From a bacterium (GTDB lineage: Bacteria > UBA8248), in assembly GCA_963692865.2 (NCBI GenBank), contig OY843592.1:544001-608000 (forward strand): a stretch of DNA of 64,000 nt, read 5' to 3'. The position numbers were made by a program, and so were the translations under genes. The notes under the pieces are model-generated. The model was not told where the DNA came from and did not search any database. It saw only the letters and a list, made by a program, of their open reading frames with translations. This document shows, one piece after another, positions 1 through 64,000 of the stretch; the first letter of the stretch is position 1, and every line of letters starts with the position of its first letter.

Positions 1-1758
1 TTCAACTTCCTGGTGCCGTTTCCCAAGCCCTACATCCCGCGCGCGCTCACCTACGAGGCGCCCGAGCGCATGGGTGCTGACGGCAGCGTGTACGAGCCGC
101 TCGATGAGGCGGGCGTCATCGGGATCATCGAGGAGTTAAAAGAAAAAGAGGTGGAGGCGGTGGCCGTCTCCCTGCTGTGGTCCACCGTGAATCCCGCGCA
201 CGAGATCGGCGTGGGGCGTTTGCTGAAAAAACACTTGAAGGGCGTGCCCTTCACCCTGTCCCATGTTCTCAACCCGATCCTGCGCGAATACCGCAGGGCA
301 TCTTCCACCTGCATCGACGCCTCTCTCAAGCCCCTGATGTCGCGCTACATCGGCGGGCTGCAAGAAAGGCTCAAGGCGGCGGGCTTCGGCGGGCGGCTCT
401 TGATGCTGACGTCGAAGGGCGGCGTGATGGACGCGGACGAACTCTCCGAGGCGCCCATCCACTCGGTGGGTTCGGGGCCGTCGATGGCCCCCATCGCGGG
501 CAGGCATTTTTCGCGCGCCGACGCCAGGGCGGCCACGGCGATAGTGGCCGACACCGGCGGCACCACCTACGACGTGAGCCTCGTGCGCCGGGGCGAGATA
601 CCCATGTCGCCCGAAACCTGGCTCGGCCAGCGTTACCGGGGGCACATTCTGGGCTTCCCCTCGGTGGATGTGAAGAGCATCGGCGCGGGCGGGGGGAGCA
701 TCGCCTGGGTGGATGAGGGCGGACTCCTGCACGTGGGGCCGCAGAGCGCGGGCGCGGAACCGGGACCGGCCTGCTACGGCCGGGGCGGAACACGTCCCAC
801 CTTGACGGACGCCTCGCTCGTGCTGGGCCACATCGACCCGGACTACTTCCTGGGCGGCGCAATGACGCTTAAGCCCGCTGAAGCCGAGAAAGCCATATTG
901 AAAGACGTGGCCGAACCGCTTGGCCTCTCTCTTCAGGAGGCGGCCTCGGCCATCCTGCGCCTCGCGACGGAGAACATGGTGGGCGCGATCGAGGAGATCA
1001 CCATCCACCAGGGCATCGACCCCAGGGGCGCGGTGCTGATCGGCGGCGGCGGGGCGGCGGGCCTGAACTCGGTCGCCATCGCCAAGCGGCTGGGCTGCCA
1101 GGGTCTGGTGATTCCGGAAGTCGGCGCTGCGCTCTCCGCCGCGGGCGCGATGATGAGCGACTTACACGCCGATTACCGCTCGATGTTCTTCACCGTCACA
1201 GACCGCTTCGACTTCAAGGGTGCGAACGAGACCTTGAAAACTCTTGGAGACCGCTGTCGCGCCTTCATCAAGGGCCCCGGCAAGGGGGCGGTGGAGAGCG
1301 CGACGGAATTCTACGTCGAGGCGCGCTACAAGCACCAGATATGGGAGATCGATCTGGGATTGCCCATCAACCGCTTCCGCTCGAAAAAAGACGTGGCGCG
1401 CACGCGGGCGGCGTTTGACGAGGTGCACGAGGAGGTATTCGCCTTCCGCGACCCATCGTCAGAGGTCGAATTCGTCGGCTGGCGCGCCGTGGCGCGGTGC
1501 AAGCTGAGAAAGGGCCGCTTCGGCAGGCTCGTCCGCGAGTCGATCCACGAGACGACGCTTCCCAGGCGGCGTGAGGCCTATTTCGCGGGCAAGGGCCTCG
1601 TGAACGCGCGCGTGGCGGCGTTCGATTCCATGAAGCCGGGCGAGGCGATGCGCGGGCCGGCCATCATCGAATCGCCGTTCACGACGGTGGTCATCGACCC
1701 CGGCGCCAGGGCCGAGCGCACGAGAAGCGGCAGTCTGTTCATCACGCTCCAGGAGTAG
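1..1758 (+). CDS. Hydantoinase A / 5-oxoprolinase family protein (5'-truncated by window edge)
   Basis: Motifs SGPSMA, DTGGTTYDV, IGAGGGSIAWVD, GPQSAGAEPGPACYGRGG, GPAIIESPFTTVV; frame is open back to base 1. Confidence 0.92.
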   Translation, partial: FNFLVPFPKPYIPRALTYEAPERMGADGSVYEPLDEAGVIGIIEELKEKEVEAVAVSLLWSTVNPAHEIGVGRLLKKHLKGVPFTLSHVLNPILREYRRASSTCIDASLKPLMSRYIGGLQERLKAAGFGGRLLMLTSKGGVMDADELSEAPIHSVGSGPSMAPIAGRHFSRADARAATAIVADTGGTTYDVSLVRRGEIPMSPETWLGQRYRGHILGFPSVDVKSIGAGGGSIAWVDEGGLLHVGPQSAGAEPGPACYGRGGTRPTLTDASLVLGHIDPDYFLGGAMTLKPAEAEKAILKDVAEPLGLSLQEAASAILRLATENMVGAIEEITIHQGIDPRGAVLIGGGGAAGLNSVAIAKRLGCQGLVIPEVGAALSAAGAMMSDLHADYRSMFFTVTDRFDFKGANETLKTLGDRCRAFIKGPGKGAVESATEFYVEARYKHQIWEIDLGLPINRFRSKKDVARTRAAFDEVHEEVFAFRDPSSEVEFVGWRAVARCKLRKGRFGRLVRESIHETTLPRRREAYFAGKGLVNARVAAFDSMKPGEAMRGPAIIESPFTTVVIDPGARAERTRSGSLFITLQE

Positions 1759-1761
1759 AAC

Positions 1762-3564
1762 ATGGCGAGAGCAAATACGAGACGCGCGAAGCGAAAGACG
1801 AAGCTGGACCCCATCACCCTGGCGGTGCTGCACAAGCGCTTCGACGCCGTGACCACCAAGATGGCGAACACGCTGCTCAGGACGGGCCGTTCGGGCGTCC
1901 TGAACCTCGCGCGTGATTTCTCGACCTCCGTGGTGACGCGCGAGTGCGAACTGCTCACGGGCGCGGAATCGCTGCCCATCCACCACCTGAGCGGGGCGGA
2001 CCTGATGGCCCGCTCCATGATGGATTTGCATCCGAACTTGAAACGCGGCGACGCGTATCTGCACAACTCACCCTACCACGGCTGCTCGCACCCGGCGGAC
2101 CACACCATCCTCGTGCCCGTCATCGACAAGCGGGGCGAGCACCGGTTCACCGTGTGGGTGAAGGCCCACCAGGCGGATTGCGGATGCAGCCAGCCCACCA
2201 CGTACATGGGCCACGCGCGCGACGTGTACGAGGAGGGCGCGCTCATCTTCCCGCCCACCAAGGTGCAGGAGAACTATGAGGACAACGAGGACTTCATCAA
2301 CTTCTGCCGGATGAGGATCCGCGTGCCCGAGCAGTGGTACGGCGACTACCTCGCCATGATCGGCGCAGCCAGAATCGGAGAGCGCGAGGTGCTCGCCATG
2401 GGGGATGAATACGGCTGGGAGACGCTGCACGATTTCTCCAAAGAGTGGTTCGACTACAGCGAGAAGCTCATGGTCTCCGCCATCCGGAAACTCCCCACCG
2501 GCGAGGCCACCACCCACAGCACGCACGACCCCGTGCCCGGCACGCCGGAAGAAGGCATCCCCATCACCGCGCACGTGCGGATTGACAATAAAAAAGCCAC
2601 CATCGAGGTGGATTTGCGCGACAATCCAGACGCCATGCCCTGCGGGCTGAACCTGAGCGAGGCCTGCGCGCGCACGGGCGCGATGATCGGCGTGTTCAAC
2701 AGCATCGACGACATCGTGCCCACGAACGCGGGCAGCTTCCGCCGGATCAACGTGCTGATTCGAGACGGCTCCGTCGCCGGCGGCGGCAAGCACCCCACTT
2801 CGATGTCGGTCGCCACCACCAACCTGGCCGACCGCGTGACGAGCCCGGTGCAGCGCGCGTTCTCGAAGATCCAGGACGGCATCGGGCTGGCGGAGTGCGG
2901 GCCGATTTTCCCGGCGTCGATGGGCGTCATCTCGGGCTTCGATCCGAGAAACGACAACGAACCCTTCGTGAACCACTTGTTCCTGATGGTCACGGGCGGC
3001 GCGGGCGCAGGGAAAACCGACGCCTGGCTCACCATCTTACACGCGGGCAACGCCGGCATGTGCTTCGTGGACAGCATCGAACTGGACGAACTCCACTTCC
3101 CCATCTACATCAAGACACGCAGGCTCATGCCCGACACCGAGGGCGCGGGCCGGACGATTGGCGCGCCTTCGGGCTATTGCGAATACGGCCCCGTGGGCGG
3201 GGGGGACCTGGAGGTCGTCTACGTGTCGGACGGCGCGATAAACGCCTCGAAGGGAACGCTCGGCGGGTTGAACGGAGCGGTCTGCCGGAACTTCCTCATG
3301 CGCGAGGACGGAACGCTTGAGGACCTGCCCGCCTGCGCGGACATCATCCTCAAACCCGGCGAGAACGTGGCGTCCTACTGCACGGGCGGGGGCGGCTACG
3401 GCCCGCCGCACGAGAGGCCCGTCGAGAAGGTGCGCGAGGACGTGGAGGAGAAGTGGATCACCAAAGAGCGCGCCTGGAAGGTCTACGGCGTCGCGGTCGA
3501 CGACGCGGGCGAAGTGGACATGGCCAGGACGAAGCGGAGAAGGAAGCGGTTGAGCGCGAAGTAA
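1762..3564 (+). CDS. Hydantoinase B / oxoprolinase family protein
   Basis: DPITLAVL, ARDFS, NSPYHGCSHPAD, AHQADCG, GGGGYGPP motifs; 3 bp after the A subunit. Confidence 0.92.
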   Translation: MARANTRRAKRKTKLDPITLAVLHKRFDAVTTKMANTLLRTGRSGVLNLARDFSTSVVTRECELLTGAESLPIHHLSGADLMARSMMDLHPNLKRGDAYLHNSPYHGCSHPADHTILVPVIDKRGEHRFTVWVKAHQADCGCSQPTTYMGHARDVYEEGALIFPPTKVQENYEDNEDFINFCRMRIRVPEQWYGDYLAMIGAARIGEREVLAMGDEYGWETLHDFSKEWFDYSEKLMVSAIRKLPTGEATTHSTHDPVPGTPEEGIPITAHVRIDNKKATIEVDLRDNPDAMPCGLNLSEACARTGAMIGVFNSIDDIVPTNAGSFRRINVLIRDGSVAGGGKHPTSMSVATTNLADRVTSPVQRAFSKIQDGIGLAECGPIFPASMGVISGFDPRNDNEPFVNHLFLMVTGGAGAGKTDAWLTILHAGNAGMCFVDSIELDELHFPIYIKTRRLMPDTEGAGRTIGAPSGYCEYGPVGGGDLEVVYVSDGAINASKGTLGGLNGAVCRNFLMREDGTLEDLPACADIILKPGENVASYCTGGGGYGPPHERPVEKVREDVEEKWITKERAWKVYGVAVDDAGEVDMARTKRRRKRLSAK

Positions 3565-3593
3565 GGAATTGAGACGGCGCATGGTTTTGCAGG

Positions 3594-3723
3594 GTCAGAC
3601 ATATATGTCTGACCTGTGTGTTCTCCCGTGCAGAGTCGGTCGTCATGAAATCGGGCGGACACGCAGGTCCGCCCCTACCAAAACTCTCCATTTTCACTGT
3701 AGGGGACGCATACATGCGTCCCT
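3594..3723. repeat. GTAG-headed REP-like palindromes
   Basis: GTCAGACATATATGTCTGAC (also at 24794-24813), GGGCGGAC..GTCCGCCCCTAC, GTAGGGGACGCATACATGCGTCCC. Confidence 0.75.
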
Positions 3724-3780
3724 TCGCTTTTGGCCGTCACTCATGTGAAGTTCCATTCCCTCTTGATGTAGCATACAAAT

Positions 3781-3954
3781 TCACTCCCCCCTTGAGGGGG
3801 AGTCACAGAGGCCGAGTCCTTTGGACGAAGGCCGATGTGGTGGGGGGACATGCCACAGAAAAAACTCCCCCCACCGATTCAGCCTTCGCATAAAATGCTC
3901 GGCTTCATCGTCGGGCTTTCCCCTCGGAAAGCTCGACCCTCAAGGGGGGAGTGA
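3781..3954. mobile_element. MITE-like repeat, family B (ends TCACTCCCCCCTTGAGGG / CCCTCAAGGGGGGAGTGA)
   Basis: Terminal inverted repeats; related copies at 20931-21097 and 24487-24676. Confidence 0.75.
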
Positions 3955-4002
3955 TTTTCTTCTTCGCAGGAATGACAGGCGGGAAGCGGGTCTGGTGAAT
4001 CA

Positions 4003-4377
4003 TCACGCGGCCTTGCCTCTGCGTCGCGCCCGTTTCTGATACGCAACGCTCGGCCAATAGCAGGTAATAATTTCGCCGCCCTCCATGACGACCTTGAGGC
4101 CCCTCAAGCGCTCGAATCGCCGGACTCCATGCTTGAGCGCGGAAATCTCCCGGTTCGCGTCCGCGCCGTTCATGACATTAAGTTTCCTCATGCGCTCGAT
4201 CCACTTGATTTGATCTTTCAAATCGTCAATCTCACGATCCGCGTCGGAGTCCCTCATAAACCACTCGTCGGGGCCGATCTGCGTCCCGCATGTTAGAACC
4301 TTTTCTGCGTCTTCGTCCCGAACTCCTCGCTGGCTCATGCGTGTTATGGCGTGGTGGGTGAGTTTGTAATCAGGCAT
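4003..4377 (-). CDS. DUF4258-like small protein (possible RelE-fold toxin/nuclease)
   Basis: LTHHAITRMSQRGV..G and KVVMEGGEIITCY pattern; its ATG overlaps the stop of the XRE gene (ATGCCTGA). Confidence 0.6.
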   Translation of the reverse strand: MPDYKLTHHAITRMSQRGVRDEDAEKVLTCGTQIGPDEWFMRDSDADREIDDLKDQIKWIERMRKLNVMNGADANREISALKHGVRRFERLRGLKVVMEGGEIITCYWPSVAYQKRARRRGKAA

Positions 4378-5344
4378 TTTCGTCCCCTTTCTCAGACAAT
4401 TCATTGGCAAGGGTAGTAAGGTGAAAGGGAAAGCTATTCTCCCAGTCTTCATCGGGCACTTCCGATTCCAGCCACTTCACGCGCTTGGAAGTTACATCTT
4501 CATCTTCGCCGCGAAGCTCTTTAGGGATTTTGCCAATGCTCGTATATCCGTGCGACAGGGCGTAGTCGGCGCGAGTGGAGCCGCCCGTGAGGCTTTTTCG
4601 GTATGTTTTGAAAAGAGGGCCTTGGTCGAAAAATGTATCGGAACCGAAATGGATTTTTTCGGGATCGATAACGTCGTTGTCTGGACCTAATTCCCTCGCC
4701 AACTGTTTTAGAAAGTCAGAAAAAGAGTTGCCCTCAACACTTTCTTCAAACATTTCACCCCAATATTTCGTAAACAGATTTCGGCGGCCATAGCTACTAT
4801 CTAAGCCATAGAGAAGCACCCCCATGCCGATATCGAAACTGCTACAATCGTAATCAGTAATGTCCGCCTCAAGATAGTCATCAGTGTTCGTATAGAAGTC
4901 CACCATCCTCGGCTCGAAGGCTTCCAAAGCCGCTTTTGCTTCCTTGGCGTGGCGGTGGCGGGCAGCCAGGCTCATCTCAGCAAGCAGGGTCAAGAGCATC
5001 GGCGCCGCTTTGATGATCTGCCTCGTTTCAACGCCGTATTGCTCCGCTACTAAATCGTATGCGAGGATTGTTTCACTATCGAGAACCAGTTTAATTGGTC
5101 GCAATCCATGCTTTTGGAGTTCTTCCTCTCGCACCGCTTCGGAGTCGGGAGCTTCGAATAGGATTTCTGGTTTGACGTCCAAGGCTTTGGCGAGCAACCT
5201 TACCGTCTCGCCCCTAGGTTCTCCTTCGCCAAGTTCTATACGTGCTATCGTCTTCTTTGAAACGCCAGATACTTCTTTTAATGCCTCTTGACTGAGCCCC
5301 ATCTTCTTTCTTAAATTTCGTAGTGTGTCTTTGTGTACCTTCAT
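4370..5344 (-). CDS. XRE-family helix-turn-helix protein with long C-terminal domain
   Basis: LRNLRKKMGLSQEALKEVSGVSKKTIARIELG..LAKALDV HTH; GGAGG RBS; AT-richer than its neighbours. Confidence 0.85.
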   Translation of the reverse strand: MKVHKDTLRNLRKKMGLSQEALKEVSGVSKKTIARIELGEGEPRGETVRLLAKALDVKPEILFEAPDSEAVREEELQKHGLRPIKLVLDSETILAYDLVAEQYGVETRQIIKAAPMLLTLLAEMSLAARHRHAKEAKAALEAFEPRMVDFYTNTDDYLEADITDYDCSSFDIGMGVLLYGLDSSYGRRNLFTKYWGEMFEESVEGNSFSDFLKQLARELGPDNDVIDPEKIHFGSDTFFDQGPLFKTYRKSLTGGSTRADYALSHGYTSIGKIPKELRGEDEDVTSKRVKWLESEVPDEDWENSFPFHLTTLANELSEKGDENA

Positions 5345-5434
5345 AGCTTTGCCTCCATGGTAGAGAAACCCATAACCTACGCACCCCTGATTGTTACATC
5401 AAATATTGGAGAAATAAACCCCCATCTTAAATGT

Positions 5435-5459
5435 AATGACATTAAATATAAATGTCATT
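5435..5459. promoter_or_regulatory. Palindromic operator candidate upstream of the XRE gene
   Basis: Perfect 9-bp inverted repeat AATGACATT-N7-AATGTCATT in an AT-rich promoter region. Confidence 0.55.
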
Positions 5460-5618
5460 TTATGAAGTTCAAGCAGATCAGTGTCCCCGAAACGTACTTT
5501 CTCGGGAGCAACTTGGCTGACACCCTCCAAAACCGCGCACGCCCCCGACACTTTGGGGACAAATCCGCCATCCGAAGCAGACTGCCAAGTCCACATCATT
5601 ATTCATTCCCGTCCGCTC

Positions 5619-5924
5619 TGGATTCCGGCATACGCCGGAATGACGGGCGATATCGAGGTCTTGAGCCTGTAGGGACAGGTCTCGACCTGTCCCTACGGCC
5701 ACTCTATAAGGAATTCCCGCATCATTCGGGCGGACACACGGGTCCGCCCCTACGGTCATCATCTCCGGTTGTGACGTAGGGGTCGTTCGCGAATGACCTC
5801 TTTTCCTCATCCCGAGTAGGCGCGCTTGCGCGCCGTATCGAGGGAGAGCCAGCGACTCACCCCGAGCCCGTCGAGGGAAGGACGCCCTTCGATACGCCGC
5901 CTTCGGCGGCTACTCAGGGTGAGG
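5619..5924. repeat. Intergenic repeat cluster (family A GGATTCCGGC..GCCGGAATGAC, GTAG REPs, family E CCTCATCCCGAGTAGG...CTACTCAGGGTGAGG)
   Basis: Multiple palindromes shared with other intergenic regions. Confidence 0.75.
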
Positions 5925-6202
5925 CCGGCAGGGCGGCTTATTAGGACGAGGGAAAGGCACCCGGTTCAAGGCGGGGAGCGAACCGGCAGTTTCTCCTTCA
6001 TCTGTCGACAATCGCTCCCGCACCGATCGGGAAACCGCAGCCCCTCCTCATCAGTCAGCAATCGCGCCCGCATTGGTTGCGATTGCCCCCTTCCCCATCG
6101 CACCAAAGGGCGGTATCATGCCCGCAAAAATCGAGACGCAATCCTTATCAGGGACTTTTCGCTTCCGGTACGACCCGGGAGCGCCGCAGGGAGGAAACAC
6201 CC

Positions 6203-6946
6203 ATGAAATTAAAAGACAAGGTCGCCATCGTCACGGGCGGCTCGCAGGGCATCGGCGAGGCCATCTGCCGCCGCTTCGCGGAAGAAGGCGCGAAGGTCGC
6301 GGTCGTGAACCGCACGGCGGAAACGGGAGAGGCGCTCGCGGCGGAGATCGGAGACGCGGCCCGCGCGTTTCCGTGCGACGTATCCAAGAAGTCGGCGGTG
6401 GACGCCATGGTGGCCGACGTGGTGGGGGCGTTCGGCACGGTGGACATCCTCGTCGGCAACCACGGCATCATGATCAACAAGGAGCTCGAAGCCTACAGTG
6501 AGCAAGAGTGGGACGACATCATCGACATCAACCTCAAGGGCAACTTCCTGCTCTCACAGGCCATCGTGCCCATCATGAAAGAGAAGAGCTACGGCAAGAT
6601 CGTCTTCATGGCCTCCATCGCCGCCACGCACGCCTTCCCCAACGCGGTGCCCTACTGCGCGAGCAAGGGCGGGGTGTATATGATCACGCGCGCGCTGGCG
6701 GCGGAGATATCCAAGTGCGGCATCAACGTGAACTGCATCTCGCCGGGCAACACGGCTACGCCGCTCAACCAGCACTTACAGGACGACCCCGAGTTCGTGA
6801 AGCTCATGGCGAGCTACACGCCCACGGGCCGGGCCTACATCACCACGGCGGAGATGGCGGGCGCTGCGGTGTTCCTGGCGTCCGACGACGCGAGCGCGGT
6901 GCACGGCCTCGACCTCATCGTGGACGACGGCTGGTGCGCCATTTAA
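6203..6946 (+). CDS. SDR family NAD(P)-dependent oxidoreductase
   Basis: TGGSQGIG, YCASK, VNCISPG; GGAGG RBS before ATG 6203. Confidence 0.92.
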   Translation: MKLKDKVAIVTGGSQGIGEAICRRFAEEGAKVAVVNRTAETGEALAAEIGDAARAFPCDVSKKSAVDAMVADVVGAFGTVDILVGNHGIMINKELEAYSEQEWDDIIDINLKGNFLLSQAIVPIMKEKSYGKIVFMASIAATHAFPNAVPYCASKGGVYMITRALAAEISKCGINVNCISPGNTATPLNQHLQDDPEFVKLMASYTPTGRAYITTAEMAGAAVFLASDDASAVHGLDLIVDDGWCAI

Positions 6947-6966
6947 GCGCGGACTGAAAAACCGAT

Positions 6967-7863
6967 ATGCCCGGCGCGCTCAAATCCATCACGACCCCCG
7001 CGCTCGAAATCGGCTATCTGGAGACGGGCGAGGAGGCGGCCCCGCCCGTCATCCTGGTCCACGGCTTCCCGGACGACGCGCGAACGTGGGACAGGGTCGT
7101 CCCCATCCTGAACGATGCGGGCTTCCGGACGCTTTGCCCCTACGTGCGCGGCTACGGCCCCACGCGTTTCCTCAATCCTGAGACCCCCCGAAGCGCCCAG
7201 TACACGGCTTTGGCTTCAGACATCACGGCCTTCGCCGACGCCCTGGAGCTCGAGCGCTTCACCCTCGTGGGGCACGACTGGGGCGCGCGGGCTTCCTATT
7301 GCGTCGCGGCCATGCGGCCAAAGCGCCTGAACGCGCTCATCGTCAGCCCCGCGGGCTACGGCACGGGACGCCCCCAACAGCGGATGTCGGTCGATCAGGT
7401 GCGCGCGTACTGGTACCAGTGGTTTTTCTGCACCGACCGCGGACGCGATGCTCTGAAGGAGGACGCCGCCGGTTTCTGCCGCGAGCTCTGGCGGACGTGG
7501 TCGCCGAACTGGGACTTTTCGGACCCTGAATTCGAGGCGACGGCGCGGTCTTTCGAGAACCCCGATTTCGTGGATATCGTCATGCACTCCTACCGCTACC
7601 GGTGGGGATATGAGAAGCCCGACCCAAAGTATCAGGACGCGGAGAGCTTCATGGCGGGCCTGCCGGACATCTCCGCCCCGACCGTTCTCGTGCAGGGCGC
7701 AGAGGACGGGGCGTCGCGGCCCGAGAGTTCCGAGGGCAAGGAGCGGCATTTCACGGGCGGCTACCGGAGAATTCTGGTGGAAGGCGCGGGGCATTTCGCC
7801 CAGCGCGAGAAGCCGGAAGACTTCGCCGCCGCGATTCTCGAAGTCCTGAAAAGGGATGGATAG
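6967..7863 (+). CDS. Alpha/beta hydrolase (epoxide hydrolase-like)
   Basis: HGFPD, GHDWGA, GAGHF motifs. Confidence 0.9.
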   Translation: MPGALKSITTPALEIGYLETGEEAAPPVILVHGFPDDARTWDRVVPILNDAGFRTLCPYVRGYGPTRFLNPETPRSAQYTALASDITAFADALELERFTLVGHDWGARASYCVAAMRPKRLNALIVSPAGYGTGRPQQRMSVDQVRAYWYQWFFCTDRGRDALKEDAAGFCRELWRTWSPNWDFSDPEFEATARSFENPDFVDIVMHSYRYRWGYEKPDPKYQDAESFMAGLPDISAPTVLVQGAEDGASRPESSEGKERHFTGGYRRILVEGAGHFAQREKPEDFAAAILEVLKRDG

Positions 7864-8749
7864 CGTCGTGGCTTACGTCTGCTACGTGAACGGCGAATAC
7901 GTGAAGGCCGAAGAAGCGAAGGTCTCCGCCTTCGATCACGGGTTTCTCTACGGGGACGGCCTGTTCGAGTCCATGACGGTCGTGAGCCGGCGCATCTTCC
8001 GGTTTCAGGACCATCTCGACCGCATGGAGCGCTCCGCGCGCGCGCTCAAGCTCGAACTGCCCGAATCGCGGGAGCGGATTGCCGAGATCGTCAAGGAGTG
8101 CGTCCGAAGGTCGGATGTGAGCGACGTGTATCTCCGCGTCGTCATATCGCGCGGCGCGGGCTATCCCCTGCTGGACCACAGGGTGGTGGATAAGGCGACG
8201 CTCGCCGTGCTCCTGCACGACCCGGCGCCTCCGCCCGAGACGGGTTCGAGCTACAAGGCGAAGGGAGCGGGCCTTCGGCTCAAGACGGCGGGGGTGCGCA
8301 AGGTTCCGTCCGAATCCTTCGAGGCGCGCGTGAAATCGCTCAATTACTTGAACAACGTGATGGCGAGGATCGAGGCCGTGGAAGCAGGGTTCGATGAGGC
8401 CATCCTGCTGGACACGCGCGGCTTCGTGGCGGAAGCGCCCGGAGAGAACGTCTTCGTCGTGAAAGACGGCGGCTTGAAAACGCCCAGGGCGCACAACGTG
8501 CTCGACGGCATCACGCGAAAAGTCGTACTCGAACTCGCCGCCGGGGCAGGAATTCCGGCGGAAGAGGCGGACCTCACGCTCTATGACCTCTACACGGCGG
8601 ACGAGTGTTTTCTCACCTCTTCATTCAGCCGCGTGCACGCCGTGGCCGAGGTGGACGGACGGCCCATCCCGGCGCCCGGGCCGATTACGAACCGGCTGCG
8701 CGCCGATATCCTGGAAATGGAGAGAACGCAGGGCGAGCCGATAGACTGA
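7856..8749 (+). CDS. Class IV PLP-dependent aminotransferase (IlvE/D-amino-acid aminotransferase-like)
   Basis: DHGFLYGDGLFE, KSLNYLNN, EAPGENVF, LDGITR. Confidence 0.9.
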   Translation: MDSVVAYVCYVNGEYVKAEEAKVSAFDHGFLYGDGLFESMTVVSRRIFRFQDHLDRMERSARALKLELPESRERIAEIVKECVRRSDVSDVYLRVVISRGAGYPLLDHRVVDKATLAVLLHDPAPPPETGSSYKAKGAGLRLKTAGVRKVPSESFEARVKSLNYLNNVMARIEAVEAGFDEAILLDTRGFVAEAPGENVFVVKDGGLKTPRAHNVLDGITRKVVLELAAGAGIPAEEADLTLYDLYTADECFLTSSFSRVHAVAEVDGRPIPAPGPITNRLRADILEMERTQGEPID

Positions 8750-8795
8750 AACGCGCGTCCCCGTTCCGCCGAGGGGGCAAACCGCCCCGGGGCCC

Positions 8796-9087
8796 GGTTG
8801 AAAAAGTCCCGTCGGAGGGTTGGGGGTGTAGGGACAGGCCTCCGTGCCTGTCCTCATCGGGGTGAATATGATCGCCGGGCGGGCACGGGGGCCCGCCCCT
8901 ACGGTCGCCATTTTGTTGTTTTGATTGTATGCGACCCCTACACGCCCCTCGCCTTTGCGGAAGGGGTACCGCCCTTCGATAGAAACGCTCCTTTCTCAGT
9001 CGCGTTTGACCTTCGGCGGCTACTCAGGGTGAGGAAAGAAGCGTCGTCGGTTTGCAGAGGGCACAGACGGGGGCTTTTCAACAACCC
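8796..9087. repeat. Composite repeat: GTTGAAAAA...TTTTCAACAACCC shell with GTAG REPs and half of a family E element
   Basis: Right end resembles 21094-21160 and 51330-51393. Confidence 0.7.
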
Positions 9088-9109
9088 ATGAAAGAGGAGA
9101 AATAGACAA

Positions 9110-9445
9110 GTGGCGACGATGGAGGATTTCGAGGGGCTGGACATCCGCCTGGGGCGGGTGGTCGAAGCGGCGGATTTCCCCGAGGCGAGGAAACCGGCCT
9201 ACAAGCTATGGATCGATTTCGGCGAGGCGCTGGGGGTCAGGAAATCCTCCGCCCAGCTCACGGCGCTCTATTCCAAGGAAGAACTCCAGGGAAAACTCGT
9301 GCTCGCCGTGGTGAATTTCCCCCCGAGGCAGATCGGCCCCTTCATGTCCGAAGTCCTGACGCTCGGCGTGCCCGACGCAGAGGGCGAGGTAGTGCTCATC
9401 GCGCCGGATGAGAAGGGCGCCGTGCTCGGCGGACGGTTGTTTTAG
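9110..9445 (+). CDS. csaA: tRNA-binding protein / secretion chaperone CsaA
   Basis: FPEARKPAYKLWIDFG, SSAQLT, VNFPPRQIGPFMSEVLTLG. Confidence 0.9.
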   Translation: MATMEDFEGLDIRLGRVVEAADFPEARKPAYKLWIDFGEALGVRKSSAQLTALYSKEELQGKLVLAVVNFPPRQIGPFMSEVLTLGVPDAEGEVVLIAPDEKGAVLGGRLF

Positions 9446-9475
9446 GTCGAATCGGAAAAAGTGCGCTCTTAAAAT

Positions 9476-9716
9476 TACTCCCCCCTTGAGGGGGCTGTTG
9501 AAAAACCCATCCCTCTCGCATCAACCACGTTTTACCCGTAGGGGTCGCATATCATGCGACCCTGATTTTCGCCTTTACAAGGCGGGCCGCATGATATGCG
9601 GCCCCTACAAAAACCGTTCCTCCCCGGTCGCGTAAAACACTCGTTCATCAGGACTTTTTCAACAATTCCGATGAAAAAGGGTTCGCGCAGGGACAGGTCC
9701 CTGCGCCTGTCCTTAT
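9476..9716. mobile_element. MITE-like element, family D shell (GGGGCTGTTGAAAAA...TTTTTCAACAA) with internal GTAG REPs
   Basis: Near-identical inverted copy at about 24675-24795; diverged copy at 18317-18406. Confidence 0.75.
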
Positions 9717-9764
9717 AGAGGATTACTACTCGGGGCCGCAAAACCCTCATCCCTCCTTCAACGA

Positions 9765-10754
9765 TTATTTCCCGGCCCGGCGGAGGGCTGTCGCATCCGA
9801 CCGCGCCGGGGTTTCCGTTACGACCGTGACGCGGATCGCATAATGATCCGAACCGAATGGGCCGCGTCTCTCGGCGATCAACTTGCTCGCCTCGTCGAAA
9901 AACGGTCCCGCCGCGTAGATGTTGTCAATCGGACTGGCGGCGTATTTGGCCTTAACCTTCCCGCAACGACTCTTGCCCTTTTCCGTATAGCTCCTTCCCA
10001 GCCCGACGGTCAGGTTCCGCATGGCGAGACCTCGCACGAGGCCGCTGCTCAAGATGGCGTGGGTTTGATCGTATTGAACACATCGGCCTTGCTTCGGGCA
10101 GCGATGATCGATGTCCACGCCGACCTTCTGGACGTCACCCGGAGCTACGTTGAAATCGCCTGCCACCAGGTAGGAGTAGTCGCTGCGCTTCCGTCTGTCT
10201 TTCACAATCTTCTTGGCAAGGGCGGCGGCCACGTTCTCACGCTTGCAGGAGTTCTCCTCATCACAGCTTCCCATCTTTCCCACCGAGGATTTGAGATGCA
10301 CGGCCGCGACGGCGAGCCTGAGCGCGCGAATCTCAGCCCACAGCCAGCCACGCGCGGGCTTGCGGCATCGTTGATCCCCCGAAGCGAACGAGGACATATC
10401 TTTCGCGTCGGCGTCCTTATAGGGATCGAACACGCGCGCATTGCCGATCTTGCGAGGGGAGAGAATCGCAACCTGAAGCGATCCTCCCCTAGAAAAATCC
10501 GAGAGTCTCATATTCCAATGCGAAATGCCCGCCTCCCGCATCAATCTTCGCACCTGTTTTTCGCGGAGGACTTCCTGAAGAACCAAAACTTTGGGGTTCA
10601 CTTTCCGTAGATATTCACCGAAACCGGCGAGATCTGTTCCTTTAAGTTTATTTGCATTCCAAGTCATGACGGTCAGGGATGCGGATTGAACCGGCGGCGC
10701 GCAAACCATCACCGCCGCCGCCAATATGGCGGCGGAAAAACAGAATTTTCTCAT
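9765..10754 (-). CDS. Secreted endonuclease/exonuclease/phosphatase (EEP) family protein
   Basis: Signal peptide; VMTWNA, VLQEV, HLKS, AGDFN, IDNI, SDH catalytic motifs. Confidence 0.85.
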   Translation of the reverse strand: MRKFCFSAAILAAAVMVCAPPVQSASLTVMTWNANKLKGTDLAGFGEYLRKVNPKVLVLQEVLREKQVRRLMREAGISHWNMRLSDFSRGGSLQVAILSPRKIGNARVFDPYKDADAKDMSSFASGDQRCRKPARGWLWAEIRALRLAVAAVHLKSSVGKMGSCDEENSCKRENVAAALAKKIVKDRRKRSDYSYLVAGDFNVAPGDVQKVGVDIDHRCPKQGRCVQYDQTHAILSSGLVRGLAMRNLTVGLGRSYTEKGKSRCGKVKAKYAASPIDNIYAAGPFFDEASKLIAERRGPFGSDHYAIRVTVVTETPARSDATALRRAGK

Positions 10755-10858
10755 GTTCGGGTCCTCAGCAGAGGGCTTGACGGCCCTCCGTCGATATGTG
10801 TTTACGCTCCTCTATTTATAGAACGCACCTCGTGATTTTCGTTTATATGGCGTGACGC

Positions 10859-11752
10859 TTAACTCAAATCGGGCCGCTCCTCGTCCTGGTAGTGCGCGAG
10901 TCCCTTGGGCGCCGTGCCGTTGTTGCGCAGGACGTGCATGGGCGCGGGCGTGAGGGGCTTCCACTGGGTCTCCTCGGGGGGTTCGGGCCACTCGTGCGGG
11001 AGATGGCGGTAGGCGTTCGGGCCTTGGGCTTCCTCCAGATGCGCGCATACGTCGTCGCACACCGCGCGCTGGCCGATTCTATCGCCCACGTCTCCGAGCA
11101 TGCGCCCGAAGGGATACTGGATGAAGACCGCCCTCGGCACGCAGACCTTCTCCGATACTTCCGGCTGGTTACATATCGAGACGGTGGCGATTCCCAACTC
11201 TTCCAATCTTCTTTGCAGCAGGCTCACGGACCGCATGCAAAGCGGTCAGACGGGGATGAGAAAGGCCGCGTCCACGCCCTCCGCGCGCATCTTCTCGGCC
11301 ATGAGGGGGGCCGTCTTCTTCATCAGGGGGTGGAAGTTGGGCGTATAGCCCATGGTGGAGTAGAGGGTGTCGGCGAGCGCGCCGATCTTCCCCTCGCGCT
11401 CGTAGTCCAGGAAGATATCCACCGGGAACGAGACGTTCCGGTCGCGCTTCAAGTACTCGGTGTTGATGTGCAGGTGCGAGTATTCGCAATCGTCCTGGGC
11501 GGCTGTTTTCGGAATCTCGCGGTGGGTGGGGTCGCCCCAGTGCGGCTCGCGCCATTCGCGCTCATAGTCGAAGGAGACGTCTCCTTTCATGAATATGCCC
11601 GCCGTGGAGACGAGGGTGACCTTGCATTCTGAAAGTGGTTTTCCCAGCGGCGTCCAGGGCGTTTTCGCCGGGTCGGCGGGCCGCATGGCGTCGATGCGCG
11701 TTTTGCTGCCGGGGTAATAGACGTATCCGTCTACTTCCGTGATCGGTGACAT
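10859..11752 (-). CDS. Selenoprotein, glycine/sarcosine/betaine/D-proline reductase B (GrdB/PrdB)-like; in-frame UGA (Sec) at 11246-11248
   Basis: Two track ORFs join in frame as GVDAAFLIPV-U-PLC-MRSVSLLQRRLEELGIATV; N-terminal PWTPLGKPLSECKVTLVSTAG and DRNVSFPVD; AGGAG RBS before ATG 11752. Confidence 0.88.
11211..11242 (-). promoter_or_regulatory. Candidate bacterial SECIS element
   Basis: 3 nt after the UGA: CUUUGCA-U-GCGG-UCCGUGAG-CCUGC-UGCAAAG stem-loop with bulged U residues. Confidence 0.6.
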
Positions 11753-11774
11753 GGGGTCTTGCTCCTTTACTGAA

Positions 11775-12605
11775 TCAATAATTCGTAAACAGAACGCACA
11801 GGAGTTCATTCGCCAGCTTCGCGTCGCCTTCGATCGTAAGGCGGCCGGCGGCCTCCATGGCGCTGCGCTTCGCGCGCCCGTAGAGCAAGAGGAAGTGCGC
11901 CTCGCCGTCCGCAGTGATCACGGCGTCGTGCGTGCCGGACGTGTGGGCGGACTCCTCCGCCTTCTCGCCGGCGACGGCGAGCGTCCACGCACGATCGGGC
12001 GTCGTGGAGCGGAACAGGAAACGGCCGGCGAAGGGCGGGTTCTCGCGGACGCCGAACAGGCGGCTCTGGCTCGCGGGGAGAAAACTCATGACGCCCTCCA
12101 CGCCCTCTTCGGAGACGCAGGCCTCCGCGTCCTCGCCGTAGCGGACGTCCCAATCGTGCGCCACGAGTTCGACGAGCCTGAGCCCGATCCAGGCGTCGAG
12201 CCGCGTCAGCCCGCGGGGATGAAAGCCGAGCTTGCCGAGATCGTCCGTGGCGATGTCCGCGAGCGCGTCGTTCACCTGGGAGGCCGTGGCGTCGAACGCG
12301 TCCATCATCTCTTCCCTCGGCAGGGCCATGAGTTCCTCGCCCCTGGCGGCGCGGATGGCGAAAAACTCCTTCGTGTTGCTCCCGTAGGGGGGTTCCGGCG
12401 GCAGGCCTTCCAGGGCGCGGCGGATCGAGTTCGTGTAAAAATCGGCCCCCGTCGCCAAGTGGGAGACGGCGTGCCGCGCCCGCCAGCCGGGACAGTAGGT
12501 GTCCACCTCCCAGCGCGCGTCCGAAAAGGCGCGCCAGCAGGCCGAGAGGCGTTCGGTTTCGGTTTTCACCAGGGCGACTCGGGAAAGTTGTTCTTCAGGA
12601 CTCAC
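11775..12605 (-). CDS. DinB-superfamily maleylpyruvate isomerase-like (MDMPI) protein with SCP2-like C-terminus
   Basis: TYCPGWRARHAVSHL, RLVELVAHDWDV, GRLTIEGD. Confidence 0.8.
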   Translation of the reverse strand: MSPEEQLSRVALVKTETERLSACWRAFSDARWEVDTYCPGWRARHAVSHLATGADFYTNSIRRALEGLPPEPPYGSNTKEFFAIRAARGEELMALPREEMMDAFDATASQVNDALADIATDDLGKLGFHPRGLTRLDAWIGLRLVELVAHDWDVRYGEDAEACVSEEGVEGVMSFLPASQSRLFGVRENPPFAGRFLFRSTTPDRAWTLAVAGEKAEESAHTSGTHDAVITADGEAHFLLLYGRAKRSAMEAAGRLTIEGDAKLANELLCVLFTNY

Positions 12606-12714
12606 GTGGGCGTCCTCCGTCTCGCGGGTTCGCGATTCGTCTTTGAAAAAGAAAGCCCCATCTCATGAACGGGGAGAGGCTTCAAGTATTGCGAAACCGG
12701 GGGCCGCCTGCAAG

Positions 12715-13145
12715 GGGCCGTTGAAAAAGCTTCGTGGCAGGGCAAAGGCAACCCCCTTGAGGGGAAGACCTCATAAAGGCAACCCCCCTACCCCCCTTGT
12801 CAGGGCTGTTGAAAAACCCGGCCCCGCTTGGTCGAACCCTCATTCACCAATCTGATTCGACCTTCCTCACCGGTCGGAATCGACCACCGTCGTCATTCCG
12901 GCGAAAGCCGGAATCCATTTTGACTTTTCACCGGGCGGAGCGGCCACGACTTCGTTGCCGCGCAACGCCTGAATGCGGTATCCGCGCAGAGGGAATGACG
13001 GTGCGTGGTCGACTACATCGGTGGATGAAAATGGATTCCGGCTTTCGCCGGAATGACGATCAAAAGCAAAGAGCAAAACCACTTTCCCGCATCGGATGGC
13101 GCTCTTTGGGACATCATTCCCCCGGAGGACTTTTTCAACAACCCC
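12715..13145. mobile_element. Composite repeat: family D shell enclosing an inverted pair of family A REPs
   Basis: GTCATTCCGGCGAAAGCCGGAATCC (12892) and GGATTCCGGCTTTCGCCGGAATGAC (13033) inside GGGCTGTTGAAAAA...TTTTTCAACAACCCC. Confidence 0.75.
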
Positions 13146-13263
13146 GCAAGGGCCGCAAGCTGGCGGGGCGGGGGGGAGTTCTGCTAGGTTATGGCCTCGT
13201 GTCGAGGAGCGAGGCGAGGCGGAACCTCACGAAAGCGCTTCTCTTTTCAGGAGACGAAAACCC

Positions 13264-14589
13264 ATGTCCCCGTTGATGGTGGTCGCGGACGCCGAGGGCA
13301 ACCTGTTCGAACACCCCGAGTTCGAGATGGTGGGCGCGCAGGGGGCCGAACCCGTGGCGCCCGAGCCCGAGGAACTCTCCCCCCTGCCGGAGGGGAGCAG
13401 GTTCTTCACCCTCCCGGACAGCACGCCCGTGGGCGGCGACCCCGAAGAGGACGCGCTCGTGAGCGTCGAGGAAGCGGACTGGGGCGACGGGCCGGCCGCG
13501 TTGCAGGCCGCCTGCACGTTTCCCGCGCCCGGGTGGATGCGCACCCTGCTCCCCTTCGCCGAGAGAGACTCAAGCGCGCCCGTCCTTCCGCTTTGGGCCT
13601 ACACCGCATTGGGGTTCGATGAGGAGAGCGGCGGGTTCGTCTGCGCCGCCGTGCGCGTGGACGACTGCCCGCGCTGGGAGCCCGAGGAATACGACGACAC
13701 CGGCCTGCCCGGGCGGATCGAGCGGATGCGCGACGCCCACCCCGGAAACCGGATGATCCCCCACCTCGCGCGCTGCGCGAGCGAGTTCCACTGCTTCGCG
13801 GCGAAAAACTTCTTCGCCCGCCGCTGGGAGATGGGCCTCCCCATCGCCCCGCTTTGCAACGCGGACTGCCGGGGGTGCATCTCGCTCCAGACGGACGACC
13901 TCTTCCCGGCGAGCCACCGGCGCATCGAGATCGTCCCCACAGCTGAGGAGCTTTGCGAGATCGCCCTCCCTCATCTCGAAGAGGCGGAGATGACCGTCGC
14001 GAGTTTCGGCCAGGGCTGCGAGGGCGAGCCGCTGCTCCAGGCGGGCGTGATCGAGCGCGCCTGCCGCCTCATCCGCGAGCAGACGGGGCGCGGCACCCTG
14101 CACATGAACACGAACGGCAGCCGGCCCGAGTGGATGCAGCGTCTTAGCAGTGCGGGCCTCGAAAGCATCCGAATCAGCACGAACAGCGCGACGCCCGAGT
14201 GGCACCGCGCCTATTACCGGCCCGAGACGTATGACTTCACCGACGTGGAAGACTGCGTGAAGGCCGCCGTGGACGCAGGCCTCTACACTCAGATCAACTA
14301 CCTGGTCTTCCCCGGCGTCACGGATCTGGAAGCCGAGGTCGAGGCCATGCTCGATTTCGCCGGACGCACGGGCCTGCACGTCATTCAGATGAAGAACCTC
14401 TGCATCGACCCGGCTCTCTACCTCGACACCCTGCCCGACTTAAGCGAGGTGGGCGAGGCGATGGGCATGGCGCGGATTCTTGCCGTCTACCGGGAGGAGT
14501 TGCCCGACGTGGCGGTCCGCTACTTCAACCGGCCCCGGGAGGAATGGCACATCGACCCCGAAGGCTCGAAGGCCGGGGCCGTGCGATGA
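13264..14589 (+). CDS. Radical SAM protein of unknown function
   Basis: CNADCRGC motif, SFGQGCEGEPLL, MNTNGS; GGAG RBS before ATG 13264. Confidence 0.85.
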   Translation: MSPLMVVADAEGNLFEHPEFEMVGAQGAEPVAPEPEELSPLPEGSRFFTLPDSTPVGGDPEEDALVSVEEADWGDGPAALQAACTFPAPGWMRTLLPFAERDSSAPVLPLWAYTALGFDEESGGFVCAAVRVDDCPRWEPEEYDDTGLPGRIERMRDAHPGNRMIPHLARCASEFHCFAAKNFFARRWEMGLPIAPLCNADCRGCISLQTDDLFPASHRRIEIVPTAEELCEIALPHLEEAEMTVASFGQGCEGEPLLQAGVIERACRLIREQTGRGTLHMNTNGSRPEWMQRLSSAGLESIRISTNSATPEWHRAYYRPETYDFTDVEDCVKAAVDAGLYTQINYLVFPGVTDLEAEVEAMLDFAGRTGLHVIQMKNLCIDPALYLDTLPDLSEVGEAMGMARILAVYREELPDVAVRYFNRPREEWHIDPEGSKAGAVR

Positions 14590-15995
14590 GCGAGAATCTC
14601 CTGCAAATCAAGCCCATTTCCGAGATGCCCCTCGTGCGGCGCGATGCGCCCGTACCGATGGGGCCGGAAGCGCCCCGGGCCGCGCTCATATCGCTCGGCT
14701 GCGCCAAGAACACCGTGGATTCCGAGATCATGCTCGCCGCGCTCGCGGGGGCGGGCTACCGGCTCGTGAGCGACGCGGAAAACGCGCAGGTCGCCATCGT
14801 CAACACGTGCGGCTTCATCGAGGACGCGAAGCGCGAATCCATCGATACGATCCTGGAAGTCGCTCAACTCAAAGAGGCGGGCGGTCTTGAAACCCTGGTG
14901 GTGGCGGGCTGTCTGGCCGAGCGCTACCGGGGAGAACTCGCGCAGGGCCTGCCCGAGGTGGATCTCTTCATCGGGACGCGCGAGTACGACCGCCTGCCGG
15001 AGCTCTTGAGCGGCGGACGCGGCGGCGCGCGCGAGGCGTTCTCGGACACGCTCATGGACTACGGCAGGAGGCTGCCGCGCATCCTCGCCGAACCGGGCCC
15101 CAGCGCCTATCTGAAAGTAGCCGAGGGCTGCTCGCGGCCCTGCACCTTCTGCGTCATCCCGAGGTTCCGGGGCAGGTTCCGCTCCCGCCCGCTCGACCTG
15201 GTGGTGGAAGAGGCGCGCGCGCTGGCGGAAGCGGACGTGCGCGAGGTGAACCTGCTCGCGCAGGAGATCACGAGCTACGGCGTGGATTTGGGCCTCGGCT
15301 TCTCCCTCGCGCGGCTGCTGGAGGAATTGAACGGCGTGGACGGCTTGAGGTGGATCCGCGTGCTCTACAACTATCCGCGCGGGGTGACGGACGAGCTGCT
15401 CGACGCCTACCGCGACCTGCCCAGGGTATGCGAATACATCGACATGCCGCTCCAGCACGTCGCCACGCCCGTGCTCGCCGCCATGCGGAGGGGGATCGAC
15501 GAGGCGGGCACGCGCGAACTCGTAGCGCGCATCAAGGAGCGCGTGCCCGGCTGCGCGCTCAGGACCACCATGCTCGTCGGCTTTCCTGGGGAGACGGACG
15601 CGGATTTCGAACGCCTGCTTGAGTTCGCGAAAGAGACGCGCTTCGCCCGGCTGGGCGGCTTCGTCTTCTCGCCCGAGGATCGCTCCATCGCGGCCAGGCT
15701 GCCCGATCAGGTGCCCGCCGAAGTCGCGAGCGAGCGCATGGCGCGCCTGCTCGCGCTCCAGGAGCGCATCATGGCCGAGGACAACGAGGCGCTCCTGGGC
15801 GGGGAGACGCAGGTGCTCGTCGAGGGTCTGACGGGCGAGGGACTCCTGCGCGGGCGAACGCGGCTCCAGGCCCCGGAAGTCGACGGCGAGGTATTCCTGC
15901 ATGAGACCGAAGCGGAGCCCGGGGAGATCATCACGTGTGAGATCATCGGCACCGACGGCGTCGACCTTATCGCGCGCGGCGTCGCGGCGGGCTGA
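14586..15995 (+). CDS. rimO: Ribosomal protein S12 methylthiotransferase RimO
   Basis: SLGCAKNTVDSE, NTCGFI, YLKVAEGCSRPCTFC, TRAM domain APEVDG. Confidence 0.93.
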   Translation: MSENLLQIKPISEMPLVRRDAPVPMGPEAPRAALISLGCAKNTVDSEIMLAALAGAGYRLVSDAENAQVAIVNTCGFIEDAKRESIDTILEVAQLKEAGGLETLVVAGCLAERYRGELAQGLPEVDLFIGTREYDRLPELLSGGRGGAREAFSDTLMDYGRRLPRILAEPGPSAYLKVAEGCSRPCTFCVIPRFRGRFRSRPLDLVVEEARALAEADVREVNLLAQEITSYGVDLGLGFSLARLLEELNGVDGLRWIRVLYNYPRGVTDELLDAYRDLPRVCEYIDMPLQHVATPVLAAMRRGIDEAGTRELVARIKERVPGCALRTTMLVGFPGETDADFERLLEFAKETRFARLGGFVFSPEDRSIAARLPDQVPAEVASERMARLLALQERIMAEDNEALLGGETQVLVEGLTGEGLLRGRTRLQAPEVDGEVFLHETEAEPGEIITCEIIGTDGVDLIARGVAAG

Positions 15996-16015
15996 AAGAA
16001 GACCAAGGAGAGTAC

Positions 16016-16840
16016 ATGAACGAGACATCCGGCTACGACCCCGAAGCCTTCAGGGAATTCGAGCGCACGGGCTGGAACGGCGCGGCGGGCGAATACGCCG
16101 ATCTGTTCGGCGTCATCACCGCGCAGGCGGTTCCCACCCTGCTGGACGCGGCGGACGCGCGCTTCGGAACGCGCCTGCTCGACCTGGCCTGCGGGACGGG
16201 CGTCGTCTCGGCGGGGGCGCTCATGCGCGGCTGCACTGTGGTGGGAGCGGATTTCGCCGACGACATGCTGGCCGAGGCCGCCCGCCGCTGGCCGGGGGCG
16301 GAGTTCCGGCTCTGCGACGCGGAGGACATGCCCTTCGAGGATGCGCGCTTCGACGCCGTGGTGAGCAACTTCGGTTTCCTCCACTTCCCGTACCCGGAAG
16401 TCGCGCTGGCCGAGGCGGCGCGCGTGCTCAAGTCCGGCGGAAAACTCGCCTTCACCGCCTGGACGCACGACGCGGGCCACCGCGCCCTGATGACGCGGGC
16501 CATCCAGGAGCACGGCGACCCGGACGTCCCCGTCGTGGCCGGCCCGCCCGAGCCTTTCCTGGAAGACGATGGAAGATGCGCGCGCGCCATGGAGGCGGCT
16601 GGCTTCACCGCGCCCGAGATCGTGGAGGTCACCCTCTACATGGAGGCGGAAGAGCCCGCCCGCATCATCGAGGTGTTCGAGAAATCCACCGTGCGCACGG
16701 CCTCGCGCCTCGCCTCCCAGACGGCGGAAGCGAGGGAGAAGATACGCAAAGCGCTGGTCGATATGCTGCGCGAATACGAGAGCGAGGGAGCCATCGCGGT
16801 GCCCATGCAGGCGCGGCTCATCTCGGCAAGGAAGAAGTAA
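16016..16840 (+). CDS. Class I SAM-dependent methyltransferase
   Basis: LLDLACGTG, DAEDMPF, RVLKSGG. Confidence 0.88.
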   Translation: MNETSGYDPEAFREFERTGWNGAAGEYADLFGVITAQAVPTLLDAADARFGTRLLDLACGTGVVSAGALMRGCTVVGADFADDMLAEAARRWPGAEFRLCDAEDMPFEDARFDAVVSNFGFLHFPYPEVALAEAARVLKSGGKLAFTAWTHDAGHRALMTRAIQEHGDPDVPVVAGPPEPFLEDDGRCARAMEAAGFTAPEIVEVTLYMEAEEPARIIEVFEKSTVRTASRLASQTAEAREKIRKALVDMLREYESEGAIAVPMQARLISARKK

Positions 16841-17251
16841 GGCGGGCGTTCACGGGCGCATGAAGCAGGGACAGGTCGCGACCTGTCCTTGCAGGTTCAA
16901 ATCCAACTGAGAAAAGGAACAATCCCGGCAGTCGAAAAAATCCCCTTGCCGGGGAGTAAAGGCACCCCCCCTACCCCCCCTTGTCAACCGGGAACCACTC
17001 CCCCCTTGAGGGGGTTGTTGAAAAACCCTGCAATGCCGGAATGACGAGCAAAAGCGCGTTCAGCACGCCTTCCCTCATTGCTCGCGCGAAACCTTCGCCT
17101 CCGGCGCGAGCCCGCGAGGGCGGGTTCTGAATTGCGCGCAGGGGTCGACCATGCCATAATCGCCGCACAAAACAGATTCAGAAGACCAGTATTGCAGGGA
17201 TGCGAACGTCCCTGGAGTTCATCTTCCATCACGGGAAAAAGGAGCACTGTT

Positions 17252-18274
17252 ATGTGGCGTAAATGGATACGGATTCTCCCGGTAATCGCAGCGCTAGCGC
17301 TTTCGCTCACGCTCACGAGCGCAGCGCCCGCCGCTGAAAAGGTCATTCTCACCCAGCCGGTGGACAGCCTGAGCTTCTTCCCCATCTACGTGGGGCGGAT
17401 AAAAGGGTTCTTCAAGGAAGAGGGCCTCACCCTGGACGTGAAGGCCACCGCGGGCGGCGGGCCGCACCTGACGGCCGTCCTGGCGGGTAAAGCGGAGTTC
17501 ACCGCCAGCCCGGGCACCTACCAGCTGAACGCGCTCAACTCCGGCAAGCGGGCCATCGGCTTCGTGGACCTTCTCAGGCGCAACATCATCGGGATGGTCA
17601 TCCACAAGGACGCCGCCAAGAAGGCGGGCATCAAAGACGGCATGCCGCTCATGGATAAGGTAAAACGCGCCAAGGGCCTTAAAGTAGGCGTGACGCGGCC
17701 GGGCGCGTTGACCGACGTGCTCGCCCGCAACCTGCTGGGCCGCGCCGGGATGAAGGTTCCCGCGGACGTGCGCATCCTCGCCGTGGGCGGCGGCGGCACC
17801 ATGCTGCCGGCGTTCAAGAACCGAAAAATTGACATCTTCACCATCTCGACCCCGCACCCCGAGCGCATGCTCAGCCAGGGGCTCGGCATCTGGTTCGTGA
17901 ACTGGGCGGCCGGCGAGGACAAGGCCATCAAGGAGTTCATGATGACGGCCGTCATGGCCACGCCCAAGCTCATGAAGGAGCGCCCCAAGCTCGTCAAGCG
18001 GATGGCGCGGGCGGTCATGAAGTCGCAGAAATACATCCAGAAGACCTCCGTCGAGCAGCTCACCAAGGACATGACGCCGTTTTTCGGCAAGCGCGTCACG
18101 CCCGAGGCGCTTCGCATCTCGGTCGCCACGGTGAAGGGCGCGGTCAACCCGACCGGCAGGATGACGGACGAGGCCGTCCAGACCACGTTCAACATCATGA
18201 AGAGCGGCGGCAAGCTCAAGAACCTCAAGAGCGTCAAGCGCAGCGACGTCTGGACGGACGAGTTTTTGAAGTAG
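17252..18274 (+). CDS. ABC transporter substrate-binding protein (NitT/TauT, SsuA/NMT1-like)
   Basis: Signal peptide, KGFFKEEGL, KGLKVGVTRPGALT; AGGAG RBS. Confidence 0.85.
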   Translation: MWRKWIRILPVIAALALSLTLTSAAPAAEKVILTQPVDSLSFFPIYVGRIKGFFKEEGLTLDVKATAGGGPHLTAVLAGKAEFTASPGTYQLNALNSGKRAIGFVDLLRRNIIGMVIHKDAAKKAGIKDGMPLMDKVKRAKGLKVGVTRPGALTDVLARNLLGRAGMKVPADVRILAVGGGGTMLPAFKNRKIDIFTISTPHPERMLSQGLGIWFVNWAAGEDKAIKEFMMTAVMATPKLMKERPKLVKRMARAVMKSQKYIQKTSVEQLTKDMTPFFGKRVTPEALRISVATVKGAVNPTGRMTDEAVQTTFNIMKSGGKLKNLKSVKRSDVWTDEFLK

Positions 18275-18316
18275 GCGGGGTTTTTATCGTGTATGGAACA
18301 GCCCCCGGAAGTTAGG

Positions 18317-18557
18317 GGGGCTGTTGAAAAAGTGATGATTAACGAGGATATGACACGACCGGGGAGGGGGCGGTTTTTGTAGGGGCCGCATATATGCGGC
18401 CCCTACAATTCGAATATCCTCCAAATTGCGACCGTAGCCGGACAACCCAAAAGGATTGACCGGGGCCCCCGTGCCTGTCCGGTAAAGGGCGACCACAGGG
18501 GGTCGCCCCTACGCAAAACGAGATGGAATTGTAGGGGCGGACCTGTGTGTCCGCCCG
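18317..18557. repeat. Family D end plus GTAG REP cluster between binding-protein and ATPase genes
   Basis: GTAGGGGCCGCATATATGCGGCCCCTAC and related palindromes. Confidence 0.75.
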
Positions 18558-18635
18558 CTCGTGAAATAGGACTTTTCCACCAAACCCGCCGGGGCGTGTA
18601 CGCTCCGGCCGGAGGAGCTCAGGGAGCATGATTAC

Positions 18636-19415
18636 GTGACGGCGTCTTTGTCCATCCGGCAGGTCGGCAAGCGGTTCCTCTCGCGGGGGACCATCGTCCA
18701 TGCGATGTCCGACGTGAACCTCGACGTGGGCGAGGGGGAGTTCGTGACCATCGTCGGGCCGAGCGGGTGCGGCAAGAGCACCTTGTTGAACATCCTGGCC
18801 GGGCTCTTTCCCCCCAGCAGCGGGGAGGTGCATTTCCGCGGAAAGCGCACCCGGGGCCTGAACCCCGAGATCGGCTACGTGACCCAGCAGGACAACCTGC
18901 TCCCCTGGCGGACCCTGCGCAAGAACGTATTACTTCCCCTGGAGTTCCGGGGGGTGTCCGTCTCGAACGGCGTCGCCGAGCGCGTGCAGACCCTGATCGA
19001 CAAGGTGGGGCTTTCGGGCTTCGAGAACCACTACCCACACGAACTCTCCGGCGGCATGCGCCAGCGGGTGAACATCATCCGCACGCTGATTTGCGACCCC
19101 CGCGTCATCCTGATGGACGAGCCCTTCGGCCCCCTGGACGCCCAGACCCGCCTGACGCTCCAGAACCAGCTCCTGGAACTCTGGCGCGAGGAGCGAAAGA
19201 CCATCATCTTCATCACGCACGACCTGGGCGAAGCCATCACGCTGGCCGACCGCGTGGTCGTGATGACGGGCCGCCCCGGGACCATCAAGAGCGTCTCCCC
19301 GGTGACGATCCCCCGGCCACGCGACGTCTACCACATCCACGACTCGCAGGCCTACCGCGAGATCTACGACAAGCTCTGGGAAGAACTCAGAGACGAAGTG
19401 GCGAAGGTGATGTGA
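18636..19415 (+). CDS. ABC transporter ATP-binding protein (NitT/TauT)
   Basis: [26 protein letters not shown]. Confidence 0.93.
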
Positions 19416-20326
19416 TGGCCCAAACCGACGAAGTGAAATCCACGCCGCCAGAAGATCTGGATCTGCTTCTGCCTCCGGAAGTAACGGGGCTGCGCCTGCT
19501 GTGGTGGCGGGTGCGCAACGCGGAGGAGCTCCGCTGGGTGCGCGTGGCGGCCCTGCGCGTTATCTTCGGGGTCGTCATGATCGTGTTGTGGGAATTTGTT
19601 TCGGGCCGCCTGATCGACCACCGGACTATCTCCAGCCCGAGCCTGCTCGTGACGTCTTTCTTCGAGATCTCGGATCCGGCCAACCCGGACGGCTCCCTGT
19701 GGGTGCACTTCTCCTACACGGTGGAGAACACCTTCTGGGGCTATCTCTTCGGCGCCCTGGCCGGGATCCTCTTCGGCTTCCTGCTGGCGGAGATCGAGGT
19801 GGTGGCCCTGGTCATCGAGCCGTTCATCATGGCTTTCAACGGGGTCCCGCGCATCGCGTACGCGCCCCTGTTCATCGCGTGGTTCGGGATCGAGCGGCAG
19901 CCCAAGATCATCCTGGTGATGACCATCGTCTTCTTCCTGACTTTCGTGAGCACGTTCGCGGGCATCCGCGGCGTGAGCCGTGACCTCATCAACGTGTCGC
20001 GCGTACTGGGCGGAAGCAAGATCGCCATTCTGCGCAAGATCGTGATTCCCTCCGCCTCGCCGTGGATCTTCAACGGCCTCAAGATCAGCATCCCGTTCGG
20101 CATGGTGGGCGCGATCGTCGGCGAATACATCATCGCCGACAAGGGTCTCGGGTACCTGCTCCAGCGCTACAACAACGAGTATTACACCACGGGCCTGATC
20201 CTCATCATCTTCCTGCTCATGATCCTGGTCATCCTGGTGAACCAGGTGCTGAACTGGGCCGAGGGGCGCGCCCTGCGCTGGCGGCCGACGAGCCGGATGG
20301 GGCAGGAAACCGTCATTCCGGGTTAA
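19415..20326 (+). CDS. ABC transporter permease (NitT/TauT)
   Basis: PRIAYAPLFIAWFG, EAA-like loop, GAIVGEY; ATG overlaps the upstream TGA. Confidence 0.9.
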   Translation: MAQTDEVKSTPPEDLDLLLPPEVTGLRLLWWRVRNAEELRWVRVAALRVIFGVVMIVLWEFVSGRLIDHRTISSPSLLVTSFFEISDPANPDGSLWVHFSYTVENTFWGYLFGALAGILFGFLLAEIEVVALVIEPFIMAFNGVPRIAYAPLFIAWFGIERQPKIILVMTIVFFLTFVSTFAGIRGVSRDLINVSRVLGGSKIAILRKIVIPSASPWIFNGLKISIPFGMVGAIVGEYIIADKGLGYLLQRYNNEYYTTGLILIIFLLMILVILVNQVLNWAEGRALRWRPTSRMGQETVIPG

Positions 20327-20382
20327 ACGCCGCCCCGGCCCAATTGAAGCGCGGGCCGGTCCATAAACGGAGGTAAGAACCG

Positions 20383-20805
20383 ATGCCGCAAGTCGTCGTC
20401 CTGGAACAAGTCCGCGCTCCCGTCGATAAGGTCTTCGAGTTCGTCGGGAACGTGGAGACGCACCCGCAGATAGCGCCCTTCTCAAAGGAGGTGACGATCA
20501 CCTCTCCCGGCGGCCACCAGGGGGCGGGAACGCGCTTTCACCAGGTCTTTCACGACAGGCCCGAGTGCGACTCGGTGATCACCGTCTGGGAGCCGCATTC
20601 GAAAATCGTCTGGGAGAACTACGTCGGCGGGAGCGATAAGCCCGCCCAGGTCATCACCTACCGCTTCGAGCAGGTCGGCGACGTCACCCACGTGATGCAC
20701 ACCGTGGACAACGACGCCTATGAGGACCAGACCCTGCACCGGGGCGGAACGGAAGAGAACATCGTGGAACTGGCGAACCTGAAAAGGCTGGCGGAGAGTC
20801 TGTAA
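20383..20805 (+). CDS. SRPBCC (polyketide cyclase/Bet v1-like) protein
   Basis: VRAPVDKVFEFV, GAGTRF, LANLKRLAE. Confidence 0.8.
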   Translation: MPQVVVLEQVRAPVDKVFEFVGNVETHPQIAPFSKEVTITSPGGHQGAGTRFHQVFHDRPECDSVITVWEPHSKIVWENYVGGSDKPAQVITYRFEQVGDVTHVMHTVDNDAYEDQTLHRGGTEENIVELANLKRLAESL

Positions 20806-20861
20806 GGACAGGCCCTCCTCGGGCCTGTCCGAGGCCGCGACGAGGCGATGCGGTTTTATTC

Positions 20862-21405
20862 GTCATTCCGGCGTCGGAGCCGACCAATGCGAGGCTGTTG
20901 AAAAAGTCCACAGGAGGAGCGCGCTGAATTTCACTCCCCCTCGAGGGTCGGCCTTACCTCCTCGGGAAGGCCGACGACGAGGTAAGGGCGTAAGCCCGCA
21001 AGCGAGTTGGTGGGGGGAGCTTTTTCTGTAGTATGTCCCCCCACCGAATCGGCCTCTTCGTCGGGCTTTCCCCTCGGGAAGCCCGACCCTCAAGGGGCTG
21101 TTGAAAAGCCCCGGTCTTCGCCCCCCGCAAACCGCCGACGCCTCTTTCCTCATCCTGAGTAGGCGCGTAAGCGCCGTATCGAAGGATGGGGGAACGCATC
21201 TGACCAGCGGGACGCGAATTTCGCCCTTCGATACGCGGCTTCGCCGCTACTCAGGGTGAGGCGGAGCGGCGGGCTGCGCAGGGCGAGGAGGGGATTGCGC
21301 CGCATCGGACTTTTTCAACAATCCCCTCAAGGGGGGAGTATATCTTCTCTCTCGTCTGTCGATTACATGCGCCGAATCACGCAAACAGGCTTTTTCAACA
21401 ACCCA
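20862..21405. mobile_element. Nested repeat complex: D shell > family B element > D shell > family E element
   Basis: 21094-21325 is a near-identical inverted copy of 51160-51393. Confidence 0.78.
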
Positions 21406-21669
21406 CTTACGTCCTGGCCTCTCCGGGGGCATATTTCCCCCTATCCCATTCAAGCGAGTTTTGCGATCGCGCTTTCCCTTTCCGCGCATTCGGGTTCATA
21501 ATCCGGGGTATGCAAAATCCCGAAGCCGCAGACGAAAAGGCCGGGGCCGATCGGACGGCCCTGGCGGAGAGGTACGGCGGGCGGGAGGCCGCCTCAAGCG
21601 GGGGCGGATATTTCGTCTCTCCCGCGCCGACCCATTGATGGACCAACAACCACCCCAAGGAGGAAGAGC

Positions 21670-22776
21670 ATGAGAAAGAAACTTTTCGTATTCGGCATCG
21701 CGGGGCTGGCCGCGGCGTGCGTCGCGGGCGCTTCGCTGGCGGAGGCCGCCAGGATCACCGACCAGGAGAAGAAGCTCATCCGCGCGGCGAAGAAAGAGGG
21801 CGGCGTGGTCATCATCAACCCGCTGTTCAGCGACCGCACCTCCAAGGTGATGGGCCCCGCCTTCGTCAAGCGCTACGGCCTGGGCGACGGCTTCAAGTTC
21901 CGTAACGTGCGAAAGGGAACGGGTTCCACCGTCGCGCAGGTGCGCCAGGAGATCAAGGCGGGCAAGTTCACGGTGGACGTCCACCTGGTGAGCGCGCCGG
22001 GGTTTTTCCACGCGGCGGTGAAGCGCGGCGCGTTCTTGAAACTCGACAGCGGCAAGTGGAAAGAACTCGTAAAAGTCGTGGAGAAGGCCGGCCAGTACCA
22101 CAACTACCCCTACATCGTGACGCCTCTGGCCTACAGCTTCCAGCCCGTTTGGAACAGCTCCTGCCCGGGTCTCAAGGACTTCAAGGTCACCTCGCTGTTC
22201 GACGTGGTCCACCCCTCGCTCACGGGCAAGACCATCGTGACCGACATCACCAAGAGCTTCACGACCACCAACACCGTTATCGGCCTGACCGAGGCGGGCG
22301 TGGACATGAGCGATTTCTGGAAGCGGATGAAGGCCACCAAGCCCATCGTCATGTTCCGCACCGAGCCGCGCATCCAGACGGTGATCAACTGCGAGCGTCC
22401 GGTGGACATGTTCAACCTCACGGGCCGCATCTACCAGAACGTCCTCAAGAAACCCTCTCTCGCCAAGATCATCAAGGCCAGCCACTTCAAGGAAGGCCAG
22501 GTCATGCTCGGCAACCAGGTGGGCGTGATCAAGGGCTCGCCGCACCCCAACGCGGGCAAGCTCCTGATCGAGTTCCTCATGAGCAAGGAAGGCACCGACA
22601 TCTACGTCGGCAACGAGGCCATCTACTCCTTCCGTGAGAACTACACGCCGCCCGAGAACGTGCGTCCGTTCCTGATGGACCTGAGCAAGGTGAAGCTGCT
22701 CGGTCTCAAGGACTGGGTCGCCGCCCAGCGCAGCTTCAAGAAAGTGCGCGGCGAATGGCTCAAGGTATTCAAGTAG
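21670..22776 (+). CDS. ABC substrate-binding protein (AfuA/Fe3+/thiamine-like family), orphan
   Basis: LIRAAKKEGGVV, KGSPHPNAGKLLIEFLMSKEG. Confidence 0.82.
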   Translation: MRKKLFVFGIAGLAAACVAGASLAEAARITDQEKKLIRAAKKEGGVVIINPLFSDRTSKVMGPAFVKRYGLGDGFKFRNVRKGTGSTVAQVRQEIKAGKFTVDVHLVSAPGFFHAAVKRGAFLKLDSGKWKELVKVVEKAGQYHNYPYIVTPLAYSFQPVWNSSCPGLKDFKVTSLFDVVHPSLTGKTIVTDITKSFTTTNTVIGLTEAGVDMSDFWKRMKATKPIVMFRTEPRIQTVINCERPVDMFNLTGRIYQNVLKKPSLAKIIKASHFKEGQVMLGNQVGVIKGSPHPNAGKLLIEFLMSKEGTDIYVGNEAIYSFRENYTPPENVRPFLMDLSKVKLLGLKDWVAAQRSFKKVRGEWLKVFK

Positions 22777-22821
22777 GGTAGGAACCCTCTCGCGCTCCCC
22801 TGCGGGGGAGCCGGGGGGAAG

Positions 22822-23318
22822 TAGGGACAGGTCGCGGCCTCGGACAGGCGCAGGGGCCTGTCCCTACAGGTATTGGAACACGGGCGGCCTTATGGGATTG
22901 TTGAAAAAATCCGTTGCGGCTCGTAACAGCGATTTCCTGCAATCGTAGGGACAACCCCTCCTCGGGGTTGTCCTGCCCTCCGTGGTTGTCCTTTTACAGG
23001 ATGGTTGCAATCAGGACAGGCGCGGAGGCCTGTCCCTACGGAACCCTGAAAAAACAAAACCGTAGGGGCGGCCCCCTGTGGCCGCCCGATTTCACGGCGT
23101 CCTTCTCCGCGCGGGAGACCGCAGGGGCCGTTCGCGAACGGCCCCTACAAAATCCGGCGGGCCGGCGCAGGTGTCGGACAGGCACGGGGGCCTGTCCCTA
23201 CAGCCGGAAAAGCAACCCCCCCCCCGACAAGGGAGGTTGGGGGGTTCTGTAGGGGACGCATACATGCGTCCCGGCTTTTTCGCCACTGGGACAGGGGTCG
23301 CATATATGCGACCCCTAC
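22822..23318. repeat. Dense cluster of GTAG REP-like hairpins
   Basis: About nine GTAGGG.../...CCCTAC palindromes with different stems. Confidence 0.8.
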
Positions 23319-23433
23319 AGGTGAAAGCCAGATTACGCGAGGAGACCCGCCTCCTCCCCGTAGCACCCCCGCCCCCTCCTGTGGTAAGAAAACCCCTCGT
23401 TCTTTCGTTTCACACCCAGCACTTGGAGAATCC

Positions 23434-24444
23434 ATGAGCGACAAGATACGCCTGCTCGTCACGGACGGGGCGTCGGGCCGTTTTCTGGCGAGGGTCAAGG
23501 CGAATCCCGCCGCAGCGCCTTTTGAGATCATCGCACCCGACAGCACGGAAGAAGAAGCGCTCCTGGTCCTCGCGCCCGAGGCCGAGGCGACCCTCTGCTA
23601 CAAGGCGGCGCTGCCGGCTTCCGTCATTCGCGCGGCGGGCAAGCTCCGCTACATCCAGAAGCACGGTCTCAACTGCAAGAACATCGCCGTCGAGGCGGCG
23701 CGCGAGCGGGGCATCCCCGTCGGCACGCAGTCGCTCATGCGGAACGCCACGGTGGCCGAGCAGGCCCTCACCCTCATGCTCTGCTGCGAGCGCAAGACGA
23801 TCCCGGGCCAGAAGGCGGTCGAGGCGGGCGTCTACCGCGAGATGGGGCTGGAACCCGTCGCCACCAGCCAGTGGAACATCCGGCCCAACTGGCCGGAGAT
23901 CGAGGGCGTCGCGGAGCTATATGGCAAGAGCGCCGGGGTCATCGGCATGGGCGACATCGGCATGGACATCGCCAGACGCTGTCTCGCCTTCGGCATGGAG
24001 ATATTCTACTACCAGCGAACGCGGCACTTAGCCCAGGTCGAGGCGGAGTACCGGGCCGCGTATCTGCCCTTCGACGACCTGCTCGAGCGCGTCGACTATC
24101 TCGTGCTCGTCCTGCCGCACACCGAGGATAGCGAGGGGATGATAGGCGCCGAACAACTCGCGCGCATGAAGAAGACGGCGGCCCTCATCAACGTGGGCCG
24201 GGGCGCGCTCGTCGATGAAGCGGCGCTTGCCCGAGCGCTTGAGCAAGGCGAGATCGCCATGGCGGGGCTCGATGTTTACCGCTATGAACCCCTGCCCTAC
24301 GACAGCCCCCTTATCGGGCTGCCGGGCGCCGTGCTTCTGCCACACACCGGCGGCGGCTCGAACCGCCAGTGGGACGTGGACATCCCGGCGTCGCTGGGCA
24401 AGATCGCCGCGTTCTTCGCAGGAGAAGGGGGCGGGAAGTCATAG
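23434..24444 (+). CDS. D-isomer-specific 2-hydroxyacid dehydrogenase
   Basis: GMGDIG, INVGRG, GLDVY..EP, LPHTGG. Confidence 0.9.
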   Translation: MSDKIRLLVTDGASGRFLARVKANPAAAPFEIIAPDSTEEEALLVLAPEAEATLCYKAALPASVIRAAGKLRYIQKHGLNCKNIAVEAARERGIPVGTQSLMRNATVAEQALTLMLCCERKTIPGQKAVEAGVYREMGLEPVATSQWNIRPNWPEIEGVAELYGKSAGVIGMGDIGMDIARRCLAFGMEIFYYQRTRHLAQVEAEYRAAYLPFDDLLERVDYLVLVLPHTEDSEGMIGAEQLARMKKTAALINVGRGALVDEAALARALEQGEIAMAGLDVYRYEPLPYDSPLIGLPGAVLLPHTGGGSNRQWDVDIPASLGKIAAFFAGEGGGKS

Positions 24445-24486
24445 CGCGGGTAAGGCAGCACTCCCCCCTTCTAGAGTACTCAACAG

Positions 24487-24975
24487 TCACTCCCCCCTTG
24501 AGGGGGTCGGGCTTCCCGAGAAGAAAACCCGACAGAGGCCGATTGGTTTGTGCGAAGGCCGATGTGGTGGGGGGACGATTCTCACTAGAATAAAAGCTCC
24601 CCCCACCGAGTCAGCCTTCACCTGTCGGTTCGGCTTCCTCGTCGGTCTTCCCCGAGGGAGACCGACCCTCAAGGGGATGTTGAAAAAGTCCTGATGAACG
24701 AGTGTTTTACGCGACCGGGGAGGAAAGGTTTTTGTAGGGGCCGCATATCATGCGGCCCGCCTTGTGGAGGCGAAAATCAGGGTCGCATGATATGTCAGAC
24801 ATATATGTCTGACCTACAAACAAATTGTCTCTCTCCGGCTTTTTCAACACCCCCCCTCAAGGGGAGTGGTTCTTTTCACTCTCGTTAATTGGCAACGACC
24901 CTCAAGGGGGATTCATTTCATTAGCGTATGTCGATTGAGGAATCCATTCAGCTGCTTTTAGGACTTTTTCAAAAA
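24487..24975. mobile_element. Nested repeat complex (family B element with D shell inserted at its right end)
   Basis: Shared with 3781-3954 and 9476-9716. Confidence 0.75.
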
Positions 24976-24995
24976 CCCACCGAATTTCAGGCCTG

Positions 24996-25024
24996 TTGCC
25001 GGGCATCCCGAAAGCGGCTAACAT
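24996..25024 (+). promoter_or_regulatory. Sigma70-like promoter of hicBA
   Basis: TTGCCG-N17-TAACAT; near-duplicate at 26068-26096. Confidence 0.5.
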
Positions 25025-25069
25025 CGAAGGGGTGACAGTATCGGCGTTGAAGGAGCAGGGAGAATCGCC

Positions 25070-25279
25070 ATGAAGAAAAAAACCACTTACACGGCCACCA
25101 TCGGTAAAGACGGTCCGTGTTGGATCGGATGGATTGAAGAGGTTCCCGGCGTCAACTGCCAGGAGGCTTCGAGGGAGTAATTGCTGGATTCCCTGACCAT
25201 CACCCTCCGGGAAATGCCGGAAATCGATCCCGCCAAATCGCCCGGGGAGAATTTCGAAAGAGAACCCATCACCATATGA
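25070..25279 (+). pseudogene. hicB: HicB-like antitoxin, nonsense TAA at 25178-25180
   Basis: MKKKTTYTATIGKDGPCWIGWIEEVPGVNCQEASRE*LLDSLTITLREM...; GGAG RBS. Confidence 0.8.
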
Positions 25280-25470
25280 AGCGCCGGGAACTTTTGAAAT
25301 ATCTCTCCGAGAACGGATGCGAAGAACTCAGGGAAGGCAAATAACATACCCTTTGGCACAACCCGGCGCTTAAAAAGTGCTCCACCATTCCCCGTCACAC
25401 CGAAATCAGCAACTACCTCTGTAAAAAGATTTGCAGAGATCCGGGCGTGACGCCCATCGGGATGAAAAAC
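25276..25470 (+). pseudogene. hicA: HicA-like mRNA interferase toxin, nonsense TAA at 25342-25344 (3' end approximate)
   Basis: MKRRELLKYLSENGCEELREGK*HTLWHNPALKKCSTIPRHTEISNYLCKKICRD; ATGA overlap with hicB. Confidence 0.82.
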
Positions 25471-25684
25471 CCGCGCATTCGTCCTCCTGACCCGGCCGTC
25501 CATCCCCCCGGCGGGGATGATGGGGGGCGTCTTAGAGGAACGGGAATCGAATCATTGCGCCATGTTTCCGGTAGCGTGTGCCGGAGTTTAGCCTTGCCTG
25601 GAAAAACTGATCTCTTCTTGTGAGGGATAGCGAAAGGATATCTTCTGCAATATGTCGTGAAAGCGGAACTTTTCTTTTCGAGCA

Positions 25685-25930
25685 TTACGAAAAATAGGCC
25701 CGCGACAGAAACCTTTGTTTGATGCTGTCGGGGCCACTGCTGCACTTCTGCACCAGAAAAGTGCCCAGCGTATGCGTTTTCATCGTCGTTTCGATTGCAA
25801 CTCTCCTGGTGTCGTAGTCTCCGATCACATTGCGATTTTTGATTACGATATGCCTGCCGTCATACTTCTCGGCGAGATCGGTCCGGTTTTCCAAATAGTA
25901 TTCAAATTCATCGTTCAATCCATTTTCCAT
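25685..25930 (-). CDS. Small DUF5678-like protein
   Basis: EFEYYLENRTDLAEKYDGRHIVIKNRNVIG..GTFLVQKC; GGAGG RBS and TGnTATAAT upstream. Confidence 0.65.
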   Translation of the reverse strand: MENGLNDEFEYYLENRTDLAEKYDGRHIVIKNRNVIGDYDTRRVAIETTMKTHTLGTFLVQKCSSGPDSIKQRFLSRAYFS

Positions 25931-26235
25931 GGCGCGCCTCCTGAGGAACTCTCGATTTCAGCCGATTGGCCAAAAACACGGAAGAGAGCAAAATTCATTA
26001 TACCATCATCTCGGAATGCCGCCCGCTCCCCCCTCTCGGCGGGCCGCCCGAAAACCGAAAAAATTTGTTGCCGACCATCCAAAAAGCGGCTAACATCGCA
26101 GGATCGAAATGCACGGCCGGTGAAAAAGAAAATGAAGCCGGCGCTTGGAGACGGGTTCACCGTGACCCCGGAGAGCCAACGCGAGCCTTGCTCACGCCCG
26201 CATCCGCTCCCGGGCGCGCATCGTCCGAAGAAGGA

Positions 26236-26528
26236 GGGGGTTACTCATTATTCCCGGAAGCGGATCTGAGGACCCAACTCGAACCCGAAACGGTACTGGC
26301 TACTCCACGAGGATGAGTAGCTAATGAGTAACCCCCAAATTCTTCATCCACTCGCGCGCGCCTCCGCGCCTCGGACGCGCCCTGCAAATCCCCCATACCC
26401 GCCGCCGGGACGCCGAAACGGGGAGGGGGCTACTCATTACTTCCCGTTTCATGTCGATGGCCGGTCGACAGGAAACGAGACGCGACGCATCCCTTAAGGT
26501 AGAGGTAAGCGGTTAATGAGTAGCCCCC
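26236..26528 (-). ncRNA. Two tandem structured hairpin cassettes (candidate ncRNA; strand inferred from G-U pairing)
   Basis: GGGGGYTACTCATTA-N71/N74-TAATGAGTARCCCCC with a compensatory base-pair change. Confidence 0.45.
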
Positions 26529-26640
26529 GATGCTTCATCCGCTCCAGCGGGTTCCGGGCGCGCTCTCGAAACCGGCCCCGGCGCCATTCCCTGGGCAGGC
26601 GCCGTTTCTTCGCCTTCGGCGAGGTATCCGGTTTCCCCAT

Positions 26641-26669
26641 TTGACCAAATAGTCATTTTCTCCTATAAT
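26641..26669 (+). promoter_or_regulatory. Near-consensus sigma70 promoter with overlapping palindrome
   Basis: TTGACC-N17-TATAAT; TGAC-N6-GTCA overlaps the -35 box. Confidence 0.6.
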
Positions 26670-26816
26670 GCATCCTTGAAAACGGTTTCACAAAAAAAGC
26701 CGCTCCCATAATTTTAGATTGACGCACACATGGCAAAGCCGTTCGACCCATACAATCGTCCCCAATCCACTCTCGGATTGATTCACTCGATCCGGCGGAC
26801 GAAGTCCGGGCTGGTT

Positions 26817-26931
26817 GGCATACAATCCACGTTTTGGAAGAAAAGTGGGTTCCCGCCTATTCCAACTCTCAGAAGAGTCGTTTTGTATTCAGCGGGCAGC
26901 CCGAGAATCTACCATACGCGGATTGTATGCC
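26817..26931 (-). ncRNA. Candidate rod-shaped small RNA
   Basis: 12-bp closing stem GGCATACAATCC/GGATTGTATGCC plus internal stems; promoter TTGACA-N17-CACTAT at 26967-26939 puts +1 at the stem base. Confidence 0.5.
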
Positions 26932-27157
26932 GGGTAAAATAGTGGAGGATACAACCTGACTTGTCAAGAAAGAAATTGAGACTTTCGCGCAACCTTTTCC
27001 GTTTTTCGAGAAAAAACCGGGTATCGCCCGGGGAGGCGCGGAGCCGACAAAAGCCCTCGGCCCGACTCACCGAATGTCCCGCATCGTTTCCGTATTCGAG
27101 CGGCCTGCGTCCGGCCGCCCATTGCGCGCAGGGCCCGGGTTCCTCAAAAGCGCTCCC

Positions 27158-27595
27158 CTATTTCTGCGCCCAGTCGGGAATCTCCTCGCCCTCGGGGACG
27201 TACTGCACCAGCTCTATCGCGAGGCCGCCCGTGGTGGCCGCGTTCGTGAAGGTGATGACGCCGCCGCGCGACCCGTAGGTGGGCGCCAGGACGAACTCGA
27301 CCCCCTTGGCCTCCCACTCGGCCATCGTGGCCCTCAGGTCGTCGACGACGAAACAGATGTGGTGCAGACCCTCGCCGCGCGAGGCGATAAATTGATTTAG
27401 CGGCGCCTCGGGGTCGCTCATCTCCACGAGTTCCATCACCGCGCCCTCGGCCTCGTAGAAATCGAGCCGCGCGGTGTTGCCAGGCCGCTCATACACCCTT
27501 CTCTCCAGATACTGAAAACCCAGCAAGTCCTCCATCATGTTTTTCTTCTCGTCGAGATTGCGCACGGCGTAGCCCAGGTGATCCACTTTCGGCAT
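27158..27595 (-). CDS. VOC family protein (methylmalonyl-CoA epimerase-like)
   Basis: VDHLGYAVRNL, RGEGLHHICFVVDDL, GGLAIELVQ. Confidence 0.85.
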   Translation of the reverse strand: MPKVDHLGYAVRNLDEKKNMMEDLLGFQYLERRVYERPGNTARLDFYEAEGAVMELVEMSDPEAPLNQFIASRGEGLHHICFVVDDLRATMAEWEAKGVEFVLAPTYGSRGGVITFTNAATTGGLAIELVQYVPEGEEIPDWAQK

Positions 27596-27774
27596 GTTTC
27601 GCTCCTTCGAATATGTATGGAACCGCATATGCAAAAAACCGCTCGCAGGCTACCGCGTCCCCGCGCCCGCGCGCAAATTTACCAGGGCGCAGGCGGCGCG
27701 TCCGGCGCGAGAAGCGTTCACCCCCGCGAACAATGCGCCTCGCGCCCGCCCGGCGGAGCAGCCGCCCCATCGGA

Positions 27775-28137
27775 GGGTTGTTGAAAAACCCCTCCTCGCT
27801 CGGTCGATTCCTCCCTCATCGGTCGGAACCGACCACCGCCGTCATTCTGGTGTCAGACCCGATTGATGAATGAGGGTTTGACGGAATCCATTTTCAAGCA
27901 GAATAACGATACCCCGGCATTTCATCTCCCCATCACCCGCGGGGATCAATCAGAAAACAAAAAAACAAAAGCAAAACAATGGATTCCGGCTTTCGCCGGA
28001 ATGACGAGCAAAACCGAACCGCCTCCAAAGGACAGGTCGCTACCTCGGACAGGCCAAAGGGCCTCTCCGCTACGCACCCCCTCCCCGGTTGTTTACATTC
28101 GCCGAATCACGGAATCAGGACTTTTTCAACAACCCCT
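27775..28137. mobile_element. Family D shell with family A/C REPs
   Basis: GGGTTGTTGAAAAA...TTTTTCAACAACCCC ends; left part shared with 51116-51154 and 60896-60945. Confidence 0.72.
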
Positions 28138-28212
28138 TCGGGGTGGCCACCTGGAGGAGCGGTCTGTATACTCTGCCTCTTTTGCGCAACAAAGAGGATT
28201 CTCAAGAAGCGT

Positions 28213-29094
28213 ATGTCCACCATCACACCGCTTTTGAACATCGTCTTTCCGGTCATGGCGGTGATCGGCATCGGCTACTTCTACGGGCGGTGGAAACAGT
28301 TCGACCCCAAAGTGCTGGCCGAGCTCGTCCTGTTCCTGCTCGCCCCCGCCGTGATGTTCGACGCCCTCGCGCGCCAGCATATCGTGTGGGGCGAGTTGAT
28401 GAAGGCGGGCGTCTTCTCCACGCTCATCCAGGTCATCCCGGGCGGGGTCGCCCTTGCCGTCAAGCGCGCGGCGGGCATGACGAACCGATCCTTCGTGCCC
28501 AGCGTGATGCTCATGAACTCCGTCTCGCTGCCCTATCCCCTGGCGCTCCTTGCCTTCGGCGAAGAGGGCCTCGCCCAGACGGTGCTGCTCTCCATACCGA
28601 ACGTCTTCATCTCCTTCACGCTGGGGATCATGGCCTACGGCGGGAGCGCCGACGTCAGGGAGCCGCTCAAGATGCCCGCCCTCTACGCGGCGGTTGCGGG
28701 CATCGTCGTGGCGCTGGCGGCGATTCCCGTGCCCAAATTCATCCTGCGCTTCTCGCACCTGACCGGGCGCGGCATGTTCCCGGTGGAGCTCTTCACGCTG
28801 GGCTACCGGCTCCGCACCATCCGGGCGTCTGATTTCAGAATCAGCCTCCTCGTGGCGGCGCTCAGGTTCGGGCTCGGGTTCGCGCTCGCCTGGTCGCTCT
28901 CCGAGGCCTTCGCGCTCACCGGCGCGTTCCGCGCGTCGCTCTTCCTGATGTCGTGCAGCCCGCCCGCCGTGCTGAACTACATTTTCGCCGAGCGCTATTG
29001 CGATGAAGGCTCGCTGGCCGCCTCCATCGTGTTCACGGGCACGGCGCTGAGCCTCATCTTCATACCCCTGCTTCTGCTCTATCTGGGGGTGTAA
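28213..29094 (+). CDS. AEC (auxin efflux carrier-like) family transporter
   Basis: About 10 TM segments, PYPLALLAFGEEG, PPAVLNYIFAERY. Confidence 0.85.
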   Translation: MSTITPLLNIVFPVMAVIGIGYFYGRWKQFDPKVLAELVLFLLAPAVMFDALARQHIVWGELMKAGVFSTLIQVIPGGVALAVKRAAGMTNRSFVPSVMLMNSVSLPYPLALLAFGEEGLAQTVLLSIPNVFISFTLGIMAYGGSADVREPLKMPALYAAVAGIVVALAAIPVPKFILRFSHLTGRGMFPVELFTLGYRLRTIRASDFRISLLVAALRFGLGFALAWSLSEAFALTGAFRASLFLMSCSPPAVLNYIFAERYCDEGSLAASIVFTGTALSLIFIPLLLLYLGV

Positions 29095-29136
29095 TAAGGG
29101 CAGGGATTGTTGACGAACCACAGTCATGCAGCCGTT

Positions 29137-29315
29137 AGGGGGTTGTTGAAAAAGCCCCGTATGCGGTCCCTGTGCGCCCCCCGAATGACGACTGTAGGGG
29201 CGGGCCTCCGTGCCCGCCCGTCGGACATATTCACCCCGGAATAGGACAGGCACGGAGGCCTGTCCCTACAACGAACGATCTCGAAAATTCATGCAGAGAG
29301 TTTTGCAACAACCCC
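29137..29315. repeat. Family D shell with inverted GTAG REP pair
   Basis: GTAGGGGCGGGCCTCCGTGCCCGCCC ... GGACAGGCACGGAGGCCTGTCCCTAC. Confidence 0.7.
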
Positions 29316-29342
29316 TCATCAGTCGCGTCGAACACTCAATCA

Positions 29343-30056
29343 TCAATCGCGTTCGACCCCCCGGCCGGCCTTTTCCTTGAGCCAAAGCCTCAAGGGATCC
29401 TGAAAATAGACCGCCGCCGCCCCGATGATCACCATGATCACCAGAAGCGCGACCACCATGCCGTATTGCTCCTCGTACATCCCCGCCCCCTGGATGCCGA
29501 GCATGATGGTACCGGGAATTCTCCCCAGACACGCGATGATCACGAACGTCAGGGTCTTGAGGGGGCTCAGTCCCAAGAGGTAGCACATGTAGTCCTTGGG
29601 AAAGCCGGGTATCGAGAAGAAGACGAAGGCGAGAAACGCGCCCCTGTTCGTGATGAGGAAATCGAACTTGTCCAGAATCCTGGGCGGGATGAGCTTTTCC
29701 ACGAAGGGACGCCCGAGCTTCCGCCCGATGCAGAACGCGAGGAAGCTGCCTATCGTCAGGCCGATGGTGCTCAAGATCGTCGCCGTGAGCGCGCCGTAGA
29801 CGTAGCCACCCAGAAAGCCCGTCAACTCCCCCGGTATGGGCGAGAAGACCACCTGGAACACCTGCACGCCGATGAACACGGCCGGACCCCATGGGCCGAA
29901 GGAGTAAATCCAGTCCCTGAATTTTTCCTTCTGGTGGTGGAGCTGCAGAAGATACGCCCAGGCGTCGTCTATCTGCCCCCAGAAGAGGTAGGCGAGCAAC
30001 GCCGCCGCCAGCAGGCACAGCGCCGCCGCCCACAGGATTTTCCCGTTGCCGTTCAA
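29343..30056 (-). CDS. TVP38/TMEM64 (DedA/VTT) membrane protein
   Basis: FSPIPGELTGFLGGYVYG, PGFPKDYMCYLLGLS, GRIPG. Confidence 0.87.
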   Translation of the reverse strand: MNGNGKILWAAALCLLAAALLAYLFWGQIDDAWAYLLQLHHQKEKFRDWIYSFGPWGPAVFIGVQVFQVVFSPIPGELTGFLGGYVYGALTATILSTIGLTIGSFLAFCIGRKLGRPFVEKLIPPRILDKFDFLITNRGAFLAFVFFSIPGFPKDYMCYLLGLSPLKTLTFVIIACLGRIPGTIMLGIQGAGMYEEQYGMVVALLVIMVIIGAAAVYFQDPLRLWLKEKAGRGVERD

Positions 30057-30233
30057 CTGAGGCTTCCCTTTTGAGGGCGATCAAATACTTAAATCGACGC
30101 GAATCAATACATACCACCAAATCCTCCGCATGAGTAACAAAAAATCTCCTATCATTGCAATTGTTGACAAGAGAACCGCTCGCGTCCCAAGATCGGTGGT
30201 TCACGAGACATGCTTGGAATGATTGGAGAAAAG

Positions 30234-31475
30234 ATGGCAGATGCCCGCCCGAACGCGCATAACGAGAACAGGGGCACAGACTCCGCGCACCCGGTGGAGC
30301 TTCGCATGAGCGCGATGGAGCTTACGAGCGCCGCCAAGGAACGCGCTCTCGCGCACGGCTTCGACTTGGCCGCCGTCGCCCCGCCCGGCCTGGGCGAGGC
30401 GCACGGACGGTATCTCGAATGGATCGAACGCGGCTATGCGGGCGAGATGAGCTATCTGAGCAGAAACCCCTACGTGCGCGGCGACTTGCGCCGCCTCTGG
30501 CCGGAGACCCGCGCGGTACTGGTCGTCGCCATGCAGTACAAGCCCGAGCGCGAGACGCCTCATATGGAGGGAGGGGGAAAAATCGCGCGCTACGCCCACG
30601 GCGGGGATTACCACAAGTTCATGAAGAAAAGGCTCATCCGCGTCCTGCGCGACCTGAAGGAGATCGATCCGGGGGTTGAGGGCAGAAGCTACGTGGACAC
30701 CGGCCCCCTGCTCGAGCGCGACCTCGCCGTCCTGGCGGGCCTGGGCTGGAAAGGGAAGAACTCGCTGCTCCTCTCGCGCCGGCTCGGGAGTTATTTCTTC
30801 CTGGGCTGCCTTCTCCTGAACAGGGCGCTGGAAGCGGATGCGCCCTTTTATGAGGAGCACTGCGGCACGTGCACGCGCTGCATCGACGATTGTCCGACGG
30901 ACGCCATCGTCGCGCCCGGCGTGGTGGACGCGCGCCGCTGCATCTCCTATCTCACCATCGAACTCAGAGGCCCGATTCCCAGAGAGCTCCGCGCTCTCAT
31001 AGGCGCGCACATTTTCGGCTGCGACATCTGCCAGGAGGTCTGCCCTTGGAACGACGACGCGCCCCATGCGCGCGAGCCGAGGTTCGACCCCCGCCCGGCG
31101 GCGCTGGAGCCCAATCTGCACGAGTTCGCCGCAATGGACGAGAGGCGGTTCCAGAAGGCGTTTCGCGGCACGCCCGTCATGCGCGCGCGCTACGGGGGGT
31201 TTTTGAGAAACGTCATCGTCGCCATCGGCAACACGGGCGGTGACGAGAGCATCGAAATCCTCTCGCGCGCCCTCGAGCACCGAGAACCCCTGGCCCGCGG
31301 CCACGCCGCCTGGGCGCTCGCCCGGGTCGGCAAAAGAATACGCGACGAACGCCCGCGCCTGGCCCTCGAAGCCAGGCTGGAAGTCGAAAGAGACGCCTGG
31401 GTGCGCGAGGAGATCGAACTGGCCCTCGGCGAATGCTCATTGCTCTCGCTGCCAATAGTGGGATGGGAGGAGTGA
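30234..31475 (+). CDS. queG: Epoxyqueuosine reductase QueG (start may be 30306)
   Basis: IARYAHGGDYH, YVDTGPLLER, CGTCTRCIDDCPT, CISYLTIE, FGCDICQEVCPWN. Confidence 0.93.
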   Translation: MADARPNAHNENRGTDSAHPVELRMSAMELTSAAKERALAHGFDLAAVAPPGLGEAHGRYLEWIERGYAGEMSYLSRNPYVRGDLRRLWPETRAVLVVAMQYKPERETPHMEGGGKIARYAHGGDYHKFMKKRLIRVLRDLKEIDPGVEGRSYVDTGPLLERDLAVLAGLGWKGKNSLLLSRRLGSYFFLGCLLLNRALEADAPFYEEHCGTCTRCIDDCPTDAIVAPGVVDARRCISYLTIELRGPIPRELRALIGAHIFGCDICQEVCPWNDDAPHAREPRFDPRPAALEPNLHEFAAMDERRFQKAFRGTPVMRARYGGFLRNVIVAIGNTGGDESIEILSRALEHREPLARGHAAWALARVGKRIRDERPRLALEARLEVERDAWVREEIELALGECSLLSLPIVGWEE

Positions 31476-31699
31476 GGAACAAGCAAGTCCGCTTGTAAAA
31501 ACTCTCCTCGGTCTGGTCCCTTCTCTCGACTTCTCCGTTTGGCGCGATGCGCTGTTGTCGAAATCTCGAACGGCCGGCCGGATTTCTTCCCTCTCCACCC
31601 CTCCCAACGTTCCGGCGTTCTCGCTCGTGTGCTAGAATCTTGGGCCTCTAACGACAACTCGGCAGTTGCAAACCGGTTCAGACACGATGGGAGCGCGCC

Positions 31700-32503
31700 A
31701 TGAAAACCGTATCCGTGAACGGAATCGATATCGCCTACCAGGAATCGGGGAGCGGGCCGCCGCTCCTGCTCCTGCACGGCTTTTCGCTGGATCACACCAT
31801 CTGGGCGCCGCAGGTCGAGACGCTGCAAAGAAGCTACCGGCTCCTGGTCCCCGACCTGCGCGGCATGGGGCGCACGCCGCATTCGGGCGGCCCCATATCG
31901 GTCGCGATGATGGCCGACGACATGGCGGCGTTCCTGGGCGCGCTCGACATAAACGCCGCCGCCGTGGCGGGGTTTTCGCTGGGCGGCTACATCCTCCTGG
32001 AGATGGTGCTCCGCCACCCGCTCAAGGTGCGCGCGTGCGGTTTCATCAGCACCCGGGCGACGGCGGATACCGAAGAAGGAAAGAAGGTGCGGCTGCAGCA
32101 CATGCAGACCGTCATCGACGAGGGGATGGCGGGCTTTGCCGGGCACTTCATCGAAAGCCTGTTCGCGCCCGCCTACATCGCCTCCCATCCGCTCGAAATC
32201 GAGGCCACGCAGAAGGTCGTGCTCTCCCAGATCCCGGATTCCATCGCTTCGCTCATCGACGCGCTCAGGAGGCGCGAGGAGCTGACGCCGCGCCTCGGCG
32301 AAATCGCCGTCCCCTGCGTCGTGTTCGGCGGCACGGGCGACGCGCTGGTGCCGCACGCGCAGATGACCGCCCTGCACGAAGGGCTGAGCGATTCCGTCAT
32401 CGAGCTGGTCGAAGGCGCCGGCCACACGACTCCGTTCGAGTGCGCGGATCGCGTGAGCTTCCAGCTCGACCAGATGATGCAGCGCGCGGGCATGTGGATG
32501 TAG
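31700..32503 (+). CDS. Alpha/beta hydrolase (PcaD-like)
   Basis: LLHGF, PDLRGMG, GFSLGG, GAGH. Confidence 0.87.
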   Translation: MKTVSVNGIDIAYQESGSGPPLLLLHGFSLDHTIWAPQVETLQRSYRLLVPDLRGMGRTPHSGGPISVAMMADDMAAFLGALDINAAAVAGFSLGGYILLEMVLRHPLKVRACGFISTRATADTEEGKKVRLQHMQTVIDEGMAGFAGHFIESLFAPAYIASHPLEIEATQKVVLSQIPDSIASLIDALRRREELTPRLGEIAVPCVVFGGTGDALVPHAQMTALHEGLSDSVIELVEGAGHTTPFECADRVSFQLDQMMQRAGMWM

Positions 32504-32710
32504 GCTTGGCGCAAGGGGTTGTTGAAGAAGATCCCGCAAAAATGGATTTCTCAGTCGGCATACGCTGATGAAATGGCTCCCTCCTTGAAGGTGCTCGGCA
32601 ACTGATGAAGAAAGCAGAAACACTCCCCCATTGAGGGGGAGTGATTTCTAGTCAACAAGGATATTTTCAAGGAAGCTAATCTGTAGAGGACTTCCTCAAC
32701 ACTCCGTTTA

Positions 32711-33550
32711 CTACCCCCAGCTAACCCTCTCCCTCAGCCAGTCGATCTGCGCTGCCGGAGCGGCGAGGACGGGCTCGGTCGCGCGGCGTCCGTCGGCGAG
32801 GGCGGCGTAGTCGATTTCCGCTCCTGAAAAGTAGCGTACGCTTCCCCCCGCGCGCTCATAGACGAGTGCGGCGGCGGCGAAGTCATACGCGCGTATCGGC
32901 TCCATCAGCGTCCCGAAGGCCGAACCCGCCGCCGTCAGGCAGACGTGGCAGGCGGCGGAGGCCAACGCGAGAAAGCGTCCGGGATAGCGATGCGAGAGCC
33001 CCGCTACTTCGCCGCACGGAACGAAGAGATAATCGTGCCCGGTGGGAGTCTCCTGACCGACTTGCGGCAGCGGCAAGCCGTTCCTCATCGCGGGGCCTGA
33101 AGTTCCGGCTGTGAAGGTCTCACCCAGCGCCGGCATGTGGACGACGCCCGCCTCCACGCGACTGCCCGCTAAACAAGCAATAGAGACCGCCCAGAAGGGG
33201 AGTCCTTTCAGATAGGGGCCGGTGCCGTCGATGGGGTCTATCGCCCACCAGCGCGTATCGGGGCCGATACCGCCCGCGCCGCTCGCGCCGCTTTCTTCCG
33301 CGAGTATGGGGTCGCCTGGATACGTCTTTCGGATCTCCTCGATGATGATGCGTTCGACCTCCCTGTCGGCGCGCGAGACGATGCTGCGCCCTTTGGGTTC
33401 GGCCTCTACGCGGCCTTTCAACTCCATCGCGCGCGCGCCCGCCTTGCGAGCGGTCTCTTCGATGAACGAAACGACGCCTGACACCGGGATTCTCCCATCT
33501 CTCAAAGTTGCGAGTACGCGCATGATGGAGGAGCCTATGCTCCATGACAA
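32711..33550 (-). CDS. Inositol monophosphatase family protein (start uncertain)
   Basis: VSRADREVE, ILAEES, IDPIDGT, YDFAAA. Confidence 0.85.
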   Translation of the reverse strand: MSWSIGSSIMRVLATLRDGRIPVSGVVSFIEETARKAGARAMELKGRVEAEPKGRSIVSRADREVERIIIEEIRKTYPGDPILAEESGASGAGGIGPDTRWWAIDPIDGTGPYLKGLPFWAVSIACLAGSRVEAGVVHMPALGETFTAGTSGPAMRNGLPLPQVGQETPTGHDYLFVPCGEVAGLSHRYPGRFLALASAACHVCLTAAGSAFGTLMEPIRAYDFAAAALVYERAGGSVRYFSGAEIDYAALADGRRATEPVLAAPAAQIDWLRERVSWG

Positions 33551-33659
33551 GGACGGACGGGCGCGAGGCCTGAATCATCGACAAAAGACGGATGAATTGT
33601 TAAAAGAGGGAAATTTTCGCTCGCTTCCAGAGAAGCCCAAAGATACAGGAGACTTGTCC

Positions 33660-34097
33660 ATGCCATTCGCCCGTACCCATCGACTCACCACCAGGGGGGC
33701 CAAGCAGATGATGGCCGCCGCCATCGCCAAGGCGGAGGAGTTCGGCATCCCCGTCACCGTGGCCATCGCCGACGCGGGCGGACACCTCGTCCTGCTCGAG
33801 CGCATGGACGGCGGGCGCTTCCACACCGTTCACTCGTCCACCACCAAGGCGGTCTGCTCGGCGTCGAACAAGCGGCCCACCACCACGCAGGGCGCACAGG
33901 CGCAGCACCTCGACACCGCCCACGCCCTGGGTCTGGCCCTCGCCGCAGGCCCCGAGCGATGGACGGCGATGGAGGGCGGCTTCCCGATTCTTTACGAAGG
34001 AGAATGCCTGGGCGGCATCGGCGTGAGCGGGGGCGACTGGGAGCAGGACGAGGCCATCGCGCGCGTGGCTGTCGAGGCGGTGGGCGCTTCTTTCTGA
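33660..34097 (+). CDS. GlcG/HbpS heme-binding protein
   Basis: VTVAIADAGGHLVLLERMDG, GGFPI, GGIGVSGG..QDEAIA. Confidence 0.88.
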   Translation: MPFARTHRLTTRGAKQMMAAAIAKAEEFGIPVTVAIADAGGHLVLLERMDGGRFHTVHSSTTKAVCSASNKRPTTTQGAQAQHLDTAHALGLALAAGPERWTAMEGGFPILYEGECLGGIGVSGGDWEQDEAIARVAVEAVGASF

Positions 34098-34204
34098 TTC
34101 GGCGGTGCGGTTCAGGCGGCTCATGGCGCGCAGCGTCTCCGCGAGAACCCGCAAGAACATCTCTCATCCCTCATACCGTCACCAGATGAAGGAGTCATAC
34201 CAAA

Positions 34205-35218
34205 ATGAGTTCAAAACCCCTGAAGGTGGCCGCACTCGGCATGGGCTGGTGGTCGGACGTCCTGGCCGACGCCATCGGCAGAACCGACAAAATCGAGATC
34301 GCCGCCTGCTTCACGCGCTCGGAAGACAAACGCGCGGCCTTCGCCGAGAAATACGGCTGCGAGGCGGCGGGGAGCTACGAGGAAATCTTGGCGGACGATT
34401 CGGTGGAGGCCGTCATCAACACCACGCCCAACCACGTCCACCTGGAAACCACCAAGGCGGCGGCGGAAGCGGGCAAGCACGTTTTTCTCGACAAACCCAT
34501 CGCCCACACGGTCTCGGACGGCAAGGCGCTCACGCGCGCGTGCGCGGAGGCGGGCGTGGTGCTCGCCATCGGCTATCAGCGGCGGCGGGAGAACCACTTC
34601 CGCTGGATCAGGAACAAGATCGACGCGGGCGAATTCGGCAGGCTCGTGCAGGCGGAGTGCAACATCAGCAGGGACCGGGAGGGCCAGTTCGAGCTCGGCC
34701 ACTGGCGCTACCAGGCGGACGCGATGCCGGGCGGCGTCATGCTCCAGATAGGCATCCACTACACCGACGTGCTGACCTACCTCATGGGGCCGGTCGCCGC
34801 CGTATCGGGCCGCACGGCCCAACTCGTACTCCCCGGCGACAACCCCGACGTGGCGAACCTCATCCTCGAGCACGAATCGGGCGCCATCTCGAACCTGACG
34901 GCGAGCTACGCCTCGGCGTCGGAGTATTACCTCATGAACATCTACGGGAAGACGGCCACGGCCTATTACACGCTATTCGACGGCCTGCGCGTCCTCTACC
35001 GGGGAGAGAAAGCCCCGCAGGCGGTGGCCTGTGAGAAGAACGACACCATCAAGGAAGAACTCGAGGAATTCGCGGACGCCGTTCGCGGAGGCGCTGCGCC
35101 CGAGATGGAAGGAGACGCCGCCGCGTCCTCACTCGCCGTCATCCGCGCGGGCGTTCGCTCGGCCAAAGAGGGACGCCGGGTGGAGGTGTCCGAAATCCTC
35201 GAAGACGAGAACGAATAG
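34205..35218 (+). CDS. Gfo/Idh/MocA oxidoreductase
   Basis: TTPNHVH, AGKHVFLDKPIA, GYQRR, IGIHYTD. Confidence 0.9.
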   Translation: MSSKPLKVAALGMGWWSDVLADAIGRTDKIEIAACFTRSEDKRAAFAEKYGCEAAGSYEEILADDSVEAVINTTPNHVHLETTKAAAEAGKHVFLDKPIAHTVSDGKALTRACAEAGVVLAIGYQRRRENHFRWIRNKIDAGEFGRLVQAECNISRDREGQFELGHWRYQADAMPGGVMLQIGIHYTDVLTYLMGPVAAVSGRTAQLVLPGDNPDVANLILEHESGAISNLTASYASASEYYLMNIYGKTATAYYTLFDGLRVLYRGEKAPQAVACEKNDTIKEELEEFADAVRGGAAPEMEGDAAASSLAVIRAGVRSAKEGRRVEVSEILEDENE

Positions 35219-35235
35219 CCATTCAAGGAGAAACC

Positions 35236-36033
35236 ATGCCACGCATTCAAGCAGGTGAAATACAGCTCAACTACGCCGAACGGGGAGAGGGAGACGCGTT
35301 CCTGTTCATCCCCGGCCTCATGGGCCTTTTAGACGCCTGGGATTTCCAGATGCCTCATTTCTCGGATCGCTACCGCTGCATCACCTTCGACCACCGGGGC
35401 ACGGGCGAAAGCGACAAGCCCAGGGACGCCTATTCCACGGACTTCATCGCGCAGGACGCGGTCGCCCTTCTCGACACGCTGGGAATCGAGAAGGCCCACG
35501 TGGCGGGCACGTCGACGGGGGGCTGCATACTGCAGAATCTCGCACTCGATTATCCGGACCGGATCAATTGCTGCGTTTTCACCAACACTTGGACGACGGC
35601 GGACCCCTACATGACGCGCCTCCAGACTTCGCGCAAGCAGATCGCCGAAGCCTACGGGCTGGAGGAATACATCAAGTTCAGTTCGCTCTGGACGTGCGGT
35701 TGGACGCAATTCCGGAACATGTACGAGAACCTGCTCGACCTCGAAGCGCGCCAGAAGGAGACCATCGCGCCAGTCGATGTCATCACCGCGCGCCTGGACA
35801 TGACGCTCACCCACGACAGGACGTCCGAGATTCACAAGATCGACAAGCCCTCGCTCATCATCGCCGCGAAGGACGACGCCCTGACCCCGCCCTATTTCGC
35901 CCAAGACCTGCAAAAGGCGATAGCGGGTTCGAAGCTCGTGACTCTCGAAGAGGGGGGCCACTACAGCTACCGCCGCTCCCACACGGAATGGAACGCGGCG
36001 GTGGATGCGTTCCTGGCCGAAGCGGGTGGTTAG
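35236..36033 (+). CDS. Alpha/beta hydrolase (RutD-like)
   Basis: FDHRGTG, GTSTGG, AKDDALTP, EGGH. Confidence 0.82.
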   Translation: MPRIQAGEIQLNYAERGEGDAFLFIPGLMGLLDAWDFQMPHFSDRYRCITFDHRGTGESDKPRDAYSTDFIAQDAVALLDTLGIEKAHVAGTSTGGCILQNLALDYPDRINCCVFTNTWTTADPYMTRLQTSRKQIAEAYGLEEYIKFSSLWTCGWTQFRNMYENLLDLEARQKETIAPVDVITARLDMTLTHDRTSEIHKIDKPSLIIAAKDDALTPPYFAQDLQKAIAGSKLVTLEEGGHYSYRRSHTEWNAAVDAFLAEAGG

Positions 36034-36342
36034 GGGTTGTTGAAAAAGCCTCTTGAGGGGGAGTGATTTGTAAACGTAGGGGCCGTTCGCGAACGGCCCC
36101 TAGGAAAGACATGATTCCCGTCATTCCGGCGAAAGCCGGAATCCATTTTTACGTTTTTTGCCTTTCGTCAGGGTTCCCGCGTATCGGCGAGGAATGAAAC
36201 ACCGTCTCTCATTCACTCGCATCCGCAAATGGATTCCGGCCTTCGCCGGAATGACGATCAAAAGCGAGGAGCAAAACCACCTTCCCGCATTGGGCGGCGC
36301 TTTTGGGGGTATCACTCTCCTGAAGGACTTTCTCAACCCCCC
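36034..36342. mobile_element. Family D MITE flanked by a TTAG duplication, carrying B/C/A repeats
   Basis: TTAG at 36030-36033 and 36343-36346; internal family A pair is an inverted copy of 61151-61278. Confidence 0.75.
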
Positions 36343-39300
36343 TTAGGCTTCTTCCTCGTCTTCGATCAAGTTGACGGCCTTGCGCGACCGCACGCGCCCG
36401 GACGGCGCGCCGCTTGCGCCGCTGGGTGAAGCGACCGCCGCCCCGGCGGCGAAGCTGGCCGGCCGGATGAGCGCCAGGAAATCCACCCACAACGAGAACA
36501 CGACCGGTATCAGCAGCAGGGTGAATATCGTGGACATGGCCAGTCCGCCCAGGACGGCCGAGCCCAGCCCCCGGTAGAGTTCGCTGCCAGCACCCGATGA
36601 GATCACGAGAGGCAGCATGCCGAGCACGGTCGTCGTGGTCGTCATGAAGATGGGGCGCATCCTGTCGCGCGCGCTCTCCAGAATCGCCTCGCGCATGGGC
36701 AGGCCCGCGCGGAAGTGGTTCAGCGCCTGGTGGACGAGCAGAATCGCGTTGTTCACCACGATGCCCGTCAGGATGATGAAGCCCAGCATGGTGAGCGTGT
36801 CCATCTTCACCGAGGGTTCAATCGTGTTCATGAGGCTCACCATCAGCACCCCGCCCGTGGCGGCGAAGGGCACGCTGAACATGATGATGAGCGGATAGCT
36901 CCACGCCTCGAACAGGGCCGCCATCAGCAGATAGGTGATCAGGAGCGCCAGCAGCAGCGACCACTTGAGCGACGACCAGGTCCGTTCCAGATCCTTCGCC
37001 CGTCCGCTCACGCCCAGCGAATAGCCGAGCGGAAGCGTCTGGCGCATCGGTTCGATGACCTCTTTCTTTATCCTGTCGATCGCCACCTGCAGCGGCAGTT
37101 CGCTCCCGATGTTCACCGTGAGCGTCACGGAGCGGTCGCGGTCGATATGCTCGACCTTCGTCGGCCCGAGCGCCGCCCGCACCCGGGCGATGTCGCCGAG
37201 CGAGACGACCTGTCCCTCGGGCGTATGGACTTTAAGTTCCTCGATCCGCTGCGTCATGGTGAAATCGGAAAGCGGCCCGCGCAGGATAATGTCGAGTTCC
37301 TCTCCGCGGTCGCGGAAAATTCCCGCCTTGGTTCCGTTCACGAGGGTCTCCACGACGCTCCCGAGTTCTGCGACCGACAGGCCGAAATCAGACGCTCTCT
37401 GCCGATCCACGTGCACCTGAAGCTCGGGGTTTCCCAGGTCGAAGCTCGAATTCACGAAGCGCACGCCCCCGAGCCCGCGCGCGCGGGCCCCCACGTCGGC
37501 GGCGATGCGCTGAATCTCGCTCAAGCTGTCTCCCGTGATGTCGACCTTGAGATTGATTCCGCCGATGAAGCCCGCGCCGCGCCGCCGGAACAAGGGCGCC
37601 TGGGTGACGAACGTGCGCACCCCGGGCGTCCCCTGGAGGTCTCTGAACAACTTCCGCACGAGACCGCGCATCGAGTCGAGATCGGCGTATTCCTTCTTGG
37701 CGATGATGCCGATGATGGGGTTTTGCGTTCGCACCACGGCGAAAAACCGGTCGATTTCCTTGACGTGATCGAGCTTCGCCTCCAGGGTTCGCGCGACCTT
37801 GTCCACCTCATCCAAGTTCAGGCCCGCGGGCGTGCGTACGATCACGAACAGGAGGTTGCGGTTGCCTTTCGGCAGATAGTCGATGGGGGGAAAGGACAAG
37901 ACCGCCACGGCGATGGCGCCCGCCGTGATGAGCGCGGCCACGAATACGCGCCTCACCACCCCGCGAAGGAGCCAGCCCAGGGTGGCTACGTAGACCCGCC
38001 GGCAAAGCCTGCCCAGCGCGTACACCCCCAGGATGCGAAAAAAGTGGGTCAGCGGTGAGATCTTCCCCGCGCCGCTCAGGATGCGCGAACTCAGCATGGG
38101 CACCACGGAGATGGATACGATCAGGGATAGCGCCACGGCCACGCTGATGGCGATGGCGATGTCTCGGAAGAGCTGACCAGATTCGTCCTGAACGAACACC
38201 ACCGGCACGAAGACGGCCAGCGTGGTCAGCGTCGAGGCCAGCACCGCCCCCCACACTTCGTGCGCGCCGTCCACGGCGGCGTCCCATTTGCTCTTGCCCA
38301 TCTCGCGGTGGCGGAAGATGTTCTCCAGCACCACGACGGAGTTGTCCACGACCATGCCGACGGCGAACGCCATGCCCGCAAGCGAGATGATGTTGATGGA
38401 ACGGCCCAGAACGAAGATGAAGATGAACGTGGAGACCACGGTAACCGGTATGGCGACCCCGATGATCATCACGCTCGAAAGACTGCCCAGGAACAGGAGC
38501 AGCACGCCTATCGCCAGCGCGCCTCCTATGAATATGTTGTTGATCACCAGGGAGCGGGACTGGTCGATGTAGACGGTCTCGTCATAGACCTGTCTGAGCC
38601 TGATGCCGCGGCCCGCGTAGATGTCGTTGATTTCGGCAATAGCCTTTTTGACCCCCGCCATCACCTCGATGGTGTTGGCGCCGGTTTTTCTCAAGGCTCC
38701 GAAAGCCATGGTAGGCACTTGCCGAAGGCGGATCCGCCGCTGGAGATCGCCGTAATCGAAAGAAACCTTCGCGACGTCGCGAAGGTAGACGGCCCCGTTC
38801 GCGTTTTGCGCGATGATCGTATTGCGCAACTGATCGAGACGAGTGAAGTTGCCCACCGTGCGAACCGAGTAGCGGCGCTTGCCCTCGTCAATCTTCCCCG
38901 CCTTCGTGTTCTTGTTCTCGCGCTGCAAGGCCGTCCTCAGGGCGGATACCGTGATGCCGCGAGCGCTCATGGCCGCGTAATCGAGCGTGACGCGCACCTC
39001 CCTCTCCTGCCCGCCGAACATCCACACCTGACCCACGCCTTCGACGCGTTCGAGCTTGGGGCGGATGACGTTTTCCGCCTCCATGCGAACCTCGTTGATG
39101 GGCAGTTTCGTCTCGACGACCATCCAGGCGATGGGGTTTTCCGCATCGGAGTTGAGCGCGTTGACGGTGGAGCGGTCCGAATCATCGGGCAGGTTGCGCA
39201 CGAGCCCCAGCTTTTCCGAAACGTCGAGCCGGGCCACGTCCTTGTTCACGTCCCAGTCGAATTCGAGAAAGACGCGCGATTTGCCTTCCTCGCTGCGCGA

Positions 39301-39543
39301 GGTCATCCGGTTCAAGCCCTCCACCGAGGTGAGCTTCTCCTCGATGGGCTTCGACACCTCTTCTTCCACTTCCAGAGGCGCAGCGCCCCTGTATTCGGTT
39401 TCCACCGTGATGACGGGTCTGTCGACCGTGGGCGTCATCTGCACCGGTATCCGGTAGAGGCTGATGGCGCCGAAGAGCACCGCCAGGATGACCCCGACGG
39501 TGGTCGTCACGGGGTATTTGACGCTCGCGCGGGGCAGATTCAT
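36343..39543 (-). CDS. RND efflux transporter permease (AcrB/AcrD/AcrF family)
   Basis: GMVVDNSVVVLENI, GIVVNNAILLV, RMRPIFMT. Confidence 0.93.
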   Translation of the reverse strand: MNLPRASVKYPVTTTVGVILAVLFGAISLYRIPVQMTPTVDRPVITVETEYRGAAPLEVEEEVSKPIEEKLTSVEGLNRMTSRSEEGKSRVFLEFDWDVNKDVARLDVSEKLGLVRNLPDDSDRSTVNALNSDAENPIAWMVVETKLPINEVRMEAENVIRPKLERVEGVGQVWMFGGQEREVRVTLDYAAMSARGITVSALRTALQRENKNTKAGKIDEGKRRYSVRTVGNFTRLDQLRNTIIAQNANGAVYLRDVAKVSFDYGDLQRRIRLRQVPTMAFGALRKTGANTIEVMAGVKKAIAEINDIYAGRGIRLRQVYDETVYIDQSRSLVINNIFIGGALAIGVLLLFLGSLSSVMIIGVAIPVTVVSTFIFIFVLGRSINIISLAGMAFAVGMVVDNSVVVLENIFRHREMGKSKWDAAVDGAHEVWGAVLASTLTTLAVFVPVVFVQDESGQLFRDIAIAISVAVALSLIVSISVVPMLSSRILSGAGKISPLTHFFRILGVYALGRLCRRVYVATLGWLLRGVVRRVFVAALITAGAIAVAVLSFPPIDYLPKGNRNLLFVIVRTPAGLNLDEVDKVARTLEAKLDHVKEIDRFFAVVRTQNPIIGIIAKKEYADLDSMRGLVRKLFRDLQGTPGVRTFVTQAPLFRRRGAGFIGGINLKVDITGDSLSEIQRIAADVGARARGLGGVRFVNSSFDLGNPELQVHVDRQRASDFGLSVAELGSVVETLVNGTKAGIFRDRGEELDIILRGPLSDFTMTQRIEELKVHTPEGQVVSLGDIARVRAALGPTKVEHIDRDRSVTLTVNIGSELPLQVAIDRIKKEVIEPMRQTLPLGYSLGVSGRAKDLERTWSSLKWSLLLALLITYLLMAALFEAWSYPLIIMFSVPFAATGGVLMVSLMNTIEPSVKMDTLTMLGFIILTGIVVNNAILLVHQALNHFRAGLPMREAILESARDRMRPIFMTTTTTVLGMLPLVISSGAGSELYRGLGSAVLGGLAMSTIFTLLLIPVVFSLWVDFLALIRPASFAAGAAVASPSGASGAPSGRVRSRKAVNLIEDEEEA

Positions 39544-39657
39544 CCCCTCTCCCTCATTGGCGGCTCTGCTGCGAATCGCTCATGCGTGCGGCGGCGTGCA
39601 GAATCTTGCGCCGCGATCATGCCTTCAACAAACGTACCGGCTTTAGCCTCTCGCGCA

Positions 39658-41019
39658 TCATCCACCGGCGCCGCGCCGGGAATCAGCCGCGGGCTTTCCA
39701 CCTCTTCTGGGACTGCCTCCGCGAGGAGCGCCGCGTCTGGGGGGGCCGCCGCGCCCCCCGCCGGGCCTGCCGCCCCGGCCCTGTACGCGAACGGGCATGC
39801 CGGATCTCAAATTCTCGTTTCCCTTCACCACCACCTGCACCCCGACCCTGAGCGCGCCGCCCGGAACTTCCATGAAAGAATCCACGCTTCTGCCCTGCGC
39901 AAAGGAAACCTCGCGGACGCGCCCTTTCTCGAAGACGAAGACCGAAGGCCCGCGCGCTCTCAAGATCAGGGCGTCCTTGGGCACCAGAACCATTCTGGCC
40001 GCCTTTCCGTATTCGAGGCTCAGGCGGGCGAACATGCCGGCCTTCAGGTCGTAGGACTCGGTGTTCGTTATCTCCACTTCCACCGGAAAGGTCCGACTCT
40101 TGGGGTCCGCCTTGGGGATGACGCCGCGCACCCGGCCCCTGAACGTCCGGCCCCCCAGAGCGTCGATGACGACGCGCGCCTCATCGCCCACGCGAACCAG
40201 CGATATGCGCCGCTCCGCAATAGGGGCCTGCACCAGCACCTTGTCGAGTTCGATGACTTCGGCTACGCGGCCCCCCTTGGTGAGCCACTGACCGACCTCC
40301 ACCCATTCCCGGGTGATGAAACCCGTGAGCGGGGAGCGAATCTTCGTCTTGGCCAGATCGTCGCGCACCCGGGCGACGCGCGCCCGCACCCTGTCCACTT
40401 CCGCCTTGGCGCGGGCCTTCTCCTCCCTCCGGGGGCCGAGCCTGGCTATCTCCAGATTGCGGGAGGCCTCCTCGAACAACTGCCAACTGGCTTCATAGGC
40501 GGCCTCGGCGCGGTCCAGGCTGGCCTTGTCCAGAATTTTCTTCTCATACAGATCCCGCGCGCGGTTGAGTTCCAGTTCGTTGTTCCTCATCTGCGCCTCG
40601 CGCTCGCGCACCTTGGCCTGAAGCGCCGCGATCTCCTCGGGGCGCTTTCCGCGCTCCAGGCGCAGAAGGTCCTGGCGCGCCTTTTCCAGTTCCGCCCGCA
40701 GGATGCGCAGATCAATCTGAAGCCCCGAACGCCCCACCGTGGCGAGCACCGTCTTGTTCGCGCGGACGAAATCGCCCACCTTGATCGGGGCCGACCGCAC
40801 CCGGCCTTCGAGTTCGCTGCTTACGACCGAACGGCGATAGGGCGCCACGCTGCCCACGGCGGTGAGGCGGTTCCTCACCTGGCGCTCCACCACCTTCGCC
40901 ACGGACACCAGCGGCGGGGGCCGCTTGCGCGGACGCCCGGCTTCGGAGGCGGGGATGTTCCAACCGAAAGGCGCAAGAATGATGAGAACGGAAATGGCTC
41001 GGGCGATGAAAGAGTTCAC
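39658..41019 (-). CDS. RND efflux periplasmic adaptor (MFP)
   Basis: Lipoyl motifs, long alpha-hairpin, IRSPLTGFI, KAGMFAR, VPKDAL; Gly/Arg-rich tail. Confidence 0.9.
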   Translation of the reverse strand: MNSFIARAISVLIILAPFGWNIPASEAGRPRKRPPPLVSVAKVVERQVRNRLTAVGSVAPYRRSVVSSELEGRVRSAPIKVGDFVRANKTVLATVGRSGLQIDLRILRAELEKARQDLLRLERGKRPEEIAALQAKVREREAQMRNNELELNRARDLYEKKILDKASLDRAEAAYEASWQLFEEASRNLEIARLGPRREEKARAKAEVDRVRARVARVRDDLAKTKIRSPLTGFITREWVEVGQWLTKGGRVAEVIELDKVLVQAPIAERRISLVRVGDEARVVIDALGGRTFRGRVRGVIPKADPKSRTFPVEVEITNTESYDLKAGMFARLSLEYGKAARMVLVPKDALILRARGPSVFVFEKGRVREVSFAQGRSVDSFMEVPGGALRVGVQVVVKGNENLRSGMPVRVQGRGGRPGGGRGGPPRRGAPRGGSPRRGGKPAADSRRGAGG

Positions 41020-41264
41020 GTATCTTCTCTTTTCTCATAAGGGTCGCGCCATGCGCGCTGGCTTTTCAACGGCAATCAAGGCGAACATCATCCCAAAGCC
41101 TTTGAAAAATCGCAACTAACGAGCTAAATCACCGAGTGGAGGCACCGCCTGGGCGCGCCGTCGGAACTTGCGGCTTGTTCTTTCGGAACCCAAGGTTCAT
41201 AATGCCGACTCCAGACATTGAATGAACGGAAGCAACGCCCGCCGCTCGGGAAACGGCCTTTCAC

Positions 41265-42881
41265 ATGCGCATCGTTCTCGCCGGTCACAACGTCGACGTC
41301 GACGTACTCCGCCAGATGAAAAAAGAAATTATCGAGCCAGCCGCCCGCGGCTGGGAGGAGAACCGCCTCGACGCCATGAGCGAGGCCGAACTGCGCGCGC
41401 AGGCGGCGGAGCTCCAGCGCAGGGCCGCCGATTTCCTCGAACGCGACAACCTGACGCCCGAGCCCATCAGCGCGTCCTACGCGCGCATCAGCCGCGACCC
41501 TCGGCCCATCGACGAGCTTCGCGCCACCGCGCGCGAAGAGGTGGAAAAGGCGAGAAAAAGCAACGAGACCATCATCTTCGGCTACGGGCACAGCTCCGTG
41601 GCCGAGCACGCGAGCTTCAACATCGACGTCATCGGCGTGAGCCGCTACGCGGTGGAGGAGATCCAGAAGTTCAGGCTCCTGGCCTATACGGAAAAAAGCC
41701 AGCGCTACATCCTGCTCGAAGACGACTTCGTGATTCCTGAGGAAATCGAAAACGCCGGTCTCAAGAATCTCTTCGTGCGGACGATAAAGGCCCAGAACGC
41801 CTGTTATCACGCCCTGTACGAGAAGCTCAGACCCTGGGTGTTCGACCGGAACTCGGAACTCGCCGCGAAGAAGAGAAACCACAAGACGCTGGAGGGCTGG
41901 GCCAAGGAGGACGCGCGCTACATCGTCTCTTTCGCCACCGAATCGCAAATCGGCATGACGCTCAGCGCGAGGAGCCTCGAGCACGTCATTTGCCGCTGCG
42001 CCTCGCATCCCCTCGCGGAAATCAGGGAATACGCGCGGCGTCTCTATGAATGCGTCGAGGGCGTGGCGCCCTCCCTCGTGAAATACACCGACCCCACCGA
42101 ATACAACGCCCACACCCGGGCGGCGCTGCGGGAAACGGCTTCGGATATCATCGGGAGAATGGAGGAGGAGACCGAGCCGGCTCCGCCCATCGCCGAGGAG
42201 AAAGACGTCGCCCTCATCGACGTCACCCCGGACGCGGACGCGCTCGTCGCCGCCGCGCTCCTCCATTCATCCTCAGGGAAAACGATGGCGCATTGTAAGG
42301 CGGCGGCCCGGGATATGGACCCGGAGGAGCGCGCGCGCTTCATCGCCTCCACCTTCCGGCTCATGCGCGGGCACGACGCCGTGCTCCGCGAGTTCGAGAA
42401 CGTGCGCTGCGTTTTCGAGGTGACGCTCTCCGCCGCGTGTTTCGGACAACTCAAGCGCCACCGCATGTCCACCCTGAACACCCAGCCCTACGACATCTCC
42501 CTGGGCGTTACCACCCCCTCGTCGATCGCCGAAGCGGGCGCTAATCTCGAGTTTCAGGCCGCCGTGGACGAGACCAACGCCGCGTACGAGAAGATCGCCG
42601 CGCAAGCGCCGCTGGCCGCCCCCTACGTGCTCACGAACGCGCACAAACGCCGCGTGCTGTTCGCAGCGAACGCGCGCGAACTCTACCACGTGTCGAGGCT
42701 CCGGGAAGACCCCCACGCCCAGTGGGACATCCGCGACAAGTCCACGCAGATGATAAGACTCGCGAAGAAGGTCATGCCGGCCACCATGCAACTGGCGGTG
42801 GGGAAACATCTCTTCGAGGAAACCCACGCGGCGCTCTTCCCGCAGGAAGTCGAGGAAGCCCAAAAAGAGACCGTCAAGTAG
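41265..42881 (+). CDS. thyX: FAD-dependent thymidylate synthase, tandem Thy1 domains
   Basis: GHSSVAEH, SR..YTEKSQRY, EDARY in domain 1; QLKRHRMS, NARELYH, HAQWDIR in domain 2. Confidence 0.85.
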   Translation: MRIVLAGHNVDVDVLRQMKKEIIEPAARGWEENRLDAMSEAELRAQAAELQRRAADFLERDNLTPEPISASYARISRDPRPIDELRATAREEVEKARKSNETIIFGYGHSSVAEHASFNIDVIGVSRYAVEEIQKFRLLAYTEKSQRYILLEDDFVIPEEIENAGLKNLFVRTIKAQNACYHALYEKLRPWVFDRNSELAAKKRNHKTLEGWAKEDARYIVSFATESQIGMTLSARSLEHVICRCASHPLAEIREYARRLYECVEGVAPSLVKYTDPTEYNAHTRAALRETASDIIGRMEEETEPAPPIAEEKDVALIDVTPDADALVAAALLHSSSGKTMAHCKAAARDMDPEERARFIASTFRLMRGHDAVLREFENVRCVFEVTLSAACFGQLKRHRMSTLNTQPYDISLGVTTPSSIAEAGANLEFQAAVDETNAAYEKIAAQAPLAAPYVLTNAHKRRVLFAANARELYHVSRLREDPHAQWDIRDKSTQMIRLAKKVMPATMQLAVGKHLFEETHAALFPQEVEEAQKETVK

Positions 42882-45276
42882 CGGTTCCACCACCCGCCTT
42901 CTGCCGGAACAGGACGGCGACTCCCGCCGCCAGTCCCAGGACGTGCAGCCAGGGGGGTCCCAGGAACAGAAGCAGGGACGCGCCAATCATCACCGTGCGC
43001 AGGGCGCCCCCCATGGGCGCCCTGCCGAATCCCATCGTCGCCATCGATAGAAGCGCGATGCCTGCGCAACTGACGGCCAGGCGGTAGGCCACCGTCCAGA
43101 ACGTCCCTTCGAGCAAAAGGAGTTCGGGGTAGTAGACGAACAAGTAGGGCACGATGAAGGCGGTGACCGCCAGCCTGCAGGCGGTGAAGCCCGTCTGCAT
43201 CGGGTTCGCGCCCGATATGCCCGACGCGCCGTAGGCGGCGAGCGCCACCGGCGGCGTGATGGAACTGATGACCCCGAAGTAGAAGATGAAGAAATGCGCG
43301 GCCACCAGCGGCGCGCCGAGACTCGTGACCGAGGGCGCCACCACGATGACCAGAAGCAGATAGGCGGCGATGGTCGGCAGCCCCATGCCCATGACGAGCG
43401 AGGCGATCATCACCAGGAAAAACGCGAGGAACAGGGACGTGGCCGCCATCTCCGTCACCAGGATCGATATGCGCACGCCGACCGCGGCGAGCACCAAAAG
43501 GCCGACGATGAGGCCGATGGCGGACGTGGCCGCGACCAGGCCAAGCGAGTTTTTCGCCCCTGCCTCCAGGCTCCTCCAGACGGCGCCGCCCAGATCGCGC
43601 GCGCTCGCCTTCGCCTCGGGCGTCTCACCCGCCCTGAACACCGGCAGAGTGATCAGATAGACCACCATGCAACACAACGCGATGGGCAGCAGAATCCCGA
43701 CAAAGGGAATCTGCCCGACCCACGCGAGTTCGGTGGGGATCTTCCAGCGCGCCAGACCCAGCGCGACGGGAAAGACGATGGGAAGCCCCCGCCACCCCGG
43801 AACCGCAGCAAAACATAACCCGAGCAAAACCAACGCCAGCCTGTGAAGTTGAACCTCACCCCAGAGAGGCAGGTTGATTTTCTGAGAAACCAAGCCGGGC
43901 GCGTCCACCGGCCCAAAAGCGAAGAAGATAGCCGCCAGGATCAGTGCGCCCGTCAGACAGACCCCCGGATTCCCCCAGCTTGCCCGGATGAACCTCAGCG
44001 AGCGCACCATATCCACCATCACGAGAAGCGAGACAACCGCCTTGTACCCCGCAAGGCCCGGCGTCTCGCCGCTCACGATGCTGGCCAGCAGGATCAAAAC
44101 GGGAATCAGCAGGTAGCCCCCCTGTCTCACCTGCTCGCGCGCGTCTGGTATTTCCGATTTGTCCATTCGTTCCAGCCCGAGCCTGCGCGCTTCGAAATAG
44201 ATCGACGTGGAAAGACTGAAGTAATACAGAAAGGCCGGAATCAGCCCGTAGAGCATCAAATAGACGTAAGGCACCTCGATGATCTCGGACATGATGAAGA
44301 CGCTCGCGCCCATGATGGGCGGCACGATTTGCCCGCCGCACGAGGCCACGGCCTCCACCGCCCCCGCGAACAGGCGCGAGAACCCGGTGCGGATCATCAG
44401 CGGTATCGTAAACGTGCCAGTACTCACCACGTTGGCCATGGTCGAGCCCGAAACCATGCCGAACATCGAACTGGCGACGACGGCCGCCTGGGCGGGTCCG
44501 CCCCGGAAACGCCCCGTGAGCGCGAAGGCGAGGTTGATGAGTATCTGCCCGGTGCCCGTCGCCTCCAGAAGGGCGGAGAACAGAATGAAGATAAAGATGA
44601 ACTCGCTCATGATGGCCGAGATGGTTCCGAACGTGCCTTCTGAGGTGAGCCACAGGTAGGCGGCGAGGCGGCTGTGCTCCTCGCCCTTGAATGGATATAG
44701 GCCCGAGTCCAGAAAGCCGCGCCCCGGCCAGAGGAAGAACAAGAGGGCGAGCGCGGCGAAGCCCAGCGCAATCTTGATTCCGGCGTATCGCTTGAGCGCG
44801 ACGAATACGAGAAGGCAGGAGAAGATGATGAGCGTCACGTCGCCCAGATAGGAGTAGACCACGATGCAAAGCGTCACCACGAACAGGGGAATGCCCACCG
44901 CGCGGCGCACCATCTCGAGCAGCATGACGGGTCCCAGCCCCGCGACGATGAGGTCGAGCGTCGTCTCGGCTCCGCTTCTGTCCGCCAGGGCTTCTTCCTC
45001 GACCACGAGGTAGATGCAGGCGTAGAGCGCGAGGCCGATGAAAAGCGCGTCCCACCCGACCGCGAACGCGCGGGCGGGCGGAGCCATCTTCTCGCGCTTG
45101 CGCCAGTCCAGCATGGGCCTCGTGAGAAATACCAGCACGCTCGCGAAGGTGAGCATGGTCGCGCGCTGTGCGAAGGGCGAGAGAATCCCGAAGCCGACGG
45201 TGTAGAGTTCGAACAGGGAAAAACCCAGCGCGAGCACCGTTACGATCTTGGCGTTGAGCCTGCGGTAGGCGTTCAA
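42874..45276 (-). CDS. TRAP transporter fused 4TM/12TM permease (TAXI type)
   Basis: GGPAQAAV, AVEAVASCGGQIVPPIMGAS, GMGLPTIAAY, ITPPVALAAY. Confidence 0.92.
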   Translation of the reverse strand: MNAYRRLNAKIVTVLALGFSLFELYTVGFGILSPFAQRATMLTFASVLVFLTRPMLDWRKREKMAPPARAFAVGWDALFIGLALYACIYLVVEEEALADRSGAETTLDLIVAGLGPVMLLEMVRRAVGIPLFVVTLCIVVYSYLGDVTLIIFSCLLVFVALKRYAGIKIALGFAALALLFFLWPGRGFLDSGLYPFKGEEHSRLAAYLWLTSEGTFGTISAIMSEFIFIFILFSALLEATGTGQILINLAFALTGRFRGGPAQAAVVASSMFGMVSGSTMANVVSTGTFTIPLMIRTGFSRLFAGAVEAVASCGGQIVPPIMGASVFIMSEIIEVPYVYLMLYGLIPAFLYYFSLSTSIYFEARRLGLERMDKSEIPDAREQVRQGGYLLIPVLILLASIVSGETPGLAGYKAVVSLLVMVDMVRSLRFIRASWGNPGVCLTGALILAAIFFAFGPVDAPGLVSQKINLPLWGEVQLHRLALVLLGLCFAAVPGWRGLPIVFPVALGLARWKIPTELAWVGQIPFVGILLPIALCCMVVYLITLPVFRAGETPEAKASARDLGGAVWRSLEAGAKNSLGLVAATSAIGLIVGLLVLAAVGVRISILVTEMAATSLFLAFFLVMIASLVMGMGLPTIAAYLLLVIVVAPSVTSLGAPLVAAHFFIFYFGVISSITPPVALAAYGASGISGANPMQTGFTACRLAVTAFIVPYLFVYYPELLLLEGTFWTVAYRLAVSCAGIALLSMATMGFGRAPMGGALRTVMIGASLLLFLGPPWLHVLGLAAGVAVLFRQKAGGGTAT

Positions 45277-45305
45277 GGCGACTGACCCCTCGGAACGAAC
45301 AAAGA

Positions 45306-45341
45306 CCCCCCTCCGTGGATTTTCACTTCCGCGAAGGGGGG
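45306..45341 (-). terminator. Hairpin after the TAXI binding-protein gene (terminator or mRNA stabiliser)
   Basis: CCCCCC..GGGGGG stem followed by TCTTTGTT on the minus strand. Confidence 0.5.
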
Positions 45342-45375
45342 AGATTCCTTGATTTTCAAAACCGGCGGGGATGCC

Positions 45376-46344
45376 CTAGCAGCCCTTGGCGCCCACCTCC
45401 TTGTAGTAGCGCTTGGCGCCGTCATGCAGCGGGAAGGAAAGACCCTCACACGCCCCTTCGAGCGTGACGTTCTTCGCCGCCTTGGCCGTGCCGTAGAATT
45501 CCTTGAGGTTGCCGAACAGGGTTTTCGTCACCTTATATACAACGTCGGCGCTCACGTGGGTGCTGGTGGAGAACCCGAAGTTGATGAAGATGGTGCGCAC
45601 CGGCTTTTTGTTCACTTGGTTCTTGCCGTAGGCGCCCGGCGCGATGGTGGTCGCCGTGAGGCCTGGTCCGTAAGTGTCGACCACGTGTTTCACGGCCGCC
45701 TCGTCCATGTCCACCAGGCGGATCTTCTTGAGCGCCGCCAATTCCTGCACCAGTCCCATCGGCGCCATGCCCATCGTGAGGTGGGCGGCGACGTTGCCGT
45801 TTCGCAACTGGCCGAACCCGCCCCGGAAGCCGGGGGTGGTTTCCTTGTAGTCGCCCTTCTTGAGGCCGTGGGCGGGCAGGAAGTAGCGCGCATACGTCTG
45901 GGTGGTGCTGGCGGCGGAACCCACCGAGACCTTCTTGCCCTTCACGTCCTTTAAGTTCATAACGCCCGAATCGGCCAGTGCCAGCCACTGAAACTGCCCG
46001 AAGGGATACGCCAGAACGGCGCGCAGGTTCTTCTTGGGGCCTTCTTTCTTGAAGCGCCGCTCGCCCTTGTAGGCCCATGCGCCCACCGGGCCGCCGAGAC
46101 CCCACGCGAACTGCGCCTGGCCCTTGGCGATGATGCGCGCCTGCGCCACCATGCCCTTGGCCGATTGCGGCGTAGCGTTGATGCCCGCCTTCGACTTGAG
46201 AATCTTGCTCAGCCCGACGGCGAACTGATAGGGCTGACCCTTGAGTCCGCCGCCCAGAATAGTGACCGACTGCGCAAATGCGGCGGCGGCGAAAAAGAAT
46301 ACGGCCGAAACCGCGACTGCGATGCTGAAGCATGTGCGTTTCAT
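45376..46344 (-). CDS. TAXI family TRAP solute-binding protein
   Basis: KGKKVSVGSAAS, DVVYKVTK, PLHDGAKRYYKEVG. Confidence 0.9.
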   Translation of the reverse strand: MKRTCFSIAVAVSAVFFFAAAAFAQSVTILGGGLKGQPYQFAVGLSKILKSKAGINATPQSAKGMVAQARIIAKGQAQFAWGLGGPVGAWAYKGERRFKKEGPKKNLRAVLAYPFGQFQWLALADSGVMNLKDVKGKKVSVGSAASTTQTYARYFLPAHGLKKGDYKETTPGFRGGFGQLRNGNVAAHLTMGMAPMGLVQELAALKKIRLVDMDEAAVKHVVDTYGPGLTATTIAPGAYGKNQVNKKPVRTIFINFGFSTSTHVSADVVYKVTKTLFGNLKEFYGTAKAAKNVTLEGACEGLSFPLHDGAKRYYKEVGAKGC

Positions 46345-46678
46345 CGAATGACCTCCTTGGGAATAAAGAAAAAGACAACCCCTTTCCTCTGCCGGGAGAA
46401 AAACGGTTGGACGAAAAACAAGTCTCTAAAAATCAATTTCACGCGGTGATGAAAAAATATAGCACAAAATCCATAGTACCCAAAAAATACGAATTTCAGG
46501 TAGAACCTGGGTGGACATCACATAAAAAAGAGAATGCCGGCGAGGTTGTCCGCCTTGTTTTTCCGTGAGAAAATCCCGTCTCAAACTCAAAATTGACGCA
46601 GACCGTCAAACGCCTTAGAGTGGGCGCATCATTTCGCCGCACGAGCCGCCGGGGACACTTTTCGCACGAGGGCTCGCC

Positions 46679-47194
46679 ATGACGACTTTCTTTCAAACGC
46701 TCATCCGCCCCGACCGGGAGGAAAGCGCCCAGCGCGCCGAAGTCGCCAAGGCGGCGAACCTGCTGCAGGTGGGCGAATTCCAGTTCCTCCAGCTCGCCTA
46801 CAGCGAATGGCACGGGAAGGAGATGTCCGAAGAACTCATCAACAGCATGTTCATGTCCTATATGCTCTACGATCAGGTGCCCTACTGGGCGCGCCACCAC
46901 GCTCACCAGATACTGGAACTGGACAGGCGCGGCGAGTTGAACGACAGGGATCCCGCCTACCACAGATACGACAAGGATTACGGGAAGATAAGACCCAGAG
47001 ACGTCAAGCGCTTCATCGTGACCGCCACCCTCATGGTGTCGATCATGACCGGCATCGTCTGGCTGAGTCACCTCGTCGCCGGTGAGAGCACGTCTTTCCT
47101 GCCGCCCTACTTCGAGAAAAAAGAAATGAAGGCCATGTCGAAGGAGCGCAATATCCAGGATACGTCCCTGGCGCCGGGGCGCTACAATAGATAG
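46679..47194 (+). CDS. Hypothetical protein with one TM helix
   Basis: Clean GC3-biased ORF; GEFQFLQLAY..W.G and VPYWARH. Confidence 0.7.
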   Translation: MTTFFQTLIRPDREESAQRAEVAKAANLLQVGEFQFLQLAYSEWHGKEMSEELINSMFMSYMLYDQVPYWARHHAHQILELDRRGELNDRDPAYHRYDKDYGKIRPRDVKRFIVTATLMVSIMTGIVWLSHLVAGESTSFLPPYFEKKEMKAMSKERNIQDTSLAPGRYNR

Positions 47195-47225
47195 CGTGGA
47201 TTAAACTTCCAAGCCGAGGTTGGTC

Positions 47226-47426
47226 ATGTTCGATTTCGCAGGCGAGCATCAGAATGCGGTAAACTTCATCTTCTTGTTCGTCACGGGCTTCATCGCCATC
47301 AAGGCCATCCGCACGAAAAATCCCGACGGCGGGGCGGATTTCGTGCACCTTCTCTTCGGCTGCATCGCTGCGGTATTCTTCTTTCTGGTCCTGTTCCAGG
47401 ACGTGCTCGGCATCGTGCGTTTTTAG
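47226..47426 (+). CDS. Small two-TM hypothetical protein
   Basis: GAGG RBS, two hydrophobic segments. Confidence 0.65.
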   Translation: MFDFAGEHQNAVNFIFLFVTGFIAIKAIRTKNPDGGADFVHLLFGCIAAVFFFLVLFQDVLGIVRF

Positions 47427-47471
47427 AGCGTCACGCCCGCTGAATCGCCAAATCGTTTCCGCATAGACTTC

Positions 47472-48125
47472 TCAGGGTTTGTGCATGCGCTGCGCCGCGT
47501 CGATCTCCTGCACGCGCAACAGGCGTTTTTCCGGCGGGAGGGCGAGTTGCTCTTTCAGGTATATCGCGCGCTTGCGCACCGTGGACGGGTTCGGCGTGCC
47601 ATAAATCACCTTGTCGATGATTCCGGGCCCGTCCAGCACCCCCTGGTCGGTCCTGAGCGCCTCGATGTAATCGGCGAGCGCCTCCTTGTAGCGGCCCCGC
47701 CTGTCGTGGACGATGCCCCGGTTGGCATAGGCCGCCGCCATGAGGCCGACGCCCGTCGGGTCGTCGGATTCGAGATTTTTCCTGAGATAGTCGATGAGAT
47801 AGGTAAGTTCGGACGAGGCCTCCTCGTATTGCTCCGTCCGGATGAACACCAGCGCGCGGCCCATCAGCGCGCCCCGGTGGTCGGGCCGCTCGCGCAGCGC
47901 CCGGTTGAAGCTCGCCAAAGCTTCATCGAAATTCCCCTCGCTCAGCCGGATGTCGCCCTCGCGGGTGGCGTAATCCCCCGGCGCTTCCTTGGCGTACATC
48001 TCCCACAGCGCCCACGCGGAGAACATGACGAAGATGAGGATCGCCATGTTCTTGATGAAGCGCTTGAGCACGCGCGAACGAGGATCGCCTTGTTCTTGAT
48101 GAAGCTCCTGGTTCATCAGGGTCAC
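47472..48125 (-). CDS. Membrane-anchored TPR protein
   Basis: N-terminal TM; EALASFNRAL, AYANRGIVH..GRYKEALADY. Confidence 0.85.
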   Translation of the reverse strand: MTLMNQELHQEQGDPRSRVLKRFIKNMAILIFVMFSAWALWEMYAKEAPGDYATREGDIRLSEGNFDEALASFNRALRERPDHRGALMGRALVFIRTEQYEEASSELTYLIDYLRKNLESDDPTGVGLMAAAYANRGIVHDRRGRYKEALADYIEALRTDQGVLDGPGIIDKVIYGTPNPSTVRKRAIYLKEQLALPPEKRLLRVQEIDAAQRMHKP

Positions 48126-48355
48126 CGGAAAAGGTGGTTCATATAGAAATAGGAGAACACGAAGCAGAGCAGCAACGCCGTAATTCCGGCGCGCTTTCTA
48201 AGAGCGAGGCGTTCCTCGTCCGAGGTTTCGGAACCATCTCTCTCCGCGCGCCTGACGTACAGCACCCAGATGAGTTGGCGCACCGGAAGGAACAGCGCGC
48301 CTGCCAGCGCGAGAACCCATAGCAGCATGTATTTTGCGGTGAACAAATCAGCCAT
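48122..48355 (-). CDS. Small two-TM hypothetical protein
   Basis: Overlaps the TPR gene start (GTGA); hydrophobic. Confidence 0.7.
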   Translation of the reverse strand: MADLFTAKYMLLWVLALAGALFLPVRQLIWVLYVRRAERDGSETSDEERLALRKRAGITALLLCFVFSYFYMNHLFR

Positions 48356-48390
48356 CGGGTCGTTCAGCCATCAGGGCGGCGAAAAACAGC

Positions 48391-48420
48391 GCGGGGGAGG
48401 GACTCACACCCCTCCCCCGC
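48391..48420 (-). terminator. Rho-independent terminator-like hairpin after the SSS gene
   Basis: GCGGGGGAGGG/CCCTCCCCCGC stem then TGTTTTT. Confidence 0.65.
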
Positions 48421-48450
48421 ATGGCGAAACCTAAATCATCGTGGTCTCGT

Positions 48451-50424
48451 CTAGGACGACCCCGCCTGCTGCGGAGCCACGTCGCCGATGTCCTCCACGA
48501 GCGCCTCGATCTCCGTCTCTGGCACCGTGGACATCTCCATCTTGTAAGCGAGCAGCCACATCATGCCGACGCCAAGGGCCCAGAAAAGAATCTGCCAGGC
48601 CCAAATGGAGGGTATGCCGAAAGTCCATCCTGCATAACCCGCGTTCGGGGCGCCGAAAATCCAGTTGCCGATAACGGCGCCCGGACCGATGCCGAAGAAC
48701 ATCCAGGCCAGCGTAACGCCCCACGCCATGGGGACGAGGCCCTGTTTCTCCGGCGAGAGCGAAGCGTGCTCCGCCAGGAAGTCGTGGTACTTCTGCCGGT
48801 GAGCCGACGATGCCGCATCCTGCGTTTGCGCGGAGACGATCCAGCAGATCGCCACGTTGAAGATGATGCCCCAGCCGGCGGAGTGGATCGTCCACGGCCA
48901 GCGGCCCCAGATGTCGATGCCGATTCCCTTGAGAATGGTGAGGCCGAAGTTCTCCGTGAAGATGACGGCCAGCAGACCCGCCGCCAGACCCCACGTGGCG
49001 CCTTGCCTCGTAATCTTCGGCATCCAGCACACCGCCGCCAGCGCCGGCCACATCTGGAAGCCGAAGGCGACGGCGAGTCCTCCAAGCAACACGAGCGCGT
49101 CTCTCGAGAACGTCGCCACAAGGAGCGCAGAGACCACGATGATCAGAACGCCTATCCGGCCCGCCACCTTCTGGGTTTCATGCGAGGCGCCGGGGTTCAG
49201 ATACCTCTTGTAGAGGTCGCGGGTAAGCATGCCGCCCGCCGTGGACATGTACGCCGCGCCCGTAGACTGCATGGCGGCCAGTGCGCAGACGGCCAGAAGT
49301 CCGACCAGCCACGGCGCCGCATCCGCAATGTAGTTGAAATAGTACGGCACCAGAGAGTCGGGCTTCTTCGCAATGGACGCGGCTAGCACGTCCGAGATCG
49401 CAAGTCCCGCTTTGGTCACCGCCGGGTTCGCGCCGAGCAGGTGCGCGCCCATACCCTGGGACGCGGTGAAGAAGAACAGGATGAACCCGATGCCCGCCGA
49501 AGACGCCCAGACCTGCTGGGGCGCGAAGGGGCGCGGGTTGTTGTTCGAGAACGCCCACATGGAAAACGCCGGGGAAGACTGAATCCCCATGAGCGCGAAC
49601 ATGTAGGTCAGGCACATGATGCCCGTCCACAAACCTCCCACGGGCGTCTGCTTGCCCAGGCCGGCCGTGAACTGGATGACGCCCGGAATGGCGAAATAGG
49701 CGTTGTAGTCGCCGCCGCCGTACCCTTTCGTCGTCCCCCACTTGCCCACCGGGGAAGCGGCCAGCTTGGCGAGGCCCTCGTTCAGCGCACCCCATCCGCC
49801 GGCGATGCTCAGCGCGATGAAGCCCGTGATGACGATGCCCAGCGCAAGCAGAATGCACTGGAGCGTATCCACGTAGGCAACGGCGCGCAGACCCCCGGCT
49901 GCCACATAGATGAGCACGACTGCGGAGAGCAGCCACATGCCCACGTTGATGCTGAAAGCTCCATCGGTCAGCACGTTGAACAAGAAGCCCGAAGCCCCGA
50001 GCTGAACGCCGAGGTAGGGAATCGAGAACAACATGGCCACGATCACCGTGAGGATGCGGATGGCGTCGCCCTGGAAATAGTCGGCGAACATTTCACCGGG
50101 CGTGACATATCCGTAGCGTTTGCCCAGCATCCACTGGCGCTTCAGGAATATCACCCCGGTAAAGGGGATGGTGATGGTGTAGAACGAAGCGTAGGCGTAC
50201 TGGAACCCGTCTCGATAGATGAGTCCCGGGTGTCCCATGAACGTCCACCCCGAAAACGACGTCGCCGTCGCCGCCAGGACGAACACCCACATCGATAGCT
50301 GGCGACCCGCGATAAAGTAGTCGCCGGCCGTTCTCGCCATCCTCGCGCACTTGATGCCCCAGAAAATACAGTAGGCCCAGTAGAGCACGACGAAGGCGAA
50401 CAGCCAGAAAATCTTGGCATTCAT
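48451..50424 (-). CDS. Sodium:solute symporter (SSS) family protein
   Basis: DYFIAGR, ATSFSGWTFMGHPG, GGLRAVAYVD, LAAMQST; GGAGG RBS. Confidence 0.92.
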   Translation of the reverse strand: MNAKIFWLFAFVVLYWAYCIFWGIKCARMARTAGDYFIAGRQLSMWVFVLAATATSFSGWTFMGHPGLIYRDGFQYAYASFYTITIPFTGVIFLKRQWMLGKRYGYVTPGEMFADYFQGDAIRILTVIVAMLFSIPYLGVQLGASGFLFNVLTDGAFSINVGMWLLSAVVLIYVAAGGLRAVAYVDTLQCILLALGIVITGFIALSIAGGWGALNEGLAKLAASPVGKWGTTKGYGGGDYNAYFAIPGVIQFTAGLGKQTPVGGLWTGIMCLTYMFALMGIQSSPAFSMWAFSNNNPRPFAPQQVWASSAGIGFILFFFTASQGMGAHLLGANPAVTKAGLAISDVLAASIAKKPDSLVPYYFNYIADAAPWLVGLLAVCALAAMQSTGAAYMSTAGGMLTRDLYKRYLNPGASHETQKVAGRIGVLIIVVSALLVATFSRDALVLLGGLAVAFGFQMWPALAAVCWMPKITRQGATWGLAAGLLAVIFTENFGLTILKGIGIDIWGRWPWTIHSAGWGIIFNVAICWIVSAQTQDAASSAHRQKYHDFLAEHASLSPEKQGLVPMAWGVTLAWMFFGIGPGAVIGNWIFGAPNAGYAGWTFGIPSIWAWQILFWALGVGMMWLLAYKMEMSTVPETEIEALVEDIGDVAPQQAGSS

Positions 50425-50930
50425 ACAAGCGCCTCCTTTTAATAGGAACCAACCCAATTATGCCGCACATTCTTAACGCGGGAGGCAGGCTTCACGTCCC
50501 GCGCCGCAAACTGAGAATCCTCCTATAAAGATTCCTCCCTCTTGATGAAAACACCGAACATCCACAGGGCGAAATTTTTATTGGCGCAAATATAAATGCG
50601 TATTCAAATATGTCCCGTATTGTAACCTTTTCGTAACAAAATGCAAAACGCAAAAAAACGGGGCGTTTCTGCGGAACCCTCCATATAGCGTTATTTCCAG
50701 CAAAAACAATCCTCTCGCGAGGAGGTGGCCGGTGGAAGATTTCCCGGGGAGCGGTTTCCGTTTCCCGGGTGGATTTGGCGAAAATCCTTGCATGGGGGCG
50801 AGGGCAATACGCGGAACAAGGAGGTTCACGCAGAAGAACACGAAAGATTATGGGTATTATAGAGGCGTTCCGCCATGAGAGGCAAAGGGGGTAGAGGATT
50901 CCACAGGTAGAAAGGGAATACCCAAAATCC

Positions 50931-50960
50931 AAAAAGCCGGGGCCTTACGGCCCCGGCCTC
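50931..50960 (-). terminator. Rho-independent terminator of tRNA-Arg
   Basis: GCCGGGGCC-GTAA-GGCCCCGGC-TTTTT. Confidence 0.8.
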
Positions 50961-50970
50961 TCGTGTCCGG

Positions 50971-51047
<77 letters not shown>

Positions 51048-51113
51048 GCTATTTCTTTATAGCCCTTAAAGTCCGTATCTTGCAAACAAAACGGGGAAAC
51101 CTCTCCCGCCTTT

Positions 51114-51393
51114 GGGGTTGTTGAAAAACCCCTGCTCGCTCGGTCGATTCCTCCTTCACCGGGGTTGTTGAAAAAGTCCGATGCGGCGCAATCCCCTCCT
51201 CGCCCTGCGCAGCCCGCCGCTCCGCCTCACCCTGAGTAGCGGCGAAGCCGCGTATCGAAGGGCGAAATTCGCGTCCCGCTGGTCAGATGCGTTCCCCCAT
51301 CCTTCGATACGGCGCTTACGCGCCTGCTCAGGATGAGGAAAGAGGCGTCGGCGGGTTGCGGGGATCGAAGACGAGGGTTTTTCAACAGCCCCC
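51114..51393. mobile_element. Family D shell with family E element
   Basis: 51160-51393 is an inverted near-copy of 21094-21325. Confidence 0.78.
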
Positions 51394-51556
51394 TTTAATA
51401 CAAATAATTTTCCCGCGCGCGCTTGAAAATTCTCTCGCTTATCCTTTAGACTCAGGCTTGCGTTGGAGAAAACCACCTATTTTTCGCGGCTTCGTGGGGG
51501 GCTCGCCTTCCTGATCCGCCAAGTACGCATCGAGTTCCCGGAGGATACGCTTCATC

Positions 51557-52225
51557 ATGATGAGTTGGCTCCCGGAAAACATCTCTGTCGAAGGAGAGGA
51601 AATCGATTTTCTCTTCTACATCTCCTACTACCTGACGGTGGTCGTCTTCATCCTCGTCGCCGTCGCCATGGGGTATTTCATCATCAAATACCGCGCCAGG
51701 CCGGGCGTGAAGGCGAAATACACGCACGGCAACAATGTGCTGGAAATCCTCTGGACGGTGATCCCCACCTTCATTCTGCTCGTGTTCGTCCTGATGACGC
51801 AGACCTCCTGGGCGAAGCTCAAGCTGGCGATCCCCCAGAACCCCCACGTGCGCGTGGAAGTGACCGGCAAACAGTTCAACTGGATCGTCCGCTACCCGGG
51901 AGACGACAGGAAATTCGGCACCAAGGACGATCTGGTGCTCGACAATCAGTTGAACGTGCCCGTGAACAAGCAAGTGTTCATCGCGCTCAAGGGGGCGGAC
52001 GTCATTCACAGCTTCTTCATCCCCCAGGCCCGCATGAAGCAGGACGTGGTTCCGGGCCGGACGATTCCGCTGTGGTTCACGCCGACCAAGGTGGGCAAAT
52101 ACGAAATCCCCTGCGCCGAGCTTTGCGGCTTCGGCCACTCCGGCATGAACGGTGAGTTCATCGTCCACTCCGAGGCGGACTACGCGAAGTGGCGCAAGAA
52201 GGCCTGGGCGGAGAAAGACAAATAA
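51557..52225 (+). CDS. coxB: Cytochrome c oxidase subunit II
   Basis: LEILWTVIP, DVIHSF, CuA motif CAELCGFGHSGM. Confidence 0.95.
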   Translation: MMSWLPENISVEGEEIDFLFYISYYLTVVVFILVAVAMGYFIIKYRARPGVKAKYTHGNNVLEILWTVIPTFILLVFVLMTQTSWAKLKLAIPQNPHVRVEVTGKQFNWIVRYPGDDRKFGTKDDLVLDNQLNVPVNKQVFIALKGADVIHSFFIPQARMKQDVVPGRTIPLWFTPTKVGKYEIPCAELCGFGHSGMNGEFIVHSEADYAKWRKKAWAEKDK

Positions 52226-52324
52226 GCGGCCGTATTCACGAGGGCGCGCGCCCTCTTTATATCTTGAACGCGTCGGCGGAAGCATTTCTCCGATAAACCA
52301 AACTCACGAAGGATTCAGGAAACC

Positions 52325-54286
52325 ATGAGCGAAACCACGGCAGACGCGCACGGCGCCCACGACCACCACGAAGGTGGGTTCTGGAGCACATACGTCTTCT
52401 CGCTGGACCACAAGATGATCGCCAGGCAGTTCCTCTGGCTCGGCCTCATCATGATGGTCGTGGGCGGAATTCTCGCCCTGATCTTCCGCTGGCAGCTCGC
52501 CTGGCCGGAAACACAGGTCTGGGGCTTCGAGTGGATATCGGACGAGAGCGAAGGGATGCCCGAGGGCTACGTCACGCCGAACTTCTACAACATGGCGGTC
52601 ACCATGCACGCGACGATCATGGTGTTCCTGGTCGTGATGCCGATTCTCGTGGGCTGTTTCGGGAACTTCCTCATCCCGCTGATGATCGGGGCGCGCGACA
52701 TGGCGTTCCCGGTGCTGAACATGCTCTCCTTCTGGGTCGCCGTTCTGGGCGCCGTCATCATGACCGCCGGATTCCTGGTCGAGGGAGGACACGCCGCTTC
52801 CGGCTGGACCGGCTACGCGCCGTTATCCACCGTGCCGGAATACACCGGCGTCTTCATGGGACAGACGCTATGGGCGTTAAGTCTGTTCGTGCTCAGTTTC
52901 TCTTCGCTCATGGGCTCGATCAACTACATCACCACGCTCATCAACATGCGCACCGAGGGCATGACCTGGTTCCGGGTGCCGCTCGTCGTCTGGTCTTTGT
53001 TCGTCACCGCCATCCTGGGCCTGCTGGCGCTGCCCGTCCTGGGATCCGCCGCCGCCATGATGATCTTCGACCGCGTGTTCGAGACCAGCTTCTTCAACCC
53101 CGCGAAGGGGGGAGAACCCCTCCTTTGGCAGCACCTGTTCTGGTACTTCGGCCACCCGGAAGTCTACATCCTCATCCTTCCGGGCATGGGCATCGCTTCG
53201 GAGTTGCTGCCCGTTTTCTGCAGAAAACCGATCTTCGGCTACCGGGCCATGGTGTACGCCATGCTCGCCATCGCCTTCCTGTCGTGGATCGTCTGGGGCC
53301 ACCACATGTTCCAGTCCGGCATGAACCCGGCGCTTGGTTCGGCCTTCATGATGACGACGCTCGTCATCGCGATACCATCGGCGATCAAGACCTTCAACTG
53401 GCTGGGCACCCTGTGGGGCGGTTCGATCCGCTTCACCGTGCCGATGCTCCACGCCCTGGCCTTCGTCATCCTGTTCGTCATCGGCGGGCTGAGCGGCATC
53501 TTCATGGCCTCGAACGTGGTGGACATCTACATCCACGACACCTACTTCATCGTGGCGCATTTCCACTACGTCATCTTCGGCGGAAGCGTATTCGCGCTCT
53601 TCGGCGGCATACAGCACTGGTTCCCGAAAATGTTCGGACGCTCGATGGACGAGGCCCTGGGCAAGGTGCACTTCTGGCTCACGTTCATCTTCTTCAACCT
53701 GGTGTTCTTCCCGATGCACATTCTCGGCGTGGGCGGCCACATGCGGCGCATCTACAACCCCATGCAGTACGAGTTCCTGCAGGGGATGCAGCCGATCAAC
53801 GTGATGATCACCCTTTCGGCGCTTGCGCTGGGACTCTCGCAGATTCCCTTCGTGTTCAACTTCTTCGCCACCGTCTTCCGCTGGAACACGAAGTGGTTCC
53901 GCGTGCTCACCCAAGTGGTCTCGGCCATAATAGTCGGCTTCATCGGCTACAAGAGCGTGGCGGTGATGTTCGAGGGCCTGATGGAGCCCGAAGCCTCGAC
54001 GGGCGGGCGCATCGCGGGAACTATCGTCGCCATCGCGCTTGCGGTGTGGATCTACCGCTATCTGGAGAAGAACATGGCTCCGCTGGGCGCCGACGCGCCC
54101 CAGAATCCCTGGGACGCCAACACGCTCGAATGGGTGGCGCCCACGCCGGCGCCGCACGGGAACTTCGGCCCCACGCTGCCGGTGGTCCGGCGCGGGCCCT
54201 ATGAATACAGCGTTCCCGGCGAGGAAGCGGACTGGGCACCGCAGACCGAAGCCATCGACCCTGCGCTGGCCGAAGCCGGACACTAG
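52325..54286 (+). CDS. coxA: Cytochrome c oxidase subunit I (A1 type)
   Basis: TMHATIM, WYFGHPEVY, WGHHMF, HDTYFIVAHFHY, MRRIY. Confidence 0.96.
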   Translation: MSETTADAHGAHDHHEGGFWSTYVFSLDHKMIARQFLWLGLIMMVVGGILALIFRWQLAWPETQVWGFEWISDESEGMPEGYVTPNFYNMAVTMHATIMVFLVVMPILVGCFGNFLIPLMIGARDMAFPVLNMLSFWVAVLGAVIMTAGFLVEGGHAASGWTGYAPLSTVPEYTGVFMGQTLWALSLFVLSFSSLMGSINYITTLINMRTEGMTWFRVPLVVWSLFVTAILGLLALPVLGSAAAMMIFDRVFETSFFNPAKGGEPLLWQHLFWYFGHPEVYILILPGMGIASELLPVFCRKPIFGYRAMVYAMLAIAFLSWIVWGHHMFQSGMNPALGSAFMMTTLVIAIPSAIKTFNWLGTLWGGSIRFTVPMLHALAFVILFVIGGLSGIFMASNVVDIYIHDTYFIVAHFHYVIFGGSVFALFGGIQHWFPKMFGRSMDEALGKVHFWLTFIFFNLVFFPMHILGVGGHMRRIYNPMQYEFLQGMQPINVMITLSALALGLSQIPFVFNFFATVFRWNTKWFRVLTQVVSAIIVGFIGYKSVAVMFEGLMEPEASTGGRIAGTIVAIALAVWIYRYLEKNMAPLGADAPQNPWDANTLEWVAPTPAPHGNFGPTLPVVRRGPYEYSVPGEEADWAPQTEAIDPALAEAGH

Positions 54287-54321
54287 CGCGCCGCAGCAAA
54301 CCATCCCGGGAGAGAACGCGC

Positions 54322-55266
54322 ATGGCGCCTGACAGCCGTGCCGGCCTTCCCGCCGCGAAAGGGGGAGGCTGGCCCCATCGTTTCGCCGTCCTCACCTGCG
54401 TCTTCACCGTCGTGCTCATCCTCGCAGGCGGTCTGGTGACGAGCACGGGTTCGGGCCTCGCGGTTCCCGACTGGCCCACCACGTTCGGCTACAACATGTT
54501 CCTCTTCCCGTGGTCGAAGATGGTGGGCGGCGTTTTCATCGAACACTCACACCGCCTGTTCGGCTCGCTGGTGGGAATTCTCACCATCCTGACGGCCGCC
54601 GCCATCTGGAAAACCGACGAGCGCAAATGGATGCGTCGGCTGGGCGCGTTCGCGGTCGGCCTGGTGATTTTACAGGGCGTACTCGGCGGCATGCGGGTGG
54701 TGCTCATCAAACTCAACCTGGCCATCGTCCACGCCTGCGTCGCGCAAGTTTTCTTCGGCCTCATGGTAAGTATGGCGCTTCTGACTTCCAAAGGTTGGCG
54801 AGAGGATGCCGGAGGAGGAAACGACAGAGGGCTGGCGAGACTGGGCCTCATCACGGTGCTGCTGCTCTACGTGCAGATCATCTTCGGCGCCGTGCTGCGC
54901 CATACCGGCAACAGGCTCGACGCCCATTTGCTCTTCGCGGCGCTGAGCGGCATCCACGTCATCATGGTCTCTTACAAGATACTGAAGCTGCCCAACCCGG
55001 GCGCGCTCGCGAAAGAGGCGAACTGCCTCTGGGTTCTGTTGATCGTCCAGCTTGCGCTCGGCGGGGCGTCCTGGGTCGGGAAATACGCCGCCATGGGCGA
55101 GGCCTTCTCTCCCGGACTCATCATCGCGATCACCTCCGCCCACGTCGTGGTGGGGGCGATGCTCTTCGCGGCCTCGCTCGTCGTGGCCCTTCGCCTGAAC
55201 AAGGGCGCGCTGTTCGCTCTCAAGACCCCCGAAGCGCCCGTAGCGGCGGGAGGCGCGCGCGCATGA
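54322..55266 (+). CDS. ctaA: Heme A synthase (COX15/CtaA)
   Basis: GSGLAVPDWP, EHSHR, QGVLGG, GAVLRH. Confidence 0.88.
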   Translation: MAPDSRAGLPAAKGGGWPHRFAVLTCVFTVVLILAGGLVTSTGSGLAVPDWPTTFGYNMFLFPWSKMVGGVFIEHSHRLFGSLVGILTILTAAAIWKTDERKWMRRLGAFAVGLVILQGVLGGMRVVLIKLNLAIVHACVAQVFFGLMVSMALLTSKGWREDAGGGNDRGLARLGLITVLLLYVQIIFGAVLRHTGNRLDAHLLFAALSGIHVIMVSYKILKLPNPGALAKEANCLWVLLIVQLALGGASWVGKYAAMGEAFSPGLIIAITSAHVVVGAMLFAASLVVALRLNKGALFALKTPEAPVAAGGARA

Positions 55267-56153
55267 CGGATTTCCGCACCGAGGCGATGAATCTCGACGC
55301 CGCCAAGAGAAGGGCGGTGGATTATCTCGAACTCACCAAGCCGCGCATCCTGCCGATGGTGCTGGTCGTCACCGCCGCTGGCTTCTACCTCGCCTCGGGC
55401 GCAGGGCTTGAAATCATCTTGCTCATCCACACGCTCATCGGCTCGGCCCTGGCGACGGGCGGCGCGCTCGCCCTGAACCAGGCATCGGAAGAAGACCTCG
55501 ACGCGCGGATGACCCGCACGCAAAAACGCCCGCTGCCCGATGGGCGCCTTCTGAAGTTCGACGCGCTCCTTTTCGGCTCCGCCGTCATGCTCCTGGGCGT
55601 GGCCTATCTGGCCGTTTTCGTAAACCCCTTTACGGCGCTCCTCATCGCGGCCACCGGCGGACTGTATCTGTTCATCTACACGCCGCTCAAGCGCACGACC
55701 TCTCTCAACAGCGTGGTGGGCGCGGTTCCGGGCGCCATGCCGCCGGTCATCGGCTGGGCGGCGGCGACTGGCGCGCTCTCAATCGAGGCGTTCGTGGTGT
55801 TCTGCATCATGTTCCTCTGGCAGATACCCCACGCGCTGGCGATCGCCGTGATGTACCGAGAGGATTTCGCGCGGGCGGACATCAAGCTCTTGCCCATCGA
55901 GGACCCCGGAGGAGCCAGCACCGGCAGGCAGGTCATATCCTACTGCATGGCGCTCGTTCCCGCGGGCATGGCGCCGGCTCTCATCGGCATGGCGGGTCCC
56001 GTCTACTTCGCGGTCTCCACGGTGCTGGGCCTCGTCTATCTCGGCTACGGCGTTAACATGGCCAGAGAAAAAGGGCTTAGGTCCGCGAGGCGTCTGTTCT
56101 ACTACTCGCTGATTTATCTGCCGGCGCTCCTACTGGCGATGATTTTCGGTTGA
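55263..56153 (+). CDS. ctaB: Protoheme IX farnesyltransferase (heme O synthase)
   Basis: LTKPRI, DARMTRTQKRPLPDG, YTPLKR, GAVPGAMPP, WQIPH. Confidence 0.93.
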   Translation: MTDFRTEAMNLDAAKRRAVDYLELTKPRILPMVLVVTAAGFYLASGAGLEIILLIHTLIGSALATGGALALNQASEEDLDARMTRTQKRPLPDGRLLKFDALLFGSAVMLLGVAYLAVFVNPFTALLIAATGGLYLFIYTPLKRTTSLNSVVGAVPGAMPPVIGWAAATGALSIEAFVVFCIMFLWQIPHALAIAVMYREDFARADIKLLPIEDPGGASTGRQVISYCMALVPAGMAPALIGMAGPVYFAVSTVLGLVYLGYGVNMAREKGLRSARRLFYYSLIYLPALLLAMIFG

Positions 56154-56161
56154 GGCTGCCG

Positions 56162-56272
56162 ATGGACAAGCCGCAAACCAGGAGCAGGATCCGGCTCACC
56201 GGGGTGCTTCTTTTTCTCTTCATCGTGTGCCTGGCCGCGTTCGCGTGGACCGTGGCCATCATCAGGAATTAG
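56162..56272 (+). CDS. 36-aa single-TM micro-protein in the cox operon
   Basis: MDKPQTRSRIRLTGVLLFLFIVCLAAFAWTVAIIRN; GAGG RBS; fills the ctaB-subunit III gap. Confidence 0.6.
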   Translation: MDKPQTRSRIRLTGVLLFLFIVCLAAFAWTVAIIRN

Positions 56273-56287
56273 AGAGGAGGGGTTTCG

Positions 56288-56983
56288 TTGAATCCGGTAC
56301 TCGAAGCGCCTCCGAAAGAAAAACTCGAGCGCTGGGAAGGCGCGCCGCCTCCGCCGGAACCGCCCGATGGCAACGGGGGTAACGGAAATGGCGGAGGTGA
56401 CGAATCCCAGGGTTCGTCTCCCGCCGGAAAACCCGTGCTCGGAAACACCCAGCTCGCCATGCTGGTCCTGATTGCGGCAGAAGTTATGTTCTTCTCGGGC
56501 CTGATAGGCGCCTTCCTGGTCTTTCGTTTCAGCGGAAAGCCCTGGCCGCCGCCCTTTCAGCCGCGCCTGCCGGTGGAAGTCACCGCCCTCAACACAGCCT
56601 TCCTTCTGCTGAGCAGCTACACGATGGTACGAGCGCAGCTTGCGCTCAAAAGAGGCGACGCGAAGGCCCTGCCGCGACTGCTCACCATCACGGGCGCTCT
56701 AGGGGTGGTCTTTCTGACCATACAAGGTTATGAGTGGGTTCGCCTCGTCAACTTCGGGCTCTCCGCATCGGCGAACGTCTACGGCTCGCTCTTCTACACC
56801 ATCATCGGAACGCACGGGTTTCACGTGCTGAGCGCGGTCGTCTGGCTGGTCGCGGTGCTCGTCCGCGCGCATATGGGGAGGTACTCCGCCCGCAATCCGA
56901 ACGGCGTCGTCGCATGCGCGATGTACTGGCATCTGGTGGTGGGGCTTTGGCCGATTCTGTTCTATCTGGTCTACCTGCTGTAG
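56288..56983 (+). CDS. Cytochrome c oxidase subunit III-like protein (copy 1)
   Basis: EVMFFSGL, NTAFLLLSS, GTHGFHV, YWHLV. Confidence 0.9.
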   Translation: MNPVLEAPPKEKLERWEGAPPPPEPPDGNGGNGNGGGDESQGSSPAGKPVLGNTQLAMLVLIAAEVMFFSGLIGAFLVFRFSGKPWPPPFQPRLPVEVTALNTAFLLLSSYTMVRAQLALKRGDAKALPRLLTITGALGVVFLTIQGYEWVRLVNFGLSASANVYGSLFYTIIGTHGFHVLSAVVWLVAVLVRAHMGRYSARNPNGVVACAMYWHLVVGLWPILFYLVYLL

Positions 56984-57006
56984 CGGCGCAGGAACCGCTG
57001 AAAACG

Positions 57007-57036
57007 TTGACACTTTCCAGAAGCGGGTGGCATACT
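57007..57036 (+). promoter_or_regulatory. Candidate internal promoter in the cox operon
   Basis: TTGACA-N18-CATACT with extended TG. Confidence 0.4.
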
Positions 57037-57054
57037 CGCCTCAAGGAGATTCAG

Positions 57055-57291
57055 GTGAAACCAGTCGCTGCCATGCTCATCGCCACAATATCGGGCGTCG
57101 TCCTCGCAAGCCGGGACTACGCCTTCGCCTGCGCGGTGTGCGGCGTGGACTCGGAGCCGGGTTTCCTCTGGAGCATGGGATTTCTGATCAGCATGCCGTT
57201 CGTGATCGCCACGGTTACGGGCGGATATTTCGTATACAATTCCCGGCGCGCGAAGCGAGAGCCGGCGAACAAAGGCATTTTTTCCGAATAA
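57055..57291 (+). CDS. Small CxxC membrane protein
   Basis: AAGGAG RBS, signal-like N-terminus, AFACAVC, TM helix. Confidence 0.7.
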   Translation: MKPVAAMLIATISGVVLASRDYAFACAVCGVDSEPGFLWSMGFLISMPFVIATVTGGYFVYNSRRAKREPANKGIFSE

Positions 57292-57306
57292 GAAGGAGAA
57301 GGCGCA

Positions 57307-57930
57307 GTGACTGATGCCGCCGCCGTGGATCACGCCCACGGAGTGGAACCAGCGGAAACGCCGCTTACCCCCGAAAGCTGGGGCAAGCTGGGGATGTGGG
57401 TATTTCTGGCGGGCGACGCCATGTCGTTCGGAACCTTGTTGGCGGGCTACGCCATCATGCGGGGCAACAGCGCGAACTGGCCTGTGCCCGTGGACGTGCT
57501 GGGCATCTCGCTCACCGCCTTCATGACGTTCCTGCTCATATGCAGCAGCGTGACGATGGTGAAGGGCCTGGACGCCATCAAGAGAGGCGATCAGGAGGGG
57601 CTGGTCAAGTATATGTGGCTCACCGTGGGCGGCGGCCTCATCTTCCTGGCTCTGCAGGCCTATGAGTGGACCCACCTGATTAACTTGGGGTTGGGCCTTG
57701 CCGGCAACAAGTGGGGCGACAGCCTCTTCGGCACGACCTTCTACATCATTACGGGCTTCCACGGAATGCACGTGACCGGCGGCGTCATCTATCTGGCCGT
57801 CATCGCGATGCGCGGCAAAAAGGGCGTTTATTCGGCGACGAACTGGAACGAGGTGGAAATCGCGGGCCTCTACTGGCACTTCGTGGACCTCGTCTGGATT
57901 CTCGTCTTCACGTTCATCTATCTGCTGTAA
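57307..57930 (+). CDS. Cytochrome c oxidase subunit III (copy 2)
   Basis: GKLGMWVFLAGD, TGFHGMHV, GLYWHFVDLVW. Confidence 0.92.
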   Translation: MTDAAAVDHAHGVEPAETPLTPESWGKLGMWVFLAGDAMSFGTLLAGYAIMRGNSANWPVPVDVLGISLTAFMTFLLICSSVTMVKGLDAIKRGDQEGLVKYMWLTVGGGLIFLALQAYEWTHLINLGLGLAGNKWGDSLFGTTFYIITGFHGMHVTGGVIYLAVIAMRGKKGVYSATNWNEVEIAGLYWHFVDLVWILVFTFIYLL

Positions 57931-57986
57931 CCATCCGGCGCGCGCCCAGGGCGCGCGCCGTTCGTTCGAGGGAGAGCACATACATC

Positions 57987-58283
57987 ATGGCGAGCGACAG
58001 CCACGCGCAACACGACGATCACCACGTGAACTACATGGCCATCTTCTGGTGGCTCCTGGCGCTCACGATACTCGAAGTCCTGGCGGGCATACCCCAGGCG
58101 AGTCCCGCCTATCCGCAGCTTCTGAAGGGGGCGCTTCTCGTCATCATGGCCGTGGCCAAGGCGGCGCTCGTGGGGCTTTACTTCATGCACCTGAGGTTCG
58201 AGAAACTGACGCTGGGCTTCATCGCCATGATACCGCTCATCCTGTGCGTGTTCGTCGTGCTGATGGTGCTGCCGGATTTCTAG
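57987..58283 (+). CDS. Cytochrome c oxidase subunit IV family
   Basis: LLALTILEV, KAALVGLYFMHLRFE. Confidence 0.88.
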   Translation: MASDSHAQHDDHHVNYMAIFWWLLALTILEVLAGIPQASPAYPQLLKGALLVIMAVAKAALVGLYFMHLRFEKLTLGFIAMIPLILCVFVVLMVLPDF

Positions 58284-58327
58284 GCCGCTCCCGCTAGCCG
58301 CCGGACGTTTCAAAATATAAATCATTC

Positions 58328-58753
58328 ATGTCGCTTCGAGATCTGCCCACCCTGAACGCCTTGTTGAACGCCACCAGCGCATTCCTGCTCATGGCGGGGG
58401 TAAGGCGCATCTACGTGAAAAACGTGGAAGCCCACAAGCGCTTCATGGTGAGCGCGTTCATCGTCTCCACCTTGTTTCTCGTCTCCTATCTCGTCTATCA
58501 CTTCAACGTGGGCTCGGTGGGCTTCACCGGTACGGGCTGGGTTCGCAAGGTGTATTTCTTCATCCTCATCACGCATTCGACCCTGGCCGTCCTGGTGCCG
58601 CCCATGGCGATCATCACCCTCTACAGGGCGTGGCGGGGGGATTTCGAGCGGCACCGCCGCATCGCCCGCTGGACGTACCCCATCTGGCTCTACGTCTCGT
58701 TCACCGGAGTCGCGGTCTATCTGCTCCTCTACGTTCTCTACCCGAGGGCATGA
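58328..58753 (+). CDS. DUF420 (CtaM-like) oxidase assembly membrane protein
   Basis: LPTLNALLN, HKRFM, YFFILITH, HRRIARWTYPIWLYVS. Confidence 0.88.
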   Translation: MSLRDLPTLNALLNATSAFLLMAGVRRIYVKNVEAHKRFMVSAFIVSTLFLVSYLVYHFNVGSVGFTGTGWVRKVYFFILITHSTLAVLVPPMAIITLYRAWRGDFERHRRIARWTYPIWLYVSFTGVAVYLLLYVLYPRA

Positions 58754-59127
58754 GAGAATTCCTGCGCGCCCTGAGACGCGGGTGCGCCCTGATGTGCCCG
58801 AGATGCCCCGAACCCCTCTTCACGGGCCCGTTCCGCATGCACGAGAGATGCCCGGGCTGCGGCTACCTCATTGAGCGCGAGCAGGGCTATTTCGTCGGCG
58901 CCATCTACGTCAACTACGCCATCACGGTCATCATCTGCTTGGGAGGCTATCTGCTCACCGAAATCTTCATCGCGCCCGGTCTCGCGACGCAGCTCGTCGT
59001 CTGGGGTGGGCTTTGCATCCTGATTCCGCTATTCTCGTTCCGCTACTCCCGCGCCATCTGGCTGAACGCGGATTATTTTTTCAGCCGGAAACTCTCACCC
59101 GAAGATGATGGGGACCTACCGAAGTGA
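58750..59127 (+). CDS. DUF983-like Zn-ribbon membrane protein
   Basis: CPRC, CPGCG, EREQGYFVGA, two TM. Confidence 0.78.
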   Translation: MREFLRALRRGCALMCPRCPEPLFTGPFRMHERCPGCGYLIEREQGYFVGAIYVNYAITVIICLGGYLLTEIFIAPGLATQLVVWGGLCILIPLFSFRYSRAIWLNADYFFSRKLSPEDDGDLPK

Positions 59128-60089
59128 ACTCAGACCTCGGCCCCGCTCTCGCCGTCCAGGGCGTTACCCACCGCTACGGCAGCCGCACAGCGCTCAAGGA
59201 CGTTCGCTTCGAGGTTTCAGCGGGAGAGATATTTGCGCTCCTGGGCCCGAACGGCGGCGGCAAGACGACTCTCTTCCGCATCATCACCACCCTCATGCGC
59301 CCCACCTCGGGCGACGCGCGAGTCTTCGGCCACTCGGTGCGCGACGCGCCCCACGCGGTGCGCAGGAAAATCGGGGTCGTCTTTCAGCAACCCGGCCTGG
59401 ACCCCAAGCTCACCGTATTTGAGAACATGATCCACCACGGGAGGCTCCACGGCCTGCTCGGGAGCACGCTGCAGGAGGCGGCCGACGCGCTCCTCGCGCA
59501 ATTCGGTCTTATCGACAGGAAAAAGGATTACGTCGAGACGCTTTCCGGCGGTCTTCAGCGCAGGGTGGAGCTCGCCAAGGCGCTCCTGCCCCGGCCCGAG
59601 ATATTGTTTCTCGACGAGCCCAGCACCGGCCTCGACCCCGGGGCCAGAATCGACTTCAGAAACGAACTCAAGCGATTGCGAAACGAGACGAATACCACGG
59701 TCGTTCTCACCACGCACTTCATCGGGGAGGCCGATCACGCGGACCGGGTGGGCGTCATCCACGAGGGGGACCTCGTCGCCATCGGCGCGCCCGACGCGCT
59801 CAAAAAAGAAGTGGGCGGGGAGGTGCTGAGCATCGAGGCGGGAGATCCCGAATCCCTGCGCGTGAAACTCGAAGCGATGTTCTCGTGTGAGGTCAGGAGC
59901 GTGGACGGCTCCCTGCGCGCCGAGATAAACGACGCCCACGCGGCCATCCCCAAGATCGCAGAAGCCTTCCCCGGCGAGGTGCGCTCCATCACGCTGGGCA
60001 AGCCCACGCTCGAGGACGTGTTCATCAACAAGACGGGAAAGCGCTTCATCGACGCGGATGCGGACCTCCCCGAGGCGCGGAAGTCATGA
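59124..60089 (+). CDS. ABC-2 exporter ATP-binding protein
   Basis: GPNGGGKT, LSGG, LDEPSTGLD, PTLEDVF. Confidence 0.92.
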   Translation: MNSDLGPALAVQGVTHRYGSRTALKDVRFEVSAGEIFALLGPNGGGKTTLFRIITTLMRPTSGDARVFGHSVRDAPHAVRRKIGVVFQQPGLDPKLTVFENMIHHGRLHGLLGSTLQEAADALLAQFGLIDRKKDYVETLSGGLQRRVELAKALLPRPEILFLDEPSTGLDPGARIDFRNELKRLRNETNTTVVLTTHFIGEADHADRVGVIHEGDLVAIGAPDALKKEVGGEVLSIEAGDPESLRVKLEAMFSCEVRSVDGSLRAEINDAHAAIPKIAEAFPGEVRSITLGKPTLEDVFINKTGKRFIDADADLPEARKS

Positions 60090-60865
60090 CGCCGTATCTG
60101 CTTTGCGCGGGCACGATATGGCAGCGCGAGATCGTGCGCTTCGTGCGCCAGCGCAGCCGCATCATCGGCGCGTTCGGCCAGCCCGTCCTGTTCTGGCTGT
60201 TGCTGGGCAGCGGCTTCGGGCGGAACTTCCGCTACGCGGGCGGCGGCGGGGAGGGCTACCTGGAATACTTCTACCCGGGCATCATCGCCATGGTGGTGCT
60301 ATTCACGGCCATATTCTCGACCTTCGCCGTGGTGGACGACAGAAAGGCCCGCTTTTTACAAGGCGTGCTCGCTGCCCCCGTTCCGCGCTCGGCCATCGTA
60401 CTGGGACAAGTCCTGGGCGGGGCGACGCTCGCGCTGCTGCAAGGCGTCCTCCTGCTCGTCGCCACGCCGCTGGCGGGCGTTCCGCTCACGCTCCAAGCCG
60501 CCCTCGCCTCGGTTCTGGTGATGGGCCTGATCGGCTTCGCCCTGACCGCGCTCGGCCTGCTTCTCGCCTGGCGGATCGAATCCACCCAGGGGTTCCACTC
60601 CATCATGAATCTCCTGCTCATCCCCTTGTGGCTGCTCTCGGGCGCGGTGTTCCCGGTCGCGGGCGCGCACCCGCTCATCGGCCTCATCATGCAGGTGAAC
60701 CCGCTCACCTACGGCGTGGCGGCTTTGAGGAGAACACTCTACCTGAGCGCGCCCGACGCCGTGGCCAACCTGCCGGGGCTCTGGATATCCCTTATCATCA
60801 TGATCGCCTTCGGCGGCGTCTGCTTCTCTCTCGCGGTGCGGACCGCCGAGCGAAGCGAGGGGTGA
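60086..60865 (+). CDS. ABC-2 exporter permease
   Basis: YFYPGI, LSGAVFP, NPLTY. Confidence 0.9.
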   Translation: MTPYLLCAGTIWQREIVRFVRQRSRIIGAFGQPVLFWLLLGSGFGRNFRYAGGGGEGYLEYFYPGIIAMVVLFTAIFSTFAVVDDRKARFLQGVLAAPVPRSAIVLGQVLGGATLALLQGVLLLVATPLAGVPLTLQAALASVLVMGLIGFALTALGLLLAWRIESTQGFHSIMNLLLIPLWLLSGAVFPVAGAHPLIGLIMQVNPLTYGVAALRRTLYLSAPDAVANLPGLWISLIIMIAFGGVCFSLAVRTAERSEG

Positions 60866-60895
60866 ACTCCGGCTGAAGAGGTTGGGAACGGAGAG

Positions 60896-61315
60896 GGGGG
60901 TTGTTGAAAAGTCCTCCTCGCTCGGAGTTGACCACCGCCGTCATTGTCGTTTCTGTTGTAGGGGACGCATATATGTGTGGGGCGGCCCTGAGGAGGGGCC
61001 GCCACCTACACAACCCTCCGAATGACGATCGTAGGGGCAGGTCGCGACCTTGGGCCGTTCACAAGAACGGCCCACTACGGTAGGCGGCGGCTCCTCCCTC
61101 CGCGGTCGGAACCGACTTCTTGGGACCCACGACGAATTTGGTTTTCGTTCGTCATTCCGGCGAAAGCCGGAATCCATTTGCGGGTGTGGATGAATGAAAG
61201 ACGGCGTTTCACTCCCCGCCGATGCGCAGGAACCCTGACGAAAGGCGTAAAATGGATTCCGGCTTTCGCCGGAATGACGGCAACCCCTCCCACATCGAGG
61301 TATTTCGACAACCCC
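60896..61315. mobile_element. Family D shell with GTAG REPs and family A pair
   Basis: Ends GGGGTTGTTGAAAA / TTTCGACAACCCC; 61151-61278 matches 36120-36255 inverted. Confidence 0.72.
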
Positions 61316-61362
61316 GAAGGCGCCGCATCATCATCGACGCGGGATCATCCCCGGCTAAACCC

Positions 61363-61686
61363 TCAGCGCAGTTCGTTCACGTACCTCGCCACGTTCTCGA
61401 TCGCCTCTCCCCGGATATAGGGCAGGGCGGGCATCTTGTTCCGGCCCCGGCGGACGACCTCTTTGATATAGGCGGGAGGCAGCGCGCGGCCGCGCAGGGG
61501 ATTTCCCAACCCTCCTTTCCCCTCGCCGCGCGCTCCGTGGCAGGCGGCGCAGGTCTGCGCGAAGAGCGCCGCGCCGTCTCCGGTGGTGAGGATCGTTTCT
61601 TCCTGCGGCGGGTTCTGGAAGATGAGCAGAAAAACGACGAGCGCGCCGCCAAGGAGGACGAACGAGGCGGCGACCCACTTGTCCAA
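61363..61686 (-). CDS. Membrane-anchored monoheme cytochrome c
   Basis: N-terminal TM, CAACH, GRNKMP axial Met. Confidence 0.87.
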   Translation of the reverse strand: MDKWVAASFVLLGGALVVFLLIFQNPPQEETILTTGDGAALFAQTCAACHGARGEGKGGLGNPLRGRALPPAYIKEVVRRGRNKMPALPYIRGEAIENVARYVNELR

Positions 61687-61706
61687 ACTCAGAATGTCCC
61701 TACGCT

Positions 61707-63020
61707 TTATTCGTTCAATGGGAGCGGCCTGTGAAGGAACATCCGCGCATCGGCACCCTCATAGTCCGATACCAGGTGGCCGTTTCCCTCTAGCTGGTAC
61801 TTGTACGTCACCAGGCCCTCGAGGCCGACCGGGCCGCGCGCGTGAATCTTGTCCGTGGCGATTCCCACCTCCGCGCCGAAGCCGTAACGGAAGCCGTCCG
61901 CCAGGCGCGTGGACGCGTTCCACATGACGCTGGCGGCGTCGACTCTGGAGAGAAACGTCCGCGCCGCCGCTTCATCCGCCGTGACGATGGCGTCGGTGTG
62001 GCGCGAGCCGTAGCGGTTGATGTGATCGACGGCCTCTTCGAGTGATTCCACCACCCGGACGGATAGGATCAAGTCCAGATATTCCGTCTCCCAGTCCTCT
62101 TCCGAAACCGCGCCCGCGCTCGCAAGAATCGCCCGCGTGGCGTCGCAGCCCCGGATGGCGACCCCCTTCTCCGCAAGCGCCTCGGCGGCCCGCGGGAGGA
62201 ACTCGCCCGCTTTTTTCTCATGCACCAGGAGCGTCTCGATGGCGTTGCAGACGGCGGGGTACTGCGTCTTGGCGTCGAACGTCAGACGCACGGCCATCCC
62301 GGTGTCGGCCGCCTCGTCCACGTAGAGGTGACAGATGCCGTCCGCGTGGCCGAGCACCGGTATGTTCGAGTGCTCCTTGATGTAGCGGACGAACTCGTTG
62401 CTCCCGCGCGGTATGAGCAGGTCGACCGCATCGTCGCGCGACAGGAGCGCCTGCACGTCTTCTCGCGCCTCGACGAGTTGGAGCGCGTCGGCGGGAACCT
62501 CGCCCGTCGATGACGCCGCATCCCTCAAAAGTTCCGAGACGAGTCGGTTCGTGCGCGCGGCCTCGCGGCCCCCTTTCAGGATGGCGGCGTTGCCGGATTT
62601 GATGCAAAGCGAGGCGATCTGCACGAGCGCGTCGGGCCGGGATTCGAACACGGCGGCGACCACGCCCAAGGGGCACGTGACCCGCCTGAGCGTCAACTCC
62701 TCATCGAGCAGCGTCGCCATGCGCGCCACGCCCAGGGGGTCGGGCAGGGCGGCCACCGCGCGCACGCCGTCCGCGATCTGCGCCACCTTGCGCTCGCTCA
62801 GTTCCAGGCGTCTCAGCAAAGGCTCGGACATCTCCCCGCTCGCGACGAGCGGCTCCGCCGCGGCGGCGTCTTCCGCGTTTGCTTCGAGAATCCGCACCGC
62901 GTTCCCGTCAATCGCGTCCGCCATGGCGGCCAGGGCGCGATTCCGCGCCTCGTTCGTCAGGGGCGCCAGCGCGAGCGCGGCGCTCCTCGCCGCAAGGCAT
63001 ATGGCGTTGATGTCGCTCAA
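61707..63020 (-). CDS. proA: Gamma-glutamyl phosphate reductase
   Basis: FESRPD, LKGGREA, VCNAIETLL, NASTRLADGFRYGFGAEVGI..HARGPVG. Confidence 0.95.
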   Translation of the reverse strand: MSDINAICLAARSAALALAPLTNEARNRALAAMADAIDGNAVRILEANAEDAAAAEPLVASGEMSEPLLRRLELSERKVAQIADGVRAVAALPDPLGVARMATLLDEELTLRRVTCPLGVVAAVFESRPDALVQIASLCIKSGNAAILKGGREAARTNRLVSELLRDAASSTGEVPADALQLVEAREDVQALLSRDDAVDLLIPRGSNEFVRYIKEHSNIPVLGHADGICHLYVDEAADTGMAVRLTFDAKTQYPAVCNAIETLLVHEKKAGEFLPRAAEALAEKGVAIRGCDATRAILASAGAVSEEDWETEYLDLILSVRVVESLEEAVDHINRYGSRHTDAIVTADEAAARTFLSRVDAASVMWNASTRLADGFRYGFGAEVGIATDKIHARGPVGLEGLVTYKYQLEGNGHLVSDYEGADARMFLHRPLPLNE

Positions 63021-63093
63021 ATCGAGGCTCCCTCATCAATTCTAAAAGACCGGCTGTGGATTATAGGCCGGGGCGAAACGACCGGCAAACGAT

Positions 63094-63990
63094 TCAGGTT
63101 TTTCTCTTCTTCCATTCCTCGCAGCGCCGCTCGACGTAATCGAGGATAACGGGCGCCACCTCGGGGCCGCCGGCGCGCTCCACGCCCTCGAAGCCGGGTG
63201 CGGCGTTCACCTCCAGAACCAGCGGGCCCTTTTTCGTCTCCAGCAGGTCGACGCCCGCGATTTCAAGCCCGCACAACTTCGCGGCGCTTATGGCGAGTCC
63301 CGCCGCTCTCTTTGTGGGGATGGTTTTTTTCACCGAACCTCCTTGGTGCAGGTTCGTGCGAAACTCATCCCCGGAGGCGCGCCTTCTCACGGCGGCCGCT
63401 ACTTCGCCGCCCACGACGATGATCCGCAAATCCCCCTTCCTGGCTTCCTCGACGTATTCCTGGACGATGGCGTCGCGCTGCAGATTCCACATCACCTCGG
63501 AGATGGCCTGCGCTTCTTCAGCATCGTGGGCGCGCATGACGCCCTTGCCCTGCGTGCCGCGAGGCAGCTTCATGACGACTGGCGCGCCGCCCACGCTGTC
63601 GAGCGCCGCCCGCAGATACGCCGGATCGGGCGCGAACGCCGTTTTCGGCACCGGGAGTCCGTTTTGCGCCAGAAGCTGAAGAGTGCGCAGCTTGTCCCGC
63701 GCCGTCTCTATCGCGCGCGAGTTGTTGACGACCAGCGCGCCGGAGGCTTCCAGATGACGGATGAGGGCCAGGGAATGCTCGGAGATGTTCGCCCCCAGGC
63801 GCGGAAGATATACGTCCGCCCCCGCGAAGGGCTTCTCCCTGAATTCGAGCGATATCTCCCCCGCGCTGAGCTTCAGCAGGAAGCGGTACGGATCGAGCAC
63901 GCGCACCCGGTGCTTTCTCCGCCTGGCGGCCTCCGAGATTCTGCGCACGCCGTGCAAGGTCGCATCGCGGCAAAGGATTCCGATTCTCAC
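63094..63990 (-). CDS. rimK: RimK-family alpha-L-glutamate ligase
   Basis: RDKLRTLQLL, GTQGKGV, QEYVEE, FRTNLHQGG, GVDLL, EVNAAPG. Confidence 0.85.
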   Translation of the reverse strand: MRIGILCRDATLHGVRRISEAARRRKHRVRVLDPYRFLLKLSAGEISLEFREKPFAGADVYLPRLGANISEHSLALIRHLEASGALVVNNSRAIETARDKLRTLQLLAQNGLPVPKTAFAPDPAYLRAALDSVGGAPVVMKLPRGTQGKGVMRAHDAEEAQAISEVMWNLQRDAIVQEYVEEARKGDLRIIVVGGEVAAAVRRRASGDEFRTNLHQGGSVKKTIPTKRAAGLAISAAKLCGLEIAGVDLLETKKGPLVLEVNAAPGFEGVERAGGPEVAPVILDYVERRCEEWKKRKT

Positions 63991-64000
63991 CCCTCACTCC

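Follow-up and report, generated by a model that had tools for sequence, protein, structure and literature searches.

What kind of element is formed by two tandem hairpins that share a stem and enclose different inserts? The question is raised by a locus in a 64,000-nt stretch of a bacterial contig (OY843592.1, positions 544,001 to 608,000), referred to here as the window. The original prediction placed two such units at 26236-26336 and 26425-26528 and read them as a constant scaffold with variable cargo, suggestive of guide-like RNAs, or as a new structured non-coding RNA or single-stranded DNA element. Both units are present at these positions and, together with their flanks, comprise the following features:

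26236..26336, minus strand: unit A, a 101-nt RNA gene with a closing stem P1 (15 bp), a short hairpin P2 and a long hairpin P3
26425..26528, minus strand: unit B, a 104-nt paralogue located upstream of A on the RNA strand
26236-26250 and 26322-26336 (unit A), 26425-26439 and 26514-26528 (unit B): P1 arms, 15 nt each
26306..26312, minus strand: P2 loop of unit A, CCUCGUG, the complement of CACGAGG in the leader box AUCACGAGG
26268..26277, minus strand: P3 apex of unit A, UUGGGUCCUC, the complement of GAGGACUCAA with one G-U pair
26337..26424, minus strand: B-A spacer, containing the repeated sequence 5' of A, with the purine-rich GGAUGAAGAAUUU immediately adjoining the stem
26529..26576, minus strand: repeated 5' flank of unit B, GCGCGCCCGGAACCCGCUGGAGCGGAUGAAGCAUC; an RNA-library contig extends to 26576
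26201..26235, minus strand: 3' flank of unit A, in which UCCUUCUUC pairs with GAAGAA of the 5' flank (inverted repeat I1)
26201-26219, minus strand: partial third copy of the flank repeat (direct repeat D1)
26178..26198, minus strand: hairpin GGCGUGAGCAAGGCUCGCGUU, ~40 nt downstream of A, without a U-run in the source genome

The stem arms of unit B are 100% complementary, and the stem of unit A extends to 24 nt at 88%. As originally noted, the sole difference between the two stems is compensatory, with a T-A pair in A and a C-G pair in B; the end pair is compensated as well (A-T to G-C) in a third copy elsewhere in the source genome. Four arm matches, all exact, occur in the window, versus a mean of 1.21 in shuffled sequences with up to three mismatches allowed (3 of 100 shuffles reach four). 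Both units fold more stably than shuffled sequences, with z-scores of -4.5 to -6.7 per unit (-4.49 for A), and none of 200 shuffles equals either unit. The repeated flanks and their third copy at 26201 were also recovered, the repeat CATCCRCTC..GCGCGC (family D1) being found at 26201, 26345 and 26536. In most species, the 5' flank preceding each unit has the form GGUUUCAAGG..GCGYRUUCGGAAC..AGGAGAAGAUGAAG. The CGTTTC...CGGGAA stretch common to both inserts is the base of the third helix. Unit B has diverged in the source genome, where its P2 is replaced and the CCUCGUG loop is lost.

Units A and B are paralogues of a ~100-nt three-way-junction RNA on the minus strand of the window. The better pairing of this strand, which had been part of the original prediction, is evident from the scores against covariance model R1, which was built partly from units A and B: the minus and plus strands reach 97.1 and 33.7 bits, respectively, for unit A, and 58.3 and 33.2 bits for unit B. 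Across copies, the sense strand scores 58-114 bits and the antisense strand 33-42. Type D copies, absent from the R1 training set, reach 47-84 bits with the same model, and model R2 assigns 90.3 bits to unit A and 57.0 bits to unit B. RNAalifold analysis of 32 distinct copies yielded 28 pairs, nine of which are changed on both sides. With 56 copies (54 distinct), pairing is kept in 96.6% of pair cells, versus 36-56% when the partners are slid, both-side changes are found in 13 of the 28 pairs and the covariation score is 0.401, versus at most 0.095 for slid partners. P1 of type D differs from that of types A, B and C in three pairs, all of them compensated, and includes G-U wobbles confined to the sense strand. 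P1 is extended outward by GCGAAAA/UUUUCGC in some type D copies and by GAAGAA/UUCUUC in A. We considered this extension as a general processing stem and rejected it, since type B is the only one for which the consensus fold predicts it, while it is seen in A and in some D copies.

Further copies were sought in related genomes. The family is found in 17 of the 23 genomes of one Nitrospinota genus, and in the whole set of 51 genomes searched from the phylum, the only match outside the genus is a weak one (41 bits) in a sister family. Copies number from 3 to ~16 per genome, are dispersed over the chromosome and fall into types A, B, C and D, which share one three-helix architecture. An orthologue of unit A occupies the syntenic site in all 17 RNA-bearing genomes, with a mean pairwise identity of 87.6% versus 38-63% in the flanks. 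Identity of unit B is 86.2% without the source genome and 80.6% with the source genome included. A B-type unit stands in tandem with A in 11 of the 17 genomes, and the number of units at this locus varies from one to three, with three tandem units in one relative; gain or loss of B takes in ~85 nt of flank. The P2 loop is near-invariant in types A, B and D, the P3 apex is the same in all 17 type A copies and 14 bp of P1 show no variation between species within types A, B and C. By eye only, the P3 apex resembles a T-arm sequence.

Comparison with Rfam 15 did not assign these RNAs to a family. At the gathering threshold, the only match in the window is a tRNA-Arg at 50974-51047; in the region 25900-26900, with E-values of up to 10 allowed, there are two chance matches (E 2.5 and 4.7), far under the cut-offs, and three type D loci gave no match. 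Full-text word searches of the literature, which could miss another name, found no description of this RNA. Together, the covariation, strand asymmetry, cross-species conservation and lack of an Rfam family uphold the suggestion of a new structured non-coding RNA. Most likely, it represents an uncatalogued, lineage-restricted family of ~100-nt structured RNAs, in which A and B are tandem stand-alone genes.

The genomic context of types C and D links the family to a particular class of genes. Among the C/D copies examined, 19 of 23 are preceded by a TbpB-like lipoprotein gene whose stop codon is 10-206 nt away, co-occurrences that are not independent because all gene-RNA units are paralogues. 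The proteins encoded 5' of these copies have a lipobox N-terminus and end in ..GAFGAxKQ. When their C-terminal domains were scanned singly against Pfam, weak matches to TbpB_B_D were obtained in 6 of 18 and to FHBP_C in 3 of 18, alongside an Atlas lead, and full-length proteins had no match in Pfam, NCBIfam and PDB sequence searches. These data point to a large paralogous lipoprotein family with a predicted TbpB/fHbp-like C-terminal barrel. In the window, no TbpB-like lipoprotein gene is present upstream of units A and B on the minus strand. In two relatives, an A/B-type tandem is still located behind a small gene of the lipoprotein family, which is split in one of them, and the weak match in the sister family also lies 3' of such a gene. 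Thus, the structured RNAs are very probably tied to lipoprotein genes. The genes downstream of C/D copies vary, and the search for conserved neighbouring protein genes at the A/B locus found none, a DUF5678 gene being present downstream in only 8 of 17 loci.

The second connection to the lipoprotein genes is in the loops. Both conserved loops have their complement in a bipartite box, AUCACGAGG-N2-3-GAGGACUCAA, which is repeated in the tandem hairpins of a lipoprotein mRNA leader; in many members of the gene family, its second half coincides in part with the Shine-Dalgarno sequence. Of 12 distinct lipoprotein 5' regions, eight have GAGGACUCA at 3-7 nt 5' of the ATG, and its three variants each still pair through G-U; the box is lacking in some sub-families (the other four 5' regions). 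Simple lipoprotein gene starts include AGGAGGACUCA. Eleven leaders contain 44 boxes, with ATCACGAGG in 23 and GAGGACTCAA in 34. In the 17 RNA-bearing genomes, there are 103 occurrences of the 11-mer AGGAGGACTCA, versus 21 of the reversed control; the six RNA-less genomes of the genus have five of the 11-mer. In one genome (G016), the 11-mer is found 2.0-3.3 kb upstream, on the same strand, of 9 of the 11 non-A copies. Within the genus, 11 of the 17 genomes with the RNA have the bipartite pattern, versus none of the six RNA-less genomes, which may represent a single event. Predicted loop-box duplexes range from -12.4 kcal/mol (P2 loop of A) to -17.1 kcal/mol (P3 apex of A). The apex is invariant in almost all copies, and variation of apex and box can be read in one unit, in which the apex variant CGAGUCCUC accompanies the box variant GAGGACUCG.

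Complementarity to the Shine-Dalgarno region of their own mRNA is a feature of types C and D, whereas that of A and B is in trans only; the P2 loop of type C is unmatched to its own leader. The order of the boxes on the mRNA, 5' to 3', is the same as that of the loops on the RNA, which is not a simple antiparallel arrangement. The antisense of a leader unit has AUGAGUU(U)GAGUCCUC in common with type D, and the loop-box complementarity could have descended from one inverted partial duplication. Energy calculations did not single out the lipoprotein genes. For full-length duplexes of ten units with their own 5' regions, z-scores of -1.18 to +1.22 were without significance. Among 10,112 start-like windows genome-wide, the best lipoprotein start ranked ninth by summed energy and was absent from the top 15 when the P3 apex was taken by itself. 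Such hybridisation-energy scores are dominated by the high G+C background. A target specific to type A, recognised via GAGGACCCAA, was also considered and rejected: there are three non-self genome sites versus ~8 expected, and the best of these, at the start of a K+ channel gene, is exact in only 4 of 23 genomes, with counts resembling the control.

Signals for transcription were sought around the units. In the window, there is no convincing sigma-70 promoter upstream of B on the RNA strand; in relatives, the same region has a 9-of-12 match in one and none in another, i.e., weak and non-conserved sites. One C-like copy, which has no upstream ORF, is preceded by TTGACA-17-TATGAG. At the 3' side, P1 is directly followed by UCC.. 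or, in type D, by GUUUUCGC, neither of which is a U-run, and neither unit has the G+C-rich stem followed by a U-run that is typical of intrinsic terminators. A terminator scan of the window called none 3' of either unit, nor at the GGCGUGAGCAAGGCUCGCGUU hairpin; in a relative (L012), the homologous hairpin (1822-1842) is called terminator-like, with nine pairs followed by GGTTTTTCCA, a U-run. Metatranscriptome contigs from two runs of one study, derived from relatives that are 85-95% alike, cover 26229-26576, which denotes presence in an RNA library, possibly as DNA, and not transcription. The adjacent segments 26000-26228 and 26577-26800 have no contig in the two RNA-library runs and are covered by a DNA run of the same study; these gaps are no evidence for transcript ends, because they come from contigs of a single study, the ends of which are bounded by repeats.

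The most likely function of the family, judging from sequence comparisons, is that of a base-pairing regulatory RNA. Types C and D, to which most members of the family in these genomes belong, would form the 3' end of lipoprotein-gene transcription units. Pairing to the AUCACGAGG-N2-3-GAGGACUCAA box would be through two loops, that of P2 (CCUCGUG[AU]) and the apex of P3 (UU[U]G[A/G]GUCCUC). Binding could cover the ribosome-binding site or refold the hairpins of the leader, so that translation of the lipoprotein repertoire would be tuned, be it by repression or activation. The 3'-end copies may act in cis or in trans, whereas A and B, presumably transcribed as discrete RNAs, would act only in trans because their upstream gene has been lost. 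We regard this complete scheme, with stand-alone genes A and B belonging to a lipoprotein-linked family that operates by pairing, as having an even chance of being correct.

A system with a similar logic is the icaR mRNA of Staphylococcus aureus, in which a 3' UTR motif matches the transcript's own Shine-Dalgarno region by complementarity; the resulting 5'-3' UTR pairing prevents initiation and generates a substrate for RNase III (PMC3868564). Types C and D have a corresponding layout, with an anti-Shine-Dalgarno apex at the 3' end and a box at the start site. Unlike the icaR element, the family described here is a discrete covarying three-way-junction RNA common to 3 to ~16 paralogous genes per genome, carries a pair of complementary loops where icaR has one linear motif, and includes the stand-alone genes A and B. 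There is no sequence homology between the two, and the likeness lies in how they would work. Hairpin loops target ribosome-binding regions in the two-loop kissing of OxyS and fhlA and through the C-rich anti-Shine-Dalgarno loops of RsaE/RoxS, and some base-pairing small RNAs are cut from mRNA 3' ends. The present family resembles OxyS and RsaE/RoxS in displaying short complementary stretches in hairpin loops, but it has no visible U-rich terminator or Hfq-type module, its apparent targets are the RNA's own host gene family and the box order is parallel to that of the loops.

Several other explanations of the same data were weighed. The element could work only in cis, as a stable structure that ends or protects lipoprotein transcripts or as a processing site, with A and B as functionless relics of gene loss. 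This is unlikely: the location of 19 of 23 C/D copies directly after a stop codon, the two relatives in which an A/B-type tandem still follows a family gene (split in one) and the outward extension of P1 in some copies would all agree with it, yet A is the best-conserved member (87.6% versus 38-63% in the flanks; 17 of 17 genomes) though mostly without an upstream gene. Moreover, a mere protective stem would not need invariant loops, P1 is not followed by a U-run, its outward extension is not general and one copy has its own promoter-like site. A role as protein-binding scaffold or decoy, with the P1 sequence and loops as protein contacts and the leader-box match as a shared protein-binding motif, appears more doubtful still. 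The 14 invariant bp of P1 within A, B and C exceed what a helix requires, and the RNA loops have a counterpart in CUCGUGA and CCUC on the 3' strands of the leader hairpins. Against this stand the compensated between-type changes in P1, which fit a helix rather than a site read by sequence, the lack of a conserved neighbouring protein gene (DUF5678 gene at 8 of 17 loci) and the lack of a TROVE/Ro gene in the genome. The latter is relevant to bacterial Y RNAs (YrlA/YrlB), which are ~100 nt long and have a long conserved end stem and a variable multi-helix domain, often as tandem paralogues. The size, the closing stem over a multi-helix domain and the tandem paralogues are similar here, but linkage is to lipoprotein genes rather than to rsr/rtc. 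A search of the whole source genome for TROVE (PF05731) gave no matches, with control genomes responding, and ARAGORN called 50 tRNAs genome-wide, all outside the units and leader repeats, and no tRNA-like module. A Y RNA identity was thus rejected for want of a TROVE gene and a tRNA-like domain, as was the idea of a tRNA-like or integration site, ARAGORN calling nothing at the units.

A repeat acting at the DNA level, either a MITE with P1 as terminal repeats or an attC-like folded single-strand recombination site marking lipoprotein cassettes, we consider very improbable. Correia-type elements of Neisseria and attC sites are ~100 bp long, multi-copy, intergenic and hairpin-folding, with inverted repeats, and the units here, ~100-bp multi-copy intergenic elements bounded by inverted repeats, look alike. 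The arms are perfect 15-bp inverted repeats, there are 3 to ~16 copies per genome and one to three units at the A/B locus, and each gene lies between mutually complementary motifs, the 5' box and the 3' apex. Unlike in a Correia-like MITE, P1 is not bracketed by direct repeats in any copy read, and its flanking bases are mutually complementary in type D; no target-site duplication is visible in these copies. Duplication at the A/B locus takes in flanks outside the inverted repeat, 19 of 23 copies follow one gene family in one orientation, P2 and P3 covary inside the element, the G-U pairs work on one strand only, and A is syntenic in 17 genomes, with no copy in viral contigs, phages or plasmids. 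As for attC, its consensus has RYYYAAC ... GTTRRRY at the outer ends, in an array beside an integrase; here, the outer ends are GTTACTC ... GAGTAAC, off consensus and with GTTAC...GTAAC in the reverse of the attC core-site order, and the copies are dispersed. The single-stranded DNA or mobile element of the original prediction is therefore not favoured, given the missing target-site duplication, fixed orientation and one-strand G-U pairing. The least probable reading, to which we attach hardly any weight, is an array of guide-like RNAs with a constant stem and variable, target-derived inserts. In this window alone, the two inserts indeed look unrelated, but orthologue comparison contradicts variable cargo: the inserts are two paralogue types, each conserved across species, and both align to one model. 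Arrays consist of only one to three units, and searches of phage, plasmid and viral-contig sequences with the region, its inserts or the stem pattern gave no match. What stands of the guide-like proposal is the complementarity of the loops to lipoprotein leader boxes.

Returning to base-pairing regulation, the scheme can be extended to an RNA cross-talk network linking the members of a variable repertoire of surface lipoproteins, a tentative notion that we think is probably wrong in this full form. A two-loop clamp RNA would end every lipoprotein mRNA, with A and B as additional stand-alone copies, and would recognise the bipartite box at start sites and in the tandem decoy hairpins of one master leader, so that transcription of one paralogue would set the translation of others.

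The reach of these results is limited to one genus and one weak match in a sister family. For annotators, model R2 covers a feature that is now overlaid by spurious ORFs of gene callers. The pairing of two loops with a bipartite box is a testable rule, for which a heterologous host could be used though the bacteria are uncultured. If correct, the base-pairing scheme would mean that an uncatalogued, strongly covarying fold links the 3' ends, 5' leaders and small-RNA genes of one large surface-lipoprotein family, so that what icaR exemplifies for a single gene would extend to an entire gene family and to copies acting in trans. The cross-talk network, if true, would provide these bacteria with RNA-based coordination or mutual exclusion of surface-protein expression.

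The window feature is a pair of genes for a structured, uncatalogued RNA of about 100 nt, a three-way junction with a closing stem (P1) and two hairpins (P2 and P3). The two tandem hairpin units of the original prediction are both present in the sequence as described: the arms of unit A (26236-26250 and 26322-26336) are complementary across 15 nt and, across 24 nt, at 88%, and those of unit B (26425-26439 and 26514-26528) show 100% complementarity across 15 nt. All four arm matches in the window are exact. The single pair that distinguishes the two stems, T-A versus C-G, is changed on both sides, confirming that it is compensatory, and the repeated flanks were recovered as repeat families D1, D2 and D4. 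Compared with dinucleotide shuffles, the folds of the units have z values of -4.5 to -6.7, with none of 200 shuffles equalling them.

Features of the window locus and the distant homologue
26425-26528, minus strand: unit B (type B), upstream of A on the RNA strand
26236-26336, minus strand: unit A (type A)
25930-25685, minus strand: DUF5678 gene (weak Pfam hit), downstream of A, with its own TATAAT box
L096 2501-2603, in genome G045: remote homologue of the RNA, scoring 41 bits and lying 285 nt beyond a lipoprotein gene that ends in GAFGARKMEE

The own genome contains one more hairpin built on this stem, its end pair compensated, and relatives have further copies. Of the family's 42 genomes, 17 show the stem-gap-stem pattern, and these all fall in the window's genus (the own genome and 16 of 22 others); none of 19 genomes from eight other genera of the family shows it. 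The inserts sort into three types. Type A, corresponding to the first unit of the window, is present as a single copy in each of the 17 genomes; type B, the second unit, always lies ~180 nt from A, upstream on the RNA strand, and type C copies are located elsewhere in the genome, away from A/B. A second tandem unit accompanies A in 11 of the 17 genomes, A stands alone in six, and one genome has three tandem units; the duplicated unit at this locus is ~185 nt long and takes in flanks outside the inverted repeat. Mean pairwise identity of type A across the 17 genomes is 87.6%, with 58-63% in the 60 columns on either side and 38% in the remoter spacer. The inserts are conserved across species within each type and are therefore orthologous genes rather than the variable cargo originally proposed. 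Phage collections, plasmid collections and viral contigs contained nothing like the RNA.

The first consensus alignment, of 32 distinct copies, gave a fold with a 15-bp P1, a short P2 and a long P3, in which nine of the 28 pairs show both-sided changes. The covariance model built from it (R1) turned up many more copies with a different P1 (GGGGGUUGCCCGUUG / CAACGGGCAGCCCCU), type D. This stem differs from that of types A, B and C in three pairs, all compensated, and has G-U wobbles at two positions, pairable on the sense strand only. In an alignment of 56 copies to the model (54 of them distinct), standard pairs make up 96.6% of pair cells versus 36-56% with the partners slid by 1-3 columns, both-sided changes affect 13 of the 28 pairs, and the covariation score is 0.401 versus at most 0.095 when slid; an alignment fitted to the model favours the structure, but the margin is large all the same. 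R1 scores are 58-114 bits in sense and 33-42 bits in antisense, showing that the RNA strand is the minus strand of the window, in line with the better minus-strand pairing noted originally. No Rfam family matches the RNA.

Type C and D copies are linked to lipoprotein genes. Three genomes supplied 23 such copies for inspection: 19 of them follow a long ORF that ends in ..GAFGAxKQ or something very close to it, at a distance of 10-206 nt from its stop codon, direct reading of the flank reveals this ending before two others, and one is ambiguous. The remaining copy has no ORF upstream and is preceded, ~45 nt away, by TTGACA-17-TATGAG. The linked ORFs carry an N-terminal lipoprotein signal (..LAGCGGGGG). 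Full-length searches returned no family name; when the C-terminal domains were scanned singly, 6 of 18 matched Pfam TbpB_B_D, with E values down to 5.9e-5, and 3 of 18 matched FHBP_C; the nearest Atlas clusters are likewise TbpB_B_D, which we regard as a lead only. The lipoprotein family is present in 16 of 17 RNA-bearing versus one of six RNA-less genomes of the genus; as the genomes are kin, these counts do not amount to a statistical test. R1 and the broader model R2, searched against 42 genomes of the family, 44 of the order and 51 of the phylum, hit the same 17 genomes, with 3 to about 16 copies each, and gave one weak hit (41 bits) outside the genus, in G045, from another family of the same class. 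This copy keeps the covarying P1, the GUAC junction, P3 and the apex UUGAGUCCUC, and likewise follows a lipoprotein gene of the family, whose 5' region has GGGAGAGACUCAA ~55 nt before the likely start, complementing the apex with one bulge.

Two type D copies of the own genome (C1:1537666-1537771 and C8:1988-2093) have identical RNAs and near-identical flanks and are preceded by different lipoprotein genes; they may reflect a recent gene-tail duplication, gene conversion or an assembly duplicate on a small contig. At C1:1831233-1831364, type D copy D1 is preceded by no more of a lipoprotein gene than its final ~44 codons, which share 84-92% identity with the tail of another paralogue, so that gene tail and RNA appear to move or convert as a single block.

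No lipoprotein gene lies upstream of A/B on the RNA strand in the window, and hence A and B are stand-alone copies here. In two relatives, a small gene of the lipoprotein family precedes an A/B-type tandem, with 7 nt between its stop codon and the tandem; in one of the two (L022, from G023) the small gene is split into two ORFs and may be on its way to the gene-less state of the window. No conserved gene was found downstream of the RNA, and the DUF5678 gene is present at only 8 of 17 loci. Upstream of B, the RNA strand shows no convincing promoter. A terminator-like hairpin follows A in a relative; its window homologue (26198-26178) has no U-run. In two RNA-library runs of a single study, contigs from relatives that are 85-95% alike span 26229-26576, although the library may contain DNA and the contigs give neither ends nor strand.

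Other repeats occur nearby or beside copies. A second long inverted repeat (GGCATACAATCCACG ... CGCGGATTGTATGCC, 26818-26932) encloses ~88 nt and overlaps a 70-codon ORF (26730-26942, plus strand), the divergent neighbour of the RNA pair, for which Pfam and NCBIfam gave no match. Its conservation extends to at least seven relatives, among which a C/T change facing G preserves pairing on the minus strand only, and it could be another structured RNA, instead of or besides the small ORF. The palindromic repeat GTAGGTCGGACATATATGTCCGACATA, with conserved flanks, has several copies (L005 1690-1900, downstream of a type C copy, and downstream regions of L050 and L049) and resembles a REP-type family with no relation to the RNA.

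Of the unpaired parts of the RNA, the P2 loop and the P3 apex are conserved best. The former is CCUCGUG in types A, B and D, lengthened to CCUCGUGAU in many D copies and lost in the window's unit B; the latter reads UUUGAGUCCUC in types C and D and UUGGGUCCUC in type A. The apex complement GAGGACUCA lies 3-7 nt before ATG in 8 of the 12 distinct lipoprotein 5' regions read, and the variants GAGGAUUCA, GAGGGCUCA and GAGGACUCG all still pair with the apex via G-U. The 11-mer AGGAGGACTCA occurs 103 times in the 17 RNA-bearing genomes versus 21 for the reversed control, and five times versus two in six RNA-less genomes. In the complete genome G016 it lies 2.0-3.3 kb upstream, on the same strand, for 9 of 11 non-A copies; a variant differing by one letter accompanies each of the remaining two, and in one of these units both partners are changed (apex CGAGUCCUC, box GAGGACUCG). 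In ten genomes the type-C-linked lipoprotein gene has a leader built of 3-5 hairpin units in tandem, each of which starts with AUCACGAGG-N2-3-GAGGACUCAA, the last such motif being the start site itself. Across these ten leaders and an eleventh of another gene, ATCACGAGG is found in 23 and GAGGACTCAA in 34 of 44 boxes. In its first half the box exactly complements the P2 loop of type D and 7 nt of the A/B loop; in its second half it exactly complements the C/D apex, and pairs with the A apex with one G-U. Predicted duplexes range from -12.4 to -17.1 kcal/mol. In a second leader, CGACGAUG, complementary to the type C P2 loop, adjoins the same second half. Within the genus the bipartite pattern is found in 11 of 17 RNA-bearing genomes, missing the own genome, where the spacer is 2 nt, and in none of the six that lack the RNA; the rest of the phylum yields only single hits with one mismatch, in 5 of 28 genomes. 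The type-C leaders (own genome, C1:1832300-1832740, L095 200-640; also L097-L105) are tandem ~65-nt hairpins that mimic the gene start, some holding 12-codon ORFs with KPPP and others without ATG; the real start is predicted inside a hairpin AUCAC...GUGAU.

Two perfect side-by-side matches of 9-10 nt to both conserved loops are very unlikely to arise by chance: either the pairing is functional or the motifs descend from an inverted partial duplication. We favour functional pairing over such a duplication, because the motifs are adjacent in the leader, yet 37 nt apart and in opposite order in the RNA, and because neither partner varies although the proteins have diverged down to ~30% identity. 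Energy-based tests of pairing gave no support, the complementarity counts are not independent, all units being paralogues, and some lipoprotein sub-families among the 12 distinct 5' regions read lack the box. That the RNA loops act by pairing with leader and start-site boxes is about as likely as not.

The nearest precedent for the 3'-end copies is the icaR mRNA, in which pairing of a 3' UTR motif with the Shine-Dalgarno region prevents initiation and makes an RNase III site (PMC3868564). Unlike the icaR motif, the 3' element here is a discrete, covarying three-way junction common to a whole gene family, with two complementary loops, and is also found as separate genes. Y RNA, MITE, attC site and plain terminator were rejected as identities, their defining features failing. 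We are highly confident that this is a structured RNA family tied to lipoprotein genes.
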